Below are positions 1 through 64,000 of a DNA stretch of 64,000 bases, in pieces. The stretch is from Escherichia phage vB_EcoM_FJ1. Positions within the stretch are counted from its first letter, which is position 1; the number at the start of each line of letters is the position of its first letter. The stretch lies in sequence record MZ170040.1. One strand, written 5' to 3'. The notes under the pieces are model-generated. The model was not told the origin of the DNA and ran no database searches. It worked only from the letters and a program-made list of their open reading frames with translations. A program made the position numbers and the translations under genes.

Positions 1-1016
1 AATTCTTCTGCGATGGCTTTAACAGTTGTGTAACTATTTTCTGAATAAACTCTAATGCGGCAAGATTTACAAATACCTAGATAGTCAACAATAATGATTG
101 TTGGAACAAAATTCTTCTTGAGCTTTAATTCATTTAAAAGCGACCGAAATGTATTAGCATCTGCTCCACCAGTAGGATACTGTTTAACGATTAAACGGCC
201 GAGAGTAGATTTCTCACGCCATTTTTCCATTTTTCCTTTATACTCAGCGTAAGAAATATGCCCATCATCAATGTCATCAAGAGAAACATCAAGCATGTTA
301 GCGTCAATACGCTTAGCACAGACTTCTTCTGCCATTTCCATGGAAATGTAAAGAACATTATGTCCGAGCTGCAAATAATCTGCTGCCAATGAACACAAAC
401 CTAATGACTTACCGACGTTAACACCAGCCATTAAAACGTTCAGTGTTCCAGTTTCAGCTCCGCCTTTCGTAATTTTGTTTAGAATTCTGAGTTTAAATGG
501 AACTTTACGAGCTTTATTCATATAAGATAGCCAGCGTGCTTCGTAGTCATCCATCCAATCATGACCAACGTAGCTATCAAATGAAATTGATAATGCTTGA
601 CGCATGATGTCAGGAATAGCACCTACATCTGGCATTTTCTTATTTCGTTTTTCCGGAGGAAGCTCAGCATTAGTTTGAATTTCGATTATTTTAGACGTAG
701 CATTAAACATCGCCCTTTGCTGAACATATTTTTCTGTTTCTTTTACTAACCAGCTGTGGTCTTCCGGAGAATCAGCTAGTTTTGAAATAAGTGTTTTTAC
801 ACCAGAATATTCTGTTTCAGTAAATGAACTATTTTCTAATGCAACATTTAACGCATTAATAGATGGAACGCTATGATACTCATTGACATGAGATTTAATT
901 AATTTGAATGTATTTTTAGCTGGACCACTTTCAAAATATTCTGAATCCATATATGGCCAAACTTTTGAAAAATAAGCTTGATCAAATATGAGATGAGAAA
1001 GAATAATTTCTACCAC
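1..1016 (-). CDS. 41: replicative DNA helicase gp41, N-terminal part only (gene runs off the window start)
   Basis: Minus-strand frame open to position 1; GTG start at 1016-1014 five nt after AAGGAG; translation MVEIILSHLIFDQAYF...GAETGTLNVLMAGVNVGKS with DnaB-like Walker A; sits upstream of 40/uvsX as in T4. Confidence 0.8.
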   Translation of the reverse strand, partial: MVEIILSHLIFDQAYFSKVWPYMDSEYFESGPAKNTFKLIKSHVNEYHSVPSINALNVALENSSFTETEYSGVKTLISKLADSPEDHSWLVKETEKYVQQRAMFNATSKIIEIQTNAELPPEKRNKKMPDVGAIPDIMRQALSISFDSYVGHDWMDDYEARWLSYMNKARKVPFKLRILNKITKGGAETGTLNVLMAGVNVGKSLGLCSLAADYLQLGHNVLYISMEMAEEVCAKRIDANMLDVSLDDIDDGHISYAEYKGKMEKWREKSTLGRLIVKQYPTGGADANTFRSLLNELKLKKNFVPTIIIVDYLGICKSCRIRVYSENSYTTVKAIAEE

Positions 1017-1025
1017 ACTTACTCC

Positions 1026-1388
1026 TTAAAAGAATTTAAATTTTTTCTTTGACCTTTTATTAAATGCATCTTGTAGTTGCATTGTAATACATTTTTCTAC
1101 ATGAGGAGCTAACTCAGCTTTTCTTTCTTGGTCAAGAACAGCAAAGTCCATTACGACTTTTCCATCAACCCAATCTAATTTTGTCACATACACAATGTGT
1201 GTAGAACCATCTTCTAGTTTAATGACAATCTCCTGGATAACATTTTCCATGGCAGATTTAATTATCTTAAGAGATTCATTAAAAAGACGTTCTTTTCTTT
1301 CTTCTTCCCCCTCCGAAGAGGGGGATTCGTCGATAATTTCTAGATCTAAGTCTAAATCATCTTTATTCATTAAATTCTTCCATATCAC
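1026..1388 (-). CDS. 40: gp40-like small protein (head vertex assembly chaperone in T4)
   Basis: 120-aa ORF between uvsX and 41, same size and position as T4 gene 40; acidic N-terminus. Confidence 0.55.
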   Translation of the reverse strand: MIWKNLMNKDDLDLDLEIIDESPSSEGEEERKERLFNESLKIIKSAMENVIQEIVIKLEDGSTHIVYVTKLDWVDGKVVMDFAVLDQERKAELAPHVEKCITMQLQDAFNKRSKKKFKFF

Positions 1389-2544
1389 TTAACTGCTCGA
1401 GGTCAGTTTCTAAATCAGCAGCTGATTTACTTTTACTTTCTGGAGATTTAAATTTTTCAACCTTTGAGTTAATCAATTCATCAACTTCAGCTTCAACAAT
1501 TTCATTACTATCAATAGCACCTAACTGATAAGCACGTTTAATAGCATCTCGGAATGGTTGATGCTTAAATAAAGGACCCCAGAATGTAGTGCAGTTGGTA
1601 TCTTTTGCACGCCAAGATTTTTCTTCGCGAATCATCTCGCCGGTTTCTTCATCAAGAAATTCACGAGCATACCAGCCATTTTTAGGTTTTACCACGAATC
1701 CTAATTCTAGAGCCATATCTAACAATCCAGAATAAGGATCGATACCACCGTCAAATTTAACATCAATAAAGAATTTACTTTTTTCTTTAACAGTACGAGA
1801 TTTTTCTACATTTAGAACAAATTGATACCCCTGAAGATCAGAACCATCTTTAATCTGACGTTTACCGATAATGAATACAGTATCAGCCGAATACATTACG
1901 CCTGTACCACCTGTCATCACGGTTTTACTAAACATTTCAATTGTTTCAATTGTATGGTTAACCGCAACACATGGAATATTTTTAATGCTAAAGTAAGGAG
2001 TAACAATACGGAATAATGACTTCAGTGATTTAGCACGAGTCATATCTGCCACAGATTTTTCATTCAAGGCATCTTCCGTTTCTTTCTTAGAAGCCATATT
2101 ACCGATTGAGTCGATGAATACAATAACTTTTTCACCGCGCTCAATAGCTTCAAGCTGATTCACCATATCAATTTTCAGCTGTTCAACTGACTGAATCGGC
2201 GTATGAATTACTCGTTCCGGGTCAACTCCCATGGATCGCAAATAAGCTGGAGTAATACCAAATTCGCTATCATAGAATAGACAAACCGCGTCAGGATATT
2301 TGTTCAAATACGCCGCAACCATAGTCAAAGACATATTTGATTTAAAGTGTTTAGAAGGCCCTGCGAAAATAGTTAAACCAGACTGCATACCACCATCAAT
2401 CGCACCAGAAATAGCAATATTAAGCATTGGAATTTTTGTACGAATTACATCCTTTTCATTAAAGAATTTAGATGTAGTCAGTTCAGCAGTCATTTTAGAA
2501 GTGGAAGCTTTAATCAAACGGGATTTTAAATCTGCAATAGACAT
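1363..2544 (-). CDS. uvsX: UvsX RecA-like recombinase
   Basis: 393-aa ORF; RecA-fold Walker A (GPSKHFKS), Walker B (VIVFIDSIG); near-identical to T4 UvsX as recalled. Confidence 0.95.
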   Translation of the reverse strand: MSIADLKSRLIKASTSKMTAELTTSKFFNEKDVIRTKIPMLNIAISGAIDGGMQSGLTIFAGPSKHFKSNMSLTMVAAYLNKYPDAVCLFYDSEFGITPAYLRSMGVDPERVIHTPIQSVEQLKIDMVNQLEAIERGEKVIVFIDSIGNMASKKETEDALNEKSVADMTRAKSLKSLFRIVTPYFSIKNIPCVAVNHTIETIEMFSKTVMTGGTGVMYSADTVFIIGKRQIKDGSDLQGYQFVLNVEKSRTVKEKSKFFIDVKFDGGIDPYSGLLDMALELGFVVKPKNGWYAREFLDEETGEMIREEKSWRAKDTNCTTFWGPLFKHQPFRDAIKRAYQLGAIDSNEIVEAEVDELINSKVEKFKSPESKSKSAADLETDLEQLSDMEEFNE

Positions 2545-2621
2545 TCATTTTTTCCATAGGCATCATTATATTTTCCTCACTGGTTAAAGATAGAGTAATT
2601 ATAACACAATAAATTTAGGCA

Positions 2622-3470
2622 TTAATCAACTGCTATTGGATGAATAGCATTAAACTTATGAAATGCTTCTGATTTTTCTTTACGAGAAACACACATGCGA
2701 AGAACCTTTAATGGCTCGTCTTCTTCACCCAACGATTTTCGTTTTTCAATATTAGAAGTTTTCCAACGAGCTTGCTCTGGAAACTCTCTATTGATTTGCT
2801 CAAGCGCTCTATTATGTTTAGAATTACTACGAATTGAACTGCACCCGCCGGGAGCGTGTGATTTTCCAGATACAACTAGATATTTGAACAAGGCCAAATG
2901 CGGATAACCTTGATTAATTAAATTGAGAAATGCGTACATATCTTCACATAAATCAATTTTTCCATACCCAATTTGTTCTGTCGTAAGTTTTCCGAGGTCA
3001 TACCATGTATTCGTGAATCCATATGAGTTTTCACGATAATTACCCCAAGATGAAGTAATTTTAAAAATTGGTAGACGAGCATGACCGTGATAATACCCGC
3101 AATCCATAGCATCCTCAACGTATTGAATTAATTCATAGAACTGTTCACGAGTTAATTGATTAATTTTATCTACGCGCCGTTTATCGTCTCTCTTTCGTAT
3201 TGAACTCATACGAATAGTAGTATCATCATCAATCATCCAGATTCGTTGACCTGCATACATATCAGTAATTGCTTTACGAGTACCGGCAATTCCATTAACA
3301 TCATCAGGAATAGTTACAATTTTAGCTCTAGACCCATAAGCATCATAATAAGCTTTTTCTTCGTGTTCACGCACTACAATATGTGGTTCATAATCAGTCG
3401 GAAACATATCAAGGGCAGAAACTGCCCCTACACGTTGATAGCTTGGAATTACGAATTGAATCATTTCCAC
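2622..3470 (-). CDS. glycosyltransferase (DxD, GT-A-like) at the beta-gt locus; not T4 beta-glucosyltransferase
   Basis: 282-aa ORF between uvsX and gene 42 where T4 has the 351-aa beta-gt; contains WMIDDD motif; no resemblance to the T4 beta-gt sequence I recall. Confidence 0.5.
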   Translation of the reverse strand: MEMIQFVIPSYQRVGAVSALDMFPTDYEPHIVVREHEEKAYYDAYGSRAKIVTIPDDVNGIAGTRKAITDMYAGQRIWMIDDDTTIRMSSIRKRDDKRRVDKINQLTREQFYELIQYVEDAMDCGYYHGHARLPIFKITSSWGNYRENSYGFTNTWYDLGKLTTEQIGYGKIDLCEDMYAFLNLINQGYPHLALFKYLVVSGKSHAPGGCSSIRSNSKHNRALEQINREFPEQARWKTSNIEKRKSLGEEDEPLKVLRMCVSRKEKSEAFHKFNAIHPIAVD

Positions 3471-4201
3471 TCACCGTTATAATCTTTTTTCACAATATGA
3501 GTTTCGCCAGTATTCCACCAATGATCAACCAAGTAAAAATGACGAGAATATACATGAAGACTTCCAACATTCCATATAATAGAACCTGCTTTATACTGAC
3601 GAGTTGAATCGCCTGCATTCAAATCAGATACTAATTTATCTAATACGTATTTTTGCCATGCATAATCATTACGGAATCCGAAGACCACGTCATTTGAGCG
3701 CATGCTTACTACTGCATTGACTTTCTTATCACGAATCAGGTACTGTACTGTATTAGTACACATGAAATCCGACATGCCATCTTTATTGTAGTCAAACTGC
3801 ATGGATGGACGAGTATAAATCATGATACCGCGTCGAGAATCAGGATTTTGACCAAGTTCAGCTAAACACATATCATACTGGGCATAGTTATCTTCTGACC
3901 AGATGGCCCAACCATAATTCGAGTTAATTTCGCCTTTAGAAGATGCTACCTGCTGCCAAATCTTCGGCGTTTCACCTGGAATATCTTTAACAAACAGACT
4001 TTGAGACTTATACCATTCAAGTTCACGCTGAATGTATTCATCATTAAGAGCGCCAAAAATAAACGGTTCATCTGCTACAAATGATGCGCCAATAATTTCA
4101 ATAGTTTTAACACCAGTTTTATCAATTACGAAATCTTTTTCCTTTAATGCAATTCCCAAATGAAGACGGATTTCTTCAACTGTCAAAGAGTCATTAATCA
4201 T
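3461..4201 (-). CDS. 42: dCMP hydroxymethylase
   Basis: 246-aa ORF, same length and position as T4 gp42; thymidylate-synthase-like fold motifs. Confidence 0.9.
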   Translation of the reverse strand: MINDSLTVEEIRLHLGIALKEKDFVIDKTGVKTIEIIGASFVADEPFIFGALNDEYIQRELEWYKSQSLFVKDIPGETPKIWQQVASSKGEINSNYGWAIWSEDNYAQYDMCLAELGQNPDSRRGIMIYTRPSMQFDYNKDGMSDFMCTNTVQYLIRDKKVNAVVSMRSNDVVFGFRNDYAWQKYVLDKLVSDLNAGDSTRQYKAGSIIWNVGSLHVYSRHFYLVDHWWNTGETHIVKKDYNGEWK

Positions 4202-4208
4202 TTAAACC

Positions 4209-4358
4209 TCAATTGATACATTCATATTTAACTTGTAACAGTAATAAACCCCAACCTAAAATAATAGTTGGAATCATAAGAGGAACCGTTACACTATAGT
4301 ATATACTTATTATAACCATCAAGATTAAAAGCAACACTGCTATAATTTTGCTTTTCAT
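4209..4358 (-). CDS. small hydrophobic membrane protein (49 aa)
   Basis: ATG at 4358-4356 overlaps the imm stop as ATGA; translation MKSKIIAVLLLILMVIISIYYSVTVPLMIPTIILGWGLLLLQV... is almost entirely hydrophobic. Below the 60-aa cutoff of the ORF track. Confidence 0.4.
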   Translation of the reverse strand: MKSKIIAVLLLILMVIISIYYSVTVPLMIPTIILGWGLLLLQVKYECIN

Positions 4359-4606
4359 TCCTTCTCTCTGATGATAATTACCTGATTTGGCTGCGCAGAC
4401 TTTTTAGTTTCACCTGCAATTGACCAAATAAATGTAATAAACCAACCAATAATTGACCAGTTAAACAGTAAAGATGTGAAAAAGATTCCTACTGTCGATT
4501 TTGACCCACGCATCAAGGCGATAAACCATGGAAGCATGTATATAATAATAGCCAACACGCCTGAAACTAAAACCATAAAAATTGAACCTGCTACTAAAGT
4601 TTCCAT
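4355..4606 (-). CDS. imm: Imm superinfection immunity membrane protein
   Basis: 83-aa two-TM protein between 42 and 43, same size and position as T4 Imm. Confidence 0.8.
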   Translation of the reverse strand: METLVAGSIFMVLVSGVLAIIIYMLPWFIALMRGSKSTVGIFFTSLLFNWSIIGWFITFIWSIAGETKKSAQPNQVIIIREKE

Positions 4607-4613
4607 GTTTTCC

Positions 4614-4994
4614 TCACTTAGTCAAATTTTTTACACATGAATTATAAGAATTCACTACATACTCCATAGGAGCGTTTTTACCTGTACGCCATTGGTAATT
4701 ATTAGCCCAATTTGCCCAAAGTTCTGCACAGTAGTTTTCAATTTTTTCTTCGCGTGTAATTACATCCGAATTACGATATGCTTGAGCAGATTCATCTGGA
4801 CGAATAGCTTCGTCAAAATTCGCCTGCATTTGTTCTACTGTTTGCTTTGGAGCTTCTTTATAACACTTGACATTAGGATTATAAAACTTGCTTGAACAGT
4901 TTACAATTTTTCCTACATCAGACTGATTTACTACCGGTCCTTGAGCTACACAACCAGTAAGACCTAATGCAATAACCAAAATAGCGATTTTCAT
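4614..4994 (-). CDS. predicted lipoprotein
   Basis: 126 aa; N-terminal MKIAILVIALGLTGC (signal peptide plus lipobox LTGC); several Cys and Trp in the mature part. Confidence 0.5.
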   Translation of the reverse strand: MKIAILVIALGLTGCVAQGPVVNQSDVGKIVNCSSKFYNPNVKCYKEAPKQTVEQMQANFDEAIRPDESAQAYRNSDVITREEKIENYCAELWANWANNYQWRTGKNAPMEYVVNSYNSCVKNLTK

Positions 4995-5004
4995 AATAAT
5001 TTCC

Positions 5005-5241
5005 TCAAATACAAGTAGTAATTACTCCAGTAGTGCTTACACAGATATTACCTAATTGAACACCCAGCGTTCCATTAGTATTCACATGAAGATTATCATC
5101 AATTTTAACTGATATTTTACCATTAGTGTGAATAACGGTGCTAGATTCAATCACAGGTTGAGTATCATTTTCAACACTAACAAATGGAACGGCTGCTAAT
5201 GCAACTAAACACACTGCTAAGCAACCATAAACAATTTTCAT
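5005..5241 (-). CDS. small secreted protein
   Basis: Track ORF 5005..5298 starts at a TTG inside the promoter; the likely start is ATG at 5241 (MKIVYGCLAVCLVALAAVPFVSVEN signal peptide) with GGAG 7 nt upstream. Confidence 0.45.
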   Translation of the reverse strand: MKIVYGCLAVCLVALAAVPFVSVENDTQPVIESSTVIHTNGKISVKIDDNLHVNTNGTLGVQLGNICVSTTGVITTCI

Positions 5242-5271
5242 TTCATTCTCCAAATCCGTATCAGTAGTTGA

Positions 5272-5325
5272 TAGTTGTATAGTACCATGGAAGGACAAGG
5301 ATGTAAACCGTTTTGTGAAAAAATT
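5272..5325 (-). promoter_or_regulatory. early promoter (conserved family: -35 GTTTAC, 18-nt spacer, -10 TACTAT, AT-rich upstream)
   Basis: Minus-strand GTTTAC at 5308-5303 and TACTAT at 5284-5279; the same ~55-bp block recurs at least eight times in the window. Confidence 0.65.
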
Positions 5326-5395
5326 TTAATGAATCCAAAGGGTCCAGAATCATCTCTTTTTCATAAGTATAGATTTATATTACTTGTATGAAAAA

Positions 5396-5411
5396 GGGAC
5401 CCGGAGGTCCC
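5396..5411 (-). terminator. stem-loop terminator after gene 43
   Basis: GGGACC-CGGA-GGTCCC hairpin directly after the gp43 stop, followed by a T-run on the minus strand. Confidence 0.55.
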
Positions 5412-5424
5412 TAGATTTATTCTA

Positions 5425-8121
5425 TCAGCCAAACAGGAAGTCTAACGAAGCTTTTTCTTCATAGTCCATACCAGCCGATTCACACATACCCGCAAGCGGT
5501 TTAACAAACGATTTTTGGAACAAAGTTGAGTAGTCAATCCAAGATAGTACATCAGAACGAATTTCTTTTGGAAGTTCTGTGCCCGACGGCCAAGCAATAC
5601 ACTTGTCACCAAATGGATTTCCCTCACGTAATGGAAGAACCATTACTTTATTTCCATCCAAAATTGGAGCTACACCCAGACCACTAACAGCTCGACGATA
5701 AGTTAGCACACCGCGAATATGGAACGGACATTTAAATCCTGGCCAACCTTTATCATCATATTTTGCTATATCGTTCGCAGTTTTTACTTCAGCAATAACT
5801 TTATAGTCAAGTTGACGATATTCTTTCTCGAAGTTCTTGTAGTATTCTTGGACAGACTCTTCACCTTCCTGAAGAATACGACGAATACTTTCTTCGAGAG
5901 CTTCTTGCACTGCTTTTGGTGTTGAACTCTGTTGAGTTTCCATACCCATGATTTTTAGATGCGGTTCAGCAAATCGTTTATCTTCCATATCATAAACGTT
6001 CAGAGCATAACGCTTTTTCGCTTTCCAAAATCCACCAACGCCCTTTGAACCAAGTGGAGGGCAAGAAATAGCTTCACGGTCCATATGCATCAGATGCTCG
6101 CGATTATTCATATAATCACATAACTCACGATATGCAACATCAATCATAGGTTCCATCTTTTTCTTACCAAACTGATTCATGAATTCAACTAAATCATTTT
6201 GTTCTTTAAAGCGGTCAAGACCTACTTTTTCAATTACTTTATCTACACAAACATATACCGAATCAGTATCACCCGCGGCAATGAAATCTTCACCATCAGT
6301 TCCACATACTTTATTTAGATATTCATTAATTTTACGAGCAATCCACTGAATACCGACTTGACCGAAAATTGTGATAGCAGTAGCATTTCGCAAATCATAG
6401 TAACGGAAATGAATATTACCAAGAGCACCATAAAGACTGTTAATAAGAATTTTACGGTTCAGCTGATTTGTGTTAGCAAGTGTAGCTGCTTTTTCACATT
6501 CCTCAATCAGACTATTGAGAACGGATTCGGTGTAATTCGATAGTTCATTTAAGAAATCATCACTGAACTTAACATATCGTTCAACTTCTGGTTTAGTTGA
6601 ACAAGACCCTGCGCCTTTCATAATAATCTTTTTAATAGCTTCGGCATTCATTTCTTCAGCGAACATTTTCTTTTTCCAGTCTTTACGCTGGAAAAATACT
6701 TTAGCGATTTCCTTTGGAATGATACCTTCTTGATGCTTATCATACATCCATCCATTCGGAGAACAAGAATATTCATCACTCGGTTTAGGAGCTGTTCCTG
6801 CAATATATTCATGAATTGGATGAACTTTAAACTGCCCACGAATAGTCTCAGGACTAATGTTAACCTGACGAATAATGCTAGGATACAGAGACGTCAAGTC
6901 AAAACTCATAATATATCGACGAGCAATTGGTTTAGGTTCAAACACAAATGCACCCGGAAAACTTTGTTTAACGTGCGAACCCTGTTGAGGAATAACCTTA
7001 TGTTCACCTTTCAATGAGTTAAAAATAATAGCATCCCAAGTTTTAATAGGACTCATTACACCAGAAAAAGGCATTTTAGCATAATAAGACATACTTAAAA
7101 CTAGATCGATAAACCCGCGAATTTTATCAATTGCTTGAACTGATTCTACGTCAATGATGTTATAACTAATGTATCGTTGATGATTAGTTTCACGAAGTTT
7201 ATTAATAGGACCATCGTACGGTAATTTACCTTTTTTGGTTTCATGTTGAGCAACTGATTCCAAAGAGAATGACGGCAAATTAGTAAATGCGAATTTCTTA
7301 TACAAATCTAAATAATCAAGAATAGATACGCCATCAATAGAATAAATTTCTTTGCTACCGTACACATTTTGAATTAGTTTAGATTTTACTCGACCGATTG
7401 GAGAGAAGCGTTTCATACTACGTTCACCGAGAACCATTTTAACGCGATTCATGATATACGGAACGTCAAATCCCTCAATATTCCAACCGGTAAAAATAGC
7501 AGGTCGTTTCTGTTCCCAAAGATTGATATATTCCATGAGCATATCACGCTCATTATCGAATGGCATATAAATTACTCGGTCAAGAATTTCTTGAGGAACT
7601 TCATCACCACCTTCACAGTCAAGCTTAGCAGCTAACTTTGCATCCCATTTTGATACTGAACCGTACATTGAATTCAAAAGGTCGAAAACATAAAAACGAT
7701 CATCAATTGAATCGTAATGAGTGATAGCATCAATTTCATATTCAGCTTTCATTGGGTCAGGAAATTTATCACCAGTAACCTCAATGTCACAGTTAGCTAC
7801 ACGAACAAATTTTCGGTCATAAACAATTTCTGAACCGTATGTATCACTGATATAAGCGAGTTTAAAATCGTTCATACCGAGAGCTTCGAGACCGATGTCT
7901 TCCATTCGTTTCATCCAATCTCGGGCATCTTTCATTGATGGAAATTTTTGAGGAGCGCAGTTTTTACCATAGATGTCTTTGTATTTTGACTCTTCCTTAC
8001 AATGCCTAAACATAGTTGGAAGATATTCGACTTCACGGGTACGTTCCTTTCCGTTTTCATCAATATAACGTTCAACAATGTTATTTCCGACTGTTTCAAT
8101 AGAGATATAAAATTCTTTCAT
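5425..8121 (-). CDS. 43: DNA polymerase gp43 (family B)
   Basis: 898-aa ORF, same length as T4 gp43; exonuclease and polymerase motifs (DIE, YGDTDS, KILINSLYG). Confidence 0.95.
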   Translation of the reverse strand: MKEFYISIETVGNNIVERYIDENGKERTREVEYLPTMFRHCKEESKYKDIYGKNCAPQKFPSMKDARDWMKRMEDIGLEALGMNDFKLAYISDTYGSEIVYDRKFVRVANCDIEVTGDKFPDPMKAEYEIDAITHYDSIDDRFYVFDLLNSMYGSVSKWDAKLAAKLDCEGGDEVPQEILDRVIYMPFDNERDMLMEYINLWEQKRPAIFTGWNIEGFDVPYIMNRVKMVLGERSMKRFSPIGRVKSKLIQNVYGSKEIYSIDGVSILDYLDLYKKFAFTNLPSFSLESVAQHETKKGKLPYDGPINKLRETNHQRYISYNIIDVESVQAIDKIRGFIDLVLSMSYYAKMPFSGVMSPIKTWDAIIFNSLKGEHKVIPQQGSHVKQSFPGAFVFEPKPIARRYIMSFDLTSLYPSIIRQVNISPETIRGQFKVHPIHEYIAGTAPKPSDEYSCSPNGWMYDKHQEGIIPKEIAKVFFQRKDWKKKMFAEEMNAEAIKKIIMKGAGSCSTKPEVERYVKFSDDFLNELSNYTESVLNSLIEECEKAATLANTNQLNRKILINSLYGALGNIHFRYYDLRNATAITIFGQVGIQWIARKINEYLNKVCGTDGEDFIAAGDTDSVYVCVDKVIEKVGLDRFKEQNDLVEFMNQFGKKKMEPMIDVAYRELCDYMNNREHLMHMDREAISCPPLGSKGVGGFWKAKKRYALNVYDMEDKRFAEPHLKIMGMETQQSSTPKAVQEALEESIRRILQEGEESVQEYYKNFEKEYRQLDYKVIAEVKTANDIAKYDDKGWPGFKCPFHIRGVLTYRRAVSGLGVAPILDGNKVMVLPLREGNPFGDKCIAWPSGTELPKEIRSDVLSWIDYSTLFQKSFVKPLAGMCESAGMDYEEKASLDFLFG

Positions 8122-8160
8122 AGATATTCCTTAGTTTATAGCCCGAGTTATTAGGCTCTT
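8122..8160 (-). promoter_or_regulatory. gene 43 translational operator (hairpin plus Shine-Dalgarno)
   Basis: Minus-strand AAGAGCCUAAUAACUCGGGCUAUAAACUAAGGAAUAUCUAUG immediately 5' of the gp43 ATG; matches the gp43 autoregulatory operator as recalled for T4. Confidence 0.6.
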
Positions 8161-8180
8161 GATATATTATACTCCAAATA

Positions 8181-8196
8181 AGGGGCCGAAGCCCCT
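8181..8196 (-). terminator. GC-stem UUCG-loop hairpin
   Basis: AGGGGC-CGAA-GCCCCT (minus strand GGGGCUUCGGCCCC), flanked by A/T runs. Confidence 0.55.
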
Positions 8197-8201
8197 TTGC
8201 T

Positions 8202-8438
8202 TTAAATTTCTATTGTGTGACGCGATATAACGGACTTGCCATCTTTATTTGTGGTTTTGATAATCGCATGAAATGCGCGTTGGTGCGGGTAAACTAATCG
8301 TTGGAATTCTTTTTGGAATTCTATTTGTTTATCTTCCGGGAGGTCAAAAACCAGTTGGGTAGAAGACAGACCATATGTTTGTTTTAGATTTTCGAATATT
8401 AGAAAAGCTTCGGTAAACTGAATCTCTGATTGTGTCAT
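8202..8438 (-). CDS. hypothetical protein between regA and 43
   Basis: Track ORF 8202..8489 overlaps the regA end; the first ATG at 8438 (MTQSEIQF...) gives 78 aa with no overlap. Confidence 0.4.
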   Translation of the reverse strand: MTQSEIQFTEAFLIFENLKQTYGLSSTQLVFDLPEDKQIEFQKEFQRLVYPHQRAFHAIIKTTNKDGKSVISRHTIEI

Positions 8439-8448
8439 ATAATTTGCC

Positions 8449-8817
8449 TTAATTACCAATCGTATATTTAGGAACGAGTTTCCATTCATGTTTTTGTTTA
8501 AAAGAAATAACTCGGAAGTTATTAGTTAAATCTTTCATAAAAGTTCTTTGACCAGGAACGATTTCAATCAGTCCCCAATCTTCTAACAACCATGCTATTG
8601 AATCACGACGAACTTCATCTTCTTCTGTCATTTCAACTTGGCGACCATCCATACGAAGCATTTCTTTAAAATGAACGATATAGTATAGTCCTTTTTTCTG
8701 AAGAATATGACAGGACTGATACAGAACTTTATCTTTATTATTAGCAATTCCCATACGAGTCAAAGTTTCTTTTACTTTCAGAAAATCTTCAGGTTTTTTA
8801 AGAGTAATTTCAATCAT
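8449..8817 (-). CDS. regA: RegA translational repressor
   Basis: 122-aa ORF, near-identical to T4 RegA as recalled (MIEITLKKPEDFLKVKETLTRMGIANNKDKVLYQSCHILQK...). Confidence 0.9.
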   Translation of the reverse strand: MIEITLKKPEDFLKVKETLTRMGIANNKDKVLYQSCHILQKKGLYYIVHFKEMLRMDGRQVEMTEEDEVRRDSIAWLLEDWGLIEIVPGQRTFMKDLTNNFRVISFKQKHEWKLVPKYTIGN

Positions 8818-8818
8818 T

Positions 8819-9382
8819 TTACCATTCCAATGCTAGTTTTTTGAGTTGTTTCTGTTCTTTTACGTTCTTAGTCACTTCTTTCAAAAAATCATCCGTGACT
8901 AAACCTTTTAGTTCTTTTAATACTAAAGGAAGTTTTCCATTTTTAGTAAGAATTGATTTATAGTTAATTGCATCATTTGTATTAACTTGATACCGCTTAG
9001 CAAGTAACTTAATAATCAATACTTCGGTGGAATCTTCAACCAATTTTGCCCATTTACCATATCTTTTACCACGAGGAACTGCAGCCATTAGATAATTAAA
9101 ATGAGATTCATCACTTAATCCAGAACCGATTAAATTCATTGCATATACAGCTGGCATGCACTCTGGAAATTGTGATAATGCATTTTCAACCATGAATTTT
9201 GAATAATCTTTTTGAGCAATAGAGCATTTAGTTTTATTATTAATAGCTCCAATTATTTCAAAAAATTCATTTTCAGCTTTTTCTTTAAAAGAATCAGCAG
9301 CGGATTGGACAGCTGTCCAATCTTTTGAATACCAAGCAACTTGATGCTCGTTTAATTGAATATCATCTTCAAATAAGCTCAT
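8819..9382 (-). CDS. 62: clamp loader small subunit gp62
   Basis: ATG at 9382 gives 187 aa, the T4 gp62 length; sits between 44 and regA. Confidence 0.85.
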
Positions 9383-9383
9383 A

Positions 9384-10343
9384 TCACTTCCACTGCATTT
9401 CACATGCTAACTGAATGAAAAGATAAGCTAGATGCAATTCAGTATTAGCTGCAATACCATGATACTGGTTATTTTCACCAACAATTTCATACATACGAAT
9501 AATACTTTGCGGAGTTACGCGTGTATAGATTTCTTCGGCAAGTTTACCCACGAACCACGAATAATCAGCTGCATATTTTGGTGCTAAAGCTCTGAGTTGT
9601 TTAACATCTTTATTTTTGAGAGACTCAAGAACATCATCAATAGCACCACGATCGTTAGTAACCAGTGATAAAATACCAGCATCCAAAACACCTTTAGATG
9701 AATAACTATCGAGCTCGCCAATAGTTTTACGAAAATCAGGAAAATTCTTTTTAACCAAAGCTGCTACAACTTTCATATCAGCTATAGCAATTCCTTCATG
9801 CTTACAGATTTCAGTCAATCGACGAATCATCTGCTTCATCATTTCAATTTTATCTTCATCGGTCGGTTGACCGAATGTAATAACTCGGCAGCGTGACTGA
9901 AGCGGTTTAATAATACCATCAATATTGTTAGCAGTAATAATAATACTACAGTTTGAACTATAAGCTTCCATAAATGAACGAAGATGTCGCTGAGACTCTG
10001 CTAGCCCTGAACGGTCAAATTCATCAATAACGATTACTTTTTGACGACCATCAAATGAAGCTGCACTGGCAAAATTAGTCAAAGGACCGCGAACGAAATC
10101 AATTTTACAGTCTGATCCATTTACAAACATCATATCAGCATTTACATCATGACACAATGCTTTTGCTACAGTTGTTTTACCTGTTCCTGGAGAAGGAGAA
10201 TGAAGAATAATATGTGGAATCTTACCTTTACTTGTAATAGATTTAAAGGTTTCTTTATCAAAGGCGGGAAGAATACATTCATCGATAGTAGATGGACGAT
10301 ATTTCTGTTCAAGAATGTGTTCTTTTTCATTTACGGTAATCAT
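9384..10343 (-). CDS. 44: clamp loader ATPase gp44 (AAA+)
   Basis: ATG at 10343 gives 319 aa; Walker A GTGKTT, Walker [12 protein letters not shown] motif. Confidence 0.9.
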
Positions 10344-10377
10344 AATTTCCTCATTCAAGTTTTAGTGTAAATTATAA

Positions 10378-10391
10378 AGGGCCGAAGCCCT
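10378..10391 (-). terminator. GC-stem UUCG-loop hairpin between 45 and 44
   Basis: AGGGC-CGAA-GCCCT. Confidence 0.5.
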
Positions 10392-10394
10392 CTA

Positions 10395-11081
10395 TTAAAA
10401 ATCGTGGGTAGAATCAGCTTCAAGAGCTACTACATAATTCGCGTGTTCACCTTCAAATTTAGCAGCGCCTTGTTTACCTTTTGCCCAGAGCAGAAGTTTA
10501 TAATTTCCTGGTTGCATTTTCATATTTGCCATATTGATAATGAAATTAAATGTATTTTCACCATCATAATCACCAAGAGTCAAAGAATATTTAACACGGG
10601 TCAGAGCAGAATCTTCTACTTTATTAAAACCGTTAATTACGATTTTACCTTCTTTTACCGTGATAGCAATTGTATCAATTTGCAGACCACGAGATACACG
10701 CAACAGTTGTTGAAGGTCTTCAGCTTTAATTTCAGTAACAACAGATGCTACCGGGAATGGAATTGGTTTATTAGGAGCAACTACTGTACTCGGATCGGCT
10801 GCTGGCCAAAAAATTGTTGAACGAGCATCAGCAATTTTAATATTTCCATCTTCTGACTGGGAAATTTCTGCATCATCATTAACTAGAGACAGAATACCGA
10901 GAAAACCGTTCAAATCGTAAATTGCTACATCAAAATCAATAACGTCAGAAATATTTGCTTCCGCATAAGTTGTACCATTAACTGCGCGAGTCATAATAAA
11001 TTGACCGGATTTAAGCATAATGCCAGAGTTAATAGTAGCGAAATTTTTCAAAATATTCAGTGTATCTTTAGACAGTTTCAT
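10395..11081 (-). CDS. 45: sliding clamp gp45
   Basis: 228-aa ORF, same length and position as T4 gp45. Confidence 0.9.
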   Translation of the reverse strand: MKLSKDTLNILKNFATINSGIMLKSGQFIMTRAVNGTTYAEANISDVIDFDVAIYDLNGFLGILSLVNDDAEISQSEDGNIKIADARSTIFWPAADPSTVVAPNKPIPFPVASVVTEIKAEDLQQLLRVSRGLQIDTIAITVKEGKIVINGFNKVEDSALTRVKYSLTLGDYDGENTFNFIINMANMKMQPGNYKLLLWAKGKQGAAKFEGEHANYVVALEADSTHDF

Positions 11082-11104
11082 GTAATTTCCTTCAATTCAA
11101 ATGA

Positions 11105-11140
11105 GATTTAATTTTATAACTAATTTAATAAAGCAATTAA
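11105..11140 (-). promoter_or_regulatory. middle promoter for gene 45 (MotA box plus -10)
   Basis: Minus-strand TTGCTTTA at 11136-11129, then about 10 nt, then TATAAAAT at 11118-11111, about 30 nt before the gp45 ATG. Confidence 0.6.
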
Positions 11141-11526
11141 CGATTAAAATCAGCCGCAATTGTTTCCGCAACAATTTGAGCAGCAACAATTAGACGTTCA
11201 TCTGCATTACCGCAATAATCATCTTCAAGACGTTCACCACATGAAGTCATAATAAATTTAGCACCGGCGTTTAGGGATTCTGTAGTATGTTTGCGCATTA
11301 GTTCAATCCATTTATTACTTACTTCACGATCGATAGCTTCATAATACGCATGACGAGCAGGTGCAGATTTAATTTTGTTCTGAATAACTTCCATTGCGTT
11401 ATCAGAAAGAGACAAAACCCATGCTCGACGAATTTTATTTTGGTTTTGTGGATTTGATTCAGAACGCACGTGTTTTGGCTGAATATCTTTTACATCAACA
11501 GTATAATTCACAGTAATTTTAGTCAT
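11137..11526 (-). CDS. rpbA: RpbA RNA-polymerase-binding protein
   Basis: 129-aa ORF directly upstream of gene 45, as T4 rpbA. Confidence 0.75.
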
Positions 11527-11535
11527 AATACACCT

Positions 11536-11724
11536 TTAGTCATAATAATCAGTAACAGTCCAAGCTTCATTTCTATTGGACATTATTTTTGTATATTCTG
11601 CTTTAAATGCATTCCTAAGCATAGATTCAGTAACTATATGCTCTTCATTAGAAAAATTATTTCTCAGAATATATCGTTTTATTTCAGGAATAGTTAATAG
11701 ATGCTGTCCAGTTGAATATTCCAT
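11536..11724 (-). CDS. hypothetical small protein (45.2-like position)
   Basis: 62-aa ORF between 46 and rpbA. Confidence 0.45.
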   Translation of the reverse strand: MEYSTGQHLLTIPEIKRYILRNNFSNEEHIVTESMLRNAFKAEYTKIMSNRNEAWTVTDYYD

Positions 11725-11779
11725 GTTTTTCCTCCATAGAGATTATACTCTAATAAATTAAAGCATAATCTCTTATAAA

Positions 11780-13462
11780 TTAAACCATTACAGTAAATCG
11801 ACCAACTTTCTTCATTTGAAGATGCTGACCATATTCTTGCGGGTCATGGTCTTTATGCGAAATTATAAAAACATTAGTGTTTTTCATTGAATTTATAATA
11901 TTAGCTACACCTTTAATACCTTCGGCATCAAATGACCCATCAAACACTTCATCGAGTATTAATGTACTAATACTAACACCAGATACAATAGAAGCAATAT
12001 CACGCCAAGTAAATAAAAGAGCAACATCAATTCTTGCTTTTTCACCTTCACTAAATGAAGCATAACTAAAATCTTCGCGACCACGGGATTTAATTGTCTC
12101 ATTAAATTCTTCATCTAATGTAAACACATAATCCGCTTCCATTATTTTAAGATAATGGTTAATCTGCTTATTAAATAATGGAATGTACTTTTTAATAATA
12201 GCACCTTTAATACCAGAATCTTTGAGCATATCAGTCAAAATTCCTCGGTGGTATTTTTCCATTACTAAATTAGTTTTTGTCTTAACAATTTTATCAAGTT
12301 CTTCTTGAAGCAGTGCTATTTCATCAGCATGGTCAATAAACTCAGAAGATGCTTTTTCTATAGCCGCTTTAACTTTTTTAGCTTTATCTACTGCTGCGAT
12401 CAGAGATTGCTTTTTATTGCGAATATCATTTGCCAACGACTGCTGAGTTTTAATATTATCTCGGTATTCATCAACAAGAACTTTTAAATTATCACGATGT
12501 GTTGAAAGCTGTTCAAACGAATGCGTGCATTCAGAAACTTTATCTTTAATTTTAGAAACAACTTTATCACCGGAACTCAATTGTGACAAACAGGTTGGAC
12601 ATAATCCACCTTCGTGATACATATTAATGACTTTATTATATGAGTCAATTTTTGATTTAATTAAAACTGCTTCTTGACCGATTTTATTAAATGCATCAGT
12701 CGGGTCTTCATCTAAAACAATATTAACTAATCTTTCATTAGCTTCTTCTATTTCCGATTTTAGCGTTCTAGCTTCTTTTGCCAAATCATCATACATATTT
12801 TGCAGACGAATAAGGTTTTCACCAGTTAATTTTTTCTGGCGTTCAACGTTATCATTATATATTTTAATTTGTTGGATAATACTATCTTTTTTAACATCAA
12901 GCACTTGGTTTTGTGAATTTAATTCGCGTATTAGTGCTTTATTAAGCTTATCCATTTCAGCTAATGTTCCTACCTCGAGCAGGTCTTCCACAAGCTTTCT
13001 TCGCGCAGGGGTCGACAAACCCATGAAAGGGGTATACCCTGCTGTACCAAGGACAACAATCTGCTTGAAACTGGCATATGACATTCCGATAAGCTGTTCA
13101 AATTCTGCTTGGAAATCTTTACTGCTGGCAGATTCATTAAGACGTGTACCGTTAACGGTGATTTCGAAAACGTTTGGTTTTTGTCCTCTTTTGATATAGT
13201 ACTTTTTCTCATCATATTCCATCCACAGTTCAACTAAAAGTTCTTTCTTATTTGTGCTGTTTATTAATTGACCTTTCTTTACATCACGAAATGGCTTGCC
13301 AAAAAGCCCAAATGTGATGGCTTCTAACATAGTAGACTTACCACCGCCATTTCGTCCAGTAATAAGAGTTTTTTGAACCTTATCTAATTGAATGTCAACT
13401 CCATTTTGACCAACTGACATTATATTTTTATATTTTACTCTATTAAGTTTAAATGATTTCAT
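11780..13462 (-). CDS. 46: recombination nuclease subunit gp46 (Rad50/SbcC-like ATPase)
   Basis: 560 aa; Walker A GRNGGGKST, zinc hook CPTC, signature and Walker B (LILDEVFDGSFD) motifs. Confidence 0.9.
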   Translation of the reverse strand: MKSFKLNRVKYKNIMSVGQNGVDIQLDKVQKTLITGRNGGGKSTMLEAITFGLFGKPFRDVKKGQLINSTNKKELLVELWMEYDEKKYYIKRGQKPNVFEITVNGTRLNESASSKDFQAEFEQLIGMSYASFKQIVVLGTAGYTPFMGLSTPARRKLVEDLLEVGTLAEMDKLNKALIRELNSQNQVLDVKKDSIIQQIKIYNDNVERQKKLTGENLIRLQNMYDDLAKEARTLKSEIEEANERLVNIVLDEDPTDAFNKIGQEAVLIKSKIDSYNKVINMYHEGGLCPTCLSQLSSGDKVVSKIKDKVSECTHSFEQLSTHRDNLKVLVDEYRDNIKTQQSLANDIRNKKQSLIAAVDKAKKVKAAIEKASSEFIDHADEIALLQEELDKIVKTKTNLVMEKYHRGILTDMLKDSGIKGAIIKKYIPLFNKQINHYLKIMEADYVFTLDEEFNETIKSRGREDFSYASFSEGEKARIDVALLFTWRDIASIVSGVSISTLILDEVFDGSFDAEGIKGVANIINSMKNTNVFIISHKDHDPQEYGQHLQMKKVGRFTVMV

Positions 13463-13477
13463 TTTGTATCCAATTGT

Positions 13478-14332
13478 TCACAATGAAGAAAATTCTTTAA
13501 CTAAAGCCTGTAATGAAGCCTCTATTGGATATCCGTTCTTAACTAACATTTTCCTAAACATCACATGTTTAGGACGATTATATGATATCCACAATTCATA
13601 CAATTTATCTTTATTATCCCAATGATAGCCTTTTCGTCGAGATGCTATATGAGCTTTTCTAATCTCCGGATTTTTCCAACTAGCAGCTACTGAATTTGAT
13701 ATAGCTATTTTATATTCAGGTTTTGATAAAGCAGCACGAACAGCCTTTTGGTGTTTAATTTTATTTTCTTCGTTATTAAACCATTCCCTTGAAGCCATTG
13801 AAATTTTTTGTTTTGTTTTAAAATTATTTAATCTTTCTTTGTTATCTTTCCTATTTTTTGCTACTGAAAAATATTTTAATGCCCTTTCTCTAGCAGCATT
13901 TCTATTTTGTGGATTTGAATAATACTGTTGAAGCCTTTTTGATATTGTGTCACTTACATCTTGTTTTATAAAACTATATTCAGCAGCTATTAAATCAACT
14001 TCGGCTAAAGATAAATTTTTATATGTTTTTCCTGACATCATTCTATTTAAAGCATTTAGCATTTTTCCATTTTTACCTTTTGCTAATAAGAAATGTGCTT
14101 TAAAATGATTAAAATGACTTAAATTAACTAAATTCCATGTAGATTTTAAATATTCAGGAAATATTGATTTAGGAAGCACGTGATGTGCTTCCGTTTTACC
14201 TGGAGTTTTAACAGTTGAATTCATAGAAATAAAATTAATGTAAGACTTGGCGTCTTCTTCACTCAACGCTAATTTTTCAACTAATTCCTTTATTAAAAAT
14301 TCATCATTAATGTCAAGTTTAAAATTCTTCAC
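13478..14332 (-). CDS. HNH-family homing endonuclease-like protein
   Basis: 284 aa, GTG start overlapping the upstream stop; HHVLPKS...N...HFNHFKAH HNH-like motif; lysine-rich, AT-rich; inserted between genes 47 and 46. Confidence 0.65.
   Translation of the reverse strand: MKNFKLDINDEFLIKELVEKLALSEEDAKSYINFISMNSTVKTPGKTEAHHVLPKSIFPEYLKSTWNLVNLSHFNHFKAHFLLAKGKNGKMLNALNRMMSGKTYKNLSLAEVDLIAAEYSFIKQDVSDTISKRLQQYYSNPQNRNAARERALKYFSVAKNRKDNKERLNNFKTKQKISMASREWFNNEENKIKHQKAVRAALSKPEYKIAISNSVAASWKNPEIRKAHIASRRKGYHWDNKDKLYELWISYNRPKHVMFRKMLVKNGYPIEASLQALVKEFSSL
14296..14332. repeat. direct repeat copy A (about 37 bp, core 18 bp exact)
   Basis: ATTCATCATTAATGTCAA at 14299-14316 recurs at 14502-14519 with similar flanks; encodes DINDEF in both the HNH N-terminus and the upstream ORF. 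Confidence 0.7.
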
Positions 14333-14592
14333 AAAAGATTCCTTTTAATGTATCTTTTAGACCATTCTATCATATCATCATAATCTAAAAAGTATTCATC
14401 AAATTCAGCCATGCAAACAACACCTTGTGCTGCTTTTGATGTGATATAAATTATTCCAACATATCTAGAATCTTCTTCGGTATAATCAATATTTGCTATG
14501 AATTCATCATTAATGTCAAATGTCGAAAACTTCACAATACGCATCCTTAATACAAGATACAGCCATATCTCGTAATGATTTAGGTGTGTCAT
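14329..14592 (-). CDS. hypothetical protein
   Basis: 87-aa ORF; overlaps the next ORF by 77 nt, so the true start may be internal. Confidence 0.35.
   Translation of the reverse strand: MTHLNHYEIWLYLVLRMRIVKFSTFDINDEFIANIDYTEEDSRYVGIIYITSKAAQGVVCMAEFDEYFLDYDDMIEWSKRYIKRNLL
14499..14535. repeat. direct repeat copy B
   Basis: See copy A; 18-bp exact core at 14502-14519. Confidence 0.7.
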
Positions 14593-14779
14593 TATCTAAA
14601 ATGTTGAAGTTAAAAGATACAGCCCAGTCAGTGCAGACTGTAACCTTTTTAATACAATTATCTTCAACCTCTAGCGGTTCAAACCAATATTCAATAATTT
14701 CTTTATGCCCAATATCATCTTTTACTTCGCATTCAAAATGCTGACTCATCATAACATTTTTAAATTCATCAAAAGTCAT
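14516..14779 (-). CDS. hypothetical protein
   Basis: 87-aa Cys-rich acidic ORF starting at the gp47 stop. Confidence 0.4.
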   Translation of the reverse strand: MTFDEFKNVMMSQHFECEVKDDIGHKEIIEYWFEPLEVEDNCIKKVTVCTDWAVSFNFNILDNDTPKSLRDMAVSCIKDAYCEVFDI

Positions 14780-15795
14780 TGTGTTGCCTCTACATATAGC
14801 TGATTTGCATATTGAATAAGTGCTTCACGATCAGAATCAGTGATGTCTGGAATTGCATTAATGTATTCTTCCATCAACGTCTGAAGAGATTGAACTTCAA
14901 CTTCTTCACTGTCATCTGACTCGACAGAGTTATCAATTTTTGACACAACTCGTAATGAATGCACAACTTTTTCTAGTTCAGATTCGAACTTCGTTAGATT
15001 TTTGTCTACTTCAGTTACTATAACACGTACTGATAGATTTGTAAAATCTTTATAGTCAATTTTTCCTTTAAATGGATAATGAATTCTACGATGCCAGGTA
15101 GTATTGTTTGGAATAAATTCCATTCGTTCTGTTTCTGTATCAAACATCCAGAACCCACGAGGGTCATTCTCGTCACCTGCTGTTAGTGTCCATGGTGTCC
15201 CAATATATCTGACGTTTGCAGCCTCAGAAATAGTATGGAAGTGACCAGACCACACTTCTTTATAAGTCTTAAGGAAATCAGGTTCAAGACCGTGAGATTT
15301 CATTCCTTTATAAAAATAAAATCCATTCAGTTCCCAGTGACCAACACAAAAAGAAGCAGATGAAGTTTTGATGTGCTCAAGAATTTCACCAGTATTTTCT
15401 TCGCACATCCAAGGAATTAAATCAATTAAACATCCGTCAAAATCGACTGTAGTAGGCTTATCATATACTTTAACATTAGGATATTTAGCCAAAAGCTCAG
15501 TAGAGGCATTTGGATGCATTACATTTTTGTAGTGGAGATCGTGATTTCCTACAATAGTATGTAATGTGATTCCAGCACCATCAAGCATTTGAACTATTTC
15601 ACGGGCAAACTCCATAGTTTTATGTGTGATTGCTTTTCGCACATCAAAAATATCACCGTATTGAATCCAGGTAGTAATTCCATTTTTCTTAGAATATTCT
15701 ATCGCTTGCTTAATTCCATCAATTTGAATACCGCGAATCCACTCATCATCAGCTTTAACGCCTAAATGCCAATCACCTAAATTTAAAATTTTCAT
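14776..15795 (-). CDS. 47: recombination nuclease subunit gp47 (Mre11/SbcD-like phosphoesterase)
   Basis: 339 aa; calcineurin-like motifs (LGDWHLG, GDIFD, GNHD, GHFH). Confidence 0.9.
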   Translation of the reverse strand: MKILNLGDWHLGVKADDEWIRGIQIDGIKQAIEYSKKNGITTWIQYGDIFDVRKAITHKTMEFAREIVQMLDGAGITLHTIVGNHDLHYKNVMHPNASTELLAKYPNVKVYDKPTTVDFDGCLIDLIPWMCEENTGEILEHIKTSSASFCVGHWELNGFYFYKGMKSHGLEPDFLKTYKEVWSGHFHTISEAANVRYIGTPWTLTAGDENDPRGFWMFDTETERMEFIPNNTTWHRRIHYPFKGKIDYKDFTNLSVRVIVTEVDKNLTKFESELEKVVHSLRVVSKIDNSVESDDSEEVEVQSLQTLMEEYINAIPDITDSDREALIQYANQLYVEATQ

Positions 15796-15957
15796 ATATC
15801 AAGAACCGTCATTGAAATGCAAAATAAAATTATTGAAATAAATCCATCTGGAGTGCTAAAGAACCCAATCCAACATGCTCTAGTGAATAGATAAAATGCA
15901 AGAAAAAGTATCACATATCCAAGAAATATCATTATATCAAACTCCGTATAAAGCTAA

Positions 15958-15971
15958 AGGGCCGAAGCCCT
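15958..15971 (-). terminator. GC-stem UUCG-loop hairpin after a-gt
   Basis: AGGGC-CGAA-GCCCT directly after the a-gt stop codon. Confidence 0.55.
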
Positions 15972-17174
15972 TTATTTTGTAATAATGTCAAACTGTTCTT
16001 TAAAACAGAAGCTTGAATCTTGATGCTGATACAAAAATTCATATGCTTTTTCTCGCTCACGGTCATAAAGAGCTCGGTCAGATGACAGTTCTTTAATACG
16101 CTCGAATGTTGATTCCATGTCATTTTCATCAAACCAAATGATACCGCTATCATGCGAGGTCAAAGGAGTATTATCAACACGGAATTTTAAATTTTCGCCA
16201 GTAGATTTCCAGAAAACAGGAATTGTACCGCAAGCACCTAATTCAAGATGAGTATATTCTAGTGAGCGTTGTAAGTATTTCTGGTTAAGTTTACTCAACT
16301 GATATCCAAAGCCAGATTTACTCATTCGTTCAAGCATTTCACTATTAATATAACAATCTAGGATTTGTGCCGGTTGATTCGGCGTGAGATTCATTTTATC
16401 GATCTCACGATTACCGTAATATTCATACGGAATACCTTTTTCCTTAATTGCAATAAAAGCAGGGGAACGTTCAAGACCTTCCATTACAGTGGATTTACCA
16501 GCAGGTTTTAAGAATTTTTCGTGAAAATCAAACATCTGGTAAAAACCTTTCCATGTAGTCGTACGACCAATCCAACGATTGATATTCATGTTAATTTCAG
16601 AAACATCTTTCCAGTAGGTTGATCGAACTTTCGCAATATCCATAGGAGGCTGAAAGTTATATACGGTCGGTGCTTCTTCAATATCATCAAACAGAGAAAC
16701 AGTTTCTGGATACCATTCTTTCATCAAAACTTTATTAAAATCGCCATTATCAGAATGACTAAAAATAACATCAGCTCGACGAACAGTTTCTTCTAATCCC
16801 AAATTTCGACGCAAAGAAAGAACAGAATGATCATGCTGATAAACTACAACACGAATAGAAGGTTTAATATTATCTAAAAGTTTTTTATAGTTATTAATCG
16901 TGGCTTCTTGAACGGAAGTAGCAGGAACAGAATTAATAATTAGAATATCACAATCATTTACCAGCTTAAGTGCTTTATCGTATTCTTTAGCTAAAATAAC
17001 TGGAATTGAAAATGATTTGTGGTCATGAGAACTTGTACGAGTAAATGATTTATCTTTAGCATAAACCAAAGTTACTTCATGACCATTCTTAATAAACCAA
17101 TCACGTTGCTCAAGAGAAAATTTAGTTACACCACAACCTTCAAGACCTCGAGCCATAAAAATACATACTTTCAT
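15972..17174 (-). CDS. a-gt: DNA alpha-glucosyltransferase
   Basis: 400-aa ORF, near-identical to T4 alpha-glucosyltransferase as recalled (MKVCIFMARGLEGCGVTKFSLEQRDWFIKNGHEVTLVYAK...). Confidence 0.9.
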   Translation of the reverse strand: MKVCIFMARGLEGCGVTKFSLEQRDWFIKNGHEVTLVYAKDKSFTRTSSHDHKSFSIPVILAKEYDKALKLVNDCDILIINSVPATSVQEATINNYKKLLDNIKPSIRVVVYQHDHSVLSLRRNLGLEETVRRADVIFSHSDNGDFNKVLMKEWYPETVSLFDDIEEAPTVYNFQPPMDIAKVRSTYWKDVSEINMNINRWIGRTTTWKGFYQMFDFHEKFLKPAGKSTVMEGLERSPAFIAIKEKGIPYEYYGNREIDKMNLTPNQPAQILDCYINSEMLERMSKSGFGYQLSKLNQKYLQRSLEYTHLELGACGTIPVFWKSTGENLKFRVDNTPLTSHDSGIIWFDENDMESTFERIKELSSDRALYDREREKAYEFLYQHQDSSFCFKEQFDIITK

Positions 17175-17189
17175 TTAATATCCTCTTTG

Positions 17190-17225
17190 TTTTGGTTTAT
17201 TTTATCAAAAATTTATAAAGCAATA
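17190..17225 (-). promoter_or_regulatory. probable middle promoter for a-gt
   Basis: Minus-strand TTGCTTTA at 17223-17216, followed about 12 nt later by GATAAAAT. Confidence 0.45.
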
Positions 17226-17243
17226 TAGGAGCCGAAGCTCCTA
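17226..17243 (-). terminator. GC-stem UUCG-loop hairpin
   Basis: TAGGAGC-CGAA-GCTCCTA. Confidence 0.5.
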
Positions 17244-17414
17244 TCCGCATAATACGCCATACAGAGGCTCATTAGAACTTTTAAATTTTATGCGCTTATA
17301 TGTTATAGTTCCTTCTGCTTTAGCTTTATCATGAGACTCTTTAAAGCGTCTCATCATTTCCTCTTTAGAGGAACGAATTTTATTATAATCTATTTCACAA
17401 GTCTGGGCGTTCAT
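17241..17414 (-). CDS. hypothetical small protein, in frame with the ORF upstream
   Basis: 57-codon ORF (MNAQTCEIDYNKIRSSKEEMMRRFKESHDKAKAEG...) in the same frame as 17418..17624, separated by one TGA and one codon. Confidence 0.3.
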   Translation of the reverse strand: MNAQTCEIDYNKIRSSKEEMMRRFKESHDKAKAEGTITYKRIKFKSSNEPLYGVLCG

Positions 17415-17417
17415 CTT

Positions 17418-17624
17418 TCACAGTTGCCACCATTTTTTGACTTGATAAGAATCAACCCACACTTTCATATTAGGGTCTGCTCTTACAATAGGAGGATTAA
17501 CTTCTTTAATTGAACTATCATGGTATTCTTTTTCAGAAATTTTCACGCAAAGATGACCATTCAAAGATTCAGTAAATCCTGCATTAATTTTAAGACGCTT
17601 GAATTTTACGTGTGTAAGCATCAA
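17418..17624 (-). CDS. hypothetical protein
   Basis: 68-aa ORF ending at TGA 17420-17418. Confidence 0.35.
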   Translation of the reverse strand: MMLTHVKFKRLKINAGFTESLNGHLCVKISEKEYHDSSIKEVNPPIVRADPNMKVWVDSYQVKKWWQL

Positions 17625-17907
17625 TCATATCCTCAATTTGCGATCTAGTAGTCTTCCAAAGAATACTGATGAGTTCATCGTTATATGGCTGTTTTAGAAT
17701 ATCCCGACTTTTCTTGATAGCATATTCGTATTGAGCAAAATTATTATTTTCAGCCGCAATCTGAGCATGCTTATAAAGACGATTCAGTTCGCGTTTGTTT
17801 TTAGACAATAACTTATTTGCTTTTCTTTCTGCTTCAAGACGGTTCTTTTCTTCAATAGAAGAAATAAGCTTTTCCACTTCATCATTAATTTCGGGTTTAT
17901 CAGTCAT
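17590..17907 (-). CDS. hypothetical coiled-coil protein
   Basis: 105-aa ORF, charged and helical. Confidence 0.45.
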   Translation of the reverse strand: MTDKPEINDEVEKLISSIEEKNRLEAERKANKLLSKNKRELNRLYKHAQIAAENNNFAQYEYAIKKSRDILKQPYNDELISILWKTTRSQIEDMIDAYTRKIQAS

Positions 17908-17908
17908 A

Positions 17909-18127
17909 TTATTTCTCTAATATAAAATAAAAATCATCATCTGTTAAATGATACCTGTAATTTAATTCTACACCATTAGATTTAAAAGCGGTATCATACG
18001 GATTTTCTGGATCAATATCAATGTCAAGAGCTAAAACTTCCCTGAGATACATTTTAAGTAAATAGGGAATAGCTTCAACTTCAGGTATTTCTTCCAAGAA
18101 TCCGGAGAGGTTAATCGTTAGCCTCAT
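17909..18127 (-). CDS. hypothetical protein
   Basis: 72-aa ORF immediately downstream of gene 55. Confidence 0.45.
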
Positions 18128-18668
18128 ATAAAAAATCCAAACTAGGAGAATCGTCTACAACACTTTTCTTTTCAGCCCCCGGTGTTCTATAGGTTGATTC
18201 TTCGTAATGCGTCATTTTATCGTAGATGTCTTGAATAAAAGTTTCATCTACTAACGCAACCATATCGTCGTCACGACTGTCATAGACATTGTGAACGAAG
18301 TAACTATATTTCTTTGCAACTTCCTTACGTTCTTTTTTAATACGTTGGACGAATGCATTAAAACAAGCTTGAGTTATATACGCATGTGGGTTTTTATATT
18401 TCGTTTCATCAAAATTGTGAAGCCCCTTAATAGAAGCTTCTATACCATCTGCAATCATTTCTTGTTTCCAAGACTGGGTGTATCCTGAAAAGTTGAAACG
18501 TTTAGATAAGCCTTCTGCAATAAGCATAATGGCTAATCCGATAGTATCATTCTGACGAACTACTTTATTTGGGTCTTTATTATTTGCTAATTCTGTTTTC
18601 CAATCAATAATAGCTTGTAAAAGCTCTTTATTGTTTACGTAATTATATTTAGGCTTAGTTTCTGACAT
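18111..18668 (-). CDS. 55: late-transcription sigma factor gp55
   Basis: ATG at 18668 gives 185 aa, the T4 gp55 length; sequence matches gp55 as recalled. Confidence 0.9.
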
Positions 18669-18746
18669 TTTCACCTCTTAGCTCAATTCATAGATCTATT
18701 ATATCATAATATTTGAAGATCTATCTTAAAGCACAGAGGATATCAG

Positions 18747-19016
18747 TTATCTAAGTAAGCAGTATGCTTGGAACACTTTCTCCATCATCTTTTTAAATTC
18801 ATGAATATCTATATAATGACTAGTTAAATCAGCATGATATAAAAAGTCTAAAAACTTTTTATGGGTATTAGAATATTTACTTCCAGTTAATTCAGAAACA
18901 TGGCTTTCCCAATATCCAACACCAGTTTTATTTGGGAAAAATGAAATTTTCATGTATTGGTCAACATAGAAAATACCAAAATTTTCAATAGCAATAGAAA
19001 TATTAATTAATTTCAT
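18747..19016 (-). CDS. hypothetical protein
   Basis: 89-aa ORF. Confidence 0.4.
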   Translation of the reverse strand: MKLINISIAIENFGIFYVDQYMKISFFPNKTGVGYWESHVSELTGSKYSNTHKKFLDFLYHADLTSHYIDIHEFKKMMEKVFQAYCLLR

Positions 19017-19228
19017 ACATTCATCAACTTAGCCGCTTCAAGAGCTGCATCTAGTGAATCAAATTGGTCAACATATTCAATCAATTCGCCGTAATTGGCA
19101 TATAACCACCATTGGCTAAATTCATACTCAAGGATGAATCCATTTCCTTCAATTTGAGTTAAACCAATGCCATTTGTATTTACTTCATATCCGGCAAGAC
19201 GCAAATCGTTAATAAGAGCTTCGTTCAT
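19013..19228 (-). CDS. hypothetical acidic protein
   Basis: 71-aa ORF, stop/start coupled to its neighbour. Confidence 0.45.
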   Translation of the reverse strand: MNEALINDLRLAGYEVNTNGIGLTQIEGNGFILEYEFSQWWLYANYGELIEYVDQFDSLDAALEAAKLMNV

Positions 19229-19230
19229 AA

Positions 19231-19557
19231 TTATACCTTAGTAATTTTCAGGTCTGCAAATTTTTTCTTGCGTTGATTTTTCATGCGACGAATAGTTTTA
19301 TCGGAAATTTCATGCTTTTGATAAGCTTTAGATTCTACACCAAAAGCTTTAACATCAAATTCTGACAAGATATATTGAACCAACAATTCACGGACAGTAT
19401 TGCGTCCAATCTTCTGATCATTCTGTTTCATCATCTGATGAAGCTCTTTTTCCCATTTATCCAAAATTTGAGGAGTTACAATATCGCCTTTTTCTAGCAA
19501 AGAAACTACTTTATCGTATGCGTAAGAATTAATGACGTTTTTAATTTGAATAGTCAT
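19231..19557 (-). CDS. hypothetical protein
   Basis: 108-aa ORF. Confidence 0.45.
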   Translation of the reverse strand: MTIQIKNVINSYAYDKVVSLLEKGDIVTPQILDKWEKELHQMMKQNDQKIGRNTVRELLVQYILSEFDVKAFGVESKAYQKHEISDKTIRRMKNQRKKKFADLKITKV

Positions 19558-19596
19558 ACATTATCCTCAATTACGTTAAAATTTTATTATCCAAAA

Positions 19597-19610
19597 AGGG
19601 CCGAAGCCCT
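19597..19610 (-). terminator. GC-stem UUCG-loop hairpin
   Basis: AGGGC-CGAA-GCCCT. Confidence 0.5.
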
Positions 19611-19810
19611 TAGCTAAACTTTTTGGCACCCTTCCAGCCTTCGTACATCATTGCGGCTGATATTAATATTGCTCCTGAGCAACTTGAATATTTGTGATTC
19701 CAAAACCAGTTCAGAAAAACTTCGTCATCAATACCTTGGGCTATCATATTTTCAAAGAACTGACGACGAGCTTCGGCAATTCGTTGTGATAATTTAGATT
19801 CAGGATTCAT
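19610..19810 (-). CDS. hypothetical protein
   Basis: 66-aa ORF. Confidence 0.4.
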   Translation of the reverse strand: MNPESKLSQRIAEARRQFFENMIAQGIDDEVFLNWFWNHKYSSCSGAILISAAMMYEGWKGAKKFS

Positions 19811-20026
19811 TTAAATTTTCCAGTTACCGTTTTCATCAATAAATTTAATCCAGTCATTTACTGACCACTTGGTCGTATCGCCTTTTGGAGCAATATTTAA
19901 AGTGTATAATCCTTGTTTAAAAAGCATGCGTTTGATATTCATATTTTCCTCAGCTGTAACGATAGCACTCGTTTGATTTACGCTTAGCAACTCGTTGAGA
20001 AGTATTGTAATCAAAATCATCGTCAA
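19811..20026 (-). CDS. hypothetical protein (start uncertain)
   Basis: 71-aa ORF overlapping its neighbour by 77 nt; an internal ATG at about 19942 would give 44 aa. Confidence 0.3.
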   Translation of the reverse strand: MTMILITILLNELLSVNQTSAIVTAEENMNIKRMLFKQGLYTLNIAPKGDTTKWSVNDWIKFIDENGNWKI

Positions 20027-20243
20027 TGTAAACTGATTTTTTCAACTTTCTTACTTCACCGCGTAATTGACGATTTAGCTCATCTTTAACTTCTGAATCA
20101 ATGCCTTTCATTCTACGCCATTTATCTGAGCGAAAAATGTTTTCAACCATATCTTTATGACTTACCCCATCAGGAGCTTTACGCTTTCCGAAATAGTCAT
20201 AATCACGCACTTTTAAGTCTTTACGACGATACGTTTTACCCAT
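19950..20243 (-). CDS. hypothetical basic protein
   Basis: ATG at 20243 (MGKTYRRKDLKVRDYDY...); Lys/Arg-rich. Confidence 0.4.
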   Translation of the reverse strand: MGKTYRRKDLKVRDYDYFGKRKAPDGVSHKDMVENIFRSDKWRRMKGIDSEVKDELNRQLRGEVRKLKKSVYIDDDFDYNTSQRVAKRKSNECYRYS

Positions 20244-20418
20244 GGAGTTTAATTTCCTTAGCAACTGAACTAAATACAGCACGATCACAAATCATGCGTT
20301 TATGTAACTTGAGTATAATATAGCAAACTTCAAAACTATTTACATGAGTAACACGAACAGCATTACCATTAATGAGATAATACTGTCCCTTTTTAATTTC
20401 TTTATCAACCATAACCAT
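20236..20418 (-). CDS. hypothetical protein
   Basis: 60-aa ORF downstream of the early promoter at 20.45 kb. Confidence 0.4.
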   Translation of the reverse strand: MVMVDKEIKKGQYYLINGNAVRVTHVNSFEVCYIILKLHKRMICDRAVFSSVAKEIKLHG

Positions 20419-20444
20419 AACAATTCCTCAAAGGCAATTCATAT

Positions 20445-20500
20445 GTTAATAATACCACAGTTTGAGCTCGTTGTAAACAACTTTGTGAAAATTATTTTAG
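20445..20500 (-). promoter_or_regulatory. early promoter (GTTTAC family)
   Basis: Minus-strand GTTTAC at 20478-20473, TATTAT about 18 nt downstream, AT-rich upstream block. Confidence 0.5.
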
Positions 20501-20559
20501 GGAATGATAAGAAAGGAACGATAGCTTAGAATGGTAATATACAGAATGCGAGAAAGAAA

Positions 20560-20572
20560 GGCCCAGAGGGCC
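20560..20572 (-). terminator. hairpin after nrdH
   Basis: GGCCC-AGA-GGGCC, then a T-run on the minus strand. Confidence 0.5.
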
Positions 20573-20576
20573 CGTC

Positions 20577-20885
20577 TTAGTCTTCTATGATATCTCTATC
20601 ATATCCAAGTGAAATGAGAGTTTCTTTGAAGTGTTTAATGTTCTTTTGTCTAGAATCATTAATGAAAATGACTGGATAACGAATGTTAAGAGATGTGAAT
20701 CCAGCGCGTTTAGCAAGAGATACAATCAGTGGACGATCATACTCAATCTTACCGTTATTTGTAAGAACTTTATAGAAAGTAAAAGGAGCATTGAGCTCCT
20801 TTAGAAGTTTTGTAACTGATTGACATCCAGGACAACGACCAACTTCATCTGGAATTCCATAGACTTCAATCTTATTTTGTTTCAC
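20577..20885 (-). CDS. nrdH: glutaredoxin/NrdH-like redoxin
   Basis: 102 aa with CPGC redox motif in a thioredoxin-fold context; adjacent to nrdG and nrdD. Confidence 0.65.
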   Translation of the reverse strand: MKQNKIEVYGIPDEVGRCPGCQSVTKLLKELNAPFTFYKVLTNNGKIEYDRPLIVSLAKRAGFTSLNIRYPVIFINDSRQKNIKHFKETLISLGYDRDIIED

Positions 20886-20887
20886 AA

Positions 20888-21124
20888 CTATTCCTTACTA
20901 AGAGCAGCATTCAGCTTGTTAGTAATTTTATCCAGACGCTCATTGAACTCACTAGAAGATAAGCCCTTTTCTGGAGAAATCAAACTAATCACGAAAAATA
21001 TAGCAATAAAAGGAATAAGGAAAATAGCTCCAACTGCCATAAACAGAAAGAATGTTACAGTTGTAAGAAAATCAGCTAAACCTTTACGAAATTTATACAT
21101 ATTTACCCTTAATTGATTAACCAA
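20888..21124 (-). CDS. small membrane protein
   Basis: 78 aa with a long hydrophobic segment (FLTTVTFFLFMAVGAIFLIPFIAIFFVISLI). Confidence 0.45.
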   Translation of the reverse strand: MVNQLRVNMYKFRKGLADFLTTVTFFLFMAVGAIFLIPFIAIFFVISLISPEKGLSSSEFNERLDKITNKLNAALSKE

Positions 21125-21214
21125 GCATTGATAAGCACTAAACTATATTGGGAATAAAATTCTGGACCAAAATGAAAAATCATATCATTTATAGTATCCA
21201 TAATGTAATTCAAT

Positions 21215-21685
21215 TTAATCATGTTTCCACACCCCATCGGTATTTGACCAAAGCCGCTGATTATCTGATCCTCGCCACAGCTTTTTAGTCGGAAGATTTT
21301 TCTCATACTTCCCATCAATAATAACATCAACATATTTAAGCATTTCTAGCTGTTTAATATCTTCAAATTTATATCCTGTCCACAACCAAATGCTTTTATT
21401 GGGATAAAGATTTTTTACTGTTTGAACAATGCAATGAATAACATCTCGGTTATCAGGATAGAGAGGGTCTCCTCCAGTTATAGTTAATCCTTCTATATAA
21501 TCATTATTCAAACATTCAATTAATTGCTCTAGTGTCTCTCCAGTGAATGGAATACCATTTCTAACATTCCATGTTGATTTATTATAACACCCTTCGCATT
21601 TATGCAAACAACCTGTAACGAAAAGAACGACCCTGCATCCAGGGCCATTCACAAAATCGCAAGGATAAAATCTATCATAATTCAT
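21215..21685 (-). CDS. nrdG: anaerobic ribonucleotide reductase activase (radical SAM)
   Basis: 156 aa; Cys cluster CLHKCEGCYN; overlaps the nrdD stop. Confidence 0.9.
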   Translation of the reverse strand: MNYDRFYPCDFVNGPGCRVVLFVTGCLHKCEGCYNKSTWNVRNGIPFTGETLEQLIECLNNDYIEGLTITGGDPLYPDNRDVIHCIVQTVKNLYPNKSIWLWTGYKFEDIKQLEMLKYVDVIIDGKYEKNLPTKKLWRGSDNQRLWSNTDGVWKHD

Positions 21686-23499
21686 TGGTGTTTAACCCTA
21701 TGCATGATTTCTTTATTTTTGCCGAGATTAAATCCGCGTTCGTTCGGGTTTCCAAGATAGCCGCATGTTCTTCTTATTGTGTTCATCTTTTTAGGATCAG
21801 TTTCTCCACAAATAGAACAAACAAATCCGTTTTCAGTAGGAGTCATTTCATGAGTGCTTCCACACGTAAAACATTTATCTACTGGCATGTTAACACCAAA
21901 ATAATCTAAATGTTGTGCAGCATAATCCCATACAGCCTCAAGACCTTTTAGGTTATTTTTCATATCAGGAAGTTCAACATAAGAAATGTGACCACCTGTC
22001 GCAATGAAATGATATGGTGCTTCACGAGAAATCTTTTCAAACGGAGTGATATTTTCTTCTACTGAAACATGGAAACTATTAGTGTACCAACCTTTATCAG
22101 TAACATCTTTTACGCTTCCATATTTTTCAGTATCAAGTTTACAGAAGCGATAGCAAAGGTTTTCAGCAGGAGTAGAATACAAGCTAAAAGCAAAACCGGT
22201 TCTTTCGGTCCACTGTTTAAGATGAGCATTCATCTTAGTTAAAATTTCTTGTCCAATATCACGACCGACAAGAATATTCAATTCGTGAATACCAATGTAT
22301 CCTAAGGACACTGAACTTCTACCGTTTTTAAATAACTCAATTATGTCGTCATCAGGTTTAAGACGAACCCCGAATGCACCTTCTTGGTAAAGAATAGGAG
22401 CAACAGTAGCTTTAACTCCTTTTAAGGAACTAATTCTACACATCAAAGCTTCAAAACACAAATCCATACGTTCATTAAATAGCTCAACAAATTTCTGTTC
22501 ATTGAACTGTGTTCCAATATAAGAATCTAACGCGATGCGAGGAAGATTCAGTGTTACAACACCAAGATTATTACGTCCATCAAGAATTTCATTACCAGTC
22601 GAATCTTTCCATACGCTCAAGAAACTACGGCATCCCATCGGAGAAACAGGAACAGATGAACCAGTGATAGCTTTATTGTTCTTGGCTGAAATAATATCAG
22701 GATACATCCTTTTGCTTGCGCACTCTAGAGCAAGCTGCTTAATATCATAGTTCGGATCGTCTTTGTAAAGATTAACACCTTCTTCAACGAACATAACAAG
22801 CTTAGGGAAAATAGGAGTTATCCCATCACGACCAAGACCTTTAATACGATTTTTCAGAATTGCTTTCTGAATCATTCGTTCAGTCCAGTCAGTTCCCGTA
22901 CCAAATGTAATTGTTACAAAAGGCGTTTGTCCGTTTGAACTAAAGAGAGTATTTACTTCATATTCATAAGCTTGGAATGCATCATATACATCTTTTTCTG
23001 TTTTAGATTGAGCATAATTTAACGCATCAGCGATTTGCCATTTTTCTGCATCCTCAATATGTTTTGCATAGGTGCGTTTAACATAAGGAGAAAGTACTTT
23101 ATCTACATTCGCAAAAGTCGTTCCGCCGTATTGATGGGAAGCAACCTGTGCAGTAATTTGTGCCATAATTGCAGTAGCAACACCGATTGATTTAGGAGTT
23201 TCAATCTGTGCATTACCAAGCTTAAATCCATTCTCAAGCATTCCTTTTAAATCTACTAAACAGCAATTAGTAAAAGGCAATGATATACTGTAATCTAAAT
23301 CATGAAAATGAATTAATCCAACATTATGGGCATTTACAATATGACTTGGAAGAATACGACAAGCGATATGTTTAGAAACAATACCGGCCATTAAATCTCT
23401 TTTTGTTGGAAAGACACGAGAATCTTTGTTGGCGTTTTCGGTATTTAATTCTTTATCTTTATTTGAAATAAAATTTAAAACATCTTTCTCTAAAGACAT
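21682..23499 (-). CDS. nrdD: anaerobic ribonucleotide reductase, class III (intronless)
   Basis: Uninterrupted 605-aa ORF; C-terminal zinc ribbon CFTCGSTHE...CSICG and glycyl-radical motif RRTCGYLG. Confidence 0.95.
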   Translation of the reverse strand: MSLEKDVLNFISNKDKELNTENANKDSRVFPTKRDLMAGIVSKHIACRILPSHIVNAHNVGLIHFHDLDYSISLPFTNCCLVDLKGMLENGFKLGNAQIETPKSIGVATAIMAQITAQVASHQYGGTTFANVDKVLSPYVKRTYAKHIEDAEKWQIADALNYAQSKTEKDVYDAFQAYEYEVNTLFSSNGQTPFVTITFGTGTDWTERMIQKAILKNRIKGLGRDGITPIFPKLVMFVEEGVNLYKDDPNYDIKQLALECASKRMYPDIISAKNNKAITGSSVPVSPMGCRSFLSVWKDSTGNEILDGRNNLGVVTLNLPRIALDSYIGTQFNEQKFVELFNERMDLCFEALMCRISSLKGVKATVAPILYQEGAFGVRLKPDDDIIELFKNGRSSVSLGYIGIHELNILVGRDIGQEILTKMNAHLKQWTERTGFAFSLYSTPAENLCYRFCKLDTEKYGSVKDVTDKGWYTNSFHVSVEENITPFEKISREAPYHFIATGGHISYVELPDMKNNLKGLEAVWDYAAQHLDYFGVNMPVDKCFTCGSTHEMTPTENGFVCSICGETDPKKMNTIRRTCGYLGNPNERGFNLGKNKEIMHRVKHQ

Positions 23500-24311
23500 A
23501 ATTCTAATTTATCCTTTTGAAATTCTTCGTCTAAATATGGGTTCCAACCCATTTTAAACCTTTTGATGAAATTATCAATTCTAAATTTCGGTAAGTTTAA
23601 ATCCGCAAAAATAGATGATTTACTTTTAAAATCTGGACCTAAATAATCATATAAAATTTCTGCGTATTTTAACCATAATATACAAGTACCAGATTTAATT
23701 GCGTTCGGAGTTTTCCAAGGTTTTACACCATACATCGGATTTCCACTTCCTTTATGCCTGATAGAAGATGAAATTCCAATTTTAATTTTAGCTTCCTTTG
23801 TATGCGAAAATCCACGATGCTGATTTTCTTTCCAGTATTTTTTAGAAGCTTCTGATATTTTCTTTCTGGCTAAATTAGTATGATGCTTTCCATAAAATCC
23901 ATGATTTTTGCCTTTATTACGATTTCTTTTAATCATGGTTATTGATTGCTTTTCTCTAGTTTCTTTAGAAGGAGAAATACCATATGTCGTAAATTTGCCA
24001 TCAGCATATGCTAAATTAAAATACTCTTTATTCCATACATCTTTTTCTATATTCTTTTGAAATTCAGCTTCAATGCTAGTTATTTGTTCATCTCCGACTA
24101 ATTGAAAATATAATATTTCAACTTTCGGCGTTTCTTTCAATAAGGCTTTTTGAAATTCGGAAGATGACGAAGACGAATAATAAAATTTACCATTTTTATC
24201 AATAATATTCGTTCCATCAAAAGTGCAATTGGTTTTACTTCCAATGTAATAATATGGTGGGGTTTTAGCATTAATTCTATTAATAAATGATAGTTTATAT
24301 ACTACATTCAT
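23490..24311 (-). CDS. GIY-YIG homing endonuclease-like protein (free-standing)
   Basis: 273 aa; N-terminal VVYKLSF...YYYIGSKTN (GIY...YIG spacing), NUMOD-like GKNHGFYGKHH and GSGNPMYG repeats; start overlaps the gp49 stop as ATGA. Confidence 0.7.
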   Translation of the reverse strand: MNVVYKLSFINRINAKTPPYYYIGSKTNCTFDGTNIIDKNGKFYYSSSSSSEFQKALLKETPKVEILYFQLVGDEQITSIEAEFQKNIEKDVWNKEYFNLAYADGKFTTYGISPSKETREKQSITMIKRNRNKGKNHGFYGKHHTNLARKKISEASKKYWKENQHRGFSHTKEAKIKIGISSSIRHKGSGNPMYGVKPWKTPNAIKSGTCILWLKYAEILYDYLGPDFKSKSSIFADLNLPKFRIDNFIKRFKMGWNPYLDEEFQKDKLELCL

Positions 24312-24781
24312 TTTAAACTCTTTCTAAGCTGCTTCTTAAATGAAGCTATTAATTGTGTTTTGGTGTCAGATTCATTATATTCAAATCCTCTTTGAAGCAT
24401 CTCGGCCATCATTTCCTCTTTTCCTAAACGAGAAAATTCCTTTGATTTATCTCCAACAAAGTTAGGGTGAATATTATTTTGGGTGTAATCGGATTTTAAA
24501 TAAGTAAGTAAATTTTCTAACCATTCAAGATAATCAACACCTTGTCCCTTTAAGCCAGAACGATTAAATTTGTGCTTCATTTGACCTTCTGCGGCATTGC
24601 ATAGATTACAAAGCAATCCACGTACCTTTCCTGCTTTTGGTCCATTTAATTCATGGTCATGATCGAGGTGATTAGCTTGAACATCAGGATTTAGTTCTCG
24701 TTGGCAAATTAAGCATTTACCGTTTTGCGCATCATAAAATTTCTGTTTTTCTTCTTTATATAATTTGCCAGTCAATAACAT
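24308..24781 (-). CDS. 49: endonuclease VII (Holliday junction resolvase)
   Basis: 157 aa; zinc-binding CLICQ...CNLCN; matches T4 gp49 as recalled. Confidence 0.9.
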   Translation of the reverse strand: MLLTGKLYKEEKQKFYDAQNGKCLICQRELNPDVQANHLDHDHELNGPKAGKVRGLLCNLCNAAEGQMKHKFNRSGLKGQGVDYLEWLENLLTYLKSDYTQNNIHPNFVGDKSKEFSRLGKEEMMAEMLQRGFEYNESDTKTQLIASFKKQLRKSLK

Positions 24782-24823
24782 AATAAACCCTTACCTTAAA
24801 TAGATAAGGGTATTTATTATTTT

Positions 24824-25309
24824 TCAAGTATTGTAAAACATTTGATGCAATCGCTTATATTGCCGAATCTTTTGGTCAGAAAAAGAAATTTGATTTTCAA
24901 GCCATTCAATGTATTCTGCGGCAGCTTGCATCAGGTTACCTTCATAGCCATCGTTATTTTCTTGTGCAGCTAATTTAGCTAATGCGTATGAAATACGTTC
25001 ACCTTGAAAATCGGCTTTAGGCTTCTGAACAACTTGATTAGTTCGCTCTACAACTTCTTCAATTTCGCCATTTTCTACTGATTCAGTATTCCACAAGCAC
25101 CAATACGTAATTGGCTTATCGTAGATGTTAATAATCTTTCCATCAGAAAGTTCAATTTCAATAATTCCAGTATCAGGCTCTATATCATCTTCACATTCTT
25201 TTGCAAGTTCACGAACTTTAAAGACATTACCTGCACTAAGTTCCGGCCAGTAATTACACAGCCCTGTATCAACACGATTAATTCTAAACCACTTATCTAC
25301 TGTAATCAT
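24824..25309 (-). CDS. hypothetical protein (position and size of T4 pin)
   Basis: ATG at 25309 gives 161 aa; assignment by position and size only. Confidence 0.4.
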   Translation of the reverse strand: MITVDKWFRINRVDTGLCNYWPELSAGNVFKVRELAKECEDDIEPDTGIIEIELSDGKIINIYDKPITYWCLWNTESVENGEIEEVVERTNQVVQKPKADFQGERISYALAKLAAQENNDGYEGNLMQAAAEYIEWLENQISFSDQKIRQYKRLHQMFYNT

Positions 25310-25432
25310 GTCCCATCTCCATATCAATTAAGTCATTTATCGTTGGTTCATTATATATTGTTTCTTCATCAGTGTAAACCGGTTCTTCCGGCTCTGGCTC
25401 TACAGTTTCCCATCTAGCCGCCCACCAAGGTT

Positions 25433-25753
25433 TTATAGCGTAATCCATTCTCGTACTGTCTGAGTTACTACACGTTCACGGGGCTCGACTAGTTCAACGG
25501 TAGGAACTGCATAATACCAGTCAGAATGATAAGAACCTGACCGAGATTCATTTACCGCTACATGTACATTATGTTCTGGACTAAAGTAAACACACTGACG
25601 ATATTGGCATTTACCATCTTGCACCCAGTCTTCTATTTCGACAGGTTTAAGATAATCGGAAAAATCGAAATCATAGTTTTCCGAAAATGCATCATGGTCT
25701 TCAATGATTTCGCTCAGAACTGCATCAACATCTAATTTATTTTCAATAGTCAT
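25433..25753 (-). CDS. hypothetical acidic protein
   Basis: 106-aa ORF. Confidence 0.45.
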   Translation of the reverse strand: MTIENKLDVDAVLSEIIEDHDAFSENYDFDFSDYLKPVEIEDWVQDGKCQYRQCVYFSPEHNVHVAVNESRSGSYHSDWYYAVPTVELVEPRERVVTQTVREWITL

Positions 25754-25763
25754 TTTTCACCAA

Positions 25764-25973
25764 TTAATTTCGCAATTTATTAAGTTCTTCATAATCAATC
25801 CAGGATTCTAATCCTGATGGCAAATCAGATTCAATTTCCCAAAGAAGTTCTTCAATTTTATGAAGACGATCTAATTCTTCAGCTGGAATAGTAACCATTG
25901 ACGGAGTTCTTGATACACTAATATCGTAAATCATATTTACCCCAGTTTGACCATGCAATCGCCGTATTTCCAC
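25764..25973 (-). CDS. hypothetical protein
   Basis: 69-aa ORF. Confidence 0.4.
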   Translation of the reverse strand: MEIRRLHGQTGVNMIYDISVSRTPSMVTIPAEELDRLHKIEELLWEIESDLPSGLESWIDYEELNKLRN

Positions 25974-26152
25974 TTAGAAATAGACTTTTCACCATTAGAA
26001 TAATAAACTTCGAGTTTAGCGCGGCCATTTTTAATTTGAATAACCTTTGCTGTCATCAAAGTTCCATACCCATAATAAACTGCAACCTCATCACCTACAT
26101 ATACCGCGCTTCCGCGGTAGTCATGGATATAATCAGTTCCTTCGAGCATCAT
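25937..26152 (-). CDS. hypothetical protein
   Basis: 71-aa ORF. Confidence 0.4.
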   Translation of the reverse strand: MMLEGTDYIHDYRGSAVYVGDEVAVYYGYGTLMTAKVIQIKNGRAKLEVYYSNGEKSISKWKYGDCMVKLG

Positions 26153-26412
26153 TTAAAGTATTCCCGCAATTGGTCAAATCCACCAATATGACTTCCATCA
26201 GGAGCAAATACTTGTGGCATTGTCAAACCAATTTGAGTATCACGACCTAGTTTAGTCAGAAGCTCAGCGATTTTCTCATCATCAAAAACACCTTTTTCCG
26301 GCATAATGTTGATAAATTCAAACGGTTGTTTCTTCACAGTCAAGAGACGTTTTGCATTATCGCAATACACACATTTATGGATGTTGCTATCATAACCATA
26401 TACTTTAAACAT
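26149..26412 (-). CDS. nrdC: thioredoxin (glutaredoxin-like)
   Basis: 87 aa with CVYC redox motif; matches T4 NrdC as recalled. Confidence 0.9.
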   Translation of the reverse strand: MFKVYGYDSNIHKCVYCDNAKRLLTVKKQPFEFINIMPEKGVFDDEKIAELLTKLGRDTQIGLTMPQVFAPDGSHIGGFDQLREYFK

Positions 26413-26413
26413 A

Positions 26414-26656
26414 TTATTCCTTAATTCCTAGTACTTGTTTAAAAGTCTCGTCGTAATCAAGACTTTGGCCCGTTTGTTCTTTATGTTTGTATATAATATC
26501 ACTTACTTCTGATAGCATATTTTTATATGAACGAGTTAAAGCAGATTTAAGCACGCTGTATCTATCAGGAAATTTACCGTGTTCATTATAATAAGCTATT
26601 GCTAATTCACGGACTGCCTTTTCAGCAGTCTCCATATATTCTTTACGCTTGGTCAT
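26414..26656 (-). CDS. hypothetical protein
   Basis: 80-aa ORF coupled to nrdC. Confidence 0.45.
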
Positions 26657-26658
26657 TT

Positions 26659-27048
26659 TTAATCCAAAATATTATTAGGCATTGGTTGAACACTCGCAAG
26701 TTCTTTAAAGAACTCAGTAGAGTCAGGCAATTTAACCATTTCCGGAGCATGCTTACTGAATTTATGTTTACATTGACGGCATTTATATTCAAGCTCTGGT
26801 TTACGCCAGTTAATCAACTGAACTTGTTCAGTACCGCATTCAGGGCAATTAGGAACGTTTTTAGAAGCTCTTTCACGTCGTTCAACCATAGCCATAATAG
26901 CATCCCATGCTGGAGGTTTAAAATCTAAATCGTCGCAGCCGTGAATCTTTCCACGCATTTCCATATCATCTTCCTCACCAGCCATAATAATTTTAATTAA
27001 ACTGGAATTACTTGAAGCTGCAATGTCTTCTAATAAACGCTTTTTCAT
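26659..27048 (-). CDS. zinc-ribbon protein
   Basis: 129 aa with CPECG...CRQC four-Cys zinc ribbon. Confidence 0.5.
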
Positions 27049-27974
27049 TTCAATACCTCAATAGCATTACGTAAACCATTTGCTTTTGCATTAAGAGCTT
27101 TTAACAATTTGGTGTGTTCTGCAATTTGGGCTTCAACTTCAATCAAACGGGCATTGAGATATTCACGTTCTTCACTCAGATTATCAATCTTTTCTACTTT
27201 AGGCTCTTTTACAACTGTCTTATATATATTAGGGTTCTTCAGTTTAATTAAAATGCGTGAACTGTATAACATTGAACCATTATCTTCGGTTTCGTCATAC
27301 ATTTCTACTACGTCCATGATTTTTAACATCATGCGGAGTTTATAAGATAACGAACGAATAGTTTTGTTGTGCTTATTAATTTCTCTAGAGTTCATGGTGC
27401 CGAGATTACGTGAGTAATAATAAGGAACCTGGATATTAATTAATACTGATGAACCACCTGGCTTGTGTGTTACTTCATCAGCAATAACCCAATCCTTAAC
27501 ATGAACTGTATTTGTACGGTCATCGCCCGCGGTAAATAGTTTGCGAGCATGCTTAAAAAGCATATTCACTTGGTCATTGAATTGACAAGCAAATTTATCA
27601 GCAAATTTAGTTTCAGGAATGGTAGATAACCAATCAGCCAAATGAGTCTTTTTAACATCGTTAACAATAGTAAATTCAACCAAATCAGTTATAGATGTCT
27701 CAGATTTAATAAAGCTCGGCTTCATAAAGTTTTTAATGTTATCGCGAGCTACAGTAGAAGATAACATACGAGAACGTTTAAACCATTGAAGCAAATTGCC
27801 CAACGAATGAGAATAAGCGTTTTGAGTATCTTTACAGATATGATTTTCCTGGCCAACATATTGAAGGAAATCACGAAGAATATTATTGATTACTGCCCTG
27901 TGTCCTATCTGATAATTACGATGTTTAGTAATAAGACTGTCAAAATAATCAATATAATGTTTACGAGTTTTCAT
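27045..27974 (-). CDS. hypothetical protein with C-terminal coiled coil (tandem family, member 1)
   Basis: 309 aa; C-terminal heptad-like segment [42 protein letters not shown]. Confidence 0.5.
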   Translation of the reverse strand: MKTRKHYIDYFDSLITKHRNYQIGHRAVINNILRDFLQYVGQENHICKDTQNAYSHSLGNLLQWFKRSRMLSSTVARDNIKNFMKPSFIKSETSITDLVEFTIVNDVKKTHLADWLSTIPETKFADKFACQFNDQVNMLFKHARKLFTAGDDRTNTVHVKDWVIADEVTHKPGGSSVLINIQVPYYYSRNLGTMNSREINKHNKTIRSLSYKLRMMLKIMDVVEMYDETEDNGSMLYSSRILIKLKNPNIYKTVVKEPKVEKIDNLSEEREYLNARLIEVEAQIAEHTKLLKALNAKANGLRNAIEVLK

Positions 27975-28026
27975 GTTCTTCTCACTTGGTTAATGATTTA
28001 TACTCCGAGCCATCCTTGGCTTTAAA

Positions 28027-29028
28027 TTACTTAATTAACTGTAAAGCTTGTTCCAGACGATCAAGACGATTAACAGATTCTTCCCAAATCCTTTTAGCCT
28101 GCTCATATTCTTTCTGCGCTTTATTAGAAATTTCTAGAACTTCTTTATAAGCTTTTTCTAGTGCAATAACTTCTGGACGAATTTCTACCGGTTCAGGTGA
28201 ATCGTCAAGACATTCCATTAGTTCCTCAAGGGTAGTTTCTTCTTTAGGAGTATTCACAATTTCATCACATTTTTGTTGGTAAATTTCTTTATCAGTAGGT
28301 GAATAAGCACATTTCACTTCACGAAGACTAATTACAATTTTATATCCTTCCCAACCGCATATATTCTTAAAAGGATAAGTATGAATATTTTCTACTGTTT
28401 CCATACAAAGTAATGCGGTCTCTAATTGACGAGTTATAGTACTAGCAATTGAGAAAAATTTATTAATATTCTTTTGGTTAGTTTCTGGTGTAAAAAATCC
28501 ATAATTCACAAAAATAGATACTTTATTTTTATCAAGTTCATATTCTTTTACGATAATCATATCAGAAGCCAAAGGATGAATTTGACGATAATCGCCATAA
28601 CATAATTTAGAAGCTGATTTTAGAATTTGTCCTTTGAAAAGTCTGAAATTACTAATCCAACGACGAGTAAAAATATTCTCAGGGTCTTCTTTATTATTAA
28701 GATGATAAGAATTAACATCACCGAACCAATTATATCCTACTACATCTTTAGTTCGTTTAATTTCTTTCCCAAAATTACCAAGAATATCCCGATTAACCAA
28801 ATATGAAAGAAGACGAGACTCTTTAAAGGTTTTCTTGATAAGATCTTTATCTACACGACTAGAAATTTTACGAATTTCATGAATAAATTTAGTAGAAGAA
28901 ACAATACTTGCATCAACACTATTGAGCCATTGATTGATAATAGAAAGAACGATATTTTGACCAAACATCGGTATAGCTTTATCATCAATAACGCTATTGA
29001 ATGATTTGATATATTCGTTACGAGTCAT
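28027..29028 (-). CDS. hypothetical protein with C-terminal coiled coil (member 2)
   Basis: ATG at 29028 preceded by GGAGG (the track start at 29079 lies inside a promoter); C-terminal ...YEQAKRIWEESVNRLDRLEQALQLIK. Confidence 0.5.
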   Translation of the reverse strand: MTRNEYIKSFNSVIDDKAIPMFGQNIVLSIINQWLNSVDASIVSSTKFIHEIRKISSRVDKDLIKKTFKESRLLSYLVNRDILGNFGKEIKRTKDVVGYNWFGDVNSYHLNNKEDPENIFTRRWISNFRLFKGQILKSASKLCYGDYRQIHPLASDMIIVKEYELDKNKVSIFVNYGFFTPETNQKNINKFFSIASTITRQLETALLCMETVENIHTYPFKNICGWEGYKIVISLREVKCAYSPTDKEIYQQKCDEIVNTPKEETTLEELMECLDDSPEPVEIRPEVIALEKAYKEVLEISNKAQKEYEQAKRIWEESVNRLDRLEQALQLIK

Positions 29029-29056
29029 ATTAATCTCCTCAGTAGAAAGTAAGAAC

Positions 29057-29086
29057 ATTATACCACATCCTTGTGGCAAAGTAAAC
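29057..29086 (-). promoter_or_regulatory. early promoter (GTTTAC, 18 nt, TATAAT)
   Basis: Minus-strand GTTTAC at 29086-29081 and TATAAT at 29062-29057. Confidence 0.6.
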
Positions 29087-30111
29087 TAGTTCAGTGCATT
29101 TAGTGCATTGTTCAGTTTAGAACGTTGCTTTGTCAGATTTTGAACCCTTGACTGAGCTTGTTTTAACACCTTTTCAGCTTCTAGCACTTCATTAGTTGCT
29201 TTAACGAGTTCATCATCTACTGCCTTAAGAGACTTCTCAATCGCATCCGCGTGCCATTTTTCAACAGGTTTAAGACTCGGATTTTCAACAGGAAGAAAAT
29301 TCACTTTATTGAATTTCCATGCATCTTTATTACCTGAACTATACATCCAAAATTTAGGATCGTTTGATAAGTAATTGGATAAATTTAAATTTAAGTTATC
29401 TTGTACTTCCTGCTTTTTCTCTTGCGGGACTTCGTCCTTTCTCAAAAATTCATATTTAAATGAAACGATCATATCAAGTTCATATGATGTTGTATCTAAC
29501 TTAAATCGTTCAAAACGAGGTAAAATCTTAGATTGAACAGCAGCAACAACATCCATATACTTAAATGCTTCTGTCAACTGTGATTTAAGGCATTCACAAA
29601 TTGAAAGAGAATTTTTTGTATTAGGTTTAAAGCTAATTCGTGCAGTTCTATTATTTTCTTTTAACGGTCTTACTTCCATCTGAAGAGTATAACCATCAAA
29701 TTTCAGGTTCTTTAAGTTAATATCAGAACCTTTTAATCGACTAGCAGTAGACAAAATTTGCTTTAATTGTTTACGGAATAGAGCAATAAATCTCCATTCA
29801 AGACGATAATGATTTGGATTGAAAAATCCAGATGATAAATTGACCTTACTTTGACCAACGCCTTGAACAAATAGAGGATTTTTATAATCAATAGTTTTAC
29901 AGAAATCGGTGAGCTGCTCACGAGCAGTCATTTGTGTAATATATCCCGCTTTACTAAAATGACGTAACCATTCACTGCTATTCATATACTTAAAGTGAAT
30001 ATCACGATTAACTTTATCAGGGTCTAAATTATTTTGGCACAAAAATGTCATAACATCACGAGTATAGCTGGCATTACGAACCATATCTTCAATTTGAGAA
30101 CGAGTTTTCAT
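29086..30111 (-). CDS. hypothetical protein with C-terminal coiled coil (member 3)
   Basis: 341 aa; C-terminal ...EAEKVLKQAQSRVQNLTKQRSKLNNALNALN. Confidence 0.5.
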   Translation of the reverse strand: MKTRSQIEDMVRNASYTRDVMTFLCQNNLDPDKVNRDIHFKYMNSSEWLRHFSKAGYITQMTAREQLTDFCKTIDYKNPLFVQGVGQSKVNLSSGFFNPNHYRLEWRFIALFRKQLKQILSTASRLKGSDINLKNLKFDGYTLQMEVRPLKENNRTARISFKPNTKNSLSICECLKSQLTEAFKYMDVVAAVQSKILPRFERFKLDTTSYELDMIVSFKYEFLRKDEVPQEKKQEVQDNLNLNLSNYLSNDPKFWMYSSGNKDAWKFNKVNFLPVENPSLKPVEKWHADAIEKSLKAVDDELVKATNEVLEAEKVLKQAQSRVQNLTKQRSKLNNALNALN

Positions 30112-30119
30112 AGTGTTCC

Positions 30120-31022
30120 TTAAGATTTAAGTAAATCAACAATTTTAATTAATTTTTCACGCTCAGATTTAGCTTTACTACTCAATCCAGATAGTCTGAA
30201 AATTTCATCGTCATACTGTTGAATAGAAATATTCAGCTCTTCAATTTGCTTATTAAAATAATCAATTTGTTCAGAATGTTTTTCGTTACTACGAACTGGT
30301 ACAGGTTTTGTAGGCAATTTAGTTGAACTGGATTCATCCGGGCAATAAATTAAAATACAATTTGAACCAATCGGACATTTAGCACCAGACACATATTCTA
30401 ATGTTCCGGCTTCTTTTAAAACTTCAAAAGCTAAACAGAGATGATGCCCCATATTAACATAATCTGTAGAGTGAGCTCTGATGTAATAATCATCTCCACG
30501 AATACTAAATTTAAAGCATTTAAGGTCTTCTGTATTATTGGTCTTAAAAATCATTTGTTTATCTAGACCTTTAGCTAATCGAGCGCCTAATGCTAATAAT
30601 CGTCGTTGATTTTCCCACAAATCCGCAATCATTTGGTCAAATGATAATTTCGGCATTAGTCGACCATAAAGGTCATATCCTTTATTATAATTGCGAAGGA
30701 TTTCACTCGCATTAATACGAGACAACGCTCCAATTTTATTAAGGGCTTTCATAATGCGATTAGATAAACTCATTCCAGATCCGTTTGTTCGCTGTAAATG
30801 TTTTTCTAATCCAAATCCAATATCAACTTTAAACTTATCTAAAATTTCTGCATGAACATCTTTATCAATAACATTCAAATCCAAAGTTGGGTTAAATCTA
30901 TGAAAAAATTTATCTGGCTCTCCACGACGAAGTACAGTCCATTCATTTAATTTTTTATTAACTAAAGATTTAATTACTGCATTGACATTATTAATTACTA
31001 CTGACATATTTTCCTCACTCAA
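30120..31022 (-). CDS. hypothetical protein with C-terminal coiled coil (member 4)
   Basis: 300 aa; C-terminal ...IQQYDDEIFRLSGLSSKAKSEREKLIKIVDLLKS. Confidence 0.5.
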   Translation of the reverse strand: MSEENMSVVINNVNAVIKSLVNKKLNEWTVLRRGEPDKFFHRFNPTLDLNVIDKDVHAEILDKFKVDIGFGLEKHLQRTNGSGMSLSNRIMKALNKIGALSRINASEILRNYNKGYDLYGRLMPKLSFDQMIADLWENQRRLLALGARLAKGLDKQMIFKTNNTEDLKCFKFSIRGDDYYIRAHSTDYVNMGHHLCLAFEVLKEAGTLEYVSGAKCPIGSNCILIYCPDESSSTKLPTKPVPVRSNEKHSEQIDYFNKQIEELNISIQQYDDEIFRLSGLSSKAKSEREKLIKIVDLLKS

Positions 31023-31429
31023 TTTTCAATTTTAATTTTACTAAATACGCAGAATATGATGGAAAAGACTATATAAGCACCACACACAGATTGAACTAAT
31101 ACCATTCCAAAGAACCAAACAATATTATCAAACAATGTCTGTTTTACGTCGAAAGGACGTAAACTTACAGTAATATTATCATCTTTTTCTATTGAAGAAT
31201 ACATCTCTGGGGAAATATATTCGCTAAATCTATAACCGTCTTTGAGTTCATATACGGCAATAAACGATAAACTAGACCCTTTTCCTTGTGTTCCTGTAAT
31301 GGTATTAACTACAGTAACATCATAATCTTTATAATGCATATAATCATTAATTGCGTAATAACCATATGCAACTACTACACATAAACAACATATCAATAAA
31401 TTCAATCTTTTAATTATCAACTGTTTCAT
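31019..31429 (-). CDS. membrane protein (two TM segments)
   Basis: 136 aa with hydrophobic N- and C-terminal segments; overlaps the next gene by 4 nt. Confidence 0.5.
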   Translation of the reverse strand: MKQLIIKRLNLLICCLCVVVAYGYYAINDYMHYKDYDVTVVNTITGTQGKGSSLSFIAVYELKDGYRFSEYISPEMYSSIEKDDNITVSLRPFDVKQTLFDNIVWFFGMVLVQSVCGAYIVFSIIFCVFSKIKIEN

Positions 31430-31458
31430 AATAATCTCAATTAAAAGGGCTTAGAACC

Positions 31459-31482
31459 ATTATACCATCCTTGGTATAAAGC
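31459..31482 (-). promoter_or_regulatory. middle-type promoter (MotA-box-like plus TATAAT)
   Basis: Minus-strand GCTTTA at 31482-31477, 12 nt, TATAAT at 31464-31459. Confidence 0.4.
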
Positions 31483-31484
31483 GG

Positions 31485-32012
31485 TTATGCGAGTACCGTC
31501 TTTAACCGTTCTTCAAACTTCCGAAGAGTATTTTGGCGTTCAGCTCTTTGCTTTTTGTAAGTTTCAATACGCTCTGAAATGAGAGTGTATCGTTCATTTA
31601 CTGATTCTTTCATAAAATCAGGAATTTCACGAGAAGCTTTAATCTCATCAAATTTATCAATAACAGCTTGCTCTTCAGCAATTAAGTTATCATACATCAA
31701 AATATCTTTCTTGATGAACTCAATATCTTCTTGAGTTACACGAGATAATTTAGATGCTTTATCCTTTTTGTACTGTTCGTTAGTATCACGAGACCAATGT
31801 AATGTACGATTTTTATTCGTATTCTTGTAAATTTCTACAATACCAATCTCATCGATAATAACGATCCAATTCCAACGAGATTTGTAAATTTGTCCTCCAT
31901 CAACAGTGATTTCACCTCCGATTGAGATGTCATTAAAGAACTTGCTTTGTGCTTCTGATTTAAATTTACCATCGTTGTAATTTACCAGGTTGAAAATATC
32001 TTTAGCGTTCAT
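31485..32012 (-). CDS. hypothetical protein
   Basis: ATG at 32012 (MNAKDIFNLV...) with GGAGG upstream; the track start at 32072 lies inside the promoter. Confidence 0.5.
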   Translation of the reverse strand: MNAKDIFNLVNYNDGKFKSEAQSKFFNDISIGGEITVDGGQIYKSRWNWIVIIDEIGIVEIYKNTNKNRTLHWSRDTNEQYKKDKASKLSRVTQEDIEFIKKDILMYDNLIAEEQAVIDKFDEIKASREIPDFMKESVNERYTLISERIETYKKQRAERQNTLRKFEERLKTVLA

Positions 32013-32040
32013 TTTGTGTTCCTCCGTAGTTGATAGTTGT

Positions 32041-32070
32041 ATAGTACCACAGAGGAACGGTCTTGTAAAC
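32041..32070 (-). promoter_or_regulatory. early promoter (GTTTAC family)
   Basis: GTTTAC at 32070-32065, TACTAT at 32046-32041. Confidence 0.6.
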
Positions 32071-32072
32071 AA

Positions 32073-32387
32073 CTAAAAGAAACTTCTTTCACAATTTTTT
32101 CCACTGAACCATGCGCTCACTGCTTTCTTAGTCTCAGGAGCAGTATTATCCATAAACCATTCAAAGGCAGCCTTTTTATGATTCTGGAGGGCTTCTCGGG
32201 CTTTAATCTGCTCACGGTCTATTAACACTAACATATGAGCCTTTCTTGTCACCAAGGGCTTCTTATGATTCTTGGAGTATTCCCAGTCATTTGTCCAACG
32301 CATTGTCGTTGCGAACTGATGAACCGCGTCTTTAATTTTAGTTTCGTAAATTTCACGAGCCTTTGAGTATAACATCACTACCTCCAT
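32073..32387 (-). CDS. hypothetical protein
   Basis: 104-aa ORF. Confidence 0.45.
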   Translation of the reverse strand: MEVVMLYSKAREIYETKIKDAVHQFATTMRWTNDWEYSKNHKKPLVTRKAHMLVLIDREQIKAREALQNHKKAAFEWFMDNTAPETKKAVSAWFSGKNCERSFF

Positions 32388-32477
32388 TTACCAGTTTAAT
32401 TCTAGTCATCTTTTTGATGGCAGTCCATATAATCTATTTCTGAACTGCCTTTTTGTCTTAGAAGGCCTCTTATGAAT

Positions 32478-33446
32478 TTATTTCAGAAGAGTAACCTCAG
32501 CGATTTCTTGCCAACCGTTTTTGTCGGTCATAATAAAGTCAGCAAGATAAAGTGCAGTACGCAGTGAAACATTGCGTAAACGGTTAACATTGACTTTCAT
32601 CCATGATAATGCTTTATAAGTTTCTTCATCAGAAAGACCGCGCTTTTGCATCATGTCGGTTGAAAGAATAACATCTTCAACCCTGACCATAATTTCTTCA
32701 TTAGTGTGAACACCCAAATCTAAATAAACTGAGCGGGACACTAATGCTTGTAAATGTGGAGCAAGTTTAGTACCACGGTCTAATTCGCGGTCAATGTCAA
32801 CGTTTGTGATAAAAACAATCGTTCCTTTAAATTCAAACTCACGCTCAATGCCTTTTTCTTCTAAGTAAGAAGATGCAGTGCTCCAGCAGACTTTACGGGT
32901 CTCTCCGGTGTCCAGAGCGGCTTTTAGAAGATTAAGAATGTCCATATCAGAGAAAACATCCACATCATCAATCAAAAGGACAGAATTCTCTTCACGATTA
33001 TTCCAAAGCTGTTCATAAAGACCGATACCAGAGATTTTACCGTTAATGCTTTTATATTCAATGTATCCAATATCATTTGCTTTATTTAAAGCTTTATCTA
33101 AAGAATACGTTTTACCAATACCCGCCGCACCAGAGATAATTAATGAACGAATATTTCCATTAATAATACCATTCGTCATCATTCCCATAACATTAAATCT
33201 TTTATTAATGCGGGTTTTCATATCTTCATACGATTCTTTAACTTCTTCAACTTTTACACCATCATATGAAATGTCTGATTTGTAAACCCAAACACCGCGA
33301 CGTTTACCGTCAATTTCAACAAAAACTTTACCATCTCCTTGTGCATCTACCGGAGCATTATCTGGGAACCATTCGCCTAAGAGCTCAAAAGTTCCAGAGA
33401 TTTCTTTACCGAAGTAGATACCCTTATTGATAGTTACAGTTTTCAT
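32478..33446 (-). CDS. P-loop NTPase (AAA-like)
   Basis: 322 aa; Walker A GAAGIGKTY, Walker B VLLIDDVD; ATG at 33446 with GGAG upstream. Confidence 0.6.
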   Translation of the reverse strand: MKTVTINKGIYFGKEISGTFELLGEWFPDNAPVDAQGDGKVFVEIDGKRRGVWVYKSDISYDGVKVEEVKESYEDMKTRINKRFNVMGMMTNGIINGNIRSLIISGAAGIGKTYSLDKALNKANDIGYIEYKSINGKISGIGLYEQLWNNREENSVLLIDDVDVFSDMDILNLLKAALDTGETRKVCWSTASSYLEEKGIEREFEFKGTIVFITNVDIDRELDRGTKLAPHLQALVSRSVYLDLGVHTNEEIMVRVEDVILSTDMMQKRGLSDEETYKALSWMKVNVNRLRNVSLRTALYLADFIMTDKNGWQEIAEVTLLK

Positions 33447-33464
33447 TTTATTCTCCTTTGATTT

Positions 33465-33492
33465 GATAGGACTACTATAACATAGTCCTATC
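33465..33492. repeat. perfect 10-bp inverted repeat (hairpin, 8-nt loop)
   Basis: GATAGGACTA-ctataaca-TAGTCCTATC, about 19 nt upstream of the NTPase ATG; no U-tract follows on the minus strand. Confidence 0.6.
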
Positions 33493-33503
33493 AGTTTGTA
33501 TAC

Positions 33504-33704
33504 TTATTTTGACATTTCTTCGATGTCACGACGATACCCGTCACGAACTTCACGAAGAGCTTCAAGGCCACACATAGGCTCGATACCAGTAATGTGAACT
33601 TGATTAATCTGATACTCTACATCTTCTAACTGAGCGAAAACATAACGACGTTCAGCTGCACAACCAGATTTAGCTTTACCGAAACGTTTATTCAAAGTAG
33701 TCAT
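33504..33704 (-). CDS. hypothetical protein
   Basis: 66-aa ORF. Confidence 0.4.
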   Translation of the reverse strand: MTTLNKRFGKAKSGCAAERRYVFAQLEDVEYQINQVHITGIEPMCGLEALREVRDGYRRDIEEMSK

Positions 33705-33742
33705 TTTGTATCTCCAATTTACTCATTTGTTTTGATAGGTCT

Positions 33743-33772
33743 ATAGTATCAACAACTACAGACCATGTAAAC
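33743..33772 (-). promoter_or_regulatory. early promoter (GTTTAC family)
   Basis: GTTTAC at 33772-33767, TACTAT at 33748-33743. Confidence 0.55.
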
Positions 33773-33775
33773 AAT

Positions 33776-34039
33776 TTATTTTAATTTTCGCCAAATTTTT
33801 ACTGCTTCTCGCCTCGATACTTCTACGGCGCCAAGTTCTATAGCTTTTTGACGACGACTTGCACGTAAGTCATAATGTTTAATGCGTTTATCTTGAAACC
33901 AAGAACGTTTCATTCCTATTGCTTCTGCCATTTCGTGAAGCTCTTCAATATCTCCATCAGTGAACATATGACAATTTTTAGTTGGATGACCGCGAAGTTT
34001 CCATCCATGATTCATTAAAACATCTACGTAAACTGTCAT
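33776..34039 (-). CDS. conserved phage protein (DUF4031-like)
   Basis: 87 aa, MTVYVDVLMNHGWKLRGHPTKNCHMFTD...RSWFQ...HYDL pattern typical of a small conserved phage family. Confidence 0.45.
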   Translation of the reverse strand: MTVYVDVLMNHGWKLRGHPTKNCHMFTDGDIEELHEMAEAIGMKRSWFQDKRIKHYDLRASRRQKAIELGAVEVSRREAVKIWRKLK

Positions 34040-34185
34040 TGATTCTTCTCCAAATAAGTTTCGATAATTTTCTGGGCGAGATAAACCGCGTTATCTTCAG
34101 TTGCGTCTTCTAAGAAACTTTCAAAACACTCTGAAATTTCTTCTGTATCAATCAACTTTTTTACTTCAATTGGTGTAATTTTCAT
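34036..34185 (-). CDS. small acidic protein (49 aa)
   Basis: ATG at 34185; stop overlaps the next start as ATGA; below the ORF-track cutoff. Confidence 0.3.
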   Translation of the reverse strand: MKITPIEVKKLIDTEEISECFESFLEDATEDNAVYLAQKIIETYLEKNQ

Positions 34186-34221
34186 TTTGTTTTCCGTTTA
34201 AGTGTTTGTTTTGATAGTTGT

Positions 34222-34251
34222 ATAGTACCATAAAGCTTTATGCTTGTAAAC
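34222..34251 (-). promoter_or_regulatory. early promoter (GTTTAC family)
   Basis: GTTTAC at 34251-34246, TACTAT at 34227-34222. Confidence 0.55.
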
Positions 34252-34281
34252 AGTTTTGTGAAAAATTTTTGAAATAAAAAA

Positions 34282-34299
34282 GGGAGCCCGAAGGCTCCC
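34282..34299 (-). terminator. GC-stem GNRA-loop hairpin
   Basis: GGGAGCC-CGAA-GGCTCCC directly after the 34302 ORF stop. Confidence 0.55.
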
Positions 34300-34301
34300 T
34301 A

Positions 34302-35315
34302 TCATTTATAATAGCTTCGGTGGTTTTCAAGATAAACCTTCTCAAGGAAGTCATCCCAGAAACCCATGTCTACTTTTTGCTGCATACCGTTCTTAGAAGC
34401 TTCAGTAGATGCTGCTTCTACTTGATCGACCACATCTTCCAAAAACTCTTGAACTGTTTTAAATGGATGTTTACCCAACTTCACGTCGAGAATAAATGGA
34501 GCATCTTGGAGTGGATAAACCAAGTCACCAGTTTTGTAAATTTCCAATAGTTGGAGTCCACCACGGCAGGCATGGCTCAGAGCTTTCCAGTCAATGCCTT
34601 CATTGGCTTCGGCCTTACGAGCGCGTTCACCGTATTCAGCATCTAATTTGTTCAGTGACTGCTTAAGCTCAATAAGAGAAAGCGTTGTCTGATATTTACG
34701 ACCCAACACAGTGTAGAACATTTGTGGGCCTGTTTTCTCATGATTATGGAACACCCATTCACAGAATTCGTTTTCTGGAAGACGATGCTTAATATCTTCA
34801 ACTTTAGTACGACGCTGCTTAATAGAACCATCTTCTTGGTAATCAATCCATTGCTCAGGGATTTGATTAACTACTTTCAATACATCACGTAATGCAGCCA
34901 AACGAGAACCCTTGACGCCATATTTAGAAGCTTGCTTACGGACATATCCTAAATAGGATTTCATGTTAGTCGTATAAAAACGAGAACGGTTGTCTTGAAT
35001 AAACTTCCACACATCAGGCAAATCAGATTTAACCACTAGTTCAGGTGGAGTGTGAAGCATATCCAATGCTACGGTTTCACCATCTGCTGCTAATTTAAAG
35101 AAATATTTAAGACTGTATAGTTCATGGTCAATATCATCTTTAGTGTTTTTAGATGATGTGTTGTTAGTGTTTTTACTCATATGCTCTTTAACATTTCCGA
35201 TAAGAATATCGCGAGCAGGAGGAACAAAGATTTCTTTAAAATCTACATCAGATTCTGGGGTAGAAGTTCCATAAAGATGACTACCAAAATAGCTTTTCAT
35301 TACTGTTTTCATCAT
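34302..35315 (-). CDS. nucleotidyltransferase-fold protein (Pol-beta-like GS...DxD)
   Basis: 337 aa; N-terminal FGSHLYGTSTPESDVDF fits the hG[GS]x9-13DxD minimal NTase signature; helical C-terminal domain. Confidence 0.55.
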   Translation of the reverse strand: MMKTVMKSYFGSHLYGTSTPESDVDFKEIFVPPARDILIGNVKEHMSKNTNNTSSKNTKDDIDHELYSLKYFFKLAADGETVALDMLHTPPELVVKSDLPDVWKFIQDNRSRFYTTNMKSYLGYVRKQASKYGVKGSRLAALRDVLKVVNQIPEQWIDYQEDGSIKQRRTKVEDIKHRLPENEFCEWVFHNHEKTGPQMFYTVLGRKYQTTLSLIELKQSLNKLDAEYGERARKAEANEGIDWKALSHACRGGLQLLEIYKTGDLVYPLQDAPFILDVKLGKHPFKTVQEFLEDVVDQVEAASTEASKNGMQQKVDMGFWDDFLEKVYLENHRSYYK

Positions 35316-35785
35316 TCAGCCTTATATTCAATAACAGGACATACTTTAGCTTTACGAGCTTTTAAAAATTCGACGATAATCGATTTCTTAGGTTGAATAG
35401 GAGGTAAACCTTTATACGCCCTATCAATATTTTCTACGTGTAAAGCATAATCCTTTTTCCATTTATAATCTTTATATTTTTCACGCAGTTGTGCAGGAAT
35501 AACAAATGAACCGATAATAAGTAAAACAAGCAAAATGGCAAGTATAAATGCTGATGGAATAAGAGTCCATAAACTACCAAAAATAAGCCATTTCTGCATG
35601 ATTTCTGCGCAGATAATAGTTAGACCTACGAGTATAGTACATCCGAAAAAAGAAACGAAAAATGTAGGAATAACAATAGACCAAAAATACGCGCACAGTG
35701 TCTTAGGTCGTTGCCATTCATCGTTAAACAATTTGAATAATTTATAGTGCCAAGAGTTTTCATTAATAATCATAATTATAATCAT
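35312..35785 (-). CDS. membrane protein (about four TM segments)
   Basis: 157 aa with multiple hydrophobic helices; stop overlaps the NTase-fold gene start by 4 nt. Confidence 0.5.
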   Translation of the reverse strand: MIIIMIINENSWHYKLFKLFNDEWQRPKTLCAYFWSIVIPTFFVSFFGCTILVGLTIICAEIMQKWLIFGSLWTLIPSAFILAILLVLLIIGSFVIPAQLREKYKDYKWKKDYALHVENIDRAYKGLPPIQPKKSIIVEFLKARKAKVCPVIEYKAE

Positions 35786-36303
35786 CCTTTCATTGAAGGC
35801 GTAACGGTTGTTAAATACTTAATCATAGCTTCAGCTTCTGATTTTGATAATGAAATTTCTCCATTGTTTTGACGAATAGAAATAAAATCCGGATGACGGT
35901 CACCACCGGCTTTTAAAACACACATATAAGTATCAGTTTCATCTTCAATATTTGAAATGATTGAAGCAGTTCCACACGAATGTGGTTTTTGATAAATCAA
36001 TACAGCTTTTCTTCCACCATTTGACTGTTCATAAACTTTTAATACATCAAACAAATCACTTCTTTTATCAATAGCTAAAATGTTGTTTTCATCTTCAATG
36101 TTAAATCCTTCGGATACTTCATAAAGTGTCACCCATAAATCACCTATATCGATAGTAGCATTTTCCTTTCCATGACTTTCAAGAGCATGACAAATTTTCT
36201 TGATTTCGTCATAACTCATTTTAATAATATCATCTCCTTGACTAAGAAAGATGTCATTTTTAAATTCAACACGAATTAAACCGCTTCCACTTGAAATAAA
36301 CAT
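35782..36303 (-). CDS. hypothetical protein (tandem paralog A)
   Basis: 173 aa; C-terminal ...KSEAEAMIKYLTTVTPSMKG resembles the C-terminus of the next ORF. Confidence 0.5.
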   Translation of the reverse strand: MFISSGSGLIRVEFKNDIFLSQGDDIIKMSYDEIKKICHALESHGKENATIDIGDLWVTLYEVSEGFNIEDENNILAIDKRSDLFDVLKVYEQSNGGRKAVLIYQKPHSCGTASIISNIEDETDTYMCVLKAGGDRHPDFISIRQNNGEISLSKSEAEAMIKYLTTVTPSMKG

Positions 36304-36309
36304 ATTTCC

Positions 36310-36852
36310 TCACTTTGAAATCATAGTTGGAATGACAGAATCAAGATAAGTCTTTAACGCAATAGCTTCGTCTTTGGTAAATGTGACAATATGCGCTCGA
36401 AAATCATCAATTTGACGAATAGTTAAGACATCTCCATCTTCATAACATTTTGATACATTTAAAACAGTTTCATCATTCTGATCGCACTGATCGCAAGCGT
36501 TAGTAATAATAGCATTGCAATTTTTAAGCCATTTTAAACTATGTTTTCTTTCATTAGAATAATAAAAATATTTAATGTAAGTTATAAAATTATCCCAATT
36601 ATTAATTGATAAGCATATTGACTCGCTTTCAATGTTAAATCCTGGGCATAAAGAATAGAAATGAATTTTATGCTCATCATTAATGCTTACAATTTTATCA
36701 GTGTAAGGTTTTTCAATTTGGGTTAAATGAATAATTTCGCTAGGCGTAAAATATAGCATATCGTCTTCTTGCGTCAAACGATACATATTATTTACTTTTT
36801 CTATAGCCAATTCACCAAAAAATGAACTAACTTCTAATACTAATCGTTTCAT
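36310..36852 (-). CDS. hypothetical protein (tandem paralog B)
   Basis: 180 aa; C-terminal ...KDEAIALKTYLDSVIPTMISK. Confidence 0.5.
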   Translation of the reverse strand: MKRLVLEVSSFFGELAIEKVNNMYRLTQEDDMLYFTPSEIIHLTQIEKPYTDKIVSINDEHKIHFYSLCPGFNIESESICLSINNWDNFITYIKYFYYSNERKHSLKWLKNCNAIITNACDQCDQNDETVLNVSKCYEDGDVLTIRQIDDFRAHIVTFTKDEAIALKTYLDSVIPTMISK

Positions 36853-36853
36853 A

Positions 36854-37132
36854 TTAATCCTTTTTATTTGCGCTGATTTGTTCTAAAATTTTAGAGTATT
36901 CCTTTGTATCAGATTTACGTACAATTGATACACTATAAGGCATACTATCGGTGTCTTTTATAAAGCGTTCCAAATGACACTCTAACAAAATTTCTGGATT
37001 ATAAATCGTGTACATCAAATTACCTGTTGCTCCACGATATTGGCAGATTTCTACTGATTGAACACCATTCCATAATTTTGTTAAAACTAAGTCACCTACT
37101 TCTAATTTAGGAAAACTCATATTATTCACCAA
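36854..37132 (-). CDS. hypothetical protein
   Basis: 92-aa ORF. Confidence 0.45.
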   Translation of the reverse strand: MVNNMSFPKLEVGDLVLTKLWNGVQSVEICQYRGATGNLMYTIYNPEILLECHLERFIKDTDSMPYSVSIVRKSDTKEYSKILEQISANKKD

Positions 37133-37307
37133 TTAAAGTTTCAATATAAGAATCAAGATTTACTTTAGCTTCTTCCATAAGAGTTTTGTATTTAATCTTG
37201 TTAGCATGTCCGGAGAAAGCTGATTCATCAATAATTGTTGATGTATGAACAGCTTTACTATACGTCTCAATTAATTCTCTTAATTTAAAAGCCTGCTCAC
37301 TTGTCAT
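37122..37307 (-). CDS. hypothetical protein
   Basis: 61-aa ORF. Confidence 0.4.
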   Translation of the reverse strand: MTSEQAFKLRELIETYSKAVHTSTIIDESAFSGHANKIKYKTLMEEAKVNLDSYIETLIGE

Positions 37308-37439
37308 TACATACTCCTTTGAATAATATCAATAATGTTGTTCACCAGATTATAAGTAAACATTGGGTAATTATATTGAATCATCACATACACAACAAAC
37401 AAAACTTTCATTCTCTTCTCCTTGGCAGTTGACAAGATT

Positions 37440-37469
37440 ACTATACCATAACCTTGCCAACTTGTAAAC
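37440..37469 (-). promoter_or_regulatory. early promoter (GTTTAC, 18 nt, TATAGT)
   Basis: GTTTAC at 37469-37464, TATAGT at 37445-37440. Confidence 0.55.
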
Positions 37470-37634
37470 CATTAAATGACGTTTTCAATAAAATTCTGAA
37501 GCTTTGTGTGAGCATCAACCATGATTTTCATTTCTTCTTTGGCGAAAGCTGTACCTCTTTCCCGAGCAGAATACTCATAGTCAGAAACTGCGTTAGCATA
37601 TTCTTCAATTAGTTTCATTAAAAACATCTGCTTT

Positions 37635-37829
37635 TCAGTTTTCATTATTCCACCTAATCATTTCAAGATATTGAACTAACTTAGCTTTAGATTTATCCAA
37701 ATCCTTTTTAGCTGCTGCTATACCTTCGTATGAATATCCTTCACAGTGCTCAACTGCTAATTGATATGAATCTATTTCAATATCACGTGCTAATTTAATG
37801 ATTTTTTCAAACTGTTCGCGTGTTAGCAT
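37635..37829 (-). CDS. hypothetical protein
   Basis: 64-aa ORF. Confidence 0.4.
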   Translation of the reverse strand: MLTREQFEKIIKLARDIEIDSYQLAVEHCEGYSYEGIAAAKKDLDKSKAKLVQYLEMIRWNNEN

Positions 37830-37831
37830 AC

Positions 37832-38071
37832 TTAAACTCTCGTATTATGATCGATAATTTCATCAAGAAACATATCTAACGCTTCTACAGCATTATTAAC
37901 TTTATCTTCAAGTTCTTCAATACTTTTATTTGCAATTCCTGACGAAAACCAAGCAAAGTCACTAAGTTCCTCATCTGCTTTACGAATTAAAGCTACCAAT
38001 TCCTTAATTTTATCCGCTTGTTCGATACTAATCATTATTCTACCACATATGAAAGAGAGAATATTGCACAC
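37832..38071 (-). CDS. hypothetical acidic protein
   Basis: 79-aa ORF. Confidence 0.4.
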
Positions 38072-38223
38072 GCCATGTGAGTTGCAACTTCATCACACAT
38101 ATTATAACGTTTCTTAAGAAGTTCTACAAGTTCTTCACTAGTAACTTCATCCATGTCGACGAAAAAATCACCATTAATGATGACGTAGATATTTCCTTCT
38201 TGATTAAGTGCTTCAATTTTCAT
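38035..38223 (-). CDS. hypothetical protein
   Basis: ATG at 38223 with AGAGGAG upstream; the track start lies inside the promoter. Confidence 0.4.
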
Positions 38224-38251
38224 GATGTTCTCCTCTTTATCTGATAGTTGT

Positions 38252-38281
38252 ATAGTATCACAGCTCAAATGGAAAGTAAAC
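38252..38281 (-). promoter_or_regulatory. early promoter (GTTTAC family)
   Basis: GTTTAC at 38281-38276, TACTAT at 38257-38252. Confidence 0.55.
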
Positions 38282-38296
38282 CGGTAAAATGAAAAA

Positions 38297-38314
38297 AGTC
38301 TCCCGAAGGAGACT
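38297..38314 (-). terminator. GC-stem hairpin
   Basis: AGTCTCC-CGAA-GGAGACT. Confidence 0.5.
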
Positions 38315-38318
38315 AACG

Positions 38319-38705
38319 TTATTCGAGGGAAAGAAGATACTTACTCTGGTAAAACATTCCAGTAATATCATCTATCGTGCTTTGGATGGCTGGAGGCATT
38401 TCTTTATAAATGCTGTTAGATTGGTCTAGTATGCGATCAATCATTTTAATTGTGTCGGTAGGAAGTTTACTAGCATCTGGAATTGAAGGTGTGTATTTTC
38501 TACCAGAATACCCCAAATATTGCTCACCAAATTTATCAATCAAATCTGGCAACTCGGAGAAAATAAAATCGTATGCTTTGTGTCTAGCATAACTTTTAGT
38601 TTCAAAATGTGCAGAATGAAAATAAGCTTGTGCAGCCATTAATAAACCTAAGTATTCATCTGCCTTTGAAGGTTTTCCACTTTGTGAAAAGTCGCTGAAT
38701 TTCAT
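38319..38705 (-). CDS. hypothetical protein adjacent to rI
   Basis: 128-aa ORF overlapping the rI start by 4 nt. Confidence 0.45.
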
Positions 38706-38995
38706 TCAGTCTCCAATTTAATGTTCATAATTCTAGCGTATGATTGTGCCATCTCCGCGCCTCGTTCTATACATTCAAAATCAGAAGAGCACGGGTCATT
38801 TTTATAGGTCGTTCTCATAAAACTATAGAATTGTTCAGACGATTCTACGCTTTTATTTTCAAAAAGCATATAAACGTGCCTAATACCAGATTCCATAAAT
38901 TTATCAAAATGAGGATCGACATTCGCTTCAATCGGTGGAGATAAAGCAAACGCTAATCCTAGCATGGCAAATAGTGCCGTTGCTTTTAAGGCCAT
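38702..38995 (-). CDS. rI: RI lysis-inhibition regulator (antiholin)
   Basis: 97 aa with N-terminal signal-anchor MALKATALFAMLGLAFALSP; near-identical to T4 RI as recalled. Confidence 0.85.
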   Translation of the reverse strand: MALKATALFAMLGLAFALSPPIEANVDPHFDKFMESGIRHVYMLFENKSVESSEQFYSFMRTTYKNDPCSSDFECIERGAEMAQSYARIMNIKLETE

Positions 38996-39007
38996 AAAGG
39001 CCTCCTA

Positions 39008-39220
39008 TCATTTTTGTCCTGTATTTACTTTATGCCGATGCACGGCCTTAACTTTATCAAGGTATTTTTCAAAATTTCGCAATCTAGTATAGTCTGCCGG
39101 AGATTGGTTGAGTGATACTTCTCGACGCAAAGCTGAAATGATATTTCCAACTTCCCTACGAATTTCATCTAATTGAAGAACAGTAAGATTGCGAAGTTGC
39201 TTTTCAGTTAATTGTAGCAT
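39008..39220 (-). CDS. hypothetical protein
   Basis: 70-aa ORF between tk and rI. Confidence 0.4.
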
Positions 39221-39262
39221 ATATACCCCTTTAGTTAGATAAACCTATTTATAACTTTTGCA

Positions 39263-39844
39263 CTAACCGAGTTTTTTAGTTAATTCATTCCAATGTTTTC
39301 TACACAAAGAAACATAAATTTCATCACCAATACAGATTTGATTACCTTCTTTAACTGGTGTTCCATCTTCCATTAATCGAGCTGTCATAATCGCTTTTTT
39401 ACCACAATGACAAACTGCCTTTAGTTCAATAAGTTTATCTGCAATCGCTAAAAGTTCTTTAGAACCTTCAAACAATTTTCCAGCGAAATCAGTCCTTAAT
39501 CCATAAGCCATAACAGGAACATTATATGTATCAACAATTCGGCTCAATTGATGCACCTGTTCAGTTTTTAAAAACTGAGCTTCATCTACAAATACGCAAT
39601 GAATATCTTTTTGTGCTTCAGCCCATTTATAGAACTCGAAAATATCCATATCATCTGTAATAATATTCGCTTCCTGCTTAATTCCAATGCGAGAAACGAC
39701 TTCACAGACAGAATCGCGAGTATCAATAGCAGGCTTAAGAACTAATACACTCATTCCACGTTCTTTATAATTATGTGCAGCAGTCAAAAGAGAAGCAGAT
39801 TTTCCAGCATTCATTGCTGCATAAGTAAAAATTAAACTCGCCAT
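39263..39844 (-). CDS. tk: thymidine kinase
   Basis: 193 aa; P-loop AAMNAGKS and C-terminal zinc motif CHCGK...CRKH; matches T4 Tk as recalled. Confidence 0.9.
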   Translation of the reverse strand: MASLIFTYAAMNAGKSASLLTAAHNYKERGMSVLVLKPAIDTRDSVCEVVSRIGIKQEANIITDDMDIFEFYKWAEAQKDIHCVFVDEAQFLKTEQVHQLSRIVDTYNVPVMAYGLRTDFAGKLFEGSKELLAIADKLIELKAVCHCGKKAIMTARLMEDGTPVKEGNQICIGDEIYVSLCRKHWNELTKKLG

Positions 39845-39853
39845 ATCACCTTC

Positions 39854-40045
39854 TTAAAGCGTATTCACATAAGCTATTAATTCATTTTCTTTCTTATCAA
39901 ACCGATCAGCAAATTCTTCCTGCTGTTCGGGAGATAGCGGGCCGTATTCATCATAAAAGGTGTTTGCTTCTGTATGCTCATCTAGAAGTTCATGGATAAG
40001 CTCAAACAATTTATCTTTTTGTTCTTTACTCAGACTCATAACCAT
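39854..40045 (-). CDS. hypothetical acidic protein
   Basis: 63-aa ORF. Confidence 0.4.
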   Translation of the reverse strand: MVMSLSKEQKDKLFELIHELLDEHTEANTFYDEYGPLSPEQQEEFADRFDKKENELIAYVNTL

Positions 40046-40263
40046 GTCACCTTTAAGCAGTATTCTTCTACATGCTGTTTACGACCTTTCTTATCAATAA
40101 AGGTATATTCAACGAATGTTCCAATGTAGTCTTTATCTACATCATGTGGACTATTAATTGGACATTTAGTACGGCAAATGCGTTCCCATTGACGAATAAT
40201 TACTGCCTTATTCTTTGGGTCATACGGATGTGGATAATGTATATTCATAATAACGGTTCCCAA
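40036..40263 (-). CDS. hypothetical protein
   Basis: 75-aa ORF. Confidence 0.4.
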   Translation of the reverse strand: MGTVIMNIHYPHPYDPKNKAVIIRQWERICRTKCPINSPHDVDKDYIGTFVEYTFIDKKGRKQHVEEYCLKVTWL

Positions 40264-40712
40264 TCAACAATCACAATTTCTAATTTAGAGGAATATGTAT
40301 CTAAAATCCCCTCAATAATATCCCAGTTCCCTTTACCTATGCCTGCTCCAATCCTAGGCATATAGATTGTAGGTTTAATCAGTTTATTTTCACCAAACTC
40401 ATTTAATTCTAACATACAATTCATTAAAGCGGAATACTCAAAATTTGGCCCTGGTTGAAATTGAGTATAAAGATTAAAGCAGTAAGCTTTATGAGTCCTA
40501 AAGTATTTTTCATAGACTGAGTAAGAACCGAGTTTAGTTACATCGCCCCATTCTGTCTGTAATTTATCAGCTTCCAAAATTTTAGGGAAAGCTTTGGTTA
40601 ATTGACCCGCTACGCCTGAACCCATAGTATGAAAACAATTGCATCCATGCGCAATATTTTTACCTTCAGCGAAAAGGGCGACAATATCGCCCTTGATATA
40701 TTTTACAATCAT
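40245..40712 (-). CDS. macro-domain protein (ADP-ribose binding/processing)
   Basis: 155 aa; macro-like motifs ...IAHGCNCFHTMGSGVAGQL... and ...RIGAGIGKGNWD... Confidence 0.55.
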   Translation of the reverse strand: MIVKYIKGDIVALFAEGKNIAHGCNCFHTMGSGVAGQLTKAFPKILEADKLQTEWGDVTKLGSYSVYEKYFRTHKAYCFNLYTQFQPGPNFEYSALMNCMLELNEFGENKLIKPTIYMPRIGAGIGKGNWDIIEGILDTYSSKLEIVIVDWEPLL

Positions 40713-41056
40713 CTAGTACTCAATCCTCGATTATAAGAATCTACCAAACGGTCAACCATTGAATGACAAGCGGCTTTATCTTTCTCCTCCGCAACTGAAC
40801 ATTCTAAGGTATTCCACTTTTTAGCATATCGTTTTAATAATGTATCGTTTTTGTATCTACTTGATTTATCTCTTTCTCCGTCTTTATATGCATATATTAA
40901 TTTCTGTGCAAATTCAGCTTGACATGCTTTATTTTTCCCACAATAATCTGCCGCAGTGCGGTTTACATATTCTCTAATTTCAGTATATGATGTATCTGCT
41001 AACGCAGAAGCAGAAAATGAAATTAATCCTATACATAAAACCAAAATTTTAGTCAT
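40709..41056 (-). CDS. secreted protein (position of T4 vs)
   Basis: 115 aa with signal peptide MTKILVLCIGLISFSASALA and four Cys. Confidence 0.45.
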   Translation of the reverse strand: MTKILVLCIGLISFSASALADTSYTEIREYVNRTAADYCGKNKACQAEFAQKLIYAYKDGERDKSSRYKNDTLLKRYAKKWNTLECSVAEEKDKAACHSMVDRLVDSYNRGLSTR

Positions 41057-41594
41057 TTACTATTTCCAAAAGTTTATTATTTTTAAGGTAATTAGCCTTT
41101 TCTAGGACTTCAGAAGCATATTTAGAACCAGCTTTAACATTCCATCCCGAATTATAAGAGGATATTGCCTTTCTTATATCACCCTTATGTATATTTAACC
41201 AATAAGAAAGTTCAATGTACGCCCAGGAAGCTGAATTGGACCGTTTATTCAACATTCTTTTTATTTCAGCATCGGTCATATTATAACCAAGTTCCTTAAC
41301 TCTCGCTCGCATAGTAGGCAAATAATTTTGGAACATTCCGTAGGCGTGATGCTTTGGTTTAGATTTTAAATTAACTCCGCCAGAGCTTTCTTGCCATAAA
41401 ATGGCTGCCATTATATGACCTAATCCGCTCTTGTGGATATTTTTGTGTGTTTTATATTTTCCATCCTTAGAAAATTGTTCCCCGAATTGATACGCGTAAC
41501 GCATGTTATCGAGTTGGACATTACTGAAAGTATGCTCGGAGCTATGTGCCATCATTGAAATGGCCAATAGACCAGCGAGTAGTGCTTTTCTCAT
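41049..41594 (-). CDS. secreted lytic-transglycosylase-like protein
   Basis: 181 aa; signal peptide MRKALLAGLLAISMMAHS; AILWQESSGG motif resembling the SLT catalytic E-S motif. Confidence 0.45.
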   Translation of the reverse strand: MRKALLAGLLAISMMAHSSEHTFSNVQLDNMRYAYQFGEQFSKDGKYKTHKNIHKSGLGHIMAAILWQESSGGVNLKSKPKHHAYGMFQNYLPTMRARVKELGYNMTDAEIKRMLNKRSNSASWAYIELSYWLNIHKGDIRKAISSYNSGWNVKAGSKYASEVLEKANYLKNNKLLEIVND

Positions 41595-41601
41595 GCTTAC
41601 C

Positions 41602-42063
41602 TCATTGAGTTTTAATTACTGCTTTAGAAGCCTTTCCTGGTAAACGACGACTGTTGATAATTGCCATCCTGCATTGAAGTGACGGGTTTTTGAACTTCTC
41701 ATTAGGCTTACAAACCGTAAATCCAAGCCAAAGATTTCCATCTGTAATTTCCAAACGCCCAGGACGATATTCAACCCCATCAATAAAATCCTCGTCAATG
41801 TCAGGACGCGGAGGCATACTCAGGAATTCATTAACTTCTAAAACATGGTCTTTTATTTTATGGAATAATTCAAAAACGTATGTCTCATCAATCTCCCGTT
41901 GAATTGCGCGATCAAGAAGATGCTGAGAATATTTTAGATGAAACGATGAGACTCCTGCTGCTTTTGATGCCTCACGAATCTCATTGTTAATTTGACGAAA
42001 CTCCGACTCAAAGTGACGACGAAGCTTATTTCGACGGATAAAAACTTCTGTATTGATAGTCAT
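41602..42063 (-). CDS. regB: RegB site-specific endoribonuclease
   Basis: 153 aa, same size as T4 RegB; directly downstream of an early promoter. Confidence 0.8.
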   Translation of the reverse strand: MTINTEVFIRRNKLRRHFESEFRQINNEIREASKAAGVSSFHLKYSQHLLDRAIQREIDETYVFELFHKIKDHVLEVNEFLSMPPRPDIDEDFIDGVEYRPGRLEITDGNLWLGFTVCKPNEKFKNPSLQCRMAIINSRRLPGKASKAVIKTQ

Positions 42064-42090
42064 GTTATTCTCCTCTTAACTGATAGAAAA

Positions 42091-42120
42091 ATTATACCAC
42101 AGTCAAGAGGAAAAGTAAAC
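42091..42120 (-). promoter_or_regulatory. early promoter (GTTTAC, 18 nt, TATAAT)
   Basis: GTTTAC at 42120-42115, TATAAT at 42096-42091. Confidence 0.6.
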
Positions 42121-42122
42121 AG

Positions 42123-42443
42123 TTATTCTTTAAATCTAATCAATTTATTCATAGACTTTGAAACTTCTGCACGAACCTCATGTAGATTTTTGAGCTGTTC
42201 AAGACGCTGCTCATAGTAAGCAATTTCATCTTCTTCGAGACAGTCCTGTGAATCTTCTTTAAGATAACGTGCATAGTCCTGGAAAGCTTTACGGACTACT
42301 TCCTGGAAGTCATCAAGACTTTGAATTTTCTTAGGAGCAACAGATACACGACGAGGGGCAGTATAATACTCATAACCAAACCCTGCGCTTAATTGAGCCA
42401 TTAGTATTTTTCCTCTGGTTGGAACACAGCACGGCAAGCCCAC
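42123..42443 (-). CDS. hypothetical protein
   Basis: 106-aa ORF. Confidence 0.4.
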
Positions 42444-42667
42444 ATACTGGCTTCTTTGAGTTTCGTTTTAGCAATAGTTAACTGATCGAGGCTTTCGGCG
42501 TAATTCTTCGCGAGTTCATCATCTTCACAGCTATCAAATGCTTCCCAGAATTCATCATATAAAGCATCAAAGATAAGCCCTAAACGAACTTCAGCATCTT
42601 TGATAGCATTCACTTTACTGATTTTATCGTCAGTATGTGGTTTATAACCTTTAATGTCTTCAATCAT
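42401..42667 (-). CDS. hypothetical helical protein (T4 vs.4/Acb2 position)
   Basis: 88-aa ORF in the block after regB; identity by position only. Confidence 0.35.
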
Positions 42668-42881
42668 ATTTTACTTCCTCACCTGTTCCCAAATCATATT
42701 CAACTAAACGAATAGGTTCATGAATGCCATATCCTTGAACAGAAATTTCTGTCGTAGGATAAATTCCATTAATATCACCCATGTTCCATGCTTCGTTAAA
42801 TTGCTGTTCGCCTGAATTACTAAACCACTCGGCGAAAGCATTTAGCACATCTTCAGAACCTTCAATAATTATCTTTGCCAT
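42660..42881 (-). CDS. hypothetical acidic protein
   Basis: 73-aa ORF. Confidence 0.4.
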   Translation of the reverse strand: MAKIIIEGSEDVLNAFAEWFSNSGEQQFNEAWNMGDINGIYPTTEISVQGYGIHEPIRLVEYDLGTGEEVKYD

Positions 42882-43243
42882 TACAAACTCTCGGTGAAGG
42901 TACGAGCGATAACGTCGCGCTGCTGTTCCGGAGTCAGAGAGTTAAAGCGAACTGCATAACCGGATACACGGATGGTCAGCTGCGGATATTTTTCCGGATG
43001 CTTAACTGCATCTTCCAGAGTTTCACGACGCAGAACGTTAACGTTCAGGTGTTGACCACCTTCAATTTTAACTGTAGGCTGTTGCTCAATTTCAATTTCA
43101 CGGGCATGCAAACCGTAGAAAATTTCTGGGTCTACAAAAGAGTCCTCTTTAAAGGTTTTAGAGACAATAATTCGTGCTTGAATACCATCTTCAAAATAAA
43201 TAGTACCTTTATGTGTGCCTTCAAGAATTTGATATGCTTTCAT
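42881..43243 (-). CDS. autonomous glycyl-radical cofactor (GrcA/YfiD-like)
   Basis: 120 aa; C-terminal [25 protein letters not shown] glycyl-radical signature. Confidence 0.7.
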
Positions 43244-43250
43244 ATAAACC

Positions 43251-43580
43251 TCAATTAGAAAATAAATTTATCCAAGATTGTTCTTTGATTAAAAATGGCT
43301 CAGAATCATATGCCATTAAACTCTGTGTGATTAGTCCTTTAAAAGGCCCATCAATAAATTCCATGGTAAAATATGGAATTTTATTCATTAGCCGTGCATT
43401 AGGAGCAGTACACAAAACTCTGCATCCTTTGAATACGCCTTTTTGTAATTTGTATTGCTTAGGATAAAATTCGCTCAAGACGTTGTTATTTGCCAAAATT
43501 TCAAAATGATTCACCAATTTATTTTTAATAGTTTTTGGCGAAAAATAAAGATATTCGAAAAGCTGAGTGTCTGTCATCAT
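43251..43580 (-). CDS. hypothetical protein
   Basis: 109-aa ORF. Confidence 0.4.
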
Positions 43581-44164
43581 TGCATTCCGATTACGAAAAA
43601 CTGTGGACGAGTAATACCATCAATGCAACATTTAATATTACAGCAGCAGTGTACAGTGTCAATATGGACACTATAAATCTTATCCATATCAGGAGATTTG
43701 ACAGGCTCATCAATTATATACAAAATTCGCGAAAGCGATAAACCTCTGAACTTGCTTCCTTTATTACCAATAAAACTGCGCACAGAATCAGTAAATAAAC
43801 GAAAACGTATATCATCATTAGAATAACGCGAAAATTCCTTTTTAATGTTATTTGCAGAAATTTTAGCGTAAGCTGAAGTATTAGAAAGAACAATAACTGT
43901 TCCGCCATCATACAACCAATTAGCAGCAAAGTTAGTCACAGCAATTGATTTACCAGATTGACGTCCACCATCTAGTCGAAGTGTGCAATACTGTTTGAGT
44001 AAGTCTTCAAATGGTGGGATATAATCGTTTTTACAAATTTCTTCTACTCTAGCATCAGAATGGTGTGTAAAAGCATTCATCAGGGATAGATAAGGACCAG
44101 TTAAAAATGTTCTCATTTTGTTATCTCTAAATTTGGGCCATTCCGTGGCGCGTGAATTGTCCAT
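43577..44164 (-). CDS. small P-loop protein
   Basis: 195 aa; Walker A GGRQSGKS and Walker-B-like ILYIIDEP. Confidence 0.45.
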   Translation of the reverse strand: MDNSRATEWPKFRDNKMRTFLTGPYLSLMNAFTHHSDARVEEICKNDYIPPFEDLLKQYCTLRLDGGRQSGKSIAVTNFAANWLYDGGTVIVLSNTSAYAKISANNIKKEFSRYSNDDIRFRLFTDSVRSFIGNKGSKFRGLSLSRILYIIDEPVKSPDMDKIYSVHIDTVHCCCNIKCCIDGITRPQFFVIGMQ

Positions 44165-44269
44165 TTCTGTATTTACCCATTACCGCGCTTGGGCTCGACC
44201 TTATTACAGGTTGGCGGGAATCCCTCACAGAATCATGAGGTCCAGCTTGTTCCCATATTTCTTATTTGC

Positions 44270-44743
44270 TTATTTGAATGATTTAACGTACTGAATAGAA
44301 CCCTTACTATTCACAAAGGCAATTTTACCATTTTTATTATACATGGTAGCAGTACGCTGATAACCATAGGTTTGTTTACCAGATTGATAACCAACTAATG
44401 CAAAATTATCTTCACCCATTTTATTCTGTTTAGCGCGAATGCGTTCATGACCATGTGCCATAAGAACCTTAGCATCACCAGTTGCAATGGATCGACGAGT
44501 TTTTTCATCTTCAACTGCATTAACAAAGTCGTCAAATGAATCAAATTTAGCATGAGATTTATTATACAATTTTCCATCTACTGCATAATTATATCCCTGT
44601 ACATCCATCTCAACTTCTGTACCATCATCCAATACAGCAGTAATTTTTTGACCTTTTTTAAATTTCAAAAGATCAGTAAAAGATTCAGCAATAATTTGAG
44701 AATTAATAGCTGCTTCAGTGATAAATTCTTGATATGTTTTCAT
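44270..44743 (-). CDS. internal-protein-like capsid protein with N-terminal capsid targeting sequence
   Basis: 157 aa beginning MKTYQEFITEA, matching the T4 CTS consensus MKTYQEFIAE; sits next to denV where T4 has ipII/ipIII. Confidence 0.6.
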   Translation of the reverse strand: MKTYQEFITEAAINSQIIAESFTDLLKFKKGQKITAVLDDGTEVEMDVQGYNYAVDGKLYNKSHAKFDSFDDFVNAVEDEKTRRSIATGDAKVLMAHGHERIRAKQNKMGEDNFALVGYQSGKQTYGYQRTATMYNKNGKIAFVNSKGSIQYVKSFK

Positions 44744-44752
44744 GGGTTTCCT

Positions 44753-45169
44753 TTAAATGTAAATATTTTTGCCGTAATACTTGTACCAGTGTGGCTTCAT
44801 TAAAATTTTTTCATCAAGTCGTTGTTGACTCAATTTAATAGCTGATTTGCATGGATTATAATCATTTTTCCATTCTATTGGAATATCGCTGATGTCAGGA
44901 ACTTCAGTATCTTTTATACTGAACCCGCGTTTTAAGCATTCCGTTATAATGTCTAATTGACGCTTTCGCAAAAATTCTAACTTATCGTAAAAGAACGTAA
45001 CATGGCCAGAACCTAAAATAAACTCGGAAGATATTTTAAAATCTTTAACGCGCTTACCGTTTGCCACATGCTTACGAACTATACCAAAAACACGCGGCAA
45101 TTCACGGTATTCTGCGATTAAATGTTGATCAGCAAGTTCAGATACTAAAGTCAAATTAATACGAGTCAT
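44753..45169 (-). CDS. denV: endonuclease V (pyrimidine-dimer DNA glycosylase)
   Basis: 138 aa; [17 protein letters not shown]...WYKYYG matches T4 DenV as recalled. Confidence 0.9.
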
Positions 45170-45194
45170 TTTATCCCTCCAAGTAACTGTGAAT

Positions 45195-45224
45195 ATACTA
45201 TCACAATTCTAGGAGAAAGTAAAC
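45195..45224 (-). promoter_or_regulatory. early promoter upstream of denV
   Basis: GTTTAC at 45224-45219, TAGTAT 18 nt downstream. Confidence 0.45.
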
Positions 45225-45228
45225 AACT

Positions 45229-46197
<969 letters not shown>

Positions 46198-46216
<19 letters not shown>

Positions 46217-46686
46217 TCGGTGATAAAATTATTTAAATTTTGAGTATATTTCTTTTCATCAAAAATCTTTTGCTGCCTACGTAAACGCCATGGCATTTCA
46301 ATGAACGTGTACCATATCCCAGATAATATTGCTGCTGTAAAAATATTAACAAGTATGGTTAAAATAATCCAATCTCCCGTTCTGTCTACTGGACTTTCTC
46401 CAAAGAAGCAAAATACAAATGATGTCACAGGAAAACTAATAATATACCACAGAATCATAATCTTATCTGTGAACCAATCAGTGTTCGTTAATTTAGCGCG
46501 ACCATTATGAATACACACGAATTTATCATCTGTTGCAGTAGATGGCTTAACTGGTTGATATCCCATTCTAAACTCCCTAATCAGCAAATTTTTCATATCT
46601 TCGGAACAGCCATTCCAGTCAACTCTATCAACTGAAATGCCATCATCCCCATCATCTAAATCATACCAGCGAGTTTTTAAAATCAT
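46198..46686 (-). CDS. membrane protein (paralog family, member 1)
   Basis: 162 aa with TM segments; C-terminal ...NNFITECRKLK. Confidence 0.45.
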
Positions 46687-47045
46687 TTGATTTTCCTACA
46701 ATCATTCACGAATTCTTTCATTGATTCATTTTCAATATAAGACATGTAGTTATTATATTCTTTTAATTGTATTTTGTAATCCTTTTTTCTTTGCCAATTT
46801 ATTTTAAAATTATCATAATGAAAATATAAAATAATACCAAAGAATGAAAATAATGAAATTGCTATAGTATAATGAAGTTCACTCCAAACTTCTGTTATAT
46901 TTACTGTGCCGTCGATGTTTAAAATAAGACAGTCAATTAACAATCCAAAAAGACTACCCGCAAGAGCTGCAGCCAACGCCACAGCAAAAATTAAAAATGA
47001 CTCAGAAAACGAATATTTGACTTTATTTAGTTTTGGCTTTTGCAT
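46683..47045 (-). CDS. membrane protein (member 2)
   Basis: 120 aa with TM segments; C-terminal ...KEFVNDCRKIK. Confidence 0.45.
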   Translation of the reverse strand: MQKPKLNKVKYSFSESFLIFAVALAAALAGSLFGLLIDCLILNIDGTVNITEVWSELHYTIAISLFSFFGIILYFHYDNFKINWQRKKDYKIQLKEYNNYMSYIENESMKEFVNDCRKIK

Positions 47046-47440
47046 CGTGATTCCTTAACAAATTTCATAATTTCATCAAATTCATACGCGGCAAGTTTAA
47101 GCTGATGTTCCTTTTTAATCTTTTTACACTGTGCTTTCCAATCACGTACACGTTTACGATAATGTCTTCCTTGATACCAATATCCTATCCAATTTACAGG
47201 TACTAATAAAAGTGGAACTATTAATGGAAGAATTAGCATTAACACAAGTATTTCGCCAGAATCAATATCAGTCATAACATCTAAAACACCTCCAATAATC
47301 AATAGAATTACAAATGATATGAGTATAACAGGACCTATTAACACATCAGTAGAAATTATCTGACGCTTTAATTCATACTTTAAGGGTTTACTTGGAAGAT
47401 ACATTGATGGCTTTGACATATTCTCTACATTCCTTAACAA
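47027..47440 (-). CDS. membrane protein (member 3)
   Basis: 137 aa with TM segments; C-terminal ...MKFVKESRCKSQN. Confidence 0.45.
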   Translation of the reverse strand: MLRNVENMSKPSMYLPSKPLKYELKRQIISTDVLIGPVILISFVILLIIGGVLDVMTDIDSGEILVLMLILPLIVPLLLVPVNWIGYWYQGRHYRKRVRDWKAQCKKIKKEHQLKLAAYEFDEIMKFVKESRCKSQN

Positions 47441-47996
47441 ATTTTTCTAATAATAAATCGCTTTCAAAATTGGGATTTTCTACGAATTTATCAAAAAGAT
47501 CATCAACAATATTCAAGATATTTCTTTTACTAAGAATACGTTTATTTTCATGTTTCGTTTCAGAATCAACTATAAGAGTAAAGAAATATTTCTTTCCCTG
47601 AAATTTTACCGTAGTATCAATATAGAATAAATTTGACTTTTGTAAATTACGTTTAAACCATGCGTCACTTAAACTATAAACACCGAGATAATCAAAATCG
47701 TCGTTTAAATAACATACTGTCCATTCAGGAGAAATGAAATCAGTAAATTCAACATCAAAATCACACGTCAATGAATGAATTGATTCAATACTGTTAATAA
47801 GTATTCCAGGACGTATTAAAGACTTTTTACCTCTGGAAAATCTTCCAGAAAGACTTTCATCAGTTTCATATGAAGAACCCCAATAATAATTACGTCCTTC
47901 TGCCATACGTTTAAGAGCATTTAGTAATTGGTCTGGAACATCAACTTGTCGTTGGAATTCTTCAAACATTGAATTGAAATCACTTTGCATTTTCAT
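47388..47996 (-). CDS. hypothetical protein (member 4, soluble)
   Basis: 202 aa; C-terminal ...EKFVKECREYVKAINVSSK. Confidence 0.45.
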   Translation of the reverse strand: MKMQSDFNSMFEEFQRQVDVPDQLLNALKRMAEGRNYYWGSSYETDESLSGRFSRGKKSLIRPGILINSIESIHSLTCDFDVEFTDFISPEWTVCYLNDDFDYLGVYSLSDAWFKRNLQKSNLFYIDTTVKFQGKKYFFTLIVDSETKHENKRILSKRNILNIVDDLFDKFVENPNFESDLLLEKFVKECREYVKAINVSSK

Positions 47997-48016
47997 TCCT
48001 ATTTACTCCAAGTAAT

Positions 48017-48032
48017 AGGGGCCGAAGCCCCT
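48017..48032 (-). terminator. GC-stem UUCG-loop hairpin
   Basis: AGGGGC-CGAA-GCCCCT. Confidence 0.55.
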
Positions 48033-48037
48033 TATCA

Positions 48038-48631
48038 TTATTTCAGAGAATTAATGTATTCCTGAACATCGGCAGAGGTAGTTTCAACCCCAGAAATATT
48101 ACCATTAAAGGTTTCAACTCGAGCAAGAGTATCTTCAATATCAACCTTAGTCAGTGCTGCAATTTCAACTACATCATCAGCAGTACTAATTCCAAGGGCA
48201 TTTGCTGCACGAGTTTCACGGATATATTCCAATTTAACCGCAAGTTCTTGGCGTGCATCATCTAACTCAACTACTTTCTTGGCGATTTCAATTCGCATTT
48301 CAGCATAACCATCAGCTTTAGTAGTCAACTGCTCAGCTGTTCGACGATATAGCAAGCCGAGTTTAGCATGCATTGTTACATCTTGACCTTCGGAAAGAAG
48401 CTTGCGAATTTCACGCTCTTTTGATTCGGCCTGCTTATTCTTTTCGACAATAAGTTCACGAATACGCTTTTCTTCATTAATAGATTTAACAGAAGCAGTT
48501 TTTAGGTCTTTAATTTTATCAAGCAGTTTTGCTGCTGCGGCAGTATACTGTTCTTCAACAGATAGATTTTTAGCCATAGCAGAACCAAGTTTAGTGCGAA
48601 TAAACTCAACAATTTTCTTCAGTGTGTTCAT
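48038..48631 (-). CDS. hypothetical coiled-coil protein
   Basis: 197 aa, strongly helical and charged. Confidence 0.5.
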
Positions 48632-48706
48632 AGTAGTTCCTTAGGTTGATTAAGATTTAAAATCCATGAGAGTATTATACCCTGTTATTTGAGGGATGTA
48701 AACATT

Positions 48707-49105
48707 TTATTTCATTTTTGCGAGGCAGATTTCATTGGCTTCCCATTGAGCTTGCTTAATAATAGCTTTGGATACAGGAACCTTTTGACCATAAGTTTTT
48801 GACGTTGAGAGAACAATATATTTGTTTGCCTCATTATGCCAACCCCATGATTTTTCGCCATGAGTACCTTTAATTACGGCCGACACTTCAACAGAGCATC
48901 CATCAGAACTAATCTTGGTGTCTACAATCCATTCATTTCTCTCGACAGCTTCATTTTCCGATCTCATTTTTTCTTCATACACGGCGGCCCAATCAGTTTT
49001 TGTCAAGCTTAAACTAAGAGCTTTCTCTAATTCTTTGGCAGCCTTTTGTTGTTCGGGTGTTAATGAATTATATAACTCTCGCATTTCTTTATCTTCAATA
49101 TTCAT
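48707..49105 (-). CDS. hypothetical protein
   Basis: 132-aa ORF. Confidence 0.45.
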   Translation of the reverse strand: MNIEDKEMRELYNSLTPEQQKAAKELEKALSLSLTKTDWAAVYEEKMRSENEAVERNEWIVDTKISSDGCSVEVSAVIKGTHGEKSWGWHNEANKYIVLSTSKTYGQKVPVSKAIIKQAQWEANEICLAKMK

Positions 49106-49162
49106 TATGTTCTCCTCAAGTTATAGGCTCATAATATCTCAATCATGAGCCTGTGTACACAA

Positions 49163-49438
49163 TTATTTCATATTATTGAAATATTCTTCTGCGATTTCGT
49201 CGTTATCATGGTAAACTTTAGAAGACAGTTTAACATAACTTTCAGCAGTGAACATGTTAATCACAACCTTTACAGTATACCACTGACCATCTTCATTACC
49301 CATTACTGCGTAAGTTTCAAACATCGGATGGTCAGGACCGATAACTTTAATATCATTCACTGTACGACCAAAATCTTCTGAAACACATTTCATAAAGAAG
49401 TTGAACAGTTCACCGTAATTATCCATTTCATTCTCCAA
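49163..49438 (-). CDS. hypothetical acidic protein
   Basis: 91-aa ORF directly downstream of an early promoter. Confidence 0.45.
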   Translation of the reverse strand: MENEMDNYGELFNFFMKCVSEDFGRTVNDIKVIGPDHPMFETYAVMGNEDGQWYTVKVVINMFTAESYVKLSSKVYHDNDEIAEEYFNNMK

Positions 49439-49469
49439 GTTGTTTTCTGTATCAGTAGTTGATAGTTGT

Positions 49470-49499
49470 ATAGTACCATGGAAGAACAGAGATGTAAAC
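49470..49499 (-). promoter_or_regulatory. early promoter (GTTTAC family)
   Basis: GTTTAC at 49499-49494, TACTAT at 49475-49470. Confidence 0.6.
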
Positions 49500-49637
49500 A
49501 GTTTTGTGAAAAAATTTTTAAAAAGTTTTAGGGAATTCTAGGGCAGGGAGGGGAAATCAAAGGATAGGATAATATATTATAAAGGGTATAAACTAAATGA
49601 TGCCTAGAGAGGCCCGGAAAGGCCTAGATACCAAAAA

Positions 49638-49659
49638 GCCCCAACCTTTTGGTCGGGGC
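49638..49659 (-). terminator. hairpin terminator (copy 1 of a duplicated 31-bp element)
   Basis: GCCCCAACC-TTTT-GGTCGGGGC preceded by AAAAA; near-identical copy at 50194-50215. Confidence 0.55.
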
Positions 49660-49667
49660 TAAGAATG

Positions 49668-49937
49668 TTATTTGATTTGTTTAGCAGACCAAATGCGATC
49701 TTTAATAATTTTTTGGATGTCTTCAACATACTCTAGGTCATGAGCATGTGGATTATCTTTGAAACTATGAGCTCGCGCAAGTTTCTGGCCTTCGGTCTTA
49801 ATTATCAAAAGTTCTTTAAGAATTGCTTCATACCTAGAGATAATTCCTTTAGCAATATTTTTTTTCTTGTGCTGCTTTAGGGTCAGCCTTAGGAGCAGGT
49901 TTACCTGAAGCCTTTGCAAAAGCAGCTCCAGTAGCAA
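49668..49937 (-). CDS. hypothetical protein (uncertain)
   Basis: 89-aa ORF overlapping the upstream gene by 89 nt. Confidence 0.3.
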   Translation of the reverse strand: MLLELLLQRLQVNLLLRLTLKQHKKKNIAKGIISRYEAILKELLIIKTEGQKLARAHSFKDNPHAHDLEYVEDIQKIIKDRIWSAKQIK

Positions 49938-50142
49938 CTAAACTTTTCCAGGCCATACTAACTGCATTTCCCGTAAATCCTTCCGCTTTCATGTCGCGTG
50001 CGAACTGGAATCGCGATTCATCGGAAGCATCTTTATAGGAATATTTACCCGCGGCAATGGCTGCTTTTGCGACAGCTTGAATTTCGGTGCTAGATGCTTC
50101 ATTTAACACCGCTTCATTTAAAAATTGAGCATATGATTTCAT
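49849..50142 (-). CDS. internal-protein-like protein with CTS-like N-terminus
   Basis: 97 aa beginning MKSYAQFLNEA (CTS-like M-K-[ST]-[YF]-x-[EQ]-F-[IL]-x-E-A), Ala/Lys-rich; late promoter TATAAATA 37 nt upstream. Confidence 0.55.
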   Translation of the reverse strand: MKSYAQFLNEAVLNEASSTEIQAVAKAAIAAGKYSYKDASDESRFQFARDMKAEGFTGNAVSMAWKSLVATGAAFAKASGKPAPKADPKAAQEKKYC

Positions 50143-50178
50143 CTTATTTCCTGTTTTAATTCGTGGTTTTAATATACT

Positions 50179-50186
50179 TATTTATA
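50179..50186 (-). promoter_or_regulatory. late promoter (TATAAATA)
   Basis: Minus-strand TATAAATA at 50186-50179. Confidence 0.5.
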
Positions 50187-50193
50187 CTAAAAA

Positions 50194-50215
50194 GCCCCAA
50201 CCTTTCGGTCGGGGC
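50194..50215 (-). terminator. hairpin terminator (copy 2)
   Basis: GCCCCAACC-TTTC-GGTCGGGGC; ends the stable-RNA/tRNA-Arg transcript region. Confidence 0.55.
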
Positions 50216-50530
50216 TAAGCCTTGCGGCAACCTTGTCGGGGTTCCACCTGCTAAGGCAAGTGTTTGTACGAAACGCCGGGACTTGAACCCGGTTATTAAG
50301 TAGTTGACGCTACTCAATATTTTTAAAAGGCCATATCTCGACCATATCCGAACGTTCCGTCAAAAACGCTACTCGGCTTACGGCAAAGATATTTCCTCGA
50401 ATCGATAATTCGGTGCGCCGTTTCTGCTGTGATGTAAGAGGGCATCAATAAACGCAAAGATTATTAACGCAATTCCTTACTCAGGGAGCATCAGTCCGAC
50501 GACTTACCGGTAGCGACCCGGTTTCTTGTC
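50216..50530 (-). ncRNA. stable small RNA region downstream of tRNA-Arg (T4 rnaC/rnaD-like), including a tRNA-like element
   Basis: About 315 nt with no ORF between tRNA-Arg and a terminator; minus strand 50359-50266 has a 7-bp acceptor-like stem (CGGAACG/CGTTTCG) and T-arm CCGGG-TTCAAGT-CCCGG but no canonical anticodon arm. Confidence 0.4.
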
Positions 50531-50607
<77 letters not shown>

Positions 50608-50610
50608 TAG

Positions 50611-51276
50611 TTAAAATTTCATTTTTCGACCTTTAAACCATCCTTCTGGAATTGGGTCAGTTTTCTTAATACGTTTAGAAACTTTTTCATCTAATGAATG
50701 AATCCACATCATACCAAATTGGGAATTCTTTTCACCTTTTTGGTGATTATTTTTAGCATGAATTTCTTTCATTTTATTAATAGTTTCAAGAGTATGATGC
50801 TTATTTAAAAATCGGCTATTATTTAAAAATTTTTCTTTGTATTCAGGAGTTGACCACAAACGGTTAAATACATTTGAACCATTTTTACGATATTTTTCTT
50901 GAAGTAAAATATCATTTTTAAAACGTGACTTAAACGATTTAGCTCCTTTTAAACTAGCGTCTTTCTTCTGATTTAGCATCTCAGGAATATTTATATGATC
51001 CCATCCACCTTCACCGCCAAGTTTTAAATTATACACATCAGGTCTATTTAAAAACTCTTCTGTGACAATATTTTTCTCGGCTTCAAGCATAGATTCTTTA
51101 TCATCAAAATACTCTAATATTTCTTTAGAAAAATTTTCTATGCCATACTTATCTTGGGCTCTTTTTAATAATTTACCAGAACCCATATATCCATCATCTA
51201 AATTTTCGGTAGAATGCACACCAATATAAATTTTATTATTAATTTTATTTGTTATTTTATAAAGATAAAAATGCAT
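50611..51276 (-). CDS. segB: GIY-YIG homing endonuclease SegB-like
   Basis: ATG at 51276 gives 222 aa beginning MHFYLYKITNKINNKIYIGV (GIY...YIG); lies inside the tRNA cluster as T4 segB does; the longer track ORF would overlap tRNA-Tyr. Confidence 0.7.
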   Translation of the reverse strand: MHFYLYKITNKINNKIYIGVHSTENLDDGYMGSGKLLKRAQDKYGIENFSKEILEYFDDKESMLEAEKNIVTEEFLNRPDVYNLKLGGEGGWDHINIPEMLNQKKDASLKGAKSFKSRFKNDILLQEKYRKNGSNVFNRLWSTPEYKEKFLNNSRFLNKHHTLETINKMKEIHAKNNHQKGEKNSQFGMMWIHSLDEKVSKRIKKTDPIPEGWFKGRKMKF

Positions 51277-51322
51277 ATCAGTCCCTAATAAAGAACTGAG
51301 CGTCTCACGACGAGTCATAAAT

Positions 51323-51409
51323 TGGTGGGGAGTGGTGGAGTCGAACCACCCGAGTCGCAATGACAATGGATTTACAGTCCACACCGCTACCTCTACGGGA
51401 TAACTCCCC
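51323..51409 (-). tRNA. type-II tRNA, anticodon GUA (tRNA-Tyr)
   Basis: Manual fold: acceptor GGGGAGT/ACTCCCC, anticodon loop CTGTAAA, long variable arm, T-arm GGTGG-TTCGACT-CCACC, CCA encoded; resembles E. coli tRNA-Tyr (GACUGUAAAUC, GUCAU). Confidence 0.65.
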
Positions 51410-51418
51410 TAATTAATT

Positions 51419-51495
51419 TGGTGACCCAGACCAGATTTGAACTGGTAACCTTTCCCTTATGAGGGGACTGCTGCTAACCATTGAGCTACAGGGCC
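51419..51495 (-). tRNA. tRNA with CAU anticodon (Ile lysidine-type, or Met)
   Basis: Acceptor GGCCCTG/CTGGGTC with one U-U mismatch, anticodon loop CTCATAA, T-loop TTCAAAT, CCA encoded; same position as T4 tRNA-Ile. Confidence 0.6.
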
Positions 51496-51496
51496 T

Positions 51497-51572
51497 TGGT
51501 GCTGATTGACGGAATCGAACCGCCGACCTTCTCATTACAAGTGAGTTGCTCTACCTACTGAGCTAAATCAGC
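51497..51572 (-). tRNA. tRNA-Thr (UGU)
   Basis: GCTGATTTAGCTCAGTAGGTAGAGC...CTTGTAAT...GGTTCGATTCC...AATCAGCACCA; canonical cloverleaf. Confidence 0.85.
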
Positions 51573-51574
51573 AA

Positions 51575-51661
51575 CGGAGGCGATAGGATTTGAACCTATG
51601 AGTCGCCGGAGCGACTGCCGGTTTTCAAGACCGGTGCATTAAACCACTCTGCCACGCCTCC
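51575..51661 (-). tRNA. tRNA-Ser (UGA), type II
   Basis: GGAGGCGTGGCAGAGTGGTTTAATGCACCGGTCTTGAAAACCGG... with long variable arm; matches T4 tRNA-Ser as recalled. Confidence 0.9.
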
Positions 51662-51663
51662 AG

Positions 51664-51737
51664 TCTCCGTGGCAGGATTTGAACCTACGACATTCTGCTC
51701 CCAAAGCAGACGCTCTACCAAACTGAGCTACACGGAG
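51664..51737 (-). tRNA. tRNA-Pro (UGG)
   Basis: Acceptor CTCCGTG/CACGGAG, anticodon loop TTTGGGA, T-loop TTCAAAT. Confidence 0.85.
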
Positions 51738-51747
51738 TAAATTAAAT

Positions 51748-51821
<74 letters not shown>

Positions 51822-51826
51822 AAATT

Positions 51827-51913
51827 TGGTGCGAGAAGTGGGACTCGAACCCACATGGAAATCATTCCGCAGCATTTTAAGTGCTGTGCCTTTACCAATT
51901 TGACCATTCTCGC
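51827..51913 (-). tRNA. tRNA-Leu (UAA), type II
   Basis: GCGAGAATGGTCAAATTGGTAAAGGCACAGCACTTAAAATGCTGC... with long variable arm; matches T4 tRNA-Leu as recalled. Confidence 0.9.
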
Positions 51914-51914
51914 G

Positions 51915-51987
51915 CTGGGAATAAAGGACTCGAACCTTTGCATCCTGGAATCAAAATCCAGTGCCTTACCAACTTGGCTAATTCCCA
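51915..51987 (-). tRNA. tRNA-Gln (UUG)
   Basis: Acceptor TGGGAAT/ATTCCCA, anticodon loop TTTGATT, T-loop TTCGAGT; abuts tRNA-Leu. Confidence 0.85.
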
Positions 51988-52084
51988 ATTATTAACAAAG
52001 GCTCTCTAACAAGAACCCTTGATGATAGAGGGTATTAATCAGTGCGGTATGAGTTAATAATAACAAATAATTCTTAAAGCATAT

Positions 52085-52378
52085 TTACCATTTATGATGA
52101 TACATACTTACGATGCATTCAAGACCCAAAGGATTCTTGAAAATATCATATTCAAGAGGACCTTTTTCCGTTTCAATAAAGAAATCAAAATTTACTGTAT
52201 TAAATTTACGGTCTTCCTTCACTAATTTAACCTGAGAAGATGAACGGTCAATGTAAACCTTTTCAACTTCAAAACATGTTAAAATGCCATAATCATCAAT
52301 CAAGGCTTTAGCCGCGTCTTGATCATATTTATATCCATTTTCAATGGACGATACTTTCGCATAAAGAATCATTATCAA
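52085..52378 (-). CDS. hypothetical protein
   Basis: 97-aa ORF. Confidence 0.45.
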   Translation of the reverse strand: MIMILYAKVSSIENGYKYDQDAAKALIDDYGILTCFEVEKVYIDRSSSQVKLVKEDRKFNTVNFDFFIETEKGPLEYDIFKNPLGLECIVSMYHHKW

Positions 52379-52755
52379 CCTTCATCAACAATAGTATGAG
52401 TGTGGGCATTTACAATTTGCCACCAATCAAAGCGATTAGAACCATACATTGGTTTGTTCTCATTTTCTTTGATAATGTCACGGAGTTCATCTTCGGTAGC
52501 GGCTTTCGCGATTAAATCAGCATATCCACCGCGAGGATAATAATTATCACCTGCAAAAAGTAAAAAGTTCGGTTTAATATTATTGAACTCTTCAAGAGTA
52601 ATAACTTTTCCTGTCGGTTGAACAATCTCTACATATTTATATCCTAATTTTTGAGCAGCATCTACTGCTTCAAGCAAAGTATCATGAGCCCATCCAATTT
52701 GACAACCTGGCTTTTCAGATGGATTAGCCTGATAATCCGCGTACACTTTATACAT
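52375..52755 (-). CDS. hypothetical protein
   Basis: ATG at 52755 (MYKVYADYQANP...), 126 aa. Confidence 0.45.
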   Translation of the reverse strand: MYKVYADYQANPSEKPGCQIGWAHDTLLEAVDAAQKLGYKYVEIVQPTGKVITLEEFNNIKPNFLLFAGDNYYPRGGYADLIAKAATEDELRDIIKENENKPMYGSNRFDWWQIVNAHTHTIVDEG

Positions 52756-52756
52756 T

Positions 52757-52942
52757 CTATTCACCTTTAGAAATTTTATCCATAACGATAGCAATTAAAC
52801 CAATTAAAAATGCTACTACAAGTGAAAACACATTTTCTGCTGTAGTCAATAATCCGCATATAAATCCAACAAACATTGAAAAACTAAAAGCAGAAGCAGA
52901 AATTGCAATAGCAACATTTCGAATTAATTCACAACGTTTCAT
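52757..52942 (-). CDS. small membrane protein
   Basis: 61 aa, two hydrophobic segments; directly downstream of an early promoter. Confidence 0.45.
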   Translation of the reverse strand: MKRCELIRNVAIAISASAFSFSMFVGFICGLLTTAENVFSLVVAFLIGLIAIVMDKISKGE

Positions 52943-52970
52943 TTTATTCTCCTCGGTAGTTGATAGGGTA

Positions 52971-53000
52971 ATAGTATCACAACTAAAACCCTATGTAAAC
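52971..53000 (-). promoter_or_regulatory. early promoter (GTTTAC family)
   Basis: GTTTAC at 53000-52995, TACTAT at 52976-52971. Confidence 0.55.
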
Positions 53001-53018
53001 AACTTTGTGAAATATTTA

Positions 53019-53306
53019 TTACAAAAGATTTTTAGCAATAATCTTGAGATGTGCCGCAGAAATGTGTTTAGCTTTAAACAACGCAGTTTCTTCAGCAGGA
53101 GAGATAACGATTGTAGCACCATCCTTTTTAGCAGACCACCCATCACCTAGGTAAACAGTACCTTTGATTTCTTCGCCATCAACCAGACTAATCATTGGTT
53201 TACCTTCTCGTCCTTTATTTGCTTTAATAACTTCAGAAGTAAGAGTAGCCTCGGTAATGGTAGAAACCGGGGTAGTTGTAGAAGTAAATTCTTTAAATGT
53301 TTTCAT
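53019..53306 (-). CDS. internal protein I-like (CTS-bearing) at the ipI locus
   Basis: 95 aa beginning MKTFKEF (CTS-like), Lys/Ala-rich; sits between the tRNA region and 57B where T4 has ipI; same length as T4 IPI. Confidence 0.6.
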   Translation of the reverse strand: MKTFKEFTSTTTPVSTITEATLTSEVIKANKGREGKPMISLVDGEEIKGTVYLGDGWSAKKDGATIVISPAEETALFKAKHISAAHLKIIAKNLL

Positions 53307-53336
53307 TTTATTTTCCTAATTAATTTTGATGAGGTA

Positions 53337-53366
53337 ATAGTATCACTACCTCATCAACGTGTAAAC
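53337..53366 (-). promoter_or_regulatory. early promoter (GTTTAC family)
   Basis: GTTTAC at 53366-53361, TACTAT at 53342-53337. Confidence 0.55.
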
Positions 53367-53378
53367 AACTTTGTGAAA

Positions 53379-54075
<697 letters not shown>

Positions 54076-54076
<1 letters not shown>

Positions 54077-54789
54077 TATAGTACCTTTAGTGTATTTTTA
54101 ATTTTAGAAAAAAGTTCTTCAAGAGAACCATCGTTTGTAATTACTAAATCGCCATCACGAATTGGCAATCCAGCTTCTGTAATATGAGTATCATTGGATT
54201 TTTGACCAGGACGAACTACATGAATTACTGTAGCACCCATCGCCCTAGCCGCATCCATTTCATGATCTTGACGAGTATCAGGAACGATATAATAATCATA
54301 ACCTGAGTTAAATTTATCAAGATAATCTAAAGCAAATAATTTTACCCAATACATGCGGTCGAAGTTATTAACAATCAAATCCGTACCTAGGGCTTGCATC
54401 AGACGACGGACTGACCATTGATCTTCAATATTATTTATAACGTCAGCAATCTTGTTAAATGCTACGAAATTAACTGCGTCATCAAAAACAAACACACCCT
54501 TAATTGGGCTTTTACCGTTAAGATAGCAAAATGCTTGTTCCATAATCGTGATTACTTCTGATTTAGTCAGATTTAAATTAGTCTCACGATCATAGTCAAT
54601 TCCTTCAAACTCTTTACGAGTTAAGCAAGGATAGTCAGTGTTTTCTGCAAATACGCCCCATGCATAAGCCAATGCATCCTTAATAGGACCAGCAAGTTGG
54701 TATTTAACTGCAGAATAATTGCTCATGATAAAATCAGCAGTAGTATCTTTTCCACTACGCTTTACACCGCTTAAAAAGATTAGTTTCAT
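54076..54789 (-). CDS. 1: deoxynucleoside monophosphate kinase
   Basis: ATG at 54789 (MKLIFLSGVKRSGKDTTADF, P-loop) with AGGAGA upstream; 237 aa. Confidence 0.85.
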
Positions 54790-54838
54790 GTGTTTCTCCT
54801 CAAATTTAATTAAAATTATAACACACAAAACTGAAGCA

Positions 54839-55369
54839 TTAAACTTCTGCTATAATTTTTCCATCTTTTTCTACTTGAAAATAGGTGTAAGGAATCGTTG
54901 CAGTGCATACTAAAGCCGGGTCTGAATCTTCTGTGTAGCTAAATTCTACTTCAGATAGGTCAGAAACCCAAGGCTTATAAAAATTTATTGACATCACGAT
55001 TTCAGTTTTGCTATTATCTAAGATGTAAAGCGTAATGTACTCAGGACCTGTTTTTTGGGCAGTATTTTCACCTGTAAGATAGTTGCTCGTTCCTAGCATC
55101 CATTCATACATTCCTATCCACGACTTAAGTTCTTCATCAACTATAAATCTCACAATGAGTGGATCATACTCAAATGTAACGCCTGGACGTTGTGCTCGGC
55201 CTAGTCCAAACGGCCCAGTCACGGTATCAGTAACAGGTATTCTAATTCCTGGAATAGGAACTGACTGAGCATTTAAAGTAAAAGCAGATGTAGTATTACT
55301 ATGTGGTATTGATACTACAAAGTTAGTTGTATTTGCTTGGTTAAAAATTTGTTGTAGAGCTTGCGACAT
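54839..55369 (-). CDS. 3: tail completion/sheath stabiliser gp3
   Basis: ATG at 55369 gives 176 aa, the T4 gp3 length; position between gene 2 and gene 1. Confidence 0.75.
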   Translation of the reverse strand: MSQALQQIFNQANTTNFVVSIPHSNTTSAFTLNAQSVPIPGIRIPVTDTVTGPFGLGRAQRPGVTFEYDPLIVRFIVDEELKSWIGMYEWMLGTSNYLTGENTAQKTGPEYITLYILDNSKTEIVMSINFYKPWVSDLSEVEFSYTEDSDPALVCTATIPYTYFQVEKDGKIIAEV

Positions 55370-55475
55370 ATATTCCTCATAATGCTTTATAACTGTTGGT
55401 GGTATAATGGGTCTAAATCCCTTCCATTCAATTCCATTTAGAACAAACAACAGAAAAGAATGGAAGATAATAGAA

Positions 55476-56300
55476 TTAGATATTTGACCAGACTTTGTTT
55501 GCAGAGAAACGTTTTCCTTTTGAAACGAACTGCTGAAGTGGCATCAACACAACGTTCGCCCAGTCTTTCGGGGCGATTTCAACAAGGCTACCCATAATAT
55601 TACCAGGTATATATGCCTTAATCATTTGGTCTGCACCCCTAAATCCTTTCACTTGACTCCAATCAATTTTTAATTTCGTTTTATTAGTAATAGTAGGTGT
55701 ATTTGCATATTGCTTTAAAAGCTCTTCTAGAAACTGTTGACGAGCTTTAGGTGGAATATAGTGCAAGTTCAATCCGTACATTAAATTATGCTTACCTAAA
55801 CCAAGGTAAATTATCAAAGGAAATTTATCCCAGTAAGGAAGAGTTTCCTTGTGTTTAGCATCATAAGCAAAAGCATATATTCGTCCCGGCTGCGGGCGAA
55901 CAACTTTATGTCCTTTTACTTGCTTAATAGTTTCAGCAAACCACTTTCTGGTTTTATTATTAATTGCTGCGCCTTCATTACGAATTTTATCACGCAATGT
56001 TTGCCTGAATGAATTTATCATAAGCAGTTGTCTTTCTTGCTTATTGAGTTTATTCATTGGTTTTGATTCAAGCTTTTGAATCTTTTCAGCTGTTTTAATT
56101 CCTGAAGCATATTTTGACATTGCCGAAGTAAACGTAGAGTATTTGATTCCTCTTTCTTCAGCAAATTGCTTTCCTGTCATTCCTTTTGCTTTGGCCTTTT
56201 TGTATTCAAGACCTATCTGAATCCATTTCTTTTCGTTTAATGATTGCTTAACCTTTGGAACTTGGGGAGTGCTTTCATTAATTATTTGAAAAATAGCCAT
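55476..56300 (-). CDS. 2: DNA end protector gp2
   Basis: 274-aa ORF, same size and position as T4 gp2. Confidence 0.8.
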
Positions 56301-56752
56301 TATGCCCCCTTAAAGCCAAGAGCTCGTAATCCATCTTCTGTTAGAATTCTAAATTTTATTCCACGCTTTTCAGCTAAAGCTTGCGCTGCTTTCCATTTGT
56401 CGGTATTAACGGAATATGTATAAATTTCATTCATAAATCTTTTCTTCGCTGCAGTTGTTAGATGTGCTGGTTTAACTGGTGGTTGTGTTTCTTTTTTAGG
56501 TTTTATTTCAATAAAAAATTCTTGTCCAGAAGAATCTTTCATCCAAATATCCATGAAGTATCTACGTTTTTTCCCTTCTGCATTACAAAAATAAGGAATT
56601 ACTGCTGTTTCACTACCCCATGCAATAATTTCTGGATTTTTATCTAACCATTCAAAAAAGAATTTTTCCCAATTTGATCTATACGTAATTTTTTTAGGGT
56701 CACCTCTATATTTTGATATATTTTTAGGAACCCATTTTCCAGAATATGCCAT
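56300..56752 (-). CDS. 4: head completion protein gp4
   Basis: 150-aa ORF, same size and position as T4 gp4; start overlaps the gp2 region. Confidence 0.8.
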
Positions 56753-56763
56753 TGGATTCTCCT

Positions 56764-56771
56764 TATAAATA
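56764..56771 (+). promoter_or_regulatory. late promoter (TATAAATA) for gene 53
   Basis: Plus-strand TATAAATA 29 nt upstream of the gp53 ATG. Confidence 0.6.
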
Positions 56772-56778
56772 GATAATA

Positions 56779-56786
56779 TATTTATA
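56779..56786 (-). promoter_or_regulatory. late promoter (TATAAATA) for the 4-2-3-1-57 unit
   Basis: Minus-strand TATAAATA 27 nt upstream of the gp4 ATG, divergent from the gene 53 promoter. Confidence 0.55.
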
Positions 56787-56799
56787 AACAGGAGGGCCC

Positions 56800-57390
56800 A
56801 TGCTCTTTACATTTTTTGATCCGATTGAATATGCGGCCAAAACGGTGAATAAAAACGCGCCGACTATTCCTATGACAGATATTTTTAGAAACTATAAAGA
56901 CTATTTCAAACGTGCTCTTGCGGGATACCGCTTACGTACTTATTATATTAAAGGTTCACCACGCCCGGAAGAATTAGCAAATGCTATATATGGAAATCCG
57001 CAGTTGTATTGGGTTTTATTGATGTGTAATGATAATTATGATCCGTATTATGGATGGATTACTTCGCAAGAAGCTGCTTATCAAGCATCTATACAAAAAT
57101 ACAAAAACGTAGGTGGAGACCAAATAGTATATCATGTGAATGAGAACGGTGAAAAATTTTATAATTTAATATCATACGATGATAATCCATATGTTTGGTA
57201 TGATAAAGGCGATAAAGCTAGAAAATATCCTCAATATGAAGGAGCGCTTGCTGCGGTCGATACGTATGAAGCGGCTGTTCTTGAAAATGAAAAACTTCGT
57301 CAAATAAAAATAATAGCAAAATCAGACATCAATTCATTTATGAACGACCTTATACGTATAATGGAGAAATCTTATGGAAATGATAAGTAA
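56800..57390 (+). CDS. 53: baseplate wedge protein gp53
   Basis: 196-aa ORF, the T4 gp53 length; first plus-strand gene, followed by gene 5. Confidence 0.85.
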   Translation: MLFTFFDPIEYAAKTVNKNAPTIPMTDIFRNYKDYFKRALAGYRLRTYYIKGSPRPEELANAIYGNPQLYWVLLMCNDNYDPYYGWITSQEAAYQASIQKYKNVGGDQIVYHVNENGEKFYNLISYDDNPYVWYDKGDKARKYPQYEGALAAVDTYEAAVLENEKLRQIKIIAKSDINSFMNDLIRIMEKSYGNDK

Positions 57391-59101
57391 TAACCTTAAT
57401 TGGTTTGTTGGTGTTGTTGAAGATAGAATGGACCCATTAAAATTAGGTCGTGTTCGTGTTCGTGTGGTTGGTTTGCATCCACCTCAAAGAGCACAAGGTG
57501 ATGTAATGGGTATTCCAACTGAAAAATTACCATGGATGTCAGTTATTCAACCTATAACTTCGGCAGCTATGTCTGGAATTGGAGGTTCCGTTACTGGACC
57601 AGTAGAAGGAACTAGAGTTTATGGTCATTTTTTAGACAAATGGAAAACTAACGGAATTGTCCTTGGCACGTATGGTGGAATAGTTCGCGAAAAACCGAAT
57701 AGACTTGAAGGATTTTCTGACCCAACTGGACAGTATCCTAGACGTTTAGGAAATGATACGAACGTATTAAACCAAGGCGGAGAAGTAGGATATGATTCGT
57801 CTTCTAACATTATCCAAGATAGTAACTTAGACACCGCAATAAATCCCGATGATAGACCACTATCAGAGATTCCAACCGATGATAATCCAAATATGTCAAT
57901 GGCTGACATGCTTCGCCGTGATGAAGGATTAAGACTAAAAGTTTATTGGGATACCGAAGGATATCCTACAATTGGTATTGGTCATCTTATCATGAAGCAG
58001 CCAGTTCGTGATATGGCTCAAATTAATAAAGTTTTATCGAAACAAGTTGGTCGTGAAATTACTGGAAACCCAGGTTCTATTACAATGGAAGAAGCGACGA
58101 CTTTATTTGAACGTGATTTAGCTGATATGCAACGCGACATTAAATCGCATTCTAAAGTTGGCCCAGTTTGGCAGGCAGTTAATCGTTCTCGTCAAATGGC
58201 ATTAGAAAATATGGCATTTCAGATGGGTGTTGGCGGTGTAGCTAAATTTAACACAATGTTAACTGCTATGTTAGCCGGAGATTGGGAAAAAGCATATAAA
58301 GCTGGTCGTGATTCATTGTGGTATCAACAAACAAAAGGCCGTGCATCCCGTGTTACCATGATTATTCTTACGGGGAATTTGGAATCATATGGTGTTGAAG
58401 TGAAAACTCCAGCTAGGTCTTTATCGGCAATGGCTGTGACTGTAGCTAAATCTTCTGACCCTGCTGACCCTCCTATTCCAAATGACTCGAGAATTTTATT
58501 CAAAGAACCAGTTTCTTCATATAAAGGCGAATATCCGTATGTTCATACAATGGAAACTGAAAGCGGACATATTCAGGAATTTGATGATACCCCTGGGCAA
58601 GAACGATATAGATTAGTTCATCCAACTGGAACTTATGAAGAAGTATCACCATCAGGAAGAAGAACAAGAAAAACTGTTGATAATTTGTATGATATAACCA
58701 ACGCTGATGGTAATTTTTTGGTAGCCGGCGATAAAAAGACTAACGTCGGTGGATCAGAAATTTATTACAACATGGATAATCGTCTTCACCAAATAGATGG
58801 AAGCAATACAATATTTGTACGTGGCGATGAAACTAAGACGGTTGAAGGTAATGGAACTATCCTAGTTAAAGGTAATGTTACTATTGTAGTTGAAGGCAAT
58901 GCTGACATTACAGTTAAAGGAGATGCTACCACTTTAGTTGAAGGAAATCAAACTAACACAGTAAATGGAAACCTTTCTTGGAAAGTTGCCGGGACAGTTG
59001 ATTGGGACGTTGGTGGTGATTGGACAGAAAAAATGGCATCTATGAGTTCTATTTCATCTGGTCAATACACAATTGATGGATCGAGGATTGACATTGGCTA
59101 A
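57374..59101 (+). CDS. 5: baseplate hub/cell-puncturing protein gp5 with lysozyme domain
   Basis: 575 aa; OB-fold N-terminus, internal lysozyme domain (DMLRRDEGLRLKVYWDTEGYPTIGIGHLI, paralogous to gene e), C-terminal beta-helix VxGxxxxx repeats. Confidence 0.95.
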   Translation: MEMISNNLNWFVGVVEDRMDPLKLGRVRVRVVGLHPPQRAQGDVMGIPTEKLPWMSVIQPITSAAMSGIGGSVTGPVEGTRVYGHFLDKWKTNGIVLGTYGGIVREKPNRLEGFSDPTGQYPRRLGNDTNVLNQGGEVGYDSSSNIIQDSNLDTAINPDDRPLSEIPTDDNPNMSMADMLRRDEGLRLKVYWDTEGYPTIGIGHLIMKQPVRDMAQINKVLSKQVGREITGNPGSITMEEATTLFERDLADMQRDIKSHSKVGPVWQAVNRSRQMALENMAFQMGVGGVAKFNTMLTAMLAGDWEKAYKAGRDSLWYQQTKGRASRVTMIILTGNLESYGVEVKTPARSLSAMAVTVAKSSDPADPPIPNDSRILFKEPVSSYKGEYPYVHTMETESGHIQEFDDTPGQERYRLVHPTGTYEEVSPSGRRTRKTVDNLYDITNADGNFLVAGDKKTNVGGSEIYYNMDNRLHQIDGSNTIFVRGDETKTVEGNGTILVKGNVTIVVEGNADITVKGDATTLVEGNQTNTVNGNLSWKVAGTVDWDVGGDWTEKMASMSSISSGQYTIDGSRIDIG

Positions 59102-59630
59102 TATACTTCCAATGAGCGCTGATTTAGGAGAATCCATGGAAGGTTCTTCTATCGACGTCACCTTTACCGCTCAATTAGAAACAGGTGAAACGTTAGTATC
59201 TATAAATATAACTAGTTACGAAGAAACTCCTGGGGTTTTAGTAGAAGAAAATCGCTTATATGGAACATATGAATCTGTATTTGGTTTCGGAAATGACGCG
59301 TTGAAATATCGTTTAGGCGATGAATTTAAAACTGCTGCTTCATGGGAAGAACTTCCTACTGATTCTAATACTCAGTTGTATTTGTGGAAAGCTCCCCAAA
59401 ATCTCCAGAAGACATTCACTTACGAAGTAACATTAATATATGACTACCAAGAACAAAGTGAATCTGGAGGTTCTGGCAGTAATTCTAGGTCATCTTCTGA
59501 TACTACTGAACCGGCAGATCCTCCTGCTCCAGTAAGAAAAACTCTCGTTAAAAATTATACTAAAACTATAGTTGGAAATTGGAGTCGTTGGGCTAATAAA
59601 CTGAGAAGCTATGTGTATGAGAGGCCATAA
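59073..59630 (+). CDS. 5.1: gp5.1-like baseplate-associated protein
   Basis: 185-aa ORF overlapping the gp5 end; position as T4 5.1. Confidence 0.6.
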
Positions 59631-59924
59631 ATGTCAGGATTAAGTTATGATAAGTGTGTTACTGCTGGCCATGAAGCGTGGCCTCCAACAGTTGTGAATG
59701 CTACACAAAGTAAAGTATTCACTGGAGGAATTGCTGTTCTCGTAGCAGGCGATCCAATTACAGAACACACAGAAATTAAAAAGCCATATGAAACACATGG
59801 CGGAGTGACACAACCCAGAACTTCTAAAGTATATGTCACTGGAAAGAAAGCTGTTCAAATGGCTGATCCAATATCATGCGGTGATACTGTGGCTCAGGCA
59901 TCATCTAAAGTATTCATTAAATAG
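59631..59924 (+). CDS. 5.4: PAAR-repeat spike-tip protein gp5.4
   Basis: 97 aa, the T4 gp5.4 length; Gly/Val-rich PAAR-like repeats; between gp5 and gp6. Confidence 0.8.
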
Positions 59925-59932
59925 GATTTAAA

Positions 59933-61915
59933 ATGGCAAATACCCCTGTAAATTATCAATTAACAAGAACAGCAAATGCTATTCCCGAGATATTCGTCGG
60001 GGGTACGTTTGCTGAAATAAAACAAAACCTCATTGAATGGCTTAATGGTCAAAATGAATTTTTGGATTATGATTTTGAAGGCTCAAGATTAAACGTTCTG
60101 TGTGACCTTTTGGCTTATAATACGCTGTACATTCAACAGTTTGGTAATGCTGCTGTGTATGAAAGCTTTATGCGTACTGCTAACTTACGAAGTTCAGTTG
60201 TTCAAGCTGCACAAGATAACGGATATTTACCTACTTCAAAATCCGCTGCGCAGACCGAAATTATGTTAACATGCACAGATGCATTGAATAGAAATTACAT
60301 TACTATTCCTCGCGGTACTCGCTTTTTAGCATATGCAAAGGATACTTCTGTTAATCCTTATAACTTTGTATCTACCGAAGATGTTATTGCTATTCGTGAT
60401 AAAAATAACCAATATTTTCCGCGTTTAAAATTAGCCCAGGGGCGTATAGTAAGAACTGAAATCATTTATGATAAGTTAACACCTATTATCATTTATGATA
60501 AAAATATTGATAGAAACCAGGTTAAATTATATGTTGATGGAGCGGAATGGATTAACTGGACGAGAAAGTCAATGGTTCATGCTGGTTCAACATCAACGAT
60601 TTACTATATGCGTGAAACTATTGATGGAAACACTGAATTCTATTTTGGCGAAGGTGAAATTTCTGTTAATGCTTCTGAAGGAGCTTTGACCGCTAATTAT
60701 ATCGGAGGTCTTAAACCTACCCAGAACTCTACGATTGTTATTGAGTACATCAGTACTAACGGTGCAGATGCGAATGGCGCAGTCGGATTTTCATATGCAG
60801 ATACATTAACAAATATAACTGTCATCAATATTAATGAAAATCCAAACGACGACCCAGATTTTGTCGGAGCAGATGGCGGCGGTGATCCAGAAGATATTGA
60901 GCGTATTCGCGAATTGGGTACTATTAAACGCGAAACTCAGCAACGATGCGTAACTGCGACTGACTACGATACATTCGTTTCAGAGAGATTTGGTTCTATT
61001 ATTCAAGCTGTTCAAACTTTCACTGATTCTACTAAACCTGGGTATGCATTTATTGCTGCTAAACCTAAATCAGGACTGTATTTAACTACTGTACAACGTG
61101 AAGATATTAAAAATTATCTCAAAGACTATAATTTAGCTCCTATTACACCATCAATTATTTCTCCTAATTATCTTTTTATTAAGACTAATTTAAAAGTCAC
61201 ATATGCTTTAAATAAGCTGCAAGAATCCGAACAGTGGCTCGAAGGTCAAATAATTGATAAAATTGATCGTTATTATACCGAAGATGTAGAAATTTTTAAC
61301 TCGTCTTTCGCTAAATCTAAGATGTTGACATATGTAGATGATGCAGATCATTCTGTCATTGGTTCATCAGCGACTATTCAAATGGTTCGTGAAGTACAAA
61401 ACTTCTATAAAACGCCTGAAGCGGGTATTAAATACAATAATCAAATAAAAGATCGTTCTATGGAATCTAATACGTTTTCATTTAATTCTGGACGAAAGGT
61501 TGTAAATCCTGATACTGGTTTAGAAGAAGATGTATTATATGACGTTCGTATAGTATCAACAGACCGAGATTCTAAAGGAATTGGTAAAGTTATTATTGGT
61601 CCATTTGCTTCTGGCGATGTTACAGAAAATGAAAACATTCAGCCGTATACAGGCAATGATTTTAATAAATTAGCAAATTCTGATGGACGTGACAAATATT
61701 ATGTTATCGGTGAAATAAATTATCCGGCTGACATGATTTATTGGAATATCGCTAAAATTAATTTAACATCTGAAAAATTTGAAGTTCAGACCATTGAATT
61801 ATATTCTGACCCAACCGATGATGTTATCTTTACTCGCGATGGTTCACTGATTGTATTTGAAAATGACTTACGTCCACAATACTTAACTATCGATTTGGAG
61901 CCTATATCACAATGA
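59933..61915 (+). CDS. 6: baseplate wedge protein gp6
   Basis: 660-aa ORF, the T4 gp6 length; stop overlaps the gp7 start as ATGA. Confidence 0.9.
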   Translation: MANTPVNYQLTRTANAIPEIFVGGTFAEIKQNLIEWLNGQNEFLDYDFEGSRLNVLCDLLAYNTLYIQQFGNAAVYESFMRTANLRSSVVQAAQDNGYLPTSKSAAQTEIMLTCTDALNRNYITIPRGTRFLAYAKDTSVNPYNFVSTEDVIAIRDKNNQYFPRLKLAQGRIVRTEIIYDKLTPIIIYDKNIDRNQVKLYVDGAEWINWTRKSMVHAGSTSTIYYMRETIDGNTEFYFGEGEISVNASEGALTANYIGGLKPTQNSTIVIEYISTNGADANGAVGFSYADTLTNITVININENPNDDPDFVGADGGGDPEDIERIRELGTIKRETQQRCVTATDYDTFVSERFGSIIQAVQTFTDSTKPGYAFIAAKPKSGLYLTTVQREDIKNYLKDYNLAPITPSIISPNYLFIKTNLKVTYALNKLQESEQWLEGQIIDKIDRYYTEDVEIFNSSFAKSKMLTYVDDADHSVIGSSATIQMVREVQNFYKTPEAGIKYNNQIKDRSMESNTFSFNSGRKVVNPDTGLEEDVLYDVRIVSTDRDSKGIGKVIIGPFASGDVTENENIQPYTGNDFNKLANSDGRDKYYVIGEINYPADMIYWNIAKINLTSEKFEVQTIELYSDPTDDVIFTRDGSLIVFENDLRPQYLTIDLEPISQ

Positions 61916-64000
61916 CAGTAAAAGCACCTTCAGTCACTAGTCTCAGAATTTCCAAGTTATCCGCAAATCAGGTGCAAGTACGCTGGGATGACGTTGGTGC
62001 TAATTTCTACTATTTTGTAGAAATCGCTGAGACAAAAACAAACTCGGGGGAAAATCTCCCGAGTAATCAATACAGATGGATTAACTTAGGATATACTGCA
62101 AATAACAGCTTCTTTTTTGATGATGCTGATCCATTAACAACATACATTATTAGAGTAGCTACGGCGGCGCAAGATTTTGAGCAGTCTGATTGGATTTATA
62201 CCGAAGAGTTTGAAACTTTTGCTACAAATGCTTATACATTTCAAAACATGATTGAAATGCAATTAGCCAATAAATTCATTCAGGAAAAATTTACTCTTAA
62301 TAATTCTGATTATGTTAATTTTAATAATGATACTATAATGGCTGCATTGATGAATGAATCATTTCAATTCAGCCCATCATATGTTGATGTTTCATCAATA
62401 AGTAATTTTATTATTGGTGAAAATGAATATCATGAAATACAAGGTTCTATTCAACAAGTATGTAAGGATATTAACCGTGTTTATTTGATGGAATCAGAAG
62501 GGATTCTATATCTTTTTGAGCGCTATCAACCCGTAGTTAAAGTATCCAATGATAAAGGACAAACCTGGAAAGCTGTAAAGCTCTTCAATGACCGTGTAGG
62601 ATATCCTTTATCTAAGACAGTATATTACCAATCTGCGAACACAACATACGTTCTAGGATACGACAAGATTTTCTATGGCCGCAAATCTACTGATGTTAGA
62701 TGGTCAGCTGATGATGTCAGATTTAGTTCACAGGATATAACATTTGCTAAACTTGGCGACCAATTACATCTAGGATTTGATGTAGAAATTTTTGCCACTT
62801 ACGCGACTTTGCCAGCGAATGTATACCGCATTGCAGAAGCTATTACTTGCACCGATGATTACATTTACGTTGTCGCCAGAGACAAAGTTAGATACATAAA
62901 AACGAGTAATGCACCTATAGATTCTGATCCATTATCTCCAACATATTCGGAAAGACTTTTTGAACCTGATACAATGACTATAACTGGAAATCCTAAAGCA
63001 GTATGCTATAAAATGGATTCTATCGGTGATAAAGTTTTTGCTCTTATTATTGGTGAAGTTGAAACATTAAATGCCAATCCGAGAACATCAAAAATAATTG
63101 ATTCTGCTGATAAAGGAATATATGTTTTAAATCATGATGAAAAAACATGGAAAAGAGTTTTCGGTAATACCGAAGAAGAAAGAAGACGTATTCAACCCGG
63201 ATATGCGAATATGTCAACTGACGGTAAATTAGTTTCTCTGTCTTCGAGTAATTTTAAATTTTTAAGTGATAACGTTGTTAATGACCCTGAAACTGCTGTA
63301 AAATACCAGTTAATCGGTGCTGTTAAATATGAATTTCCTCGCGAATGGTTAGCTGATAAACATTATCATATGATGGCGTTTATAGCGGATGAAAAATCTG
63401 ATTGGGAGACTTTTACTCCTCAACCGATGAAATACTACGCAGAACCGTTCTTTAACTGGTCTAAAAAATCTAACACTCGTTGTTGGATAAACAACTCTGA
63501 TAGAGCTGTAGTAGTTTATGCGGATTTAAAATACACCAAAGTTATAGAAAATATTCCGGAAACATCACCAGATAGATTAGTTCATGAATACTGGGATGAT
63601 GGTGATTGCACTATAGTAATGCCAAATGTTAAATTTACTGGATTTAAAAAATATGCATCTGGGATGCTTTTCTATAAAGCCTCTGGTGAAATAATTTCTT
63701 ACTATGATTTTAACTATCGCGTGAGAGATACAGTAGAAATTATTTGGAAGCCAACTGAAGTATTTTTAAAAGCATTTTTACAAAACCAAGAGCATGAAAC
63801 TCCTTGGTCGCCTGAAGAAGAGCGTGGATTGGCTGACCCTGATTTAAGACCATTGATTGGCACAATGATGCCTGATTCTTATTTGTTACAGGATTCGAAT
63901 TTTGAGGCATTTTGCGAAGCATATATTCAGTATCTTTCTGATGGATATGGAACTCAGTATAACAATTTACGAAATTTAATTCGTAACAAATATCCACGAG
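61912..64000 (+). CDS. 7: baseplate wedge protein gp7, N-terminal part only (runs off the window end)
   Basis: ATG at 61912; open frame to position 64000 (about 696 codons of roughly 1030 expected); position after gp6. Confidence 0.8.
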   Translation, partial: MTVKAPSVTSLRISKLSANQVQVRWDDVGANFYYFVEIAETKTNSGENLPSNQYRWINLGYTANNSFFFDDADPLTTYIIRVATAAQDFEQSDWIYTEEFETFATNAYTFQNMIEMQLANKFIQEKFTLNNSDYVNFNNDTIMAALMNESFQFSPSYVDVSSISNFIIGENEYHEIQGSIQQVCKDINRVYLMESEGILYLFERYQPVVKVSNDKGQTWKAVKLFNDRVGYPLSKTVYYQSANTTYVLGYDKIFYGRKSTDVRWSADDVRFSSQDITFAKLGDQLHLGFDVEIFATYATLPANVYRIAEAITCTDDYIYVVARDKVRYIKTSNAPIDSDPLSPTYSERLFEPDTMTITGNPKAVCYKMDSIGDKVFALIIGEVETLNANPRTSKIIDSADKGIYVLNHDEKTWKRVFGNTEEERRRIQPGYANMSTDGKLVSLSSSNFKFLSDNVVNDPETAVKYQLIGAVKYEFPREWLADKHYHMMAFIADEKSDWETFTPQPMKYYAEPFFNWSKKSNTRCWINNSDRAVVVYADLKYTKVIENIPETSPDRLVHEYWDDGDCTIVMPNVKFTGFKKYASGMLFYKASGEIISYYDFNYRVRDTVEIIWKPTEVFLKAFLQNQEHETPWSPEEERGLADPDLRPLIGTMMPDSYLLQDSNFEAFCEAYIQYLSDGYGTQYNNLRNLIRNKYPR

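Follow-up and report, generated by a model that had tools for sequence, protein, structure and literature searches.

The region between uvsX and gene 42, which in T4 carries segA and the gene for a 351-aa beta-glucosyltransferase (b-gt), raises the question of which enzyme Escherichia phage vB_EcoM_FJ1 (MZ170040.1) encodes in that position and what sugar coat would result on the hydroxymethylcytosine (hmC) of its DNA. Throughout the 64,000 nucleotides analyzed (hereafter the window), blastn comparison with T4 20000-28000 returned matches around this locus only at 1000-2532 and 3479-4994, leaving approximately 946 bp in place of the 1.94-kb segA and b-gt segment of T4; T2, in turn, is collinear with window 1000-5006 at 96.8% identity. 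The preliminary description had placed a different glycosyltransferase gene (ba-gt below) between uvsX and gene 42 and had listed a T4-like alpha-gt elsewhere in the window, and all of these positions were recovered, with the three neighboring or partner genes closely resembling their T4 counterparts (Table 1). The gap between ba-gt and uvsX measures 77 bp (window 2545-2621) and is devoid of segA, as is likewise the case in T2 and T6. Both the location of the gene between gene 42 and uvsX and the combination of a present alpha-gt with a b-gt that is absent from the 64-kb window are as found for the T-even ba-gt orthogroup. At a separate site, window 5007-5233, situated between an imm.1-like gene and the DNA polymerase gene 43, is without DNA homology to the syntenic place in T4 or T2, and an ORF of 97 aa with a hydrophobic stretch (5005..5298, minus strand; MSFHGTIQLS...) lies in this segment.

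The frame itself is largely as first described, namely a 282-aa ORF opening with GTG in the program-made ORF list (2622..3470, minus strand), apart from two residues that are probably surplus at the N-terminus. Direct reading of the start region (...GGTGAGTGGAAATGATTCAATTC...) places an ATG at codon 3 of this mechanical ORF (3464..3462), where it and the TGA stop of gene 42 overlap to form ATGA. Because of this overlap, and because the equivalent ATG is the annotated start of the homologs in T2, T6, BGP, EL, Geo, CP, and EH2 (280 aa, or 279 aa in one T6 record), ATG 3464 rather than GTG 3470 is most likely the true start, giving a protein of 280 aa. The arrangement of the two reading frames also suggests that ba-gt may be co-transcribed with gene 42 and translationally coupled to it. 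The WMIDDD motif noted in the preliminary description is present as well, and its three aspartates (D79, D80, and D81) are invariant among 10 homologs with identities down to 31%, an alignment that takes in the window protein itself; these residues are the expected binding site of the metal and UDP-glucose.

Table 1. Positions, in window coordinates, of the second glucosyltransferase gene, its sequence landmarks, and the genes associated with it by location or by proposed pathway.
Feature	Position	Strand	Basis or remark
ba-gt (g-gt / TAGT), beta-glucosyl-HMC-alpha-glucosyltransferase	2622..3464	-	280 aa + stop; PHROG 842, PF20691
D79-D80-D81 codons, DxD-type motif (WMIDDD)	3222..3230	-	sequence; homolog alignment; model
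ATGA overlap, gene 42 stop / ba-gt start	3461..3464	-	direct sequence read
uvsX recombinase, downstream flank of locus	1363..2544	-	90.5% identical to T4 UvsX
gene 42, dCMP hydroxymethylase (proposed source of the hydroxymethyl-dCMP precursor)	3461..4201	-	95.1% identical to T4 gp42; related-record annotation
alpha-gt, alpha-glucosyltransferase (proposed source of the alpha-glucosyl-hmC acceptor for ba-gt)	15972..17174	-	396/400 identical to T4 NP_049673
segment without DNA homology to T4	2533..3478	.	stands in for T4 23556-25496 (segA + b-gt)

Scans of window 2300-4400 for promoters and terminators remained at shuffle level, with 12 promoters found against 9.2 expected and one terminator against 1.0 expected. 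A GC-rich hairpin with a 9-bp stem followed by a T-rich tail is present at 3410-3430 on the minus strand, within the first 55 nt of ba-gt, and a terminator is annotated under the ba-gt match of the related record fPS-65; as the terminator count equals the shuffle expectation, the hairpin may be due to chance. The naming of these genes in databases is uneven. Many RefSeq/GenBank phage records label gene 42 as "thymidylate synthase" or "hypothetical protein," and a fair share of records, including T6 AP018814 and T2 AP018813, list ba-gt as a "hypothetical protein"; these mismatches are matters of annotation inconsistency, not of biology.

The identity of the gene is established by its homologs. 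In agreement with the early remark that the protein bears no resemblance to the beta-glucosyltransferase of T4, BLASTP comparison with T4 b-gt gave a best E value of 4.1, amounting to no similarity, and a tblastn search of the 64-kb window with T4 b-gt at E <= 10 found nothing. The protein instead matches the PHROG 842 profile, "beta-glucosyl-HMC-alpha-glucosyltransferase," over nearly its entire length (E = 1.4e-88; protein 2-277, profile 3-269 of 270). The sole Pfam family reported is the TET-associated glycosyltransferase family (TAGT, PF20691; 39.1 bits against a gathering threshold of 27.5 bits, profile 2-205 of 205), which by sequence sets the protein outside the T4 b-gt family (PF09198, GT-B); an NCBIfam scan of ba-gt and alpha-gt matched no family. 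At the nucleotide level, a megablast search with window 2400-3700 matched 596 phage records, in 474 of which 80% or more of the query aligns at a single place, for the most part with 95-99% identity. With few exceptions, these 474 belong to Tequatrovirus phages infecting Escherichia, Shigella, Yersinia, Salmonella, or Citrobacter, and the gene is labeled beta-glucosyl-HMC-alpha-glucosyltransferase or "glucosyl transferase" in the matched records. Searches by tblastn with the window protein gave identities of 96.5% for T2 and 95.7% for T6, approximately 65% for orthologs that adjoin gene 42 in T4-like phages of Klebsiella and Enterobacter (e.g., CC31), and 47.5% for a Serratia phage ortholog. 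Counted over 280 aa, the protein differs at 9 positions from that of T2, at 11 from that of T6, at 7-8 from those of CP and EH2, and at none from those of BGP, EL, and Geo, the DNA of which is 99.6-99.8% identical over window 2400-3700; over window 1-25000, the nearest record is vB_EcoM_Lutter (97.8%). The gene at 2622..3464 is a second glucosyltransferase of the T2/T6 type, common and already characterized, and adds nothing new to biology. The protein comparison with the T2/T6 enzyme that the preliminary description had proposed has, together with the PHROG and TAGT assignments and the 100% match to BGP, EL, and Geo, lent support to its suggestion that a second glucose is added as in T2/T6-type phages.

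Structure prediction points in the same direction, yielding the glycosyltransferase fold that the same description had implied. A sequence search of the PDB gave chance-level hits only (E > 1), and our search of the literature and databases found neither a solved structure nor in-vitro kinetics for the ba-gt family. An AlphaFold2 model built from the 10-sequence alignment reached a mean pLDDT of 68.9 and a pTM of 0.71, being confident in the N-terminal half (pLDDT 83-95 in the blocks covering residues 1-80) and falling below 50 at residues 126-151 and 194-211. When viral models were searched with Foldseek, the top match was the ba-gt of Klebsiella phage PKO111 (E = 4e-31), followed by proteins labeled as containing a TAGT domain. 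In the model, a hydrophobic strand (residues 74-77, RIWM) directly precedes DDD, which is the canonical position of a DxD motif, and the predicted fold is Rossmann-like GT-A, placing ba-gt among GT2-like DxD glycosyltransferases. An AlphaFold 3 model of the T6 protein in a 2026 paper agrees independently, having been assigned a GT-A fold sister to GT2 (PMC13216743). Given a fold resembling GT2, a DxD motif, and the formation of a beta-linked product from UDP-alpha-glucose, the mechanism is probably inverting and metal-dependent.

The condition of the reading frame bears on whether the enzyme is active at all, given that both T6 records carry lesions in this gene. In MH550421 (3138-3980 of the extracted segment), ba-gt codon 10 is changed from CAA to the amber codon TAG and the annotated CDS begins at a later Met (261 aa), while in AP018814 (3007-3846) one Asp of DDD is missing (WMIDD-TTI; 279 aa). 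These lesions might invite the reading that the window ORF is likewise a decayed or non-functional remnant, which must be considered exceedingly improbable for a copy that is full length and free of internal stops, retains every invariant residue of the 10-sequence alignment, and matches exactly the one found in phages whose gentiobiosyl-hmC has been measured. As for T6 itself, some laboratory stocks, or the sequences derived from them, may not give the classical DNA with 72% gentiobiosyl-hmC. The missing Asp was considered as a genuine T6 trait underlying high gentiobiosylation and was rejected, the second T6 record having an intact DDD.

Having thus described an intact enzyme of the T2/T6 type, we consider it very probable that the gene encodes a beta-alpha glucosyltransferase operating in a gentiobiosyl-hmC pathway with gp42 and alpha-gt. 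In such a pathway, gp42 would produce hydroxymethyl-dCMP, to become hmC after incorporation into DNA; alpha-gt would transfer glucose from UDP-glucose to hmC within the DNA in alpha linkage; and ba-gt would then attach a second glucose, also from UDP-glucose, beta-1,6 onto the first to give gentiobiosyl-hmC. The predicted coat comprises approximately 20% hmC, 40% alpha-glucosyl-hmC, and 40% gentiobiosyl-hmC, with no beta-glucosyl-hmC. This composition is expected because BGP, EL, and Geo share exactly this ba-gt protein, from which we infer the exact ratio; HPLC/MS of DNA from these three phages detected 5-hmdC and its alpha-glucosyl and alpha-gentiobiosyl forms at approximately 1:2:2, with no beta-glucosyl form, and the second glucose was credited by the authors to the TAGT gene (PMC13390438). 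The roles of gp42 and alpha-gt in the first two steps are established, as is that of ba-gt in T2 and T6; these phages also lack b-gt, and the enzyme adds the beta-1,6-linked second glucose, such that T2 and T6 carry gentiobiosyl-hmC at 5% and 72% of their cytosines, respectively (PMC11078745; PMC6024577; PMC13216743). The link between ba-gt and its product is genetic and is taken from the T6 knockout literature. DNA of T6 delta-ba-gt is degraded in vitro by the glycosylase Brig1, whereas wild-type T6 DNA resists, and the mutant DNA is read by the authors as containing alpha-glucosyl-hmC only, presumably on approximately 75% of cytosines (PMC11078745). Likewise, BapA frees glucose from T6 delta-g-gt DNA but not from wild-type T6 DNA (bioRxiv 10.64898/2026.02.25.707755).

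The family to which the enzyme belongs is broad, which raises the matter of its specificity. T4-like phages usually combine alpha-gt with TAGT, and the pair found in T4 (alpha-gt and beta-gt) is rare, being recorded in 6 of the 753 phage genomes that encode GTs (PMC13216743); the arrangement at this locus is accordingly the ordinary one and that of T4 the rare one. Solitary TAGT homologs, accompanied by neither alpha-gt nor beta-gt, were reported in 288 of the 753 genomes (PMC13216743), and this diversity, along with distant relatives merely 15-30% or so identical, could accommodate a TAGT-family transferase that uses another acceptor or sugar (bare hmC, or another NDP-sugar). Such a specificity is nevertheless very improbable here, where enzymes 96-100% identical have been tied genetically or chemically to gentiobiosyl-hmC and where alpha-gt, the maker of the acceptor, is present.

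Greater variation attends the extent of gentiobiosylation, which differs widely among enzymes that are approximately 96% identical; since T2 reaches 5% and T6 72%, the presence of the gene does not in itself fix the ratio. It is therefore conceivable, albeit unlikely, that the window ortholog of ba-gt works weakly in the manner of T2 and leaves mostly alpha-glucosyl-hmC with a few percent of gentiobiosyl-hmC. The T2 gene, 97% identical and associated with only about 5% gentiobiosyl-hmC (PMC11078745), and the seven positions at which the window allele departs from the allele of T6, CP, and EH2 both lean toward this alternative, but BGP, EL, and Geo, which encode exactly the same protein, carry approximately 40% gentiobiosyl-hmC (PMC13390438), and the window protein retains R11 and P251, where both T2 records (AP018813 and PV648364, in which the gene lies at 4283-5125 and 3007-3849 of the extracted segments, respectively) have His at position 11 and Ser at 251. 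Across the 10 aligned sequences, with identities as low as 31%, Arg11 never varies, and Pro251 is found in at least 90% of sequences. Judging from this conservation, H11 and S251 are candidate reasons for the low gentiobiosylation of T2 (approximately 5%) despite its 97% identical enzyme. The mixed coat described above, with its substantial gentiobiosyl fraction, remains our preferred expectation for the window phage.

The seven positions define two alleles, V50/I89/K95/R97/I101/S202/H203 in the window, BGP, EL, Geo, and some 40 further records versus I/M/R/C/V/A/Q in CP, EH2, T2, and T6, and the split parallels the 1:2:2 and "T6-like" nucleoside patterns, differing in the ratio of mono- to di-glucosyl forms, of two groups of Durham Collection phages (PMC13390438). 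That the ba-gt allele alone sets the pattern was deemed unsupportable. It cannot be credited on its own because the alpha-gt alleles also differ (the window alpha-gt is 92% identical to that of CP and 99% identical to that of T4) and because T2 combines the T6-type allele with little gentiobiose. A further suggestion, which we regard as doubtful, is that the window allele is of lower activity or context-selective and leaves an intermediate coat of approximately 40% mono- and 40% di-glucosyl hmC where conversion would otherwise be nearly complete, with alleles tuning a mixed coat that hedges against defences directed at a single form.

The consequences for phage defence can be stated in part. 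The preliminary description had anticipated a hmC sugar pattern different from that of T4, which is supported, and a changed sensitivity to glucose-dependent type IV restriction, which is weakly founded, because the targets reported for GmrSD include gentiobiosyl-hmC alongside both glucosyl stereoisomers (PMC13216743), and because BrxU, an enzyme of the GmrSD family, restricts every one of the Durham phages and cleaved Geo DNA in vitro (PMC13390438). What has been documented in favor of the second glucose lies elsewhere, namely in in-vitro resistance to Brig1, which is specific for alpha-glucosyl-hmC and leaves gentiobiosyl-rich T6 DNA intact (PMC11078745), and in in-vitro resistance to the BapA glucosidase (bioRxiv 10.64898/2026.02.25.707755).

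In this regard, ba-gt informs the reader of a genome about its sugar coat (alpha-glucosyl-hmC and gentiobiosyl-hmC, without beta-glucosyl-hmC), and the coat in turn predicts the behavior of the DNA toward laboratory restriction enzymes, Brig1, BapA/Brig3, and type IV enzymes of the GmrSD/BrxU type, by which it would still be cut. Although publications already cover the gene, what it makes, and where it occurs, such information is useful in annotation and in the selection of therapy phages.

The closest of the named systems is the ba-gt gene of T2 and T6 (g-gt, ggt), which was reportedly cloned by Winkler and Rueger in Nucleic Acids Research in 1993. As in the window, the T2 and T6 genes lie between gene 42 and uvsX with the ATGA overlap, are of equal length at 96-97% identity, and are paired with alpha-gt without b-gt; unlike T2 (9 substitutions) and T6 (11 differences), the window carries the V50/I89/K95/R97/I101/S202/H203 allele. 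The "glucosyl transferase" of the Durham Collection phages vB_Eco_BGP, EL, and Geo (OZ035849, OZ034682, and OZ034685) is a 100% identical protein of 280 aa, although these genomes are overall not identical to the window. T4 b-gt shares with ba-gt its syntenic place beside gene 42, the use of UDP-glucose, the beta linkage, and action on phage DNA after replication, but is devoid of sequence similarity and belongs to GT-B (PF09198) as opposed to the GT-A of ba-gt (PMC13216743); moreover, the acceptor of b-gt is hmC itself, whereas that of ba-gt is alpha-glucosyl-hmC, and b-gt comes together with the homing endonuclease gene segA, which the window lacks. Lastly, the TAGT proteins of other phages (PF20691) share with ba-gt a Pfam family and a predicted fold at approximately 15-30% identity, and presumably act on different acceptors; whereas they are named for their association with TET/JBP dioxygenases, the hydroxymethyl group is here supplied at the nucleotide level by gp42.

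Follow-up and report, generated by a model that had tools for sequence, protein, structure and literature searches.

The window analysed here is the whole 64,000-nucleotide stretch of Escherichia phage vB_EcoM_FJ1 (sequence record MZ170040.1). Within it, genes 46.2, 46.1 and 46 lie on the minus strand in that coding order, with one additional open reading frame (ORF) between 46.1 and 46 (Table 1). The initial annotation had described this ORF as a 284-residue frame with a GTG start, lying between genes 47 and 46, which it took to be near-adjacent in T4. The ORF is confirmed as described, but genes 46.2 and 46.1 intervene between 47 and 46 in T4. The ORF directly upstream of the additional frame is T4 gene 46.1. 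Its true start is the GTG at position 14535, inside the 3' end of 46.2, and the ATG at 14592 is an artefact of choosing the longest ORF. We refer to the additional frame as the HEG (homing endonuclease gene) for the reasons given below.

Table 1. Features of the 46.2–46 region of the window, in order of position.
Feature	Position	Strand	Remarks
Gene 46, Rad50/SbcC-like recombination nuclease subunit	11780..13462	-	restarted with MKSFKL
HEG-linked variant block	13397..13447	-	gene 46 codons 6–22; NRVKYKNIMSVGQNGV versus NRVRYQNIMSVGGNPI in empty RB27-type alleles
9-bp direct repeat TTTAAACTT, right copy	13445..13453	-	flanks insertion
Insertion relative to T4	13445..14314	-	870 bp, 290 codons; alignment of window with T4
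Cassette-supplied gene 46 start	13460..13477	-	spacer ACAATTGGATACAAA, GGA ~8 nt upstream, plus ATG
HEG ORF	13478..14332	-	284 aa; GTG start overlapping the 46.1 stop codon (TTGTGA)
HNH catalytic core	14093..14191	-	residues 48–80 (EAHHVLPKS...WNLVNLSHFNHFKAH)
19-mer, HEG copy	14298..14316	-	..L DINDEF; HEG codons 7–12
9-bp direct repeat TTTAAACTT, left copy	14315..14323	-	flanks insertion
Captured gene 46 start	14315..14332	-	GTG AAG AAT TTT AAA CTT (MKNFKL) = HEG codons 1–6
Gene 46.1	14329..14535	-	68 aa; Pfam DUF5487, E 2e-48; T4 and F26 annotations
19-mer, source copy	14501..14519	-	F DINDEF; gene 46.1 codons 7–12
Gene 46.2, T4_Y03C family	14516..14779	-	Pfam PF25721, E 3e-43; T4 annotation

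The HEG protein matches PHROG 655 ('homing endonuclease') with an E value of 8e-45, and many GenBank records carry the same label for the ORF. In tblastn searches residues 47–281 are 30% identical to T4 MobD (E 2e-11), and other Mob-like HEGs are also matched. Foldseek matches in BFVD are phage HNH/Mob proteins, including T4 MobB (P13329) and MobC (P07074); searches of solved structures with the protein returned nothing useful. An exhaustive representative search yielded 975 homologues; a word-indexed protein search recovered six relatives only. Across an alignment of 80 diverse homologues (20–41% identity) Tyr31, His50, His51, Pro54, Asn67, His76 and His80 are invariant. The resulting HH..N..H motif comprises a His-His general base, an Asn and His metal ligands, with a spacing that fits the HNH superfamily. 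The AF2 model of this core has strands at residues 47–51 and 68–72 and a helix at 73–84 (pLDDT ~90), and the C-terminal half of the model is of low confidence.

The annotation as an HNH homing endonuclease is borne out by this motif and by the homology to Mob proteins, but not by domain scans: neither a Pfam scan of the protein (E <= 1) nor an NCBIfam scan reports an HNH family. T4 MobD itself is below threshold for the HNH profile (18.1 bits versus a cut-off of 21.4), and the Pfam HNH family PF01844 is matched by three of the 80 homologues at E <= 1e-3. The HNH assignment is made by us at the level of the family. The further suggestion of an HNH-AP2 enzyme is not supported, AP2 being absent from Pfam scans of the HEG protein and of all 80 homologues. 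NUMOD3 is found in 22 of the 80 homologues and an I-HmuI NUMOD-like domain in three; the Pfam scan finds no NUMOD module in the HEG protein itself. Repeated W..NPE.R.KH motifs can be discerned by eye at about residues 139–235. In our view, the ORF is, on the strength of its sequence, a free-standing Mob-like HNH homing endonuclease gene, carried by a ~0.9-kb cassette that sits within the 5' end of gene 46. As mobile elements go, it is of a familiar type, neat but essentially ordinary.

When the window is aligned with T4, the insertion falls after the sixth codon of gene 46. The T4 gene begins GTG AAG AAT TTT AAA CTT AAT AGA, overlapping the 46.1 stop codon. The window has the same first 18 nt followed by GAC ATT... 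and, further on, ATG AAA TCA TTT AAA CTT AAT AGA. The captured start is identical to that of T4 gene 46, including the upstream 3' end of 46.1 with its AAGGA ribosome-binding site. The inserted segment opens with codon 7 of the HEG, runs through the HEG body to a TGA stop codon, and ends with a 15-nt spacer followed by a new ATG AAA TCA TTT AAA CTT. As read from this alignment, the real duplication at the junction is that of the first six codons of gene 46, 9 bp of which are exact (TTTAAACTT).

We infer from this arrangement that the HEG lacks its own start and relies for translation on the native GTG of gene 46, with the 46.1 stop overlap and the AAGGA site retained, so that its first six residues would be those of gp46. 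As the 3' end of the cassette supplies a stop codon, the spacer and an ATG with six codons, gp46 itself would be almost unchanged, with MKSFKL in place of MKNFKL. The corresponding cassettes of SEA1 and PNJ-9 likewise have GGA or GAGGA preceding the gene 46 start. No late-promoter sequence (TATAAATA) is present inside or near the insert and the number of sigma-70-like matches there is at or below shuffle expectation; a HEG-specific promoter is therefore not proposed.

A target-site duplication of the transposon type was considered and rejected, since TTTAAACTT belongs to two non-identical 18-nt gene 46 starts (GTGAAGAAT.. and ATGAAATCA..); the insert has no terminal inverted repeats, and its sole ORF encodes the HNH nuclease, leaving no transposase. 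The 3' end of the HEG was also examined as a possible relic of a Mosigvirus-type 46.1/46 junction, for which the similarity was not significant (p ~0.29). For the T4-type junction the resemblance is marginal, with p ~0.02 uncorrected for the six tests made.

The insert is polymorphic among T4-like genomes. The HEG is present in about 70 of ~517 Tequatrovirus records (~1 in 7), is intact in T6, is frameshifted in T2, RB51, RB68 and Ac3, and is absent from T4. The whole region is found in 71 of 518 records and the HEG 3' end is joined to gene 46 in 70; the 46.1/46 junction is uninterrupted in 440 of the 517 Tequatrovirus records. A HEG also occupies the 5' end of gene 46 in ten of 162 Mosigvirus and five of 16 Gelderlandvirus records, where the homologues at this same site are ~44% identical to that of the window. 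The gene order is 47–HEG–46 in SEA1 and 46.2–HEG–46 in PNJ-9, and the HEG-less Mosigvirus records that were sampled have 46.1 (DUF5487) at the HEG position. The HEG body starts at the same homologous residue in the three genera, each time behind a different resident leader. The first 22 nt (MTKTDYE) are common to the PNJ-9 HEG and PhAPEC2 46.1. The direction of this sharing, from 46.1 to the HEG or the reverse, is ambiguous because Mosigvirus 46.1 has a seven-residue N-terminal extension that is missing from other 46.1 proteins. A literature search found no description of a HEG associated with gene 46.

In all HEG-containing alleles the first ~66 nt of gene 46 include a diverged block. There are 14 mismatches in 60 nt, compared with a background of 0–1 per 30 nt. 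In successive 30-nt intervals of gene 46 the window differs from RB27 at 7, 7 and then ~0 positions. The pattern is repeated in Mosigvirus and Gelderlandvirus, with values of 10, 15 and then ~0 for SEA1 against S16, and of 2, 9, 3, 3 and then background for PNJ-9 against PhAPEC2. The edge of the block is sharp, at about nt 60–66 of gene 46 in each of the three genera, and all 70 HEG-containing records show 98.5% identity or more over its length. On the other side of the insert, Tequatrovirus and Mosigvirus show essentially no differences in the left flank as far as the junction, and those of SEA1 are confined to the final ~12 nt of gene 47. At the protein level the HEG-containing alleles of the three genera always read Y[K/S]NIMSVGQ, compared with YQNIMSVGG[N/S]P in the HEG-less alleles of these genera that lack the block. 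The HEG-less genomes of the T4 type have the HEG-associated form of the block, differing from HEG-containing alleles at two of the first 60 nt.

The variant block is likely to be the target or immunity region of the enzyme, as predicted from these comparisons. We propose that the endonuclease would cut or nick HEG-less RB27-type alleles of gene 46 at about codons 11–22, and that repair from a co-infecting HEG-containing genome would copy the cassette together with the block, which in turn would make that genome immune. Co-conversion of the interval between the break and the HEG is a behaviour described for free-standing T4 endonucleases (PMC2988022). T4-type genomes would then represent resistant empty sites, with the block present and the HEG gone, arising most simply by deletion between the 9-bp TTTAAACTT repeats.

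Alternatively, the T4-type alleles could be ancestral recipients that never lost a HEG; the block would then not determine immunity in Tequatrovirus. This leads to the strongest of the competing explanations, that the HEG inserted straight into an ancestral T4-type allele, that the block is a hitch-hiking polymorphism and that the target spans the insertion point, as for intron-encoded enzymes. The near-identity of the T4-type and HEG-containing flanks, block included (those same two mismatches), agrees with it, as does the disruption by the insertion of the sequence to the left of TTTAAACTT. However, the Gln12/Gly19 form is common to HEG-less alleles of three genera and the Lys/Ser12–Gln19 form travels with the HEG in all three, while the sharp end of the block is what is expected if the break occurs there and the interval is always co-converted. 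We regard direct insertion into a T4-type allele as unlikely, although it retains more weight than the other alternatives discussed below.

The initial annotation had also drawn attention to an 18-bp exact duplication and to a peptide shared by the HEG and the upstream ORF. Both observations hold. Across the 64-kb window there are exactly two copies of the 18-mer (ATTCATCATTAATGTCAA), at 14299–14316 and 14502–14519, against a chance expectation of 0.05 matches, and none of 100 shuffles contained two or more copies. The exact repeat extends to 19 nt, within a 46-nt block that is 78% identical. The HEG protein begins MKNFKLDINDEF and the upstream ORF reads ..KFSTFDINDEF. The DINDEF segment of 46.1 aligns with FNLDDEF, FSIGDGY and FNLGNGW in the 46.1 proteins of other genera; because of these counterparts we regard it as native to 46.1. 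A separate suspicion, that 46.1 is itself a decayed HEG copy, arose from the resemblance of an N-terminal DINDEF..EED..Y..I and a C-terminal AEFD. It was ruled out, as the 46.1 proteins of four genera align end to end as a conserved family of 68–79 residues, within which the DINDEF segment is homologous.

The 19-mer requires a separate recombination event for its explanation. The DINDEF copy in the HEG is probably the relic of an earlier fusion between 46.1 and the HEG, as the sequences suggest. In that earlier allele the HEG would have replaced the body of 46.1 and kept its first codons, as in present-day Mosigvirus, and a later mispaired repair, with the similar starts GTGAAGAATTTTAAACTT (gene 46) and GTGAAGTTTTCGACATTT (46.1) as partners, would have moved the cassette downstream of an intact 46.1. 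For an ancestral allele in which 46.1 codons 1–12 are fused to the HEG and a full-length 46.1 is lacking, a megablast search of phages with a synthetic junction gave the tandem arrangement only, in two pieces; exact-pattern scans of IMG/VR and metagenome contigs gave no match, nor did a degenerate-pattern locus search of IMG/VR.

A less probable account dispenses with the fusion allele altogether: DINDEF would be the HEG's own N-terminus, made identical to 46.1 by short-patch gene conversion, in either direction, between neighbouring sequences that were alike by chance. The two copies are separated by only 203 bp, share strand and codon register and each follow a GTG AAG start, and MAFFT pairs DINDEF of the window with IDAET of SEA1 and TDYET of PNJ-9, a weak D-x-E-[T/F] resemblance. 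Against this, nearly all of the best 150 of the 975 homologues align only from about residue 13 onward, and all HEG-less Tequatrovirus have the segment in 46.1, of which other genera have a diverged version. Furthermore, T2 (GAT) and F26 (CTT) each have one SNP in the HEG copy and none in that of 46.1, which argues against ongoing homogenization. We therefore consider gene conversion improbable, and the fusion relic remains our preferred explanation of the repeat.

Selection of the 19-mer as a cis element in both mRNAs, such as a translational operator or an RNA structure after the GTG AAG starts, would suit its position at codons 7–12 after a GTG that overlaps the upstream stop codon in both genes, but is very improbable given that the HEG copy tolerates these SNPs and that T4 gene 46, which has a start of this kind as well, lacks the 19-mer. 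Equally improbable is the interpretation first offered for the repeat, namely a duplicated insertion site left by a HEG landing between 47 and 46: the repeat is real, non-random and at the 5' edge of the HEG, but the comparison of empty and occupied alleles contradicts this origin. It puts the insertion behind the sixth codon of gene 46 and the 19-mer's source copy 203 bp upstream in 46.1, and the sequence duplicated at the junction is the start of gene 46 (exactly, TTTAAACTT). Only an empty allele with GACATTAATGATGAATT at the 46.1/46 junction would revive this interpretation.

Taken as a whole, the best explanation is that a HEG cassette is lodged in gene 46, that its target lies in RB27-type alleles, that the block confers immunity, that T4-type alleles have lost the HEG and that the DINDEF copy is a fusion relic; we give this combination a probability of about 0.72. 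A more far-reaching version is offered tentatively, and we would not put it at even odds. The HEG would be a start-less 'start-swap' cassette that occupies the initiation region of gene 46 and returns a spare one, and that has moved among at least three Tevenvirinae genera, taking a new leader in each (M, MTKTDYE and MKNFKL plus DINDEF); the 5' end of T4 gene 46 would then be the scar of an invasion. If this were true, the T-even 46 locus would display all four stages in the life cycle of a homing endonuclease, sensitive in RB27, occupied in T6, decaying in T2 and lost but resistant in T4. Because gene 46 encodes part of the nuclease believed to process the double-strand breaks that homing needs, expression of the HEG would also be tied to the machinery by which it spreads.

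The general picture of intronless homing is unchanged by these findings. They add an uncharacterized Mob-like homing endonuclease with a clearly predicted target, at codons ~11–22 of gene 46. As the classical phages T2, T4, T6 and RB27 supply decaying, resistant-empty, intact and sensitive-empty alleles, respectively, the cycle of invasion, decay and loss is directly testable with standard strains. The locus also illustrates one concrete route by which a selfish gene may enter an essential coding sequence without harm, which is to seize the start codon and bring a replacement. Some caution is warranted with T4 itself, as earlier movement of HEGs may have shaped both the N-terminal sequence of its gp46 and its 46.1/46 junction.

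Among known systems, the closest are the T4 Mob endonucleases (MobA–E) and other free-standing Mob-like HNH enzymes of T4-related phages, with which the HEG protein shares sequence homology and its layout, an HH..N..H nuclease at the N-terminus and a long helical stretch at the C-terminus. Mob-like HEGs are similarly free-standing, patchily distributed among close relatives and overlap the upstream ORF with their start, as described for mobE, mobA and mobC (PMC2988022). The HEG of the window differs in its locus, the 5' end of gene 46, and in lying inside the coding sequence of its neighbour, of which it would use the start codon and first six codons. It is probably the uncharacterized 'other HNH' gene that Table 5 of PMC2993671 lists for T2 and T6.

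The SegF and SegG systems of intronless homing, at T4 genes 56 and 32, respectively, with localized marker exclusion (PMC2988022), also involve a free-standing HEG adjoining an essential gene. In these systems, as predicted here, cleavage takes place within the adjoining gene, tens of base pairs from the insertion point, and a flanking block is co-converted in which the HEG-containing allele differs from sensitive alleles. In contrast to the gene 46 HEG, SegF and SegG are GIY-YIG enzymes encoded at intergenic positions, and their cutting has been shown experimentally. The cut in gene 46 is a predicted one and would be much nearer to the insertion point, at about 15–50 nt.

A HEG within a coding sequence is also found in mobE of the nrdA gene of Aeromonas phage Aeh1 and in T4 mobA with genes 39/60. 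Host genes split in this way stay functional because translation begins again beyond the HEG (cited in PMC2988022). The host protein of both examples consists of two functional polypeptides, whereas in gene 46 six codons only lie upstream of the HEG. As the cassette duplicates these codons, gp46 would be made whole and no reassembly of the protein would be needed.

The HEG ORFs of fungal mitochondrial group I introns are fused in frame to the upstream exon and lack initiation signals of their own. The gene 46 HEG resembles these intron-encoded enzymes in that the endonuclease would be translated from the start of the host gene as an N-terminal fusion. It differs from them in having neither an intron nor splicing, the frame of the host gene being restored instead by the duplicated start.

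The window belongs to a Tequatrovirus (T4-like) genome in which the genes of this region all lie on the - strand in the T4 order. Over 13300–14900 the nearest public genomes are 99% identical to it, and in many of them the 284-aa ORF, whose length and GTG start are as first described, is labelled 'homing endonuclease'; the gene is already on record as a putative homing endonuclease gene (HEG). The initial annotation took genes 47 and 46 to be near-adjacent in T4, which is wrong for T4 but true of the Gelderlandvirus phage STML-198, where the two overlap directly (GTGA; L009 790).

Genes around the HEG in the window
Feature	Position	Strand	Remark
gp45	10395–11081	-	
rpbA, then 45.2	between gp45 and gene 46	-	
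gene 46	11780–13462	-	Rad50-like recombination nuclease subunit
HEG (284-aa ORF)	13478–14332	-	GTG start
46.1	14329–14535	-	Pfam DUF5487, E 2e-48
46.2	14516–14779	-	PF25721
gene 47	14776–15795	-	
47.1, then a-gt	past gene 47	-	

Gene 46.1 starts with the GTG at position 14535, in agreement with the annotations of T4 and of phage F26, the closest relative of the window over this region; the 87-aa ORF from 14592 arises only because the longest ORF was taken. We also note a terminator-like hairpin on the coding strand within 46.2 (14618–14642, -; 9-pair stem, 7-nt loop, then TCTTTTAACT), the flanking sequence of which is conserved in T4. The 47.1 product has 46 residues in the window (15792–15932) and in T4; in F26 a hypothetical ORF of 624 bp occupies the gene 47/a-gt interval instead (L002 4974–5597), and by this comparison the interval is another indel hotspot adjoining the HEG locus.

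By motif and homology, not by a curated-profile match, we file the HEG product as a Mob-like HNH homing endonuclease. The initial HNH assignment is supported by PHROGs ('homing endonuclease', E 8e-45; 'HNH endonuclease', E 4e-15) and by an invariant motif, but Pfam and NCBIfam gave no significant family; T4 MobD is likewise sub-threshold for Pfam HNH. No AP2 domain was found. A tblastn search returned T4 MobD (30% identity, E 2e-11) and many further Mob-like genes, and an exhaustive search yielded 975 homologues. Residues Y31, H50, H51, P54, N67, H76 and H80 are invariant in 80 aligned homologues, 22 of which carry NUMOD3 motifs and three Pfam HNH. The AF2 model places two strands (47–51 and 68–72) and a helix (73–84) about the motif with pLDDT ~90, the C-terminal half being of low confidence. 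Foldseek comparison with viral models retrieved HNH/Mob homing endonucleases, T4 MobB and MobC among them, and PDB searches were uninformative.

A 36%-identical paralogue lies in the nrdD/nrdG interval of Shigella phage ESh25 (L005 2492–3331), the position of mobC in T4, so that members of the family are found at several different essential-gene junctions. An ~820-bp unannotated gap in the gene 56/soc interval of phage Kha5h (L006 2011–2872) encodes another, 30% identical (tblastn, residues 6–281), and looks like a homing endonuclease gene that annotation has missed; the match recurs in several other Tequatrovirus records. In the window a 9-bp perfect inverted repeat with a 3-nt loop (GGAAGCACG/CGTGCTTCC; 14172–14192), terminator-like on the + strand, coincides exactly with the HEG codons for the catalytic residues E-A-H-H-V-L; it is absent from the homologues in phages SEA1 and PNJ-9.

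In T4 the GTG of gene 46 overlaps the stop of 46.1 (..AAT CTT TTG TGA AG AAT TTT AAA CTT AAT AGA GTA..). The window matches T4 through GTG AAG AAT TTT AAA CTT and then runs GAC ATT AAT GAT GAA TTT... into the HEG, which places an 870-bp insert (14314 down to 13445) inside gene 46, behind codon 6. At the far end the window reads ...TCA TTG TGA ACAATTGGATACAAA ATG AAA TCA TTT AAA CTT AAT AGA GTA..., and a 9-bp exact repeat, TTTAAACTT, stands on both sides of the insert. With the insert in this position the HEG would use the start codon of gene 46 itself, and gene 46 would be restarted from a cassette-borne ATG. Ahead of the predicted HEG start, the AAGGA ribosome-binding site within the last part of 46.1 is unchanged, and the first six residues of the product are those of gp46, MKNFKL; gene 46 is predicted to re-initiate at the cassette ATG after a 15-nt spacer, its product beginning MKSFKL. 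The junctions are identical in F26, T6 and T2. On this alignment the genuine junction duplication is the gene 46 start.

The restart of HEG-bearing (HEG+) Tequatrovirus loci, ATG AAA TCA (window 13454–13462), is the native gene 46 start in a HEG-less Mosigvirus (L007 1181–1189), and that of HEG+ Mosigvirus loci, GTG AAA ACA (PNJ-9, L004 3291–3299), is the native start in STML-198. These cassette-borne codons look foreign, which would fit a cassette that has passed from one genus to another. At the 3' end of the HEG (window 13463–13495, -), 18 nt, TCTTCATTGTGAACAATT, lie between conserved GAATT(T/C) and GGATA/AAAAT and supply the earlier TGA stop of the window HEG; SEA1 (L003 3290–3320) and PNJ-9 (L004 3265–3295) have 7 nt in their place. 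In a local alignment they are similar to TCTTTTGTGAAGAATT, where the 46.1 stop meets the 46 start in T4 (shuffle p ~0.02, uncorrected for six tests), and they may be left over from another junction.

The distribution across T4-like genomes agrees with the insertion proposed in the initial annotation. T4 lacks the ORF, and the 46.1/46 junction is uninterrupted in 440 of 517 Tequatrovirus records; in 70 records the HEG 3' end is joined to gene 46, with 46.1 directly upstream of the HEG in every one. T6 and the window have an intact copy, whereas frameshifts split it in T2 (two ORFs), RB51, RB68 (208-aa product) and Ac3. Two other genera have homologues of ~42–44% identity immediately 5' of gene 46, in the order 47–HEG–46 in Gelderlandvirus (SEA1, Melville) and 46.2–HEG–46 in Mosigvirus (PNJ-9, F2, AV112). 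The Mosigvirus HEG occurs in 10 of 162 records, and the HEG-less records examined have 46.1 at that position; the PNJ-9 HEG and PhAPEC2 46.1 have their first 22 nt (MTKTDYE) in common. SEA1 carries its HEG where phage S16 has a 68-aa 46.1 homologue (L008 790–996), which starts at the GTG used for the 47/46 overlap in STML-198. By these comparisons 46.1 too varies by insertion or deletion within Gelderlandvirus; the S16 homologue is flanked by TGAAA repeats, and its record annotates a shorter ORF only (874–996). Since the HEG body starts at the same homologous residue in the three genera, behind the leaders M, MTKTDYE and MKNFKL+DINDEF, the mobile unit appears to lack an initiation codon of its own and to be fused to whichever start is resident.

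The repeat that encodes DINDEF is real: the 18-mer first noted occurs exactly twice in the 64-kb window (0.05 expected by chance; two matches in 0/100 shuffles), although the exact match is 19 nt (14298–14316 and 14501–14519) and the similar block 46 nt at 78% identity. HEG codons 7–12, with the TT of codon 6, are nucleotide-identical to codons 7–12 of 46.1, which also opens GTG AAG and matches the first 18 nt of gene 46 at 12 positions. The repeat had been taken for a copied insertion site, but the segment is, on comparative grounds, native to 46.1: all HEG-less Tequatrovirus genomes examined have it, and it aligns as FDINDEF, FNLDDEF, FSIGDGY and FNLGNGW in 46.1 proteins of four genera. DINDEF is missing from the HEG homologues, nearly all of the best 150 of 975 aligning only from about residue 13, and the two closest have different N-terminal starts. 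Single SNPs in T2 and F26 are confined to the HEG copy; the identity is thus left over from the past and not actively kept up. Present-day Mosigvirus phages with the HEG have it in place of the 46.1 body, its first codons being common to both genes. A Tequatrovirus ancestor built in this way, 46.2-[46.1 codons 1–12::HEG]-46, could have undergone a later repair in which a broken end that terminated in the gene 46 start (GTGAAGAATTTTAAACT) paired with its 46.1 counterpart (GTGAAGTTTTCGACATTT), which is similar; this would yield GTG AAG AAT TTT AAA CTT joined to GAC ATT AAT GAT GAA TT, downstream of an intact 46.1. A search of phage genomes, IMG/VR and metagenome contigs did not find this intermediate, and we therefore offer the repair step tentatively, at a little under even odds.

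Mismatches between HEG+ and HEG-less alleles were counted per 30 nt of gene 46 from the junction. The first bins hold 7 and 7 for the window versus the HEG-less Tequatrovirus RB27 and 10 and 15 for SEA1 versus S16, with 0–1 afterwards in both cases; PNJ-9 versus PhAPEC2 gives 2, 9, 3 and 3, then background. The left flanks are essentially identical up to the junction. In all three genera gp46 reads Y[K/S]NIMSVGQ in HEG+ phages and YQNIMSVGG[N/S]P in HEG-less phages without this diverged block; T4-type genomes are HEG-less yet have the HEG+ form, and Gaprivervirus PSD2001 has a third. The window differs from SEA1 at 2 positions in the first 30 nt (elsewhere 4–14, typically 7–10) and from PNJ-9 at 2 in nt 31–60 (elsewhere ~7). 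In parts of the block the genera thus resemble one another more closely than they do over the remainder of gene 46, which suggests that the cassette end has moved from genus to genus. The cut made by free-standing T4 endonucleases lies in a neighbouring gene, and the stretch from there to the HEG is co-converted (PMC2988022); from this behaviour we infer that the enzyme would cut HEG-less gene 46 within about codons 11–22, the block serving both as an obligatory co-conversion tract and as the source of self-immunity.

The block is also present in ~70 HEG-less Tequatrovirus records, T4 included, with 97.8% identity to the window across query nt 110–200; the RB27-type block occurs in at least 242 records (84.6% identity). 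The Q12/G19 form is common to empty alleles of three genera and so likely ancestral; on that view the simplest reading of T4-type alleles is that they are empty sites, resistant to the enzyme, from which the HEG has been lost. A deletion from one TTTAAACTT repeat to the other would restore the T4 sequence exactly. Less probably, the HEG inserted directly into a pre-existing T4-type allele.

No T4 late promoter motif was found in or near the insert, and sigma-70-like matches there are no commoner than in shuffled sequence. The HEG probably corresponds to the uncharacterised 'other HNH' of T2 and T6 in PMC2993671. In open-access text we found no description of its position inside gene 46, of start capture and restart or the chimeric leader, of cross-genus site conservation at gene 46, or of T4 as a block-bearing empty allele. 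The architecture is neat, and the predicted target lends itself to a direct test. The HEG is probably transcribed as part of the 47–46 unit, its translation being coupled to the 3' end of 46.1, a layout already discussed for mobE and other overlapping T4 HEGs (PMC2988022). Its predicted start overlaps the end of the upstream gene, as theirs do, and it would resemble the free-standing T4 endonucleases in its predicted cut in a neighbouring gene and its co-converted interval.

Follow-up and report, generated by a model that had tools for sequence, protein, structure and literature searches.

A free-standing SegG-like GIY-YIG/NUMOD3 endonuclease gene between gene 49 and nrdD of Escherichia phage vB_EcoM_FJ1 and the nrdD segment linked to it

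What is the gene that stands between gene 49 and nrdD in Escherichia phage vB_EcoM_FJ1, and does it move as a homing endonuclease gene? We examined this gene, ORF273, in a window of 64,000 nucleotides of the phage genome (record MZ170040.1) and compared the locus with those of other phages. The reading that we favour, with a probability of about 0.75, is that ORF273 is a free-standing homing endonuclease gene of the T4 Seg type that moves together with a 5' segment of nrdD. No paper in which this gene is named or tested came up in our literature searches.

Gene order and signals at the nrdD locus

All genes considered here lie on the minus strand, and the coordinates given in the first-pass annotation all proved correct. 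As the first-pass annotation had stated, nrdD (21682-23499) is a single uninterrupted frame of 605 codons. Its product matches Pfam NRDD over the full length (E 7e-171) and also Gly_radical, and the position of the T4 intron in nrdD (about 22961) is empty in the window. The mobC/segH site is likewise empty, because the start of nrdG (21215-21685) overlaps the nrdD stop (21682); the reported absence of a mobC-like gene between nrdG and nrdD was thereby confirmed. On the other side of nrdD, ORF273 (23490-24311, 273 codons) follows gene 49 (24308-24781), whose product, endonuclease VII, matches the Pfam models for Endonuclease_7 and for its dimerisation domain. One ATGA holds both the stop of gp49 and the start of ORF273, so the claim that a 273-aa gene is coupled to the gp49 stop also held. 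At its other end, ORF273 overlaps nrdD by 10 nt and stops 7 nt past the nrdD ATG, upstream of which the sole AAGGA is distant. The G+C content of ORF273 is low (25-33% vs 35-39% in the flanks), and a frame of 273 codons in such DNA is far beyond chance (estimate ~1e-10).

A motif resembling MotA-type middle promoters (TGCTTCA-N13-TATAAT, 24374-24399, minus strand) falls within the 3' portion of gene 49, 63 nt ahead of the ORF273 start codon. The pattern search gave 14 matches in the window versus 2.7 expected. The sequence of the motif is invariant in phages without ORF273, where it precedes nrdD, and it probably serves as a middle promoter of ORF273. A search for the late promoter TATAAATA found none near the locus, and scans for sigma-70-like promoters and terminators did not rise above background and were not relied on. 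The RNA folds around the two start codons had modest z-scores (-2.2 and -2.4), and a hairpin over the ORF273 AUG is possible.

Relationship of ORF273 to GIY-YIG enzymes

The ORF273 protein appears to consist of a GIY-YIG catalytic domain and a C-terminal region, both SegG-like, with a NUMOD3 linker between them. It matches PHROG 7504, annotated as 'homing endonuclease' (E 1e-33), and an SP18-type SegG aligns with it over 97% of the length. T4 SegG, its best characterised homologue, is 40% identical over aa 1-126 (E 2e-17), the part that covers the catalytic domain. The two proteins share the pattern MNxVYxxxFxxRxxNKTPPYYYIGSK...YxSS...E...YFN and a C-terminal GWxPxxDxE. The NUMOD3 DNA-binding motif (PF07460; aa 130-153, 23853-23924) scored 29.6 bits against a gathering cut-off of 20.4, and a profile of the ORF273 family matched the I-TevI DNA-binding domain 1I3J (E 3e-4).

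In the N-terminal domain (aa 1-105, 23997-24311), the GIY and YIG motifs read V-V-Y5 and Y22-I23-G24 and lie on the first two beta-strands, which AF2 places at residues 2-8 and 21-26. In an alignment of 26 sequences, five of them with Pfam PF01541, Y5, Y22 and G24 are kept by 90% or more. E81 and N99, corresponding to the I-TevI catalytic Glu (E75) and structural Asn (N90), are invariant in both alignments; hhalign pairs the segment that contains them with I-TevI residues 56-94, with weak and partial support. The modelled domain has the three-stranded sheet with flanking helices of the GIY-YIG fold. Judged by SegG homology, the conserved residues and the fold match, the predicted fold is GIY-YIG.

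Several database searches were silent on this point. The isolated N-terminal domain had no match to the Pfam GIY-YIG models PF01541 and PF19835 at E ≤10, and the NCBIfam model TIGR01453 reached E 0.0011, below its cut-off. Controls gave a similar picture: T4 SegG has no Pfam match either, I-TevII scores just E 1.3 against the GIY-YIG model, and SegH matches SegE_GIY-YIG weakly (E 0.0024), short of the Pfam cut-off. The silence of Pfam and NCBIfam is therefore uninformative, since the models miss this subfamily. A phmmer search of PDB sequences with the ORF273 protein gave no relevant hit, and Foldseek against the PDB gave no match. A wider-family profile picked up the catalytic domain of I-TevI (E 3e-5), its alignment including canonical GIY-YIG proteins; with these removed, the Seg-like-only profile did not find that domain and the NUMOD3 match alone was left. 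Hence, where the first-pass annotation had spoken of a GIY-YIG/NUMOD-type gene, the HMM search bore out NUMOD3 and not GIY-YIG, and the latter assignment comes from SegG homology, residues and fold.

ORF273 has no Arg or Lys at the columns aligned to the catalytic R27 of I-TevI, and a 24-residue insert (aa 27-50) stands in place of the R27 helix. SegG and I-TevII have the same YIGxK...YxSS arrangement, and both are listed as active (PMC2988022 Table 1). The missing counterpart of R27 is thus better regarded as a subfamily variant than as proof of inactivity, and the nearly invariant K26 and R12 are candidates for its role. The C-terminal region (aa ~200-273, 23493-23714) carries the motif FKxGWNPxLDxEF, which aligns with SegG (..FNSGWIPLEDPEY..) and with P0002, a homologue at the same site. 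It is presumably the specificity domain, and AF2 modelled its fold with low confidence.

In phages U5 and PP01, the place of mobC between nrdG and nrdD is taken by SegH. We considered whether ORF273 is an orthologue of SegH or of Hef, examples that the first-pass annotation had mentioned. Like SegH, ORF273 is a free-standing endonuclease gene with NUMOD3 that flanks nrdD; it stands at the opposite end of that gene, belongs to a different catalytic-domain subfamily and has no meaningful likeness to SegH outside NUMOD3, the match being 25% identity (E 0.003) confined to that region. The PP01 record names the gene between nrdG and nrdD a SegH homing endonuclease. The two genes can also co-occur: in phage fPS-2, ORF273 is accompanied by a gene annotated 'homing endonuclease' at the position of SegH, and in FL18 the truncated ORF273 is followed by a gene whose sequence is almost identical to that of PP01 SegH. 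As for Hef, it replaces mobE between nrdA and nrdB, according to the title of Sandegren et al. 2005 as cited in PMC2988022. Sequence comparison refuted identity with either enzyme, and we regard orthology as extremely improbable. Identity with I-TevII was rejected too, pairwise similarity being insignificant (E 1.1). What stands of the earlier description is therefore a free-standing GIY-YIG/NUMOD3 endonuclease gene beside nrdD, and the names SegH and I-TevII do not apply to it.

Distribution of ORF273, the diverged nrdD segment and decayed copies

Since a scan of IMG/VR gave two loci only, the population analysis used the GenBank phage collection, in which ~685 close relatives were defined by a locus at least 90% identical. 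ORF273 was patchily distributed: it was present in 49 of these ~685 records at 96-100% DNA identity, and the carriers, Lutter and fPS-90 among them, include both Tequatrovirus and Mosigvirus. It was absent at the 49/nrdD site in T4, T2, RB6, RB14, PP01 and RB69. In these phages gp49 and nrdD overlap without a gene between them; in T2, T4, RB6 and RB69 they are joined through the same ATGA. The upstream insertion junction of ORF273 comes right after this shared ATGA. By this comparison, ORF273 is an insertion between gene 49 and nrdD. The first-pass reading is sustained in that the predicted GIY-YIG fold is present and the gene is missing at this site in T4 and the five other phages. The link that it drew between an intron-free nrdD and the endonuclease gene failed, as evidenced by fPS-2, G8, Manna, F26 and Lv5cm, which carry ORF273 together with the nrdD intron and I-TevII, some of them with a SegH-like gene in addition.

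In the Mosigvirus ST0, the cassette is 97-100% identical to the window, whereas gene 49 just upstream of it is 70% identical to the window and identical to RB69. Near-identical copies in diverged flanks indicate recent mobility, and the comparison points to a cassette that moved between genera. Over the last ~100 nt of gene 49, all intergeneric pairs compared show 93-98% identity. The ORF273 frame appears to be under purifying selection (pN/pS 0.05-0.47 from five copies with few substitutions).

The first 75 codons of nrdD (23274-23499, 226 nt) form a foreign patch strictly linked to ORF273. Identity to T2 is 63% in the patch and 96.4% in the rest of nrdD, and the bounds are sharp: along the region it runs at 60-76% within the patch and at 93-100% everywhere else. 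At the protein level, 28 of the 75 residues of the patch differ from T2, versus two of the remaining 530 of NrdD. Of the 49 records that have the patch, 48 hold the endonuclease gene too, and in all 48 carriers the patch is a single indivisible block. OLB35 excepted, no NrdD N-terminus with an identity of 65%-95% was found in the phage collection.

The same mobile endonuclease could instead have a cleavage site that spans the gene 49/nrdD junction and is destroyed by the insertion, as with intron endonucleases. The patch would then be donor DNA carried along in the first transfer and retained because an identity of 63% prevents recombination within it; it could thus be hitch-hiking DNA and not an immunity determinant. 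An insertion exactly at the ATGA junction, the indivisible patch and the conserved end of gene 49, which would make a good recognition sequence, all fit this scheme. On the other hand, the free-standing T4 endonucleases that have been characterised usually cut inside a conserved neighbour gene rather than where they themselves are inserted (PMC2988022; PMC2790892), and a 55-codon nrdD remnant upstream of a related endonuclease gene, described below, suggests a break deeper in nrdD. We consider a junction site rather unlikely, although it is the strongest of the competing explanations.

Three decayed forms were found. In OLB35, an in-frame deletion has left seven endonuclease codons fused to a patch-type nrdD. 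In FL18, a deletion runs from the endonuclease gene through nrdD. On the metagenomic contig L013, the same site is occupied by an ORF273 homologue with a frameshift, and before it stands a 55-codon ORF with homology to the N-terminal part of nrdD. This decay fits the usual homing-endonuclease cycle of invasion, decay and loss.

Such deletions and the frameshift would also fit if the ORF273 protein were cleavage-dead and kept as a passenger or a DNA-binding protein. The gene would then survive because nrdD translation is coupled to it and because recombination away from the patch does not occur. The lack of an Arg at the R27 position and of a Pfam GIY-YIG match agrees with this idea, as does the 10-nt overlap of the nrdD ATG with the end of ORF273, with just the distant AAGGA upstream. 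However, the active-listed SegG and I-TevII have the same variant motif (PMC2988022), E81 and N99 are invariant, and pN/pS is below 0.5. Furthermore, near-identical copies in two genera amid diverged flanks speak for recent mobility, and OLB35 shows that restoring nrdD does not require the endonuclease gene. We therefore judge a cleavage-dead protein to be quite improbable.

Proposed homing of ORF273 and its place among T4-type endonucleases

From the comparative evidence we infer that ORF273 homes, and with it cleavage activity, a target position, immunity through the patch, a promoter and translational coupling. By standing at the exact ATGA junction, ORF273 would take over the start-codon context of nrdD and the probable middle promoter, and nrdD would be restarted from its ATG, which lies 7 nt ahead of the endonuclease stop codon. 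In a mixed infection, the enzyme would cut a genome without the gene, in or beside the 5' end of nrdD. Break repair would copy the donor, so that the endonuclease gene and the 226-nt nrdD segment move jointly. Because the patch is so unlike the ordinary nrdD allele, a carrier is probably immune to its own enzyme, and homologous recombination would be unable to separate the patch from the endonuclease gene. A stronger version, which we put forward only tentatively, makes ORF273 and the patch an obligate self-immunising unit, with the cut at about nt 165-226 of nrdD, an N-terminal replacement from an unsampled lineage and nrdD translation coupled to ORF273. If that is true, every homing event rewrites 28 of 75 residues of an enzyme, and the nearby nrdD intron might be mobilised in trans as well.

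The published biology of SegG, SegF and MobE matches this putative behaviour (PMC2988022, PMC2790892). T4 SegG is a free-standing GIY-YIG endonuclease encoded between genes 59 and 32, with gene 32 as its target; like it, the ORF273 cassette has no promoter of its own, is oriented as its neighbours and lies directly upstream of the presumed target (PMC2988022). Unlike SegG, ORF273 is inserted at 49/nrdD with nrdD as the presumed target, is 63 aa longer because of the NUMOD3-containing linker, and carries a long, strongly diverged replacement piece of the target gene. MobE at nrdB and SegF at gene 56 cut or nick the 5' part of the adjacent conserved gene in phages without the endonuclease gene, after which flanking markers are co-converted (intronless homing, localized marker exclusion), and ORF273 may act likewise (PMC2790892, PMC2988022). 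MobE differs in being an HNH enzyme, and the behaviour of ORF273 is read from comparative genomics. I-TevII has the same GIY-YIG variant (YIGxK...YxSSS) and would share its target gene with ORF273; it is encoded in the T4 nrdD intron, ~540 nt into nrdD, and is absent from the window.

ORF273 is thus a new, uncharacterised member of a well-known class of mobile endonucleases and not a new type of element, and it leaves the current understanding of how such elements work unchanged. It is the third endonuclease at the T4-like nrdD locus, beside the intron-encoded I-TevII and the MobC/SegH position, so that nrdD is attacked from both ends and the middle. To our knowledge, no structure or target rules exist for the SegG branch, to which ORF273 would add a new specificity once its cut site is mapped. 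The natural series, with carriers in two genera, loss with the patch kept in OLB35, the nrdD deletion in FL18, and the frameshift and nrdD remnant in L013, is a compact example of the homing-endonuclease life cycle, and it illustrates how such elements transfer gene segments across phage genera.

Organisation and distribution of the ORF273 locus

The source of the window is a T4-like phage. The genes on its minus strand run in the order pin (24824-25327), gene 49 (24308-24781), ORF273 (23490-24311), nrdD (21682-23499), nrdG (21215-21685), a 55.8-like ORF, and nrdH. The first-pass annotation was correct in describing ORF273 as a 273-codon reading frame coupled to the gp49 stop, as evidenced by the ATGA common to the gp49 stop and the ORF273 start. 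The ATG of nrdD lies 7 nt ahead of the ORF273 stop. In addition, the Pfam NRDD model covered the 605 codons of nrdD end to end without an intron, as had been proposed. The nrdG start overlaps the nrdD stop; therefore, the position of mobC (T4) or segH (PP01) is empty, in agreement with the earlier failure to see a mobC-like gene there. The G+C content of ORF273 is 25-33%, compared with 35-39% in the flanks. An identical protein is deposited for Escherichia phage vB_EcoM_FJ1, where it is annotated as hypothetical. A terminator-like hairpin (24787-24811, minus strand) lies between pin and gene 49, at the position of a terminator annotated in fPS-2.

In T4, T2, RB6, PP01, and RB69, the same ATGA joins the gp49 stop directly to the nrdD ATG, and the divergence of the window from these phages starts right after it. 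RB14 gave a two-piece match with approximately 80% coverage, and no endonuclease is annotated at its 49/nrdD site. Among the approximately 685 records containing the locus at ≥90% identity, ORF273 DNA was found in 49 (96-100% identity). Judging from these alignments, ORF273 is an insertion with a patchy distribution and is not universal in T-even phages. The carriers include the Tequatrovirus phages Lutter, fPS-2, fPS-90, G8, and others, as well as Mosigvirus isolates, with the genus of ST0, FL18, and OLB35 confirmed by the taxonomy lines. In ST0 (L009, NC_041990.1; 3084-3905), an intact 273-aa ORF273 is missing from the RefSeq annotation, which leaves 808 nt empty between nrdD and gene 49. 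Phage fPS-2 contains ORF273, the nrdD intron with I-TevII, and a gene at the SegH position all together, and insert lengths suggest that several other carriers likewise combine them. Since ORF273 coexists with the intron, the intron-free state of nrdD in the window is incidental, although the first-pass annotation had counted it as part of an arrangement seen in intronless homing.

Relationship of the ORF273 protein to SegG

The sole Pfam match of ORF273 was the NUMOD3 motif (aa 130-153, 29.6 bits), and its PHROGs family is homing endonuclease. When 50,697 phage records were searched in translation, the best characterised relative was T4 SegG (40% identity, residues 1-126, E 2e-17), and the alignment with SP18-type SegG extended over 97% of the ORF273 length. 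A C-terminal motif, FKxGWNPxLDxEF, is common to ORF273 and SegG. Neither Foldseek nor the Pfam GIY-YIG model gave a match to ORF273. ORF273 was aligned with 25 homologues and, separately, with the 19 Seg-like ones. Y5, Y22, and G24 were nearly invariant and E81 and N99 were invariant, in register with Y6, Y17, G19, E75, and N90 of I-TevI. There was no basic residue at the position of I-TevI R27, and the profile from the Seg-like proteins alone did not reach I-TevI by sequence. As a control, T4 SegG lacked any Pfam match, and I-TevII and SegH scored below the cut-offs. Given that SegG and I-TevII nevertheless both appear among the active GIY-YIG enzymes in Table 1 of PMC2988022, and that I-TevII has the same YIGxK...YxSSS arrangement as ORF273, we conclude that the ORF273 domain is a SegG/I-TevII-type GIY-YIG variant. 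The NUMOD part of the first-pass GIY-YIG/NUMOD assignment was thus recovered by Pfam, whereas the GIY-YIG part was assigned through homology to SegG and the conserved residues. Identity with SegH, which the first-pass annotation had brought up, was rejected: the only similarity (25% identity, E 0.003) falls within the NUMOD3 region, and SegH occupies the opposite flank of nrdD. Identity with I-TevII was also rejected (E 1.1).

A 273-aa paralogue (P0003; L011, ENA contig NODE_202, ERZ13617658; 4001-4822) is 56% identical in the catalytic half and unrelated in the C-terminal half. It occurs in another phage, flanked by gp5 and a 5.1-like gene close to where T4 has segC, indicating that the catalytic module is reused at other sites. 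This paralogue suggests that specificity domains may be exchanged within this Seg branch.

In many GenBank records the gene is annotated as 'homing endonuclease', and in one, Shigella phage JK42, as 'SegG'. In RB6, the gene at the SegH position is named 'segD'. Our literature search found no paper naming or testing the ORF273 gene, and the list in the 2010 review has no endonuclease at the 49/nrdD position (PMC2988022).

Linked nrdD segment and putative expression signals

The first 75 codons of nrdD (23274-23499) form a foreign patch, with 63% DNA identity to T2 and 28 of 75 amino acids changed, compared with 96.4% identity and 2 of 530 changes in codons 76-605. The patch stops abruptly at the conserved stretch CCWTTTACTAATTGCTG, and the rest of the 4.4-kb locus is 93-100% identical to T2. 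A search with the patch returned 49 records, 48 of them ORF273 carriers. Among the proteins of the collection, an NrdD N-terminus 65%-95% identical to the patch type was present in a single record, presumably that of OLB35, so the source lineage is unsampled there. In ST0, the endonuclease gene and patch are 97-100% identical to the window, whereas approximately 100 nt upstream, within gene 49, identity to the window falls to 70% and the sequence is identical to RB69. Hence, a defined cassette has moved between genera. The pN/pS values of five ORF273 copies (0.05-0.47) indicate that the reading frame is probably maintained. A catalytically dead passenger is a less probable reading, because the catalytic residues are conserved, selection is purifying, and the gene has recently spread between genera.

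No late-promoter TATAAATA was found within 15 kb of the locus. The 3' portion of gene 49 contains a MotA-type middle-promoter-like motif (TGCTTCA-N13-TATAAT; 24374-24399), one of 14 matches in the window to the pattern TGCTTYA-N11-13-TANNNT, for which 2.7 were expected. Most of the matches are on the minus strand, and together they rapidly outline where middle promoters are likely to be. The 24374-24399 motif is invariant in non-carrier phages, where it lies ahead of nrdD. Therefore, ORF273 resembles a promoterless cassette that separates nrdD from the putative signals of nrdD. segC, segF, segG, and several mob genes are described in the same way (PMC2988022). Candidate hairpins at the ORF273 and nrdD start codons gave a modest gain over shuffled controls.

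Proposed homing and decay products

The best reading is that ORF273 encodes a Seg-type homing endonuclease acting on the nrdD 5' end of non-carriers. The enzyme would cut phages without ORF273 in or near this end, and repair would copy the gene in, with the patch along with it. SegG/gene 32, SegF/gene 56, and MobE/nrdB are analogues (PMC2988022, PMC2790892). Alternatively, the cut could be at the 49/nrdD junction, with the patch merely hitch-hiking DNA. A Logan metagenomic contig (L013, SRR27536177; 2188-3180) from a T4-like phage that is far more diverged (gp49 65% and NrdD core 71% identical) bears on the cut site. It contains a same-site homologue, approximately 58-60% identical over its entire length and split by a frameshift. 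Between gene 49 and this homologue is a 55-codon ORF resembling the NrdD N-terminus, and a complete nrdD follows. The short ORF resembles what an illegitimate insertion would leave of the resident nrdD 5' end, although it may be an assembly artefact; such a remnant hints at a cut site inside nrdD.

In OLB35 (L014, MH992122.1, Mosigvirus, UNVERIFIED record; 1980-2100), the patch is present and the endonuclease gene is absent. Seven codons from the beginning of ORF273 (MNVVYKL) open its nrdD and continue in frame into patch-type nrdD at approximately codon 9. By its sequence, this is an in-frame deletion that lost the endonuclease gene and retained the patch allele. In FL18 (L015, PP400780.1, Mosigvirus; 2497-3988), almost all of nrdD is deleted: ORF273 residues 1-201 run straight into approximately 17 C-terminal residues of NrdD, and a 276-aa SegH-like gene and nrdG come immediately afterwards. 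Here, a naturally occurring T4-like phage lacks anaerobic ribonucleotide reductase, and two endonuclease genes flank the deletion.

ORF273 is a new, putative addition to a well-understood endonuclease class. With its linked foreign segment and its decay products in nature, it illustrates this class neatly but is not surprising.

Follow-up and report, generated by a model that had tools for sequence, protein, structure and literature searches.

Four neighbouring minus-strand open reading frames of Escherichia phage vB_EcoM_FJ1, the orthologues of T4 nrdC.3, nrdC.4, nrdC.5 and nrdC.6, are very probably paralogues that share one architecture: a globular head that a flexible linker joins to a tail with a coiled coil. 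The window, that is the whole 64,000-nucleotide stretch of DNA analysed (sequence record MZ170040.1), comes from a Tequatrovirus and is 97–98.6% identical at the nucleotide level to slur03 and Lutter. We lean, by a modest measure, towards a fuller reading in which these ancient tandem paralogues act as defence inhibitors that are oligomerised by their coiled coils and carry fast-evolving heads; of its parts, we infer the oligomerisation, the binding and the role of nrdC.3, nrdC.4 and nrdC.6. An earlier note on this DNA had described four consecutive large reading frames with coiled-coil ends, and both the frames and the heptad repeats, which exceed those of shuffled sequences, proved real.

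Table 1. Genes, C-terminal heptad segments and a promoter-like site in and beside the nrdC.3–nrdC.6 block (window positions).
Feature	Position	Strand	Description
nrdC.3 orthologue	27045..27974	-	309 aa; head, linker, coiled-coil tail
nrdC.3 seven-heptad segment	27048..27194	-	a/d hydrophobic occupancy 0.86; shuffles reaching value 46/20,000
nrdC.4 orthologue	28027..29028	-	333 aa
nrdC.4 seven-heptad segment	28030..28176	-	end RLEQALQLIK; a/d 0.86; shuffles 32/20,000
T4-early-type promoter-like site	29057..29085	-	GTTTAC, 17 nt, TATAAT, with TG; a short way upstream of nrdC.4
nrdC.5 orthologue	29086..30111	-	341 aa
nrdC.5 seven-heptad segment	29089..29235	-	end KLNNALNALN; a/d 0.93; shuffles 0/20,000
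nrdC.6 orthologue	30120..31007	-	295 aa from ATG 31007
nrdC.6 seven-heptad segment	30123..30269	-	end KLIKIVDLLKS, SGLSS kink; a/d 0.86; shuffles 4/20,000
gp49.2 and nrdC.1, window copies	25433-25753 and 26414-26656		adjoin the nrdC.3–nrdC.6 block

Three of the lengths given in that note (309, 333 and 341 aa) stand, but its 300 aa for nrdC.6 becomes 295. The longer version begins at a TTG at 31022, whereas the start is most likely the ATG at 31007, judging by the GAGG Shine-Dalgarno sequence that precedes it and by the homologues in T4 and vB_Eco_NR1, which begin at the equivalent position. Conservation with T4 is high for nrdC.4 (97.6% identity), for nrdC.5 (95.6%, with the synteny of flanking nrdC.6 and nrdC.4 kept) and for nrdC.6 (97% across 259 aa), while nrdC.3 is 60% identical to its T4 counterpart and 79% to the phiE142-type allele. 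The T4 reference sequence of nrdC.6 carries a frameshift within the coiled coil, which means either that the tail is dispensable on laboratory hosts or that there is a sequencing error. A GAGGAG Shine-Dalgarno sequence lies upstream of the nrdC.4 ATG at 29028, and the promoter-like site before this gene matches 10 of 12 consensus positions in a consensus scan, making it a candidate by consensus alone.

All four proteins end in seven unbroken heptads (49 aa) in one common register, rather than the 35–40 residues estimated previously, and the tails have in common the end motif L-x-x-A-h-x-x-L-K. Significance was assessed with composition-preserving shuffles (20,000 trials), giving p from <5e-5 to 2e-3. 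Among the 66 window ORFs of at least 100 aa, the top five C-terminal heptad scores belong to nrdC.5, nrdC.3, nrdC.4, nrdC.8 and nrdC.6, so the clustering is far beyond chance. With unbroken heptads, a hydrophobic a/d core and, in the nrdC.5 and nrdC.6 models, long helices, the tails are predicted coiled coils; the predicted tail helix of nrdC.5 reaches to about 29265.

The case for common descent draws on full-length comparisons and on the heads alone. BLASTP aligns nrdC.3 with nrdC.4 at 26% identity over 226 aa (E 8.6e-9), and hhalign gives 99% for this pair at full length and 98% without the tails, while no other pair among the four is significant by pairwise BLASTP. Without the tails, hhalign linked nrdC.4 to nrdC.5 (E 1e-3) and nrdC.5 to nrdC.6 (E 3e-3) with alignment offsets that agree with one another, where reversed controls stayed at 0.12 or above; aligned directly by hhalign, nrdC.6 showed no significant match to nrdC.3 or nrdC.4. 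For iterative HMM searches, the last 70 aa were cut from every one of the 216 ORFs in a local database; begun from nrdC.3, nrdC.4 or nrdC.6, these searches converge on the same 33–34 proteins and drew in no unrelated ORF. Leave-one-family-out profiles detect the omitted window proteins at E 5e-6, 6e-6, 4e-8 and 4e-4, while the best unrelated ORF comes no lower than 0.04 and reversed sequences no lower than 0.015; for instance, nrdC.3 is found at 5e-6 by a tail-less profile built without nrdC.3 or nrdC.4 members, and nrdC.6 at 4e-4 by one without nrdC.6 members (216-sequence database). In a blind check, a heptad tail was present in 30 of the 34 proteins recruited by their heads alone compared to 4 of the 182 other ORFs, and there are head motifs common to all four proteins. 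The suggestion of a tandemly duplicated family is thus borne out by the nrdC.3/nrdC.4 BLASTP match and by the tail-less profiles that join all four, so that similarity among them is detectable; nor do they map to four different characterised T4 proteins, T4 nrdC.3–nrdC.6 being annotated as hypothetical. The link of nrdC.6 to the other three is the weakest and depends in part on Foldseek hits and iterated profiles. To judge from the sequences, the duplication is ancient and the paralogues very diverged; no DNA-level repeat was found among the four genes.

Predicted structures cover nrdC.5 and nrdC.6. AlphaFold2 places helices at residues 4–125 of nrdC.5, a beta-beta-alpha-beta-beta unit at 143–218, disorder at 225–282 and the tail helix at 283–340 (pLDDT 62–90), but confidence across the whole model is low (mean pLDDT 49), and the structural matches it gives therefore count for little. 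The nrdC.6 model is better (pLDDT 77, tail helices 242–271 and 277–294), and the order of secondary-structure elements is identical in these two models, the only two compared and one of them at pLDDT 49. With Foldseek, the nrdC.6 model matches proteins of about 300–340 aa from other Straboviridae (Kanagawavirus, Moonvirus and Tegunavirus, and phages of Acinetobacter, Klebsiella and Pectobacterium) at E 3e-7 to 3e-4, with low TM-scores of 0.4–0.5. One phage Merlin protein is matched by both the nrdC.5 and nrdC.6 models; the Foldseek links run to such related proteins of other phages, none directly among the four.

Existing databases divide the four proteins among three separate Pfam families. 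Both nrdC.3 and nrdC.4 match phrog_1435 (E 2e-116 and 1e-168); PF26897 is present in all nrdC.4 homologues and also on a natural fusion protein containing the C-terminal half of nrdC.3. The nrdC.5 protein matches DUF7235/PF23882 over the whole profile (1–307 of 307; 404 bits against a cutoff of 30), a family outside which nrdC.3, nrdC.4 and nrdC.6 fall, since they have no PF23882 match. For nrdC.6 the matches are to phrog_2257 (E 4e-153) and to PF26899, which is found on all 105 homologues. Our literature search found no paper linking the three Pfam families or describing the common tail.

Profile searches also recruit proteins of about 300–340 aa from the nrdC region of other Straboviridae, and in our searches the superfamily is confined to this family of phages. 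The lineages examined carry between 1 and 4 copies, and most genera examined carry just one; lineages with three copies are missing either nrdC.3 or nrdC.4. Ten orthologue or allele pairs were compared: in nine of them head identity is 25–62% and tail identity 36–75%; the other, window nrdC.3 against the phiE142-type, has 79% and 82%. Together with the three allele classes of nrdC.3 and the range of copy number, this pattern of divergence reads as the signature of an arms race, and fits one better than a housekeeping role in host takeover.

An anti-defence role, which the earlier note named beside host takeover as a possibility for the whole group, has experimental backing for T4 nrdC.5 only, and would extend to nrdC.3, nrdC.4 and nrdC.6 by relationship. 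The eLife 2022 paper (PMC9391042) describes T4 nrdC.5 as an early gene that restores plating of a T4 deletion mutant on dsr1-carrying cells. Dsr1 detects the major capsid protein via a TPR sensor (PMC12803255). As its paralogue nrdC.5 disarms Dsr1, each of the other three is a candidate counter-defence gene; the literature search returned no experiment or report on any of them.

The mechanism that we propose is as follows. Every member would consist of a helical N-terminal domain, a small beta-beta-alpha-beta-beta domain, a disordered, charged, proline-containing linker and, at the C-terminus, a coiled coil some 49 residues long. The coiled coil may assemble the protein into an oligomer, ancestrally a homo-oligomer given that most genera examined have a single copy, which would display several heads on flexible tethers. 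These heads would then bind a host immune protein and so block it ahead of the appearance of its trigger. For NrdC.5 the target would be the SIR2 NADase Dsr1, and the trigger the major capsid protein, which is produced late in infection; direct binding of NrdC.5 to Dsr1 is our assumption. NrdC.3, NrdC.4 and NrdC.6 may be specificity variants directed against other defence proteins or other Dsr1 alleles.

It is possible, though we think it unlikely, that the four are indeed paralogues whose basic job is early host takeover or nucleic-acid binding, for instance as a DNA- or RNA-binding protein dimerised by its coiled coil, and that the anti-Dsr1 effect is indirect or a side activity. Early genes surround nrdC.3–nrdC.6, a phenotype exists for one member only, and residues 30–86 of nrdC.3 weakly match the N-terminal SAM-like DNA-binding domain of XerD-type recombinases (NCBIfam E 1.4e-3, Pfam E 0.078), with a faint Cas6b_C match in nrdC.5 (E 0.14). 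However, these domain matches fall far under the curated cutoffs (18 bits against 279), deleting nrdC.1–6 from T4 costs it no growth on K-12 (PMC9825161), and the flanking genes are proven defence inhibitors. In nine of the ten pairs the heads have diverged faster than the tails; this and the variable copy number are also better explained by an arms race.

That the four paralogues, with different heads, are joined by their similar tails into one hetero-oligomeric complex seems to us improbable. The genes are adjacent on one strand, the heptad register from the C-terminus and the end motif are identical in all four, and each of the ten pairs shows stronger conservation in the tail than in the head. 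Against this, the single copy in most genera examined makes homo-oligomerisation ancestral, three-copy lineages do without nrdC.3 or nrdC.4, and plasmid-borne nrdC.5 by itself rescued the T4 deletion mutant (PMC9391042). Moreover, outside roughly their last 10 residues, tails from different paralogues show no significant similarity (tail-only hhalign E at least 0.01). A related and slightly more doubtful idea is that the common tail is an assembly or docking module, giving mixed oligomers or attachment to a shared partner, so that one particle would carry several defence-blocking heads; phages might then extend such a combinatorial anti-immunity scaffold by duplicating and diversifying heads. 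It is very improbable that unrelated heads gained coiled-coil tails independently, as the three Pfam families, the single significant BLASTP pair and the non-significant direct comparisons of nrdC.6 with nrdC.3 and nrdC.4 might suggest, because the heads are linked by tail-less profiles, leave-one-family-out tests and reversed controls, share motifs and (in the modelled nrdC.5 and nrdC.6) secondary-structure order, profiles of nrdC.3/4 and of nrdC.5 also pick up the Foldseek relatives of nrdC.6, and members in the fetched genomes lie in the nrdC region, all but one of them between nrdC.10 and nrdC.

T4 is the reference phage, yet the label hypothetical still attaches to most genes of its nrdC–mobD block. 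Should nrdC.3, nrdC.4 and nrdC.6 be diverged copies of the anti-Dsr1 gene nrdC.5, they would be three concrete T4 counter-defence candidates, and the coiled-coil oligomer with tethered heads would offer a structural idea of how NrdC.5 acts. Three Pfam families of unknown function and related Straboviridae genes would come under one heading, and variation in copy number and allele class could be a record of the host defences met by each lineage.

Several known systems can be compared with this proposal. The individual families are already catalogued, as Pfam PF26897 (nrdC.3/nrdC.4) and PF26899 (nrdC.6) and as PHROGs 1435, 2351 and 2257, all of them annotated as of unknown function and kept apart, though PHROG 1435 already unites nrdC.3 with nrdC.4. 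The T-even anti-defence cluster, in which gp49.2 inhibits OLD and NrdC.1 inhibits Septu, lies in the same neighbourhood and belongs to the same dispensable gene class; unlike nrdC.3–nrdC.6 these proteins are small (80–106 aa), and neither has a homologue among the window ORFs drawn in by the superfamily profiles. DSAD1, the anti-DSR2 protein of SPbeta-like phages, is a functional analogue: it binds a SIR2-type NADase defence and thereby neutralises it, and such binding may serve as a working model for NrdC.5. DSAD1 differs in host range and in target (DSR2, not Dsr1), and no sequence similarity to it was found: the PDB includes DSR2–DSAD1 complexes, yet searches with each of the four proteins, with the nrdC.6 family profile and with the tail-less superfamily profile hit no PDB chain. 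The closest comparison is T4 NrdC.5 itself (DUF7235, PF23882; Srikant, Guegler and Laub, eLife 2022), of which window nrdC.5 is the orthologue. Though identity among nrdC.3, nrdC.4 and nrdC.6, and between each of them and nrdC.5, does not exceed about 26%, these three resemble nrdC.5 in domain order, in tail motif and in detectably homologous heads.

The window is that of a Tequatrovirus, and the 3,978-bp stretch holding four minus-strand ORFs matched 656 phage records, the top ones (98.6%) being slur03, slur08, slur14, vB_Eco_Geo and Lutter. Set against the annotated genome of T4 and against vB_Eco_NR1, the ORFs prove to be orthologues of T4 nrdC.3, nrdC.4, nrdC.5 and nrdC.6, flanked by nrdC.2/nrdC.1/nrdC (thioredoxin) and by nrdC.7-nrdC.10. 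All four T4 orthologues are annotated as hypothetical proteins; the window ORFs do not map to four different characterised proteins. The earlier note had given 300 aa for the fourth gene; the most likely start of nrdC.6 is instead ATG 31007, hence 295 aa, since GAGG lies 7 bases upstream and a matching ATG is found in the T4 nrdC.6 and vB_Eco_NR1 homologues. The start of nrdC.4, ATG 29028, is preceded by GAGGAG and by a promoter-like site of T4 early type in the 57-bp gap after nrdC.5, so that nrdC.4 and nrdC.3 may have an early transcript of their own. The slot of T4 nrdC.2 holds an ORF with a zinc-ribbon-like CxxC pair (CPECG...CRQC), which the NR1 annotation calls Sf25_gp216-like, not NrdC.2.

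Coordinates of the nrdC.3-nrdC.6 block, its neighbours and related features in other phages
Feature	Record	Position	Strand	Remark
gp49.2 orthologue	window	25433-25753		anti-OLD neighbour
nrdC.1 orthologue	window	26414-26656		anti-Septu neighbour
ORF in nrdC.2 slot	window	26659-27048	-	129 aa
nrdC.3	window	27045-27974	-	ORF, 309 aa
nrdC.4	window	28027-29028	-	ORF, 333 aa
T4-early-type promoter-like site	window	29057-29085	-	GTTTAC, 17 nt, TATAAT, with TG
nrdC.5	window	29086-30111	-	ORF, 341 aa
nrdC.6	window	30120-31007	-	ORF, 295 aa from the most likely start
nrdC.8 orthologue	window	31485-32012	-	175 aa
T4 nrdC.6	L001 (T4, NC_000866)	10067-10894		275 aa
~256-263 aa protein	phage locus L011	11994-12764
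~256-263 aa protein	phage locus L012	12630-13421
~256-263 aa protein	phage locus L013	12101-12889
~256-263 aa protein	phage locus L015	12275-13063
~256-263 aa protein	phage locus L016	11552-12340

A function has been published for one of the four. A T4 deletion mutant is unable to infect ECOR17 owing to dsr1, and plating on MG1655 with dsr1, a SIR2-type NADase defence, was regained when T4 nrdC.5, termed an early gene, was expressed (Srikant, Guegler and Laub, eLife 2022, PMC9391042). No later mechanistic work on nrdC.5 was found in the literature searched. The genes nrdC.1-6 of T4 can be lost on laboratory hosts (PMC9825161). Both neighbours are reported defence inhibitors, gp49.2 of OLD (PMC13096335) and nrdC.1 of Septu (bioRxiv 2025.11.20.689424), and the whole pin-nrdC.6 stretch thus looks like a counter-defence island. 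The anti-defence role earlier suggested for all four genes has experimental backing for nrdC.5 through its T4 counterpart, with nrdC.3, nrdC.4 and nrdC.6 as putative further cases.

Apart from the match of nrdC.5 to DUF7235/PF23882, scans of the four proteins against Pfam, NCBIfam and PADLOC gave nothing above threshold, and we take the weaker matches (PHL, XerD N-terminal domain, Cas6b_C, BrxC and SEC10/PgrA) as noise or weak leads at most, those to BrxC and SEC10/PgrA sitting in the coiled-coil or linker-tail region. Residues 30-86 of nrdC.3 weakly resemble a domain of XerD-type tyrosine recombinases, the SAM-like one at their N-terminus (E 1.4e-3 in NCBIfam and 0.078 in Pfam), a resemblance that may be chance. 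A non-immune role of the family in host takeover or nucleic-acid binding is rather improbable: the matches that favour it, to XerD (E 1.4e-3) and Cas6b_C (E 0.14), are all below threshold, that to XerD scoring 18 bits where the cutoff is 279. The globular N-terminal head is without a recognisable solved relative in PDB sequence searches, which returned nothing significant with the four proteins, no matches at all with an nrdC.6 profile, and none, even at E 10, with a tail-less profile of 18 superfamily sequences.

Each of the four proteins closes with seven unbroken heptads in which 86-93% of the a/d positions are hydrophobic. Shuffles keeping composition equalled the values of the nrdC.3, nrdC.4, nrdC.5 and nrdC.6 tails in 46, 32, 0 and 4 of 20,000 trials, respectively, and AlphaFold2 predicts long helices over the tails of nrdC.5 and nrdC.6. 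The four adjacent coiled-coil ends first noticed in the sequence are thus borne out by heptads, shuffling and models alike, though at 49 aa the segments are longer than the 35-40 residues then proposed. Among the 66 window ORFs of at least 100 aa, the top five ranks by C-terminal heptad score go to nrdC.5, nrdC.3, nrdC.4, nrdC.8 and nrdC.6. The nrdC.8 orthologue, two genes upstream of the block, ranks fourth with a score of 0.65 and a tail ending ...KQRAERQNTLRKFEERLKTVLA; its N-terminal part lies outside what the superfamily profile recruits (orthologues at E 0.76-1.8). The T4 reference nrdC.6 has a frameshift within the coiled coil after ...KQIEEL, the remaining tail (ISIQQYDDEIFRLSGLSSKAKSEREKLIKIVDLLKS) being intact in another frame within the ~120 bases downstream of the annotated gene; either the laboratory strain has mutated or the sequence is in error. 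Counted from the C-terminus, the heptad register is identical in all four proteins, and an end motif is common to them (KLIKIVDLLKS in nrdC.6, for instance). The common register could point to a single hetero-oligomeric complex of the four, but we consider this unlikely, as genomes with a single copy exist and nrdC.5 expressed alone complements the T4 deletion mutant (evo 3), which may, however, retain paralogues.

As for the heads, BLASTP among the four proteins joins only nrdC.3 and nrdC.4 (26% identity over 226 aa, E 8.6e-9), which both match phrog_1435; nrdC.5 (DUF7235/PF23882, phrog_2351) and nrdC.6 (PF26899, phrog_2257) are set apart in Pfam and PHROGs and are reached only through profiles. 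Coiled coils draw spurious matches, and the tails were therefore cut off for all further tests. Tail-less profile-profile comparison gives 98% probability for nrdC.3-nrdC.4 and E-values of 1e-3 for nrdC.4-nrdC.5, 5e-3 for nrdC.3-nrdC.5 and 3e-3 for nrdC.5-nrdC.6, against at least 0.12 for 12 reversed-sequence controls; alignment offsets agree round the nrdC.4/nrdC.5/nrdC.6 triangle, and direct hhalign of nrdC.6 with nrdC.3 or nrdC.4 is without significance. We also searched a local database of 216 ORFs, each 140 aa or longer, drawn from the window, twelve related loci and a few family representatives, with the last 70 residues cut from each. Iterative HMM searches seeded with nrdC.3, nrdC.4 or nrdC.6 reach the same 33-34 proteins, which comprise all homologues of the four together with related proteins from other genera, and recruit no unrelated ORF from this database (next best E at least 0.08). 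Profiles leaving out one family recover the omitted window protein at 5e-6 (nrdC.3), 6e-6 (nrdC.4), 4e-8 (nrdC.5) and 4e-4 (nrdC.6), compared with 0.04-0.11 for the best unrelated ORFs and at least 0.015 for reversed sequences. As a blind check, the heptad tail is present in 30 of the 34 proteins recruited by the head alone and in 4 of the 182 other ORFs. Aligned representatives share the head motif [FL]-K-[KR]-[SA]-x-h-h-[ST]-x3-A-x3-L-x-[ND]-[FY]-G-K, and a second helix closes with [AG]-[SA]-[RK]-L-x2-G-x2-[RK]. The duplicated family that had been suspected is thus recovered from the heads, and on sequence grounds the four are diverged paralogues, nrdC.6 being the least securely linked; a DNA repeat search found no repeats that would mark a recent duplication. 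Convergence, in which unrelated heads each gained a tail independently, is contradicted by these tail-less searches and very improbable.

The AlphaFold2 model of nrdC.6 (pLDDT 77, pTM 0.65) begins with a helical domain (3-150), followed by two strands (165-170, 173-178), a helix (186-199) and two more strands (204-209, 217-221); a linker of low confidence (227-242) then leads to the helices at 242-271 and 277-294. The same order of elements is seen in the nrdC.5 model, which is weak (mean pLDDT 49, from a 10-sequence alignment): helices 4-125, beta-beta-alpha-beta-beta 143-218, disordered 225-282 and helix 283-340. With the nrdC.6 model, Foldseek retrieves from BFVD uncharacterised proteins of 304-335 aa (E 3e-7 to 1.5e-3) from Enterobacter phage IME523, Pectobacterium PM2, Acinetobacter fHyAci03, Acj61 and Acj9, Yersinia fHe-Yen9-01, Citrobacter Merlin and Klebsiella Mineola, the Acj61 matches being two adjacent genes. 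The same Merlin protein is the top match of the nrdC.5 model, whose list is for the most part noise, the Merlin and Melville proteins excepted.

In the nrdC regions fetched from several phages, the interval from nrdC.10 to nrdC contains nearly all matching genes, and the heptad tail and common end motif are present in every one of the matches. Copy number varies by lineage from one to four: a single gene in Kanagawavirus, Moonvirus, Klebsiella phage K65 and Lazarusvirus; two in Acj61 (adjacent) and fHe-Yen9-01 (one either side of nrdC.10); three in Gaprivervirus and Dhakavirus (nrdC.6, nrdC.5-like, nrdC.4) and in phiE142-type phages (nrdC.6-, nrdC.5- and nrdC.3-like); all four in T4-type Tequatrovirus, including the window; and none at one Aeromonas phage locus. 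Where a phage carries one or two members, a conserved protein of ~256-263 aa is encoded within ~1.5 kb upstream of a member, and at most of these loci immediately upstream; it lacks a coiled-coil tail and, where read, has the C-terminus ...FFKRPS.... Searching a collection of 50,697 phage records by tblastn gave 653, 553, 581 and 741 records with nrdC.3-, nrdC.4-, nrdC.5- and nrdC.6-type genes, and 1,311 with the conserved neighbour nrdC.10. With the nrdC.5 head as query, an HMM search run exhaustively over 1.84 billion representatives yielded two full-length relatives and no more, P0057 and P0228, alongside some fragments and the representative of the family itself; P0231 was rejected as a repeat artefact, and the search did not reach the other paralogues. 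The nrdC.5 family is very narrow, and in all data searched here the superfamily is found only in T4-like phages.

The tail is better conserved than the head in all ten orthologue or allele pairs compared: in nine, heads are 25-62% and the last 49 residues 36-75% identical, and for the remaining pair, nrdC.3 of the window and of phiE142 type, the values are 79% and 82%. There are three nrdC.3 allele classes, at ~93-99%, 74-79% and 60-62% identity to the window protein. The latter shows 79% identity to the phiE142-type allele (locus L006) and only 60% to that of T4, whereas for nrdC.4, nrdC.5 and nrdC.6 the identity to T4 is 96-98%, a pattern suggesting that nrdC.3 alone was replaced through exchange between lineages. 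In P0056, a 299-aa protein from metagenome assemblies that came up among nrdC.5 homologues, nrdC.5 residues 145-273 are fused in frame to nrdC.3 residues ~139-309 at an FN..VN.L stretch common to both. This implies that recombination at microhomology, of the kind described in T4 (PMC9391042), has naturally deleted nrdC.4 together with the adjoining halves of the genes on either side. Heads that change fast, tails that are conserved and a copy number that varies fit a specificity module joined to a structural one and subject to an arms race.

The interpretation offered in the earlier note is essentially right, and a mechanism can be proposed. According to a 2026 preprint (PMC12803255), the sensor of Dsr1 is a TPR domain, also present in Avs7, and its trigger the major capsid protein. 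Early-made NrdC.5 would oligomerise through its tail and block Dsr1 ahead of the appearance of capsid protein, while NrdC.3, NrdC.4 and NrdC.6 might be specificity variants against other defence proteins or alleles; the experimental link is that of nrdC.5 against Dsr1, and we infer the other steps. The genes themselves and the one published function, that of nrdC.5, were already known. To these we add the unification of three function-unknown Pfam families as one coiled-coil-tailed superfamily and its spread and copy-number variation across Straboviridae, and we put nrdC.3, nrdC.4 and nrdC.6 forward as candidate counter-defence genes.
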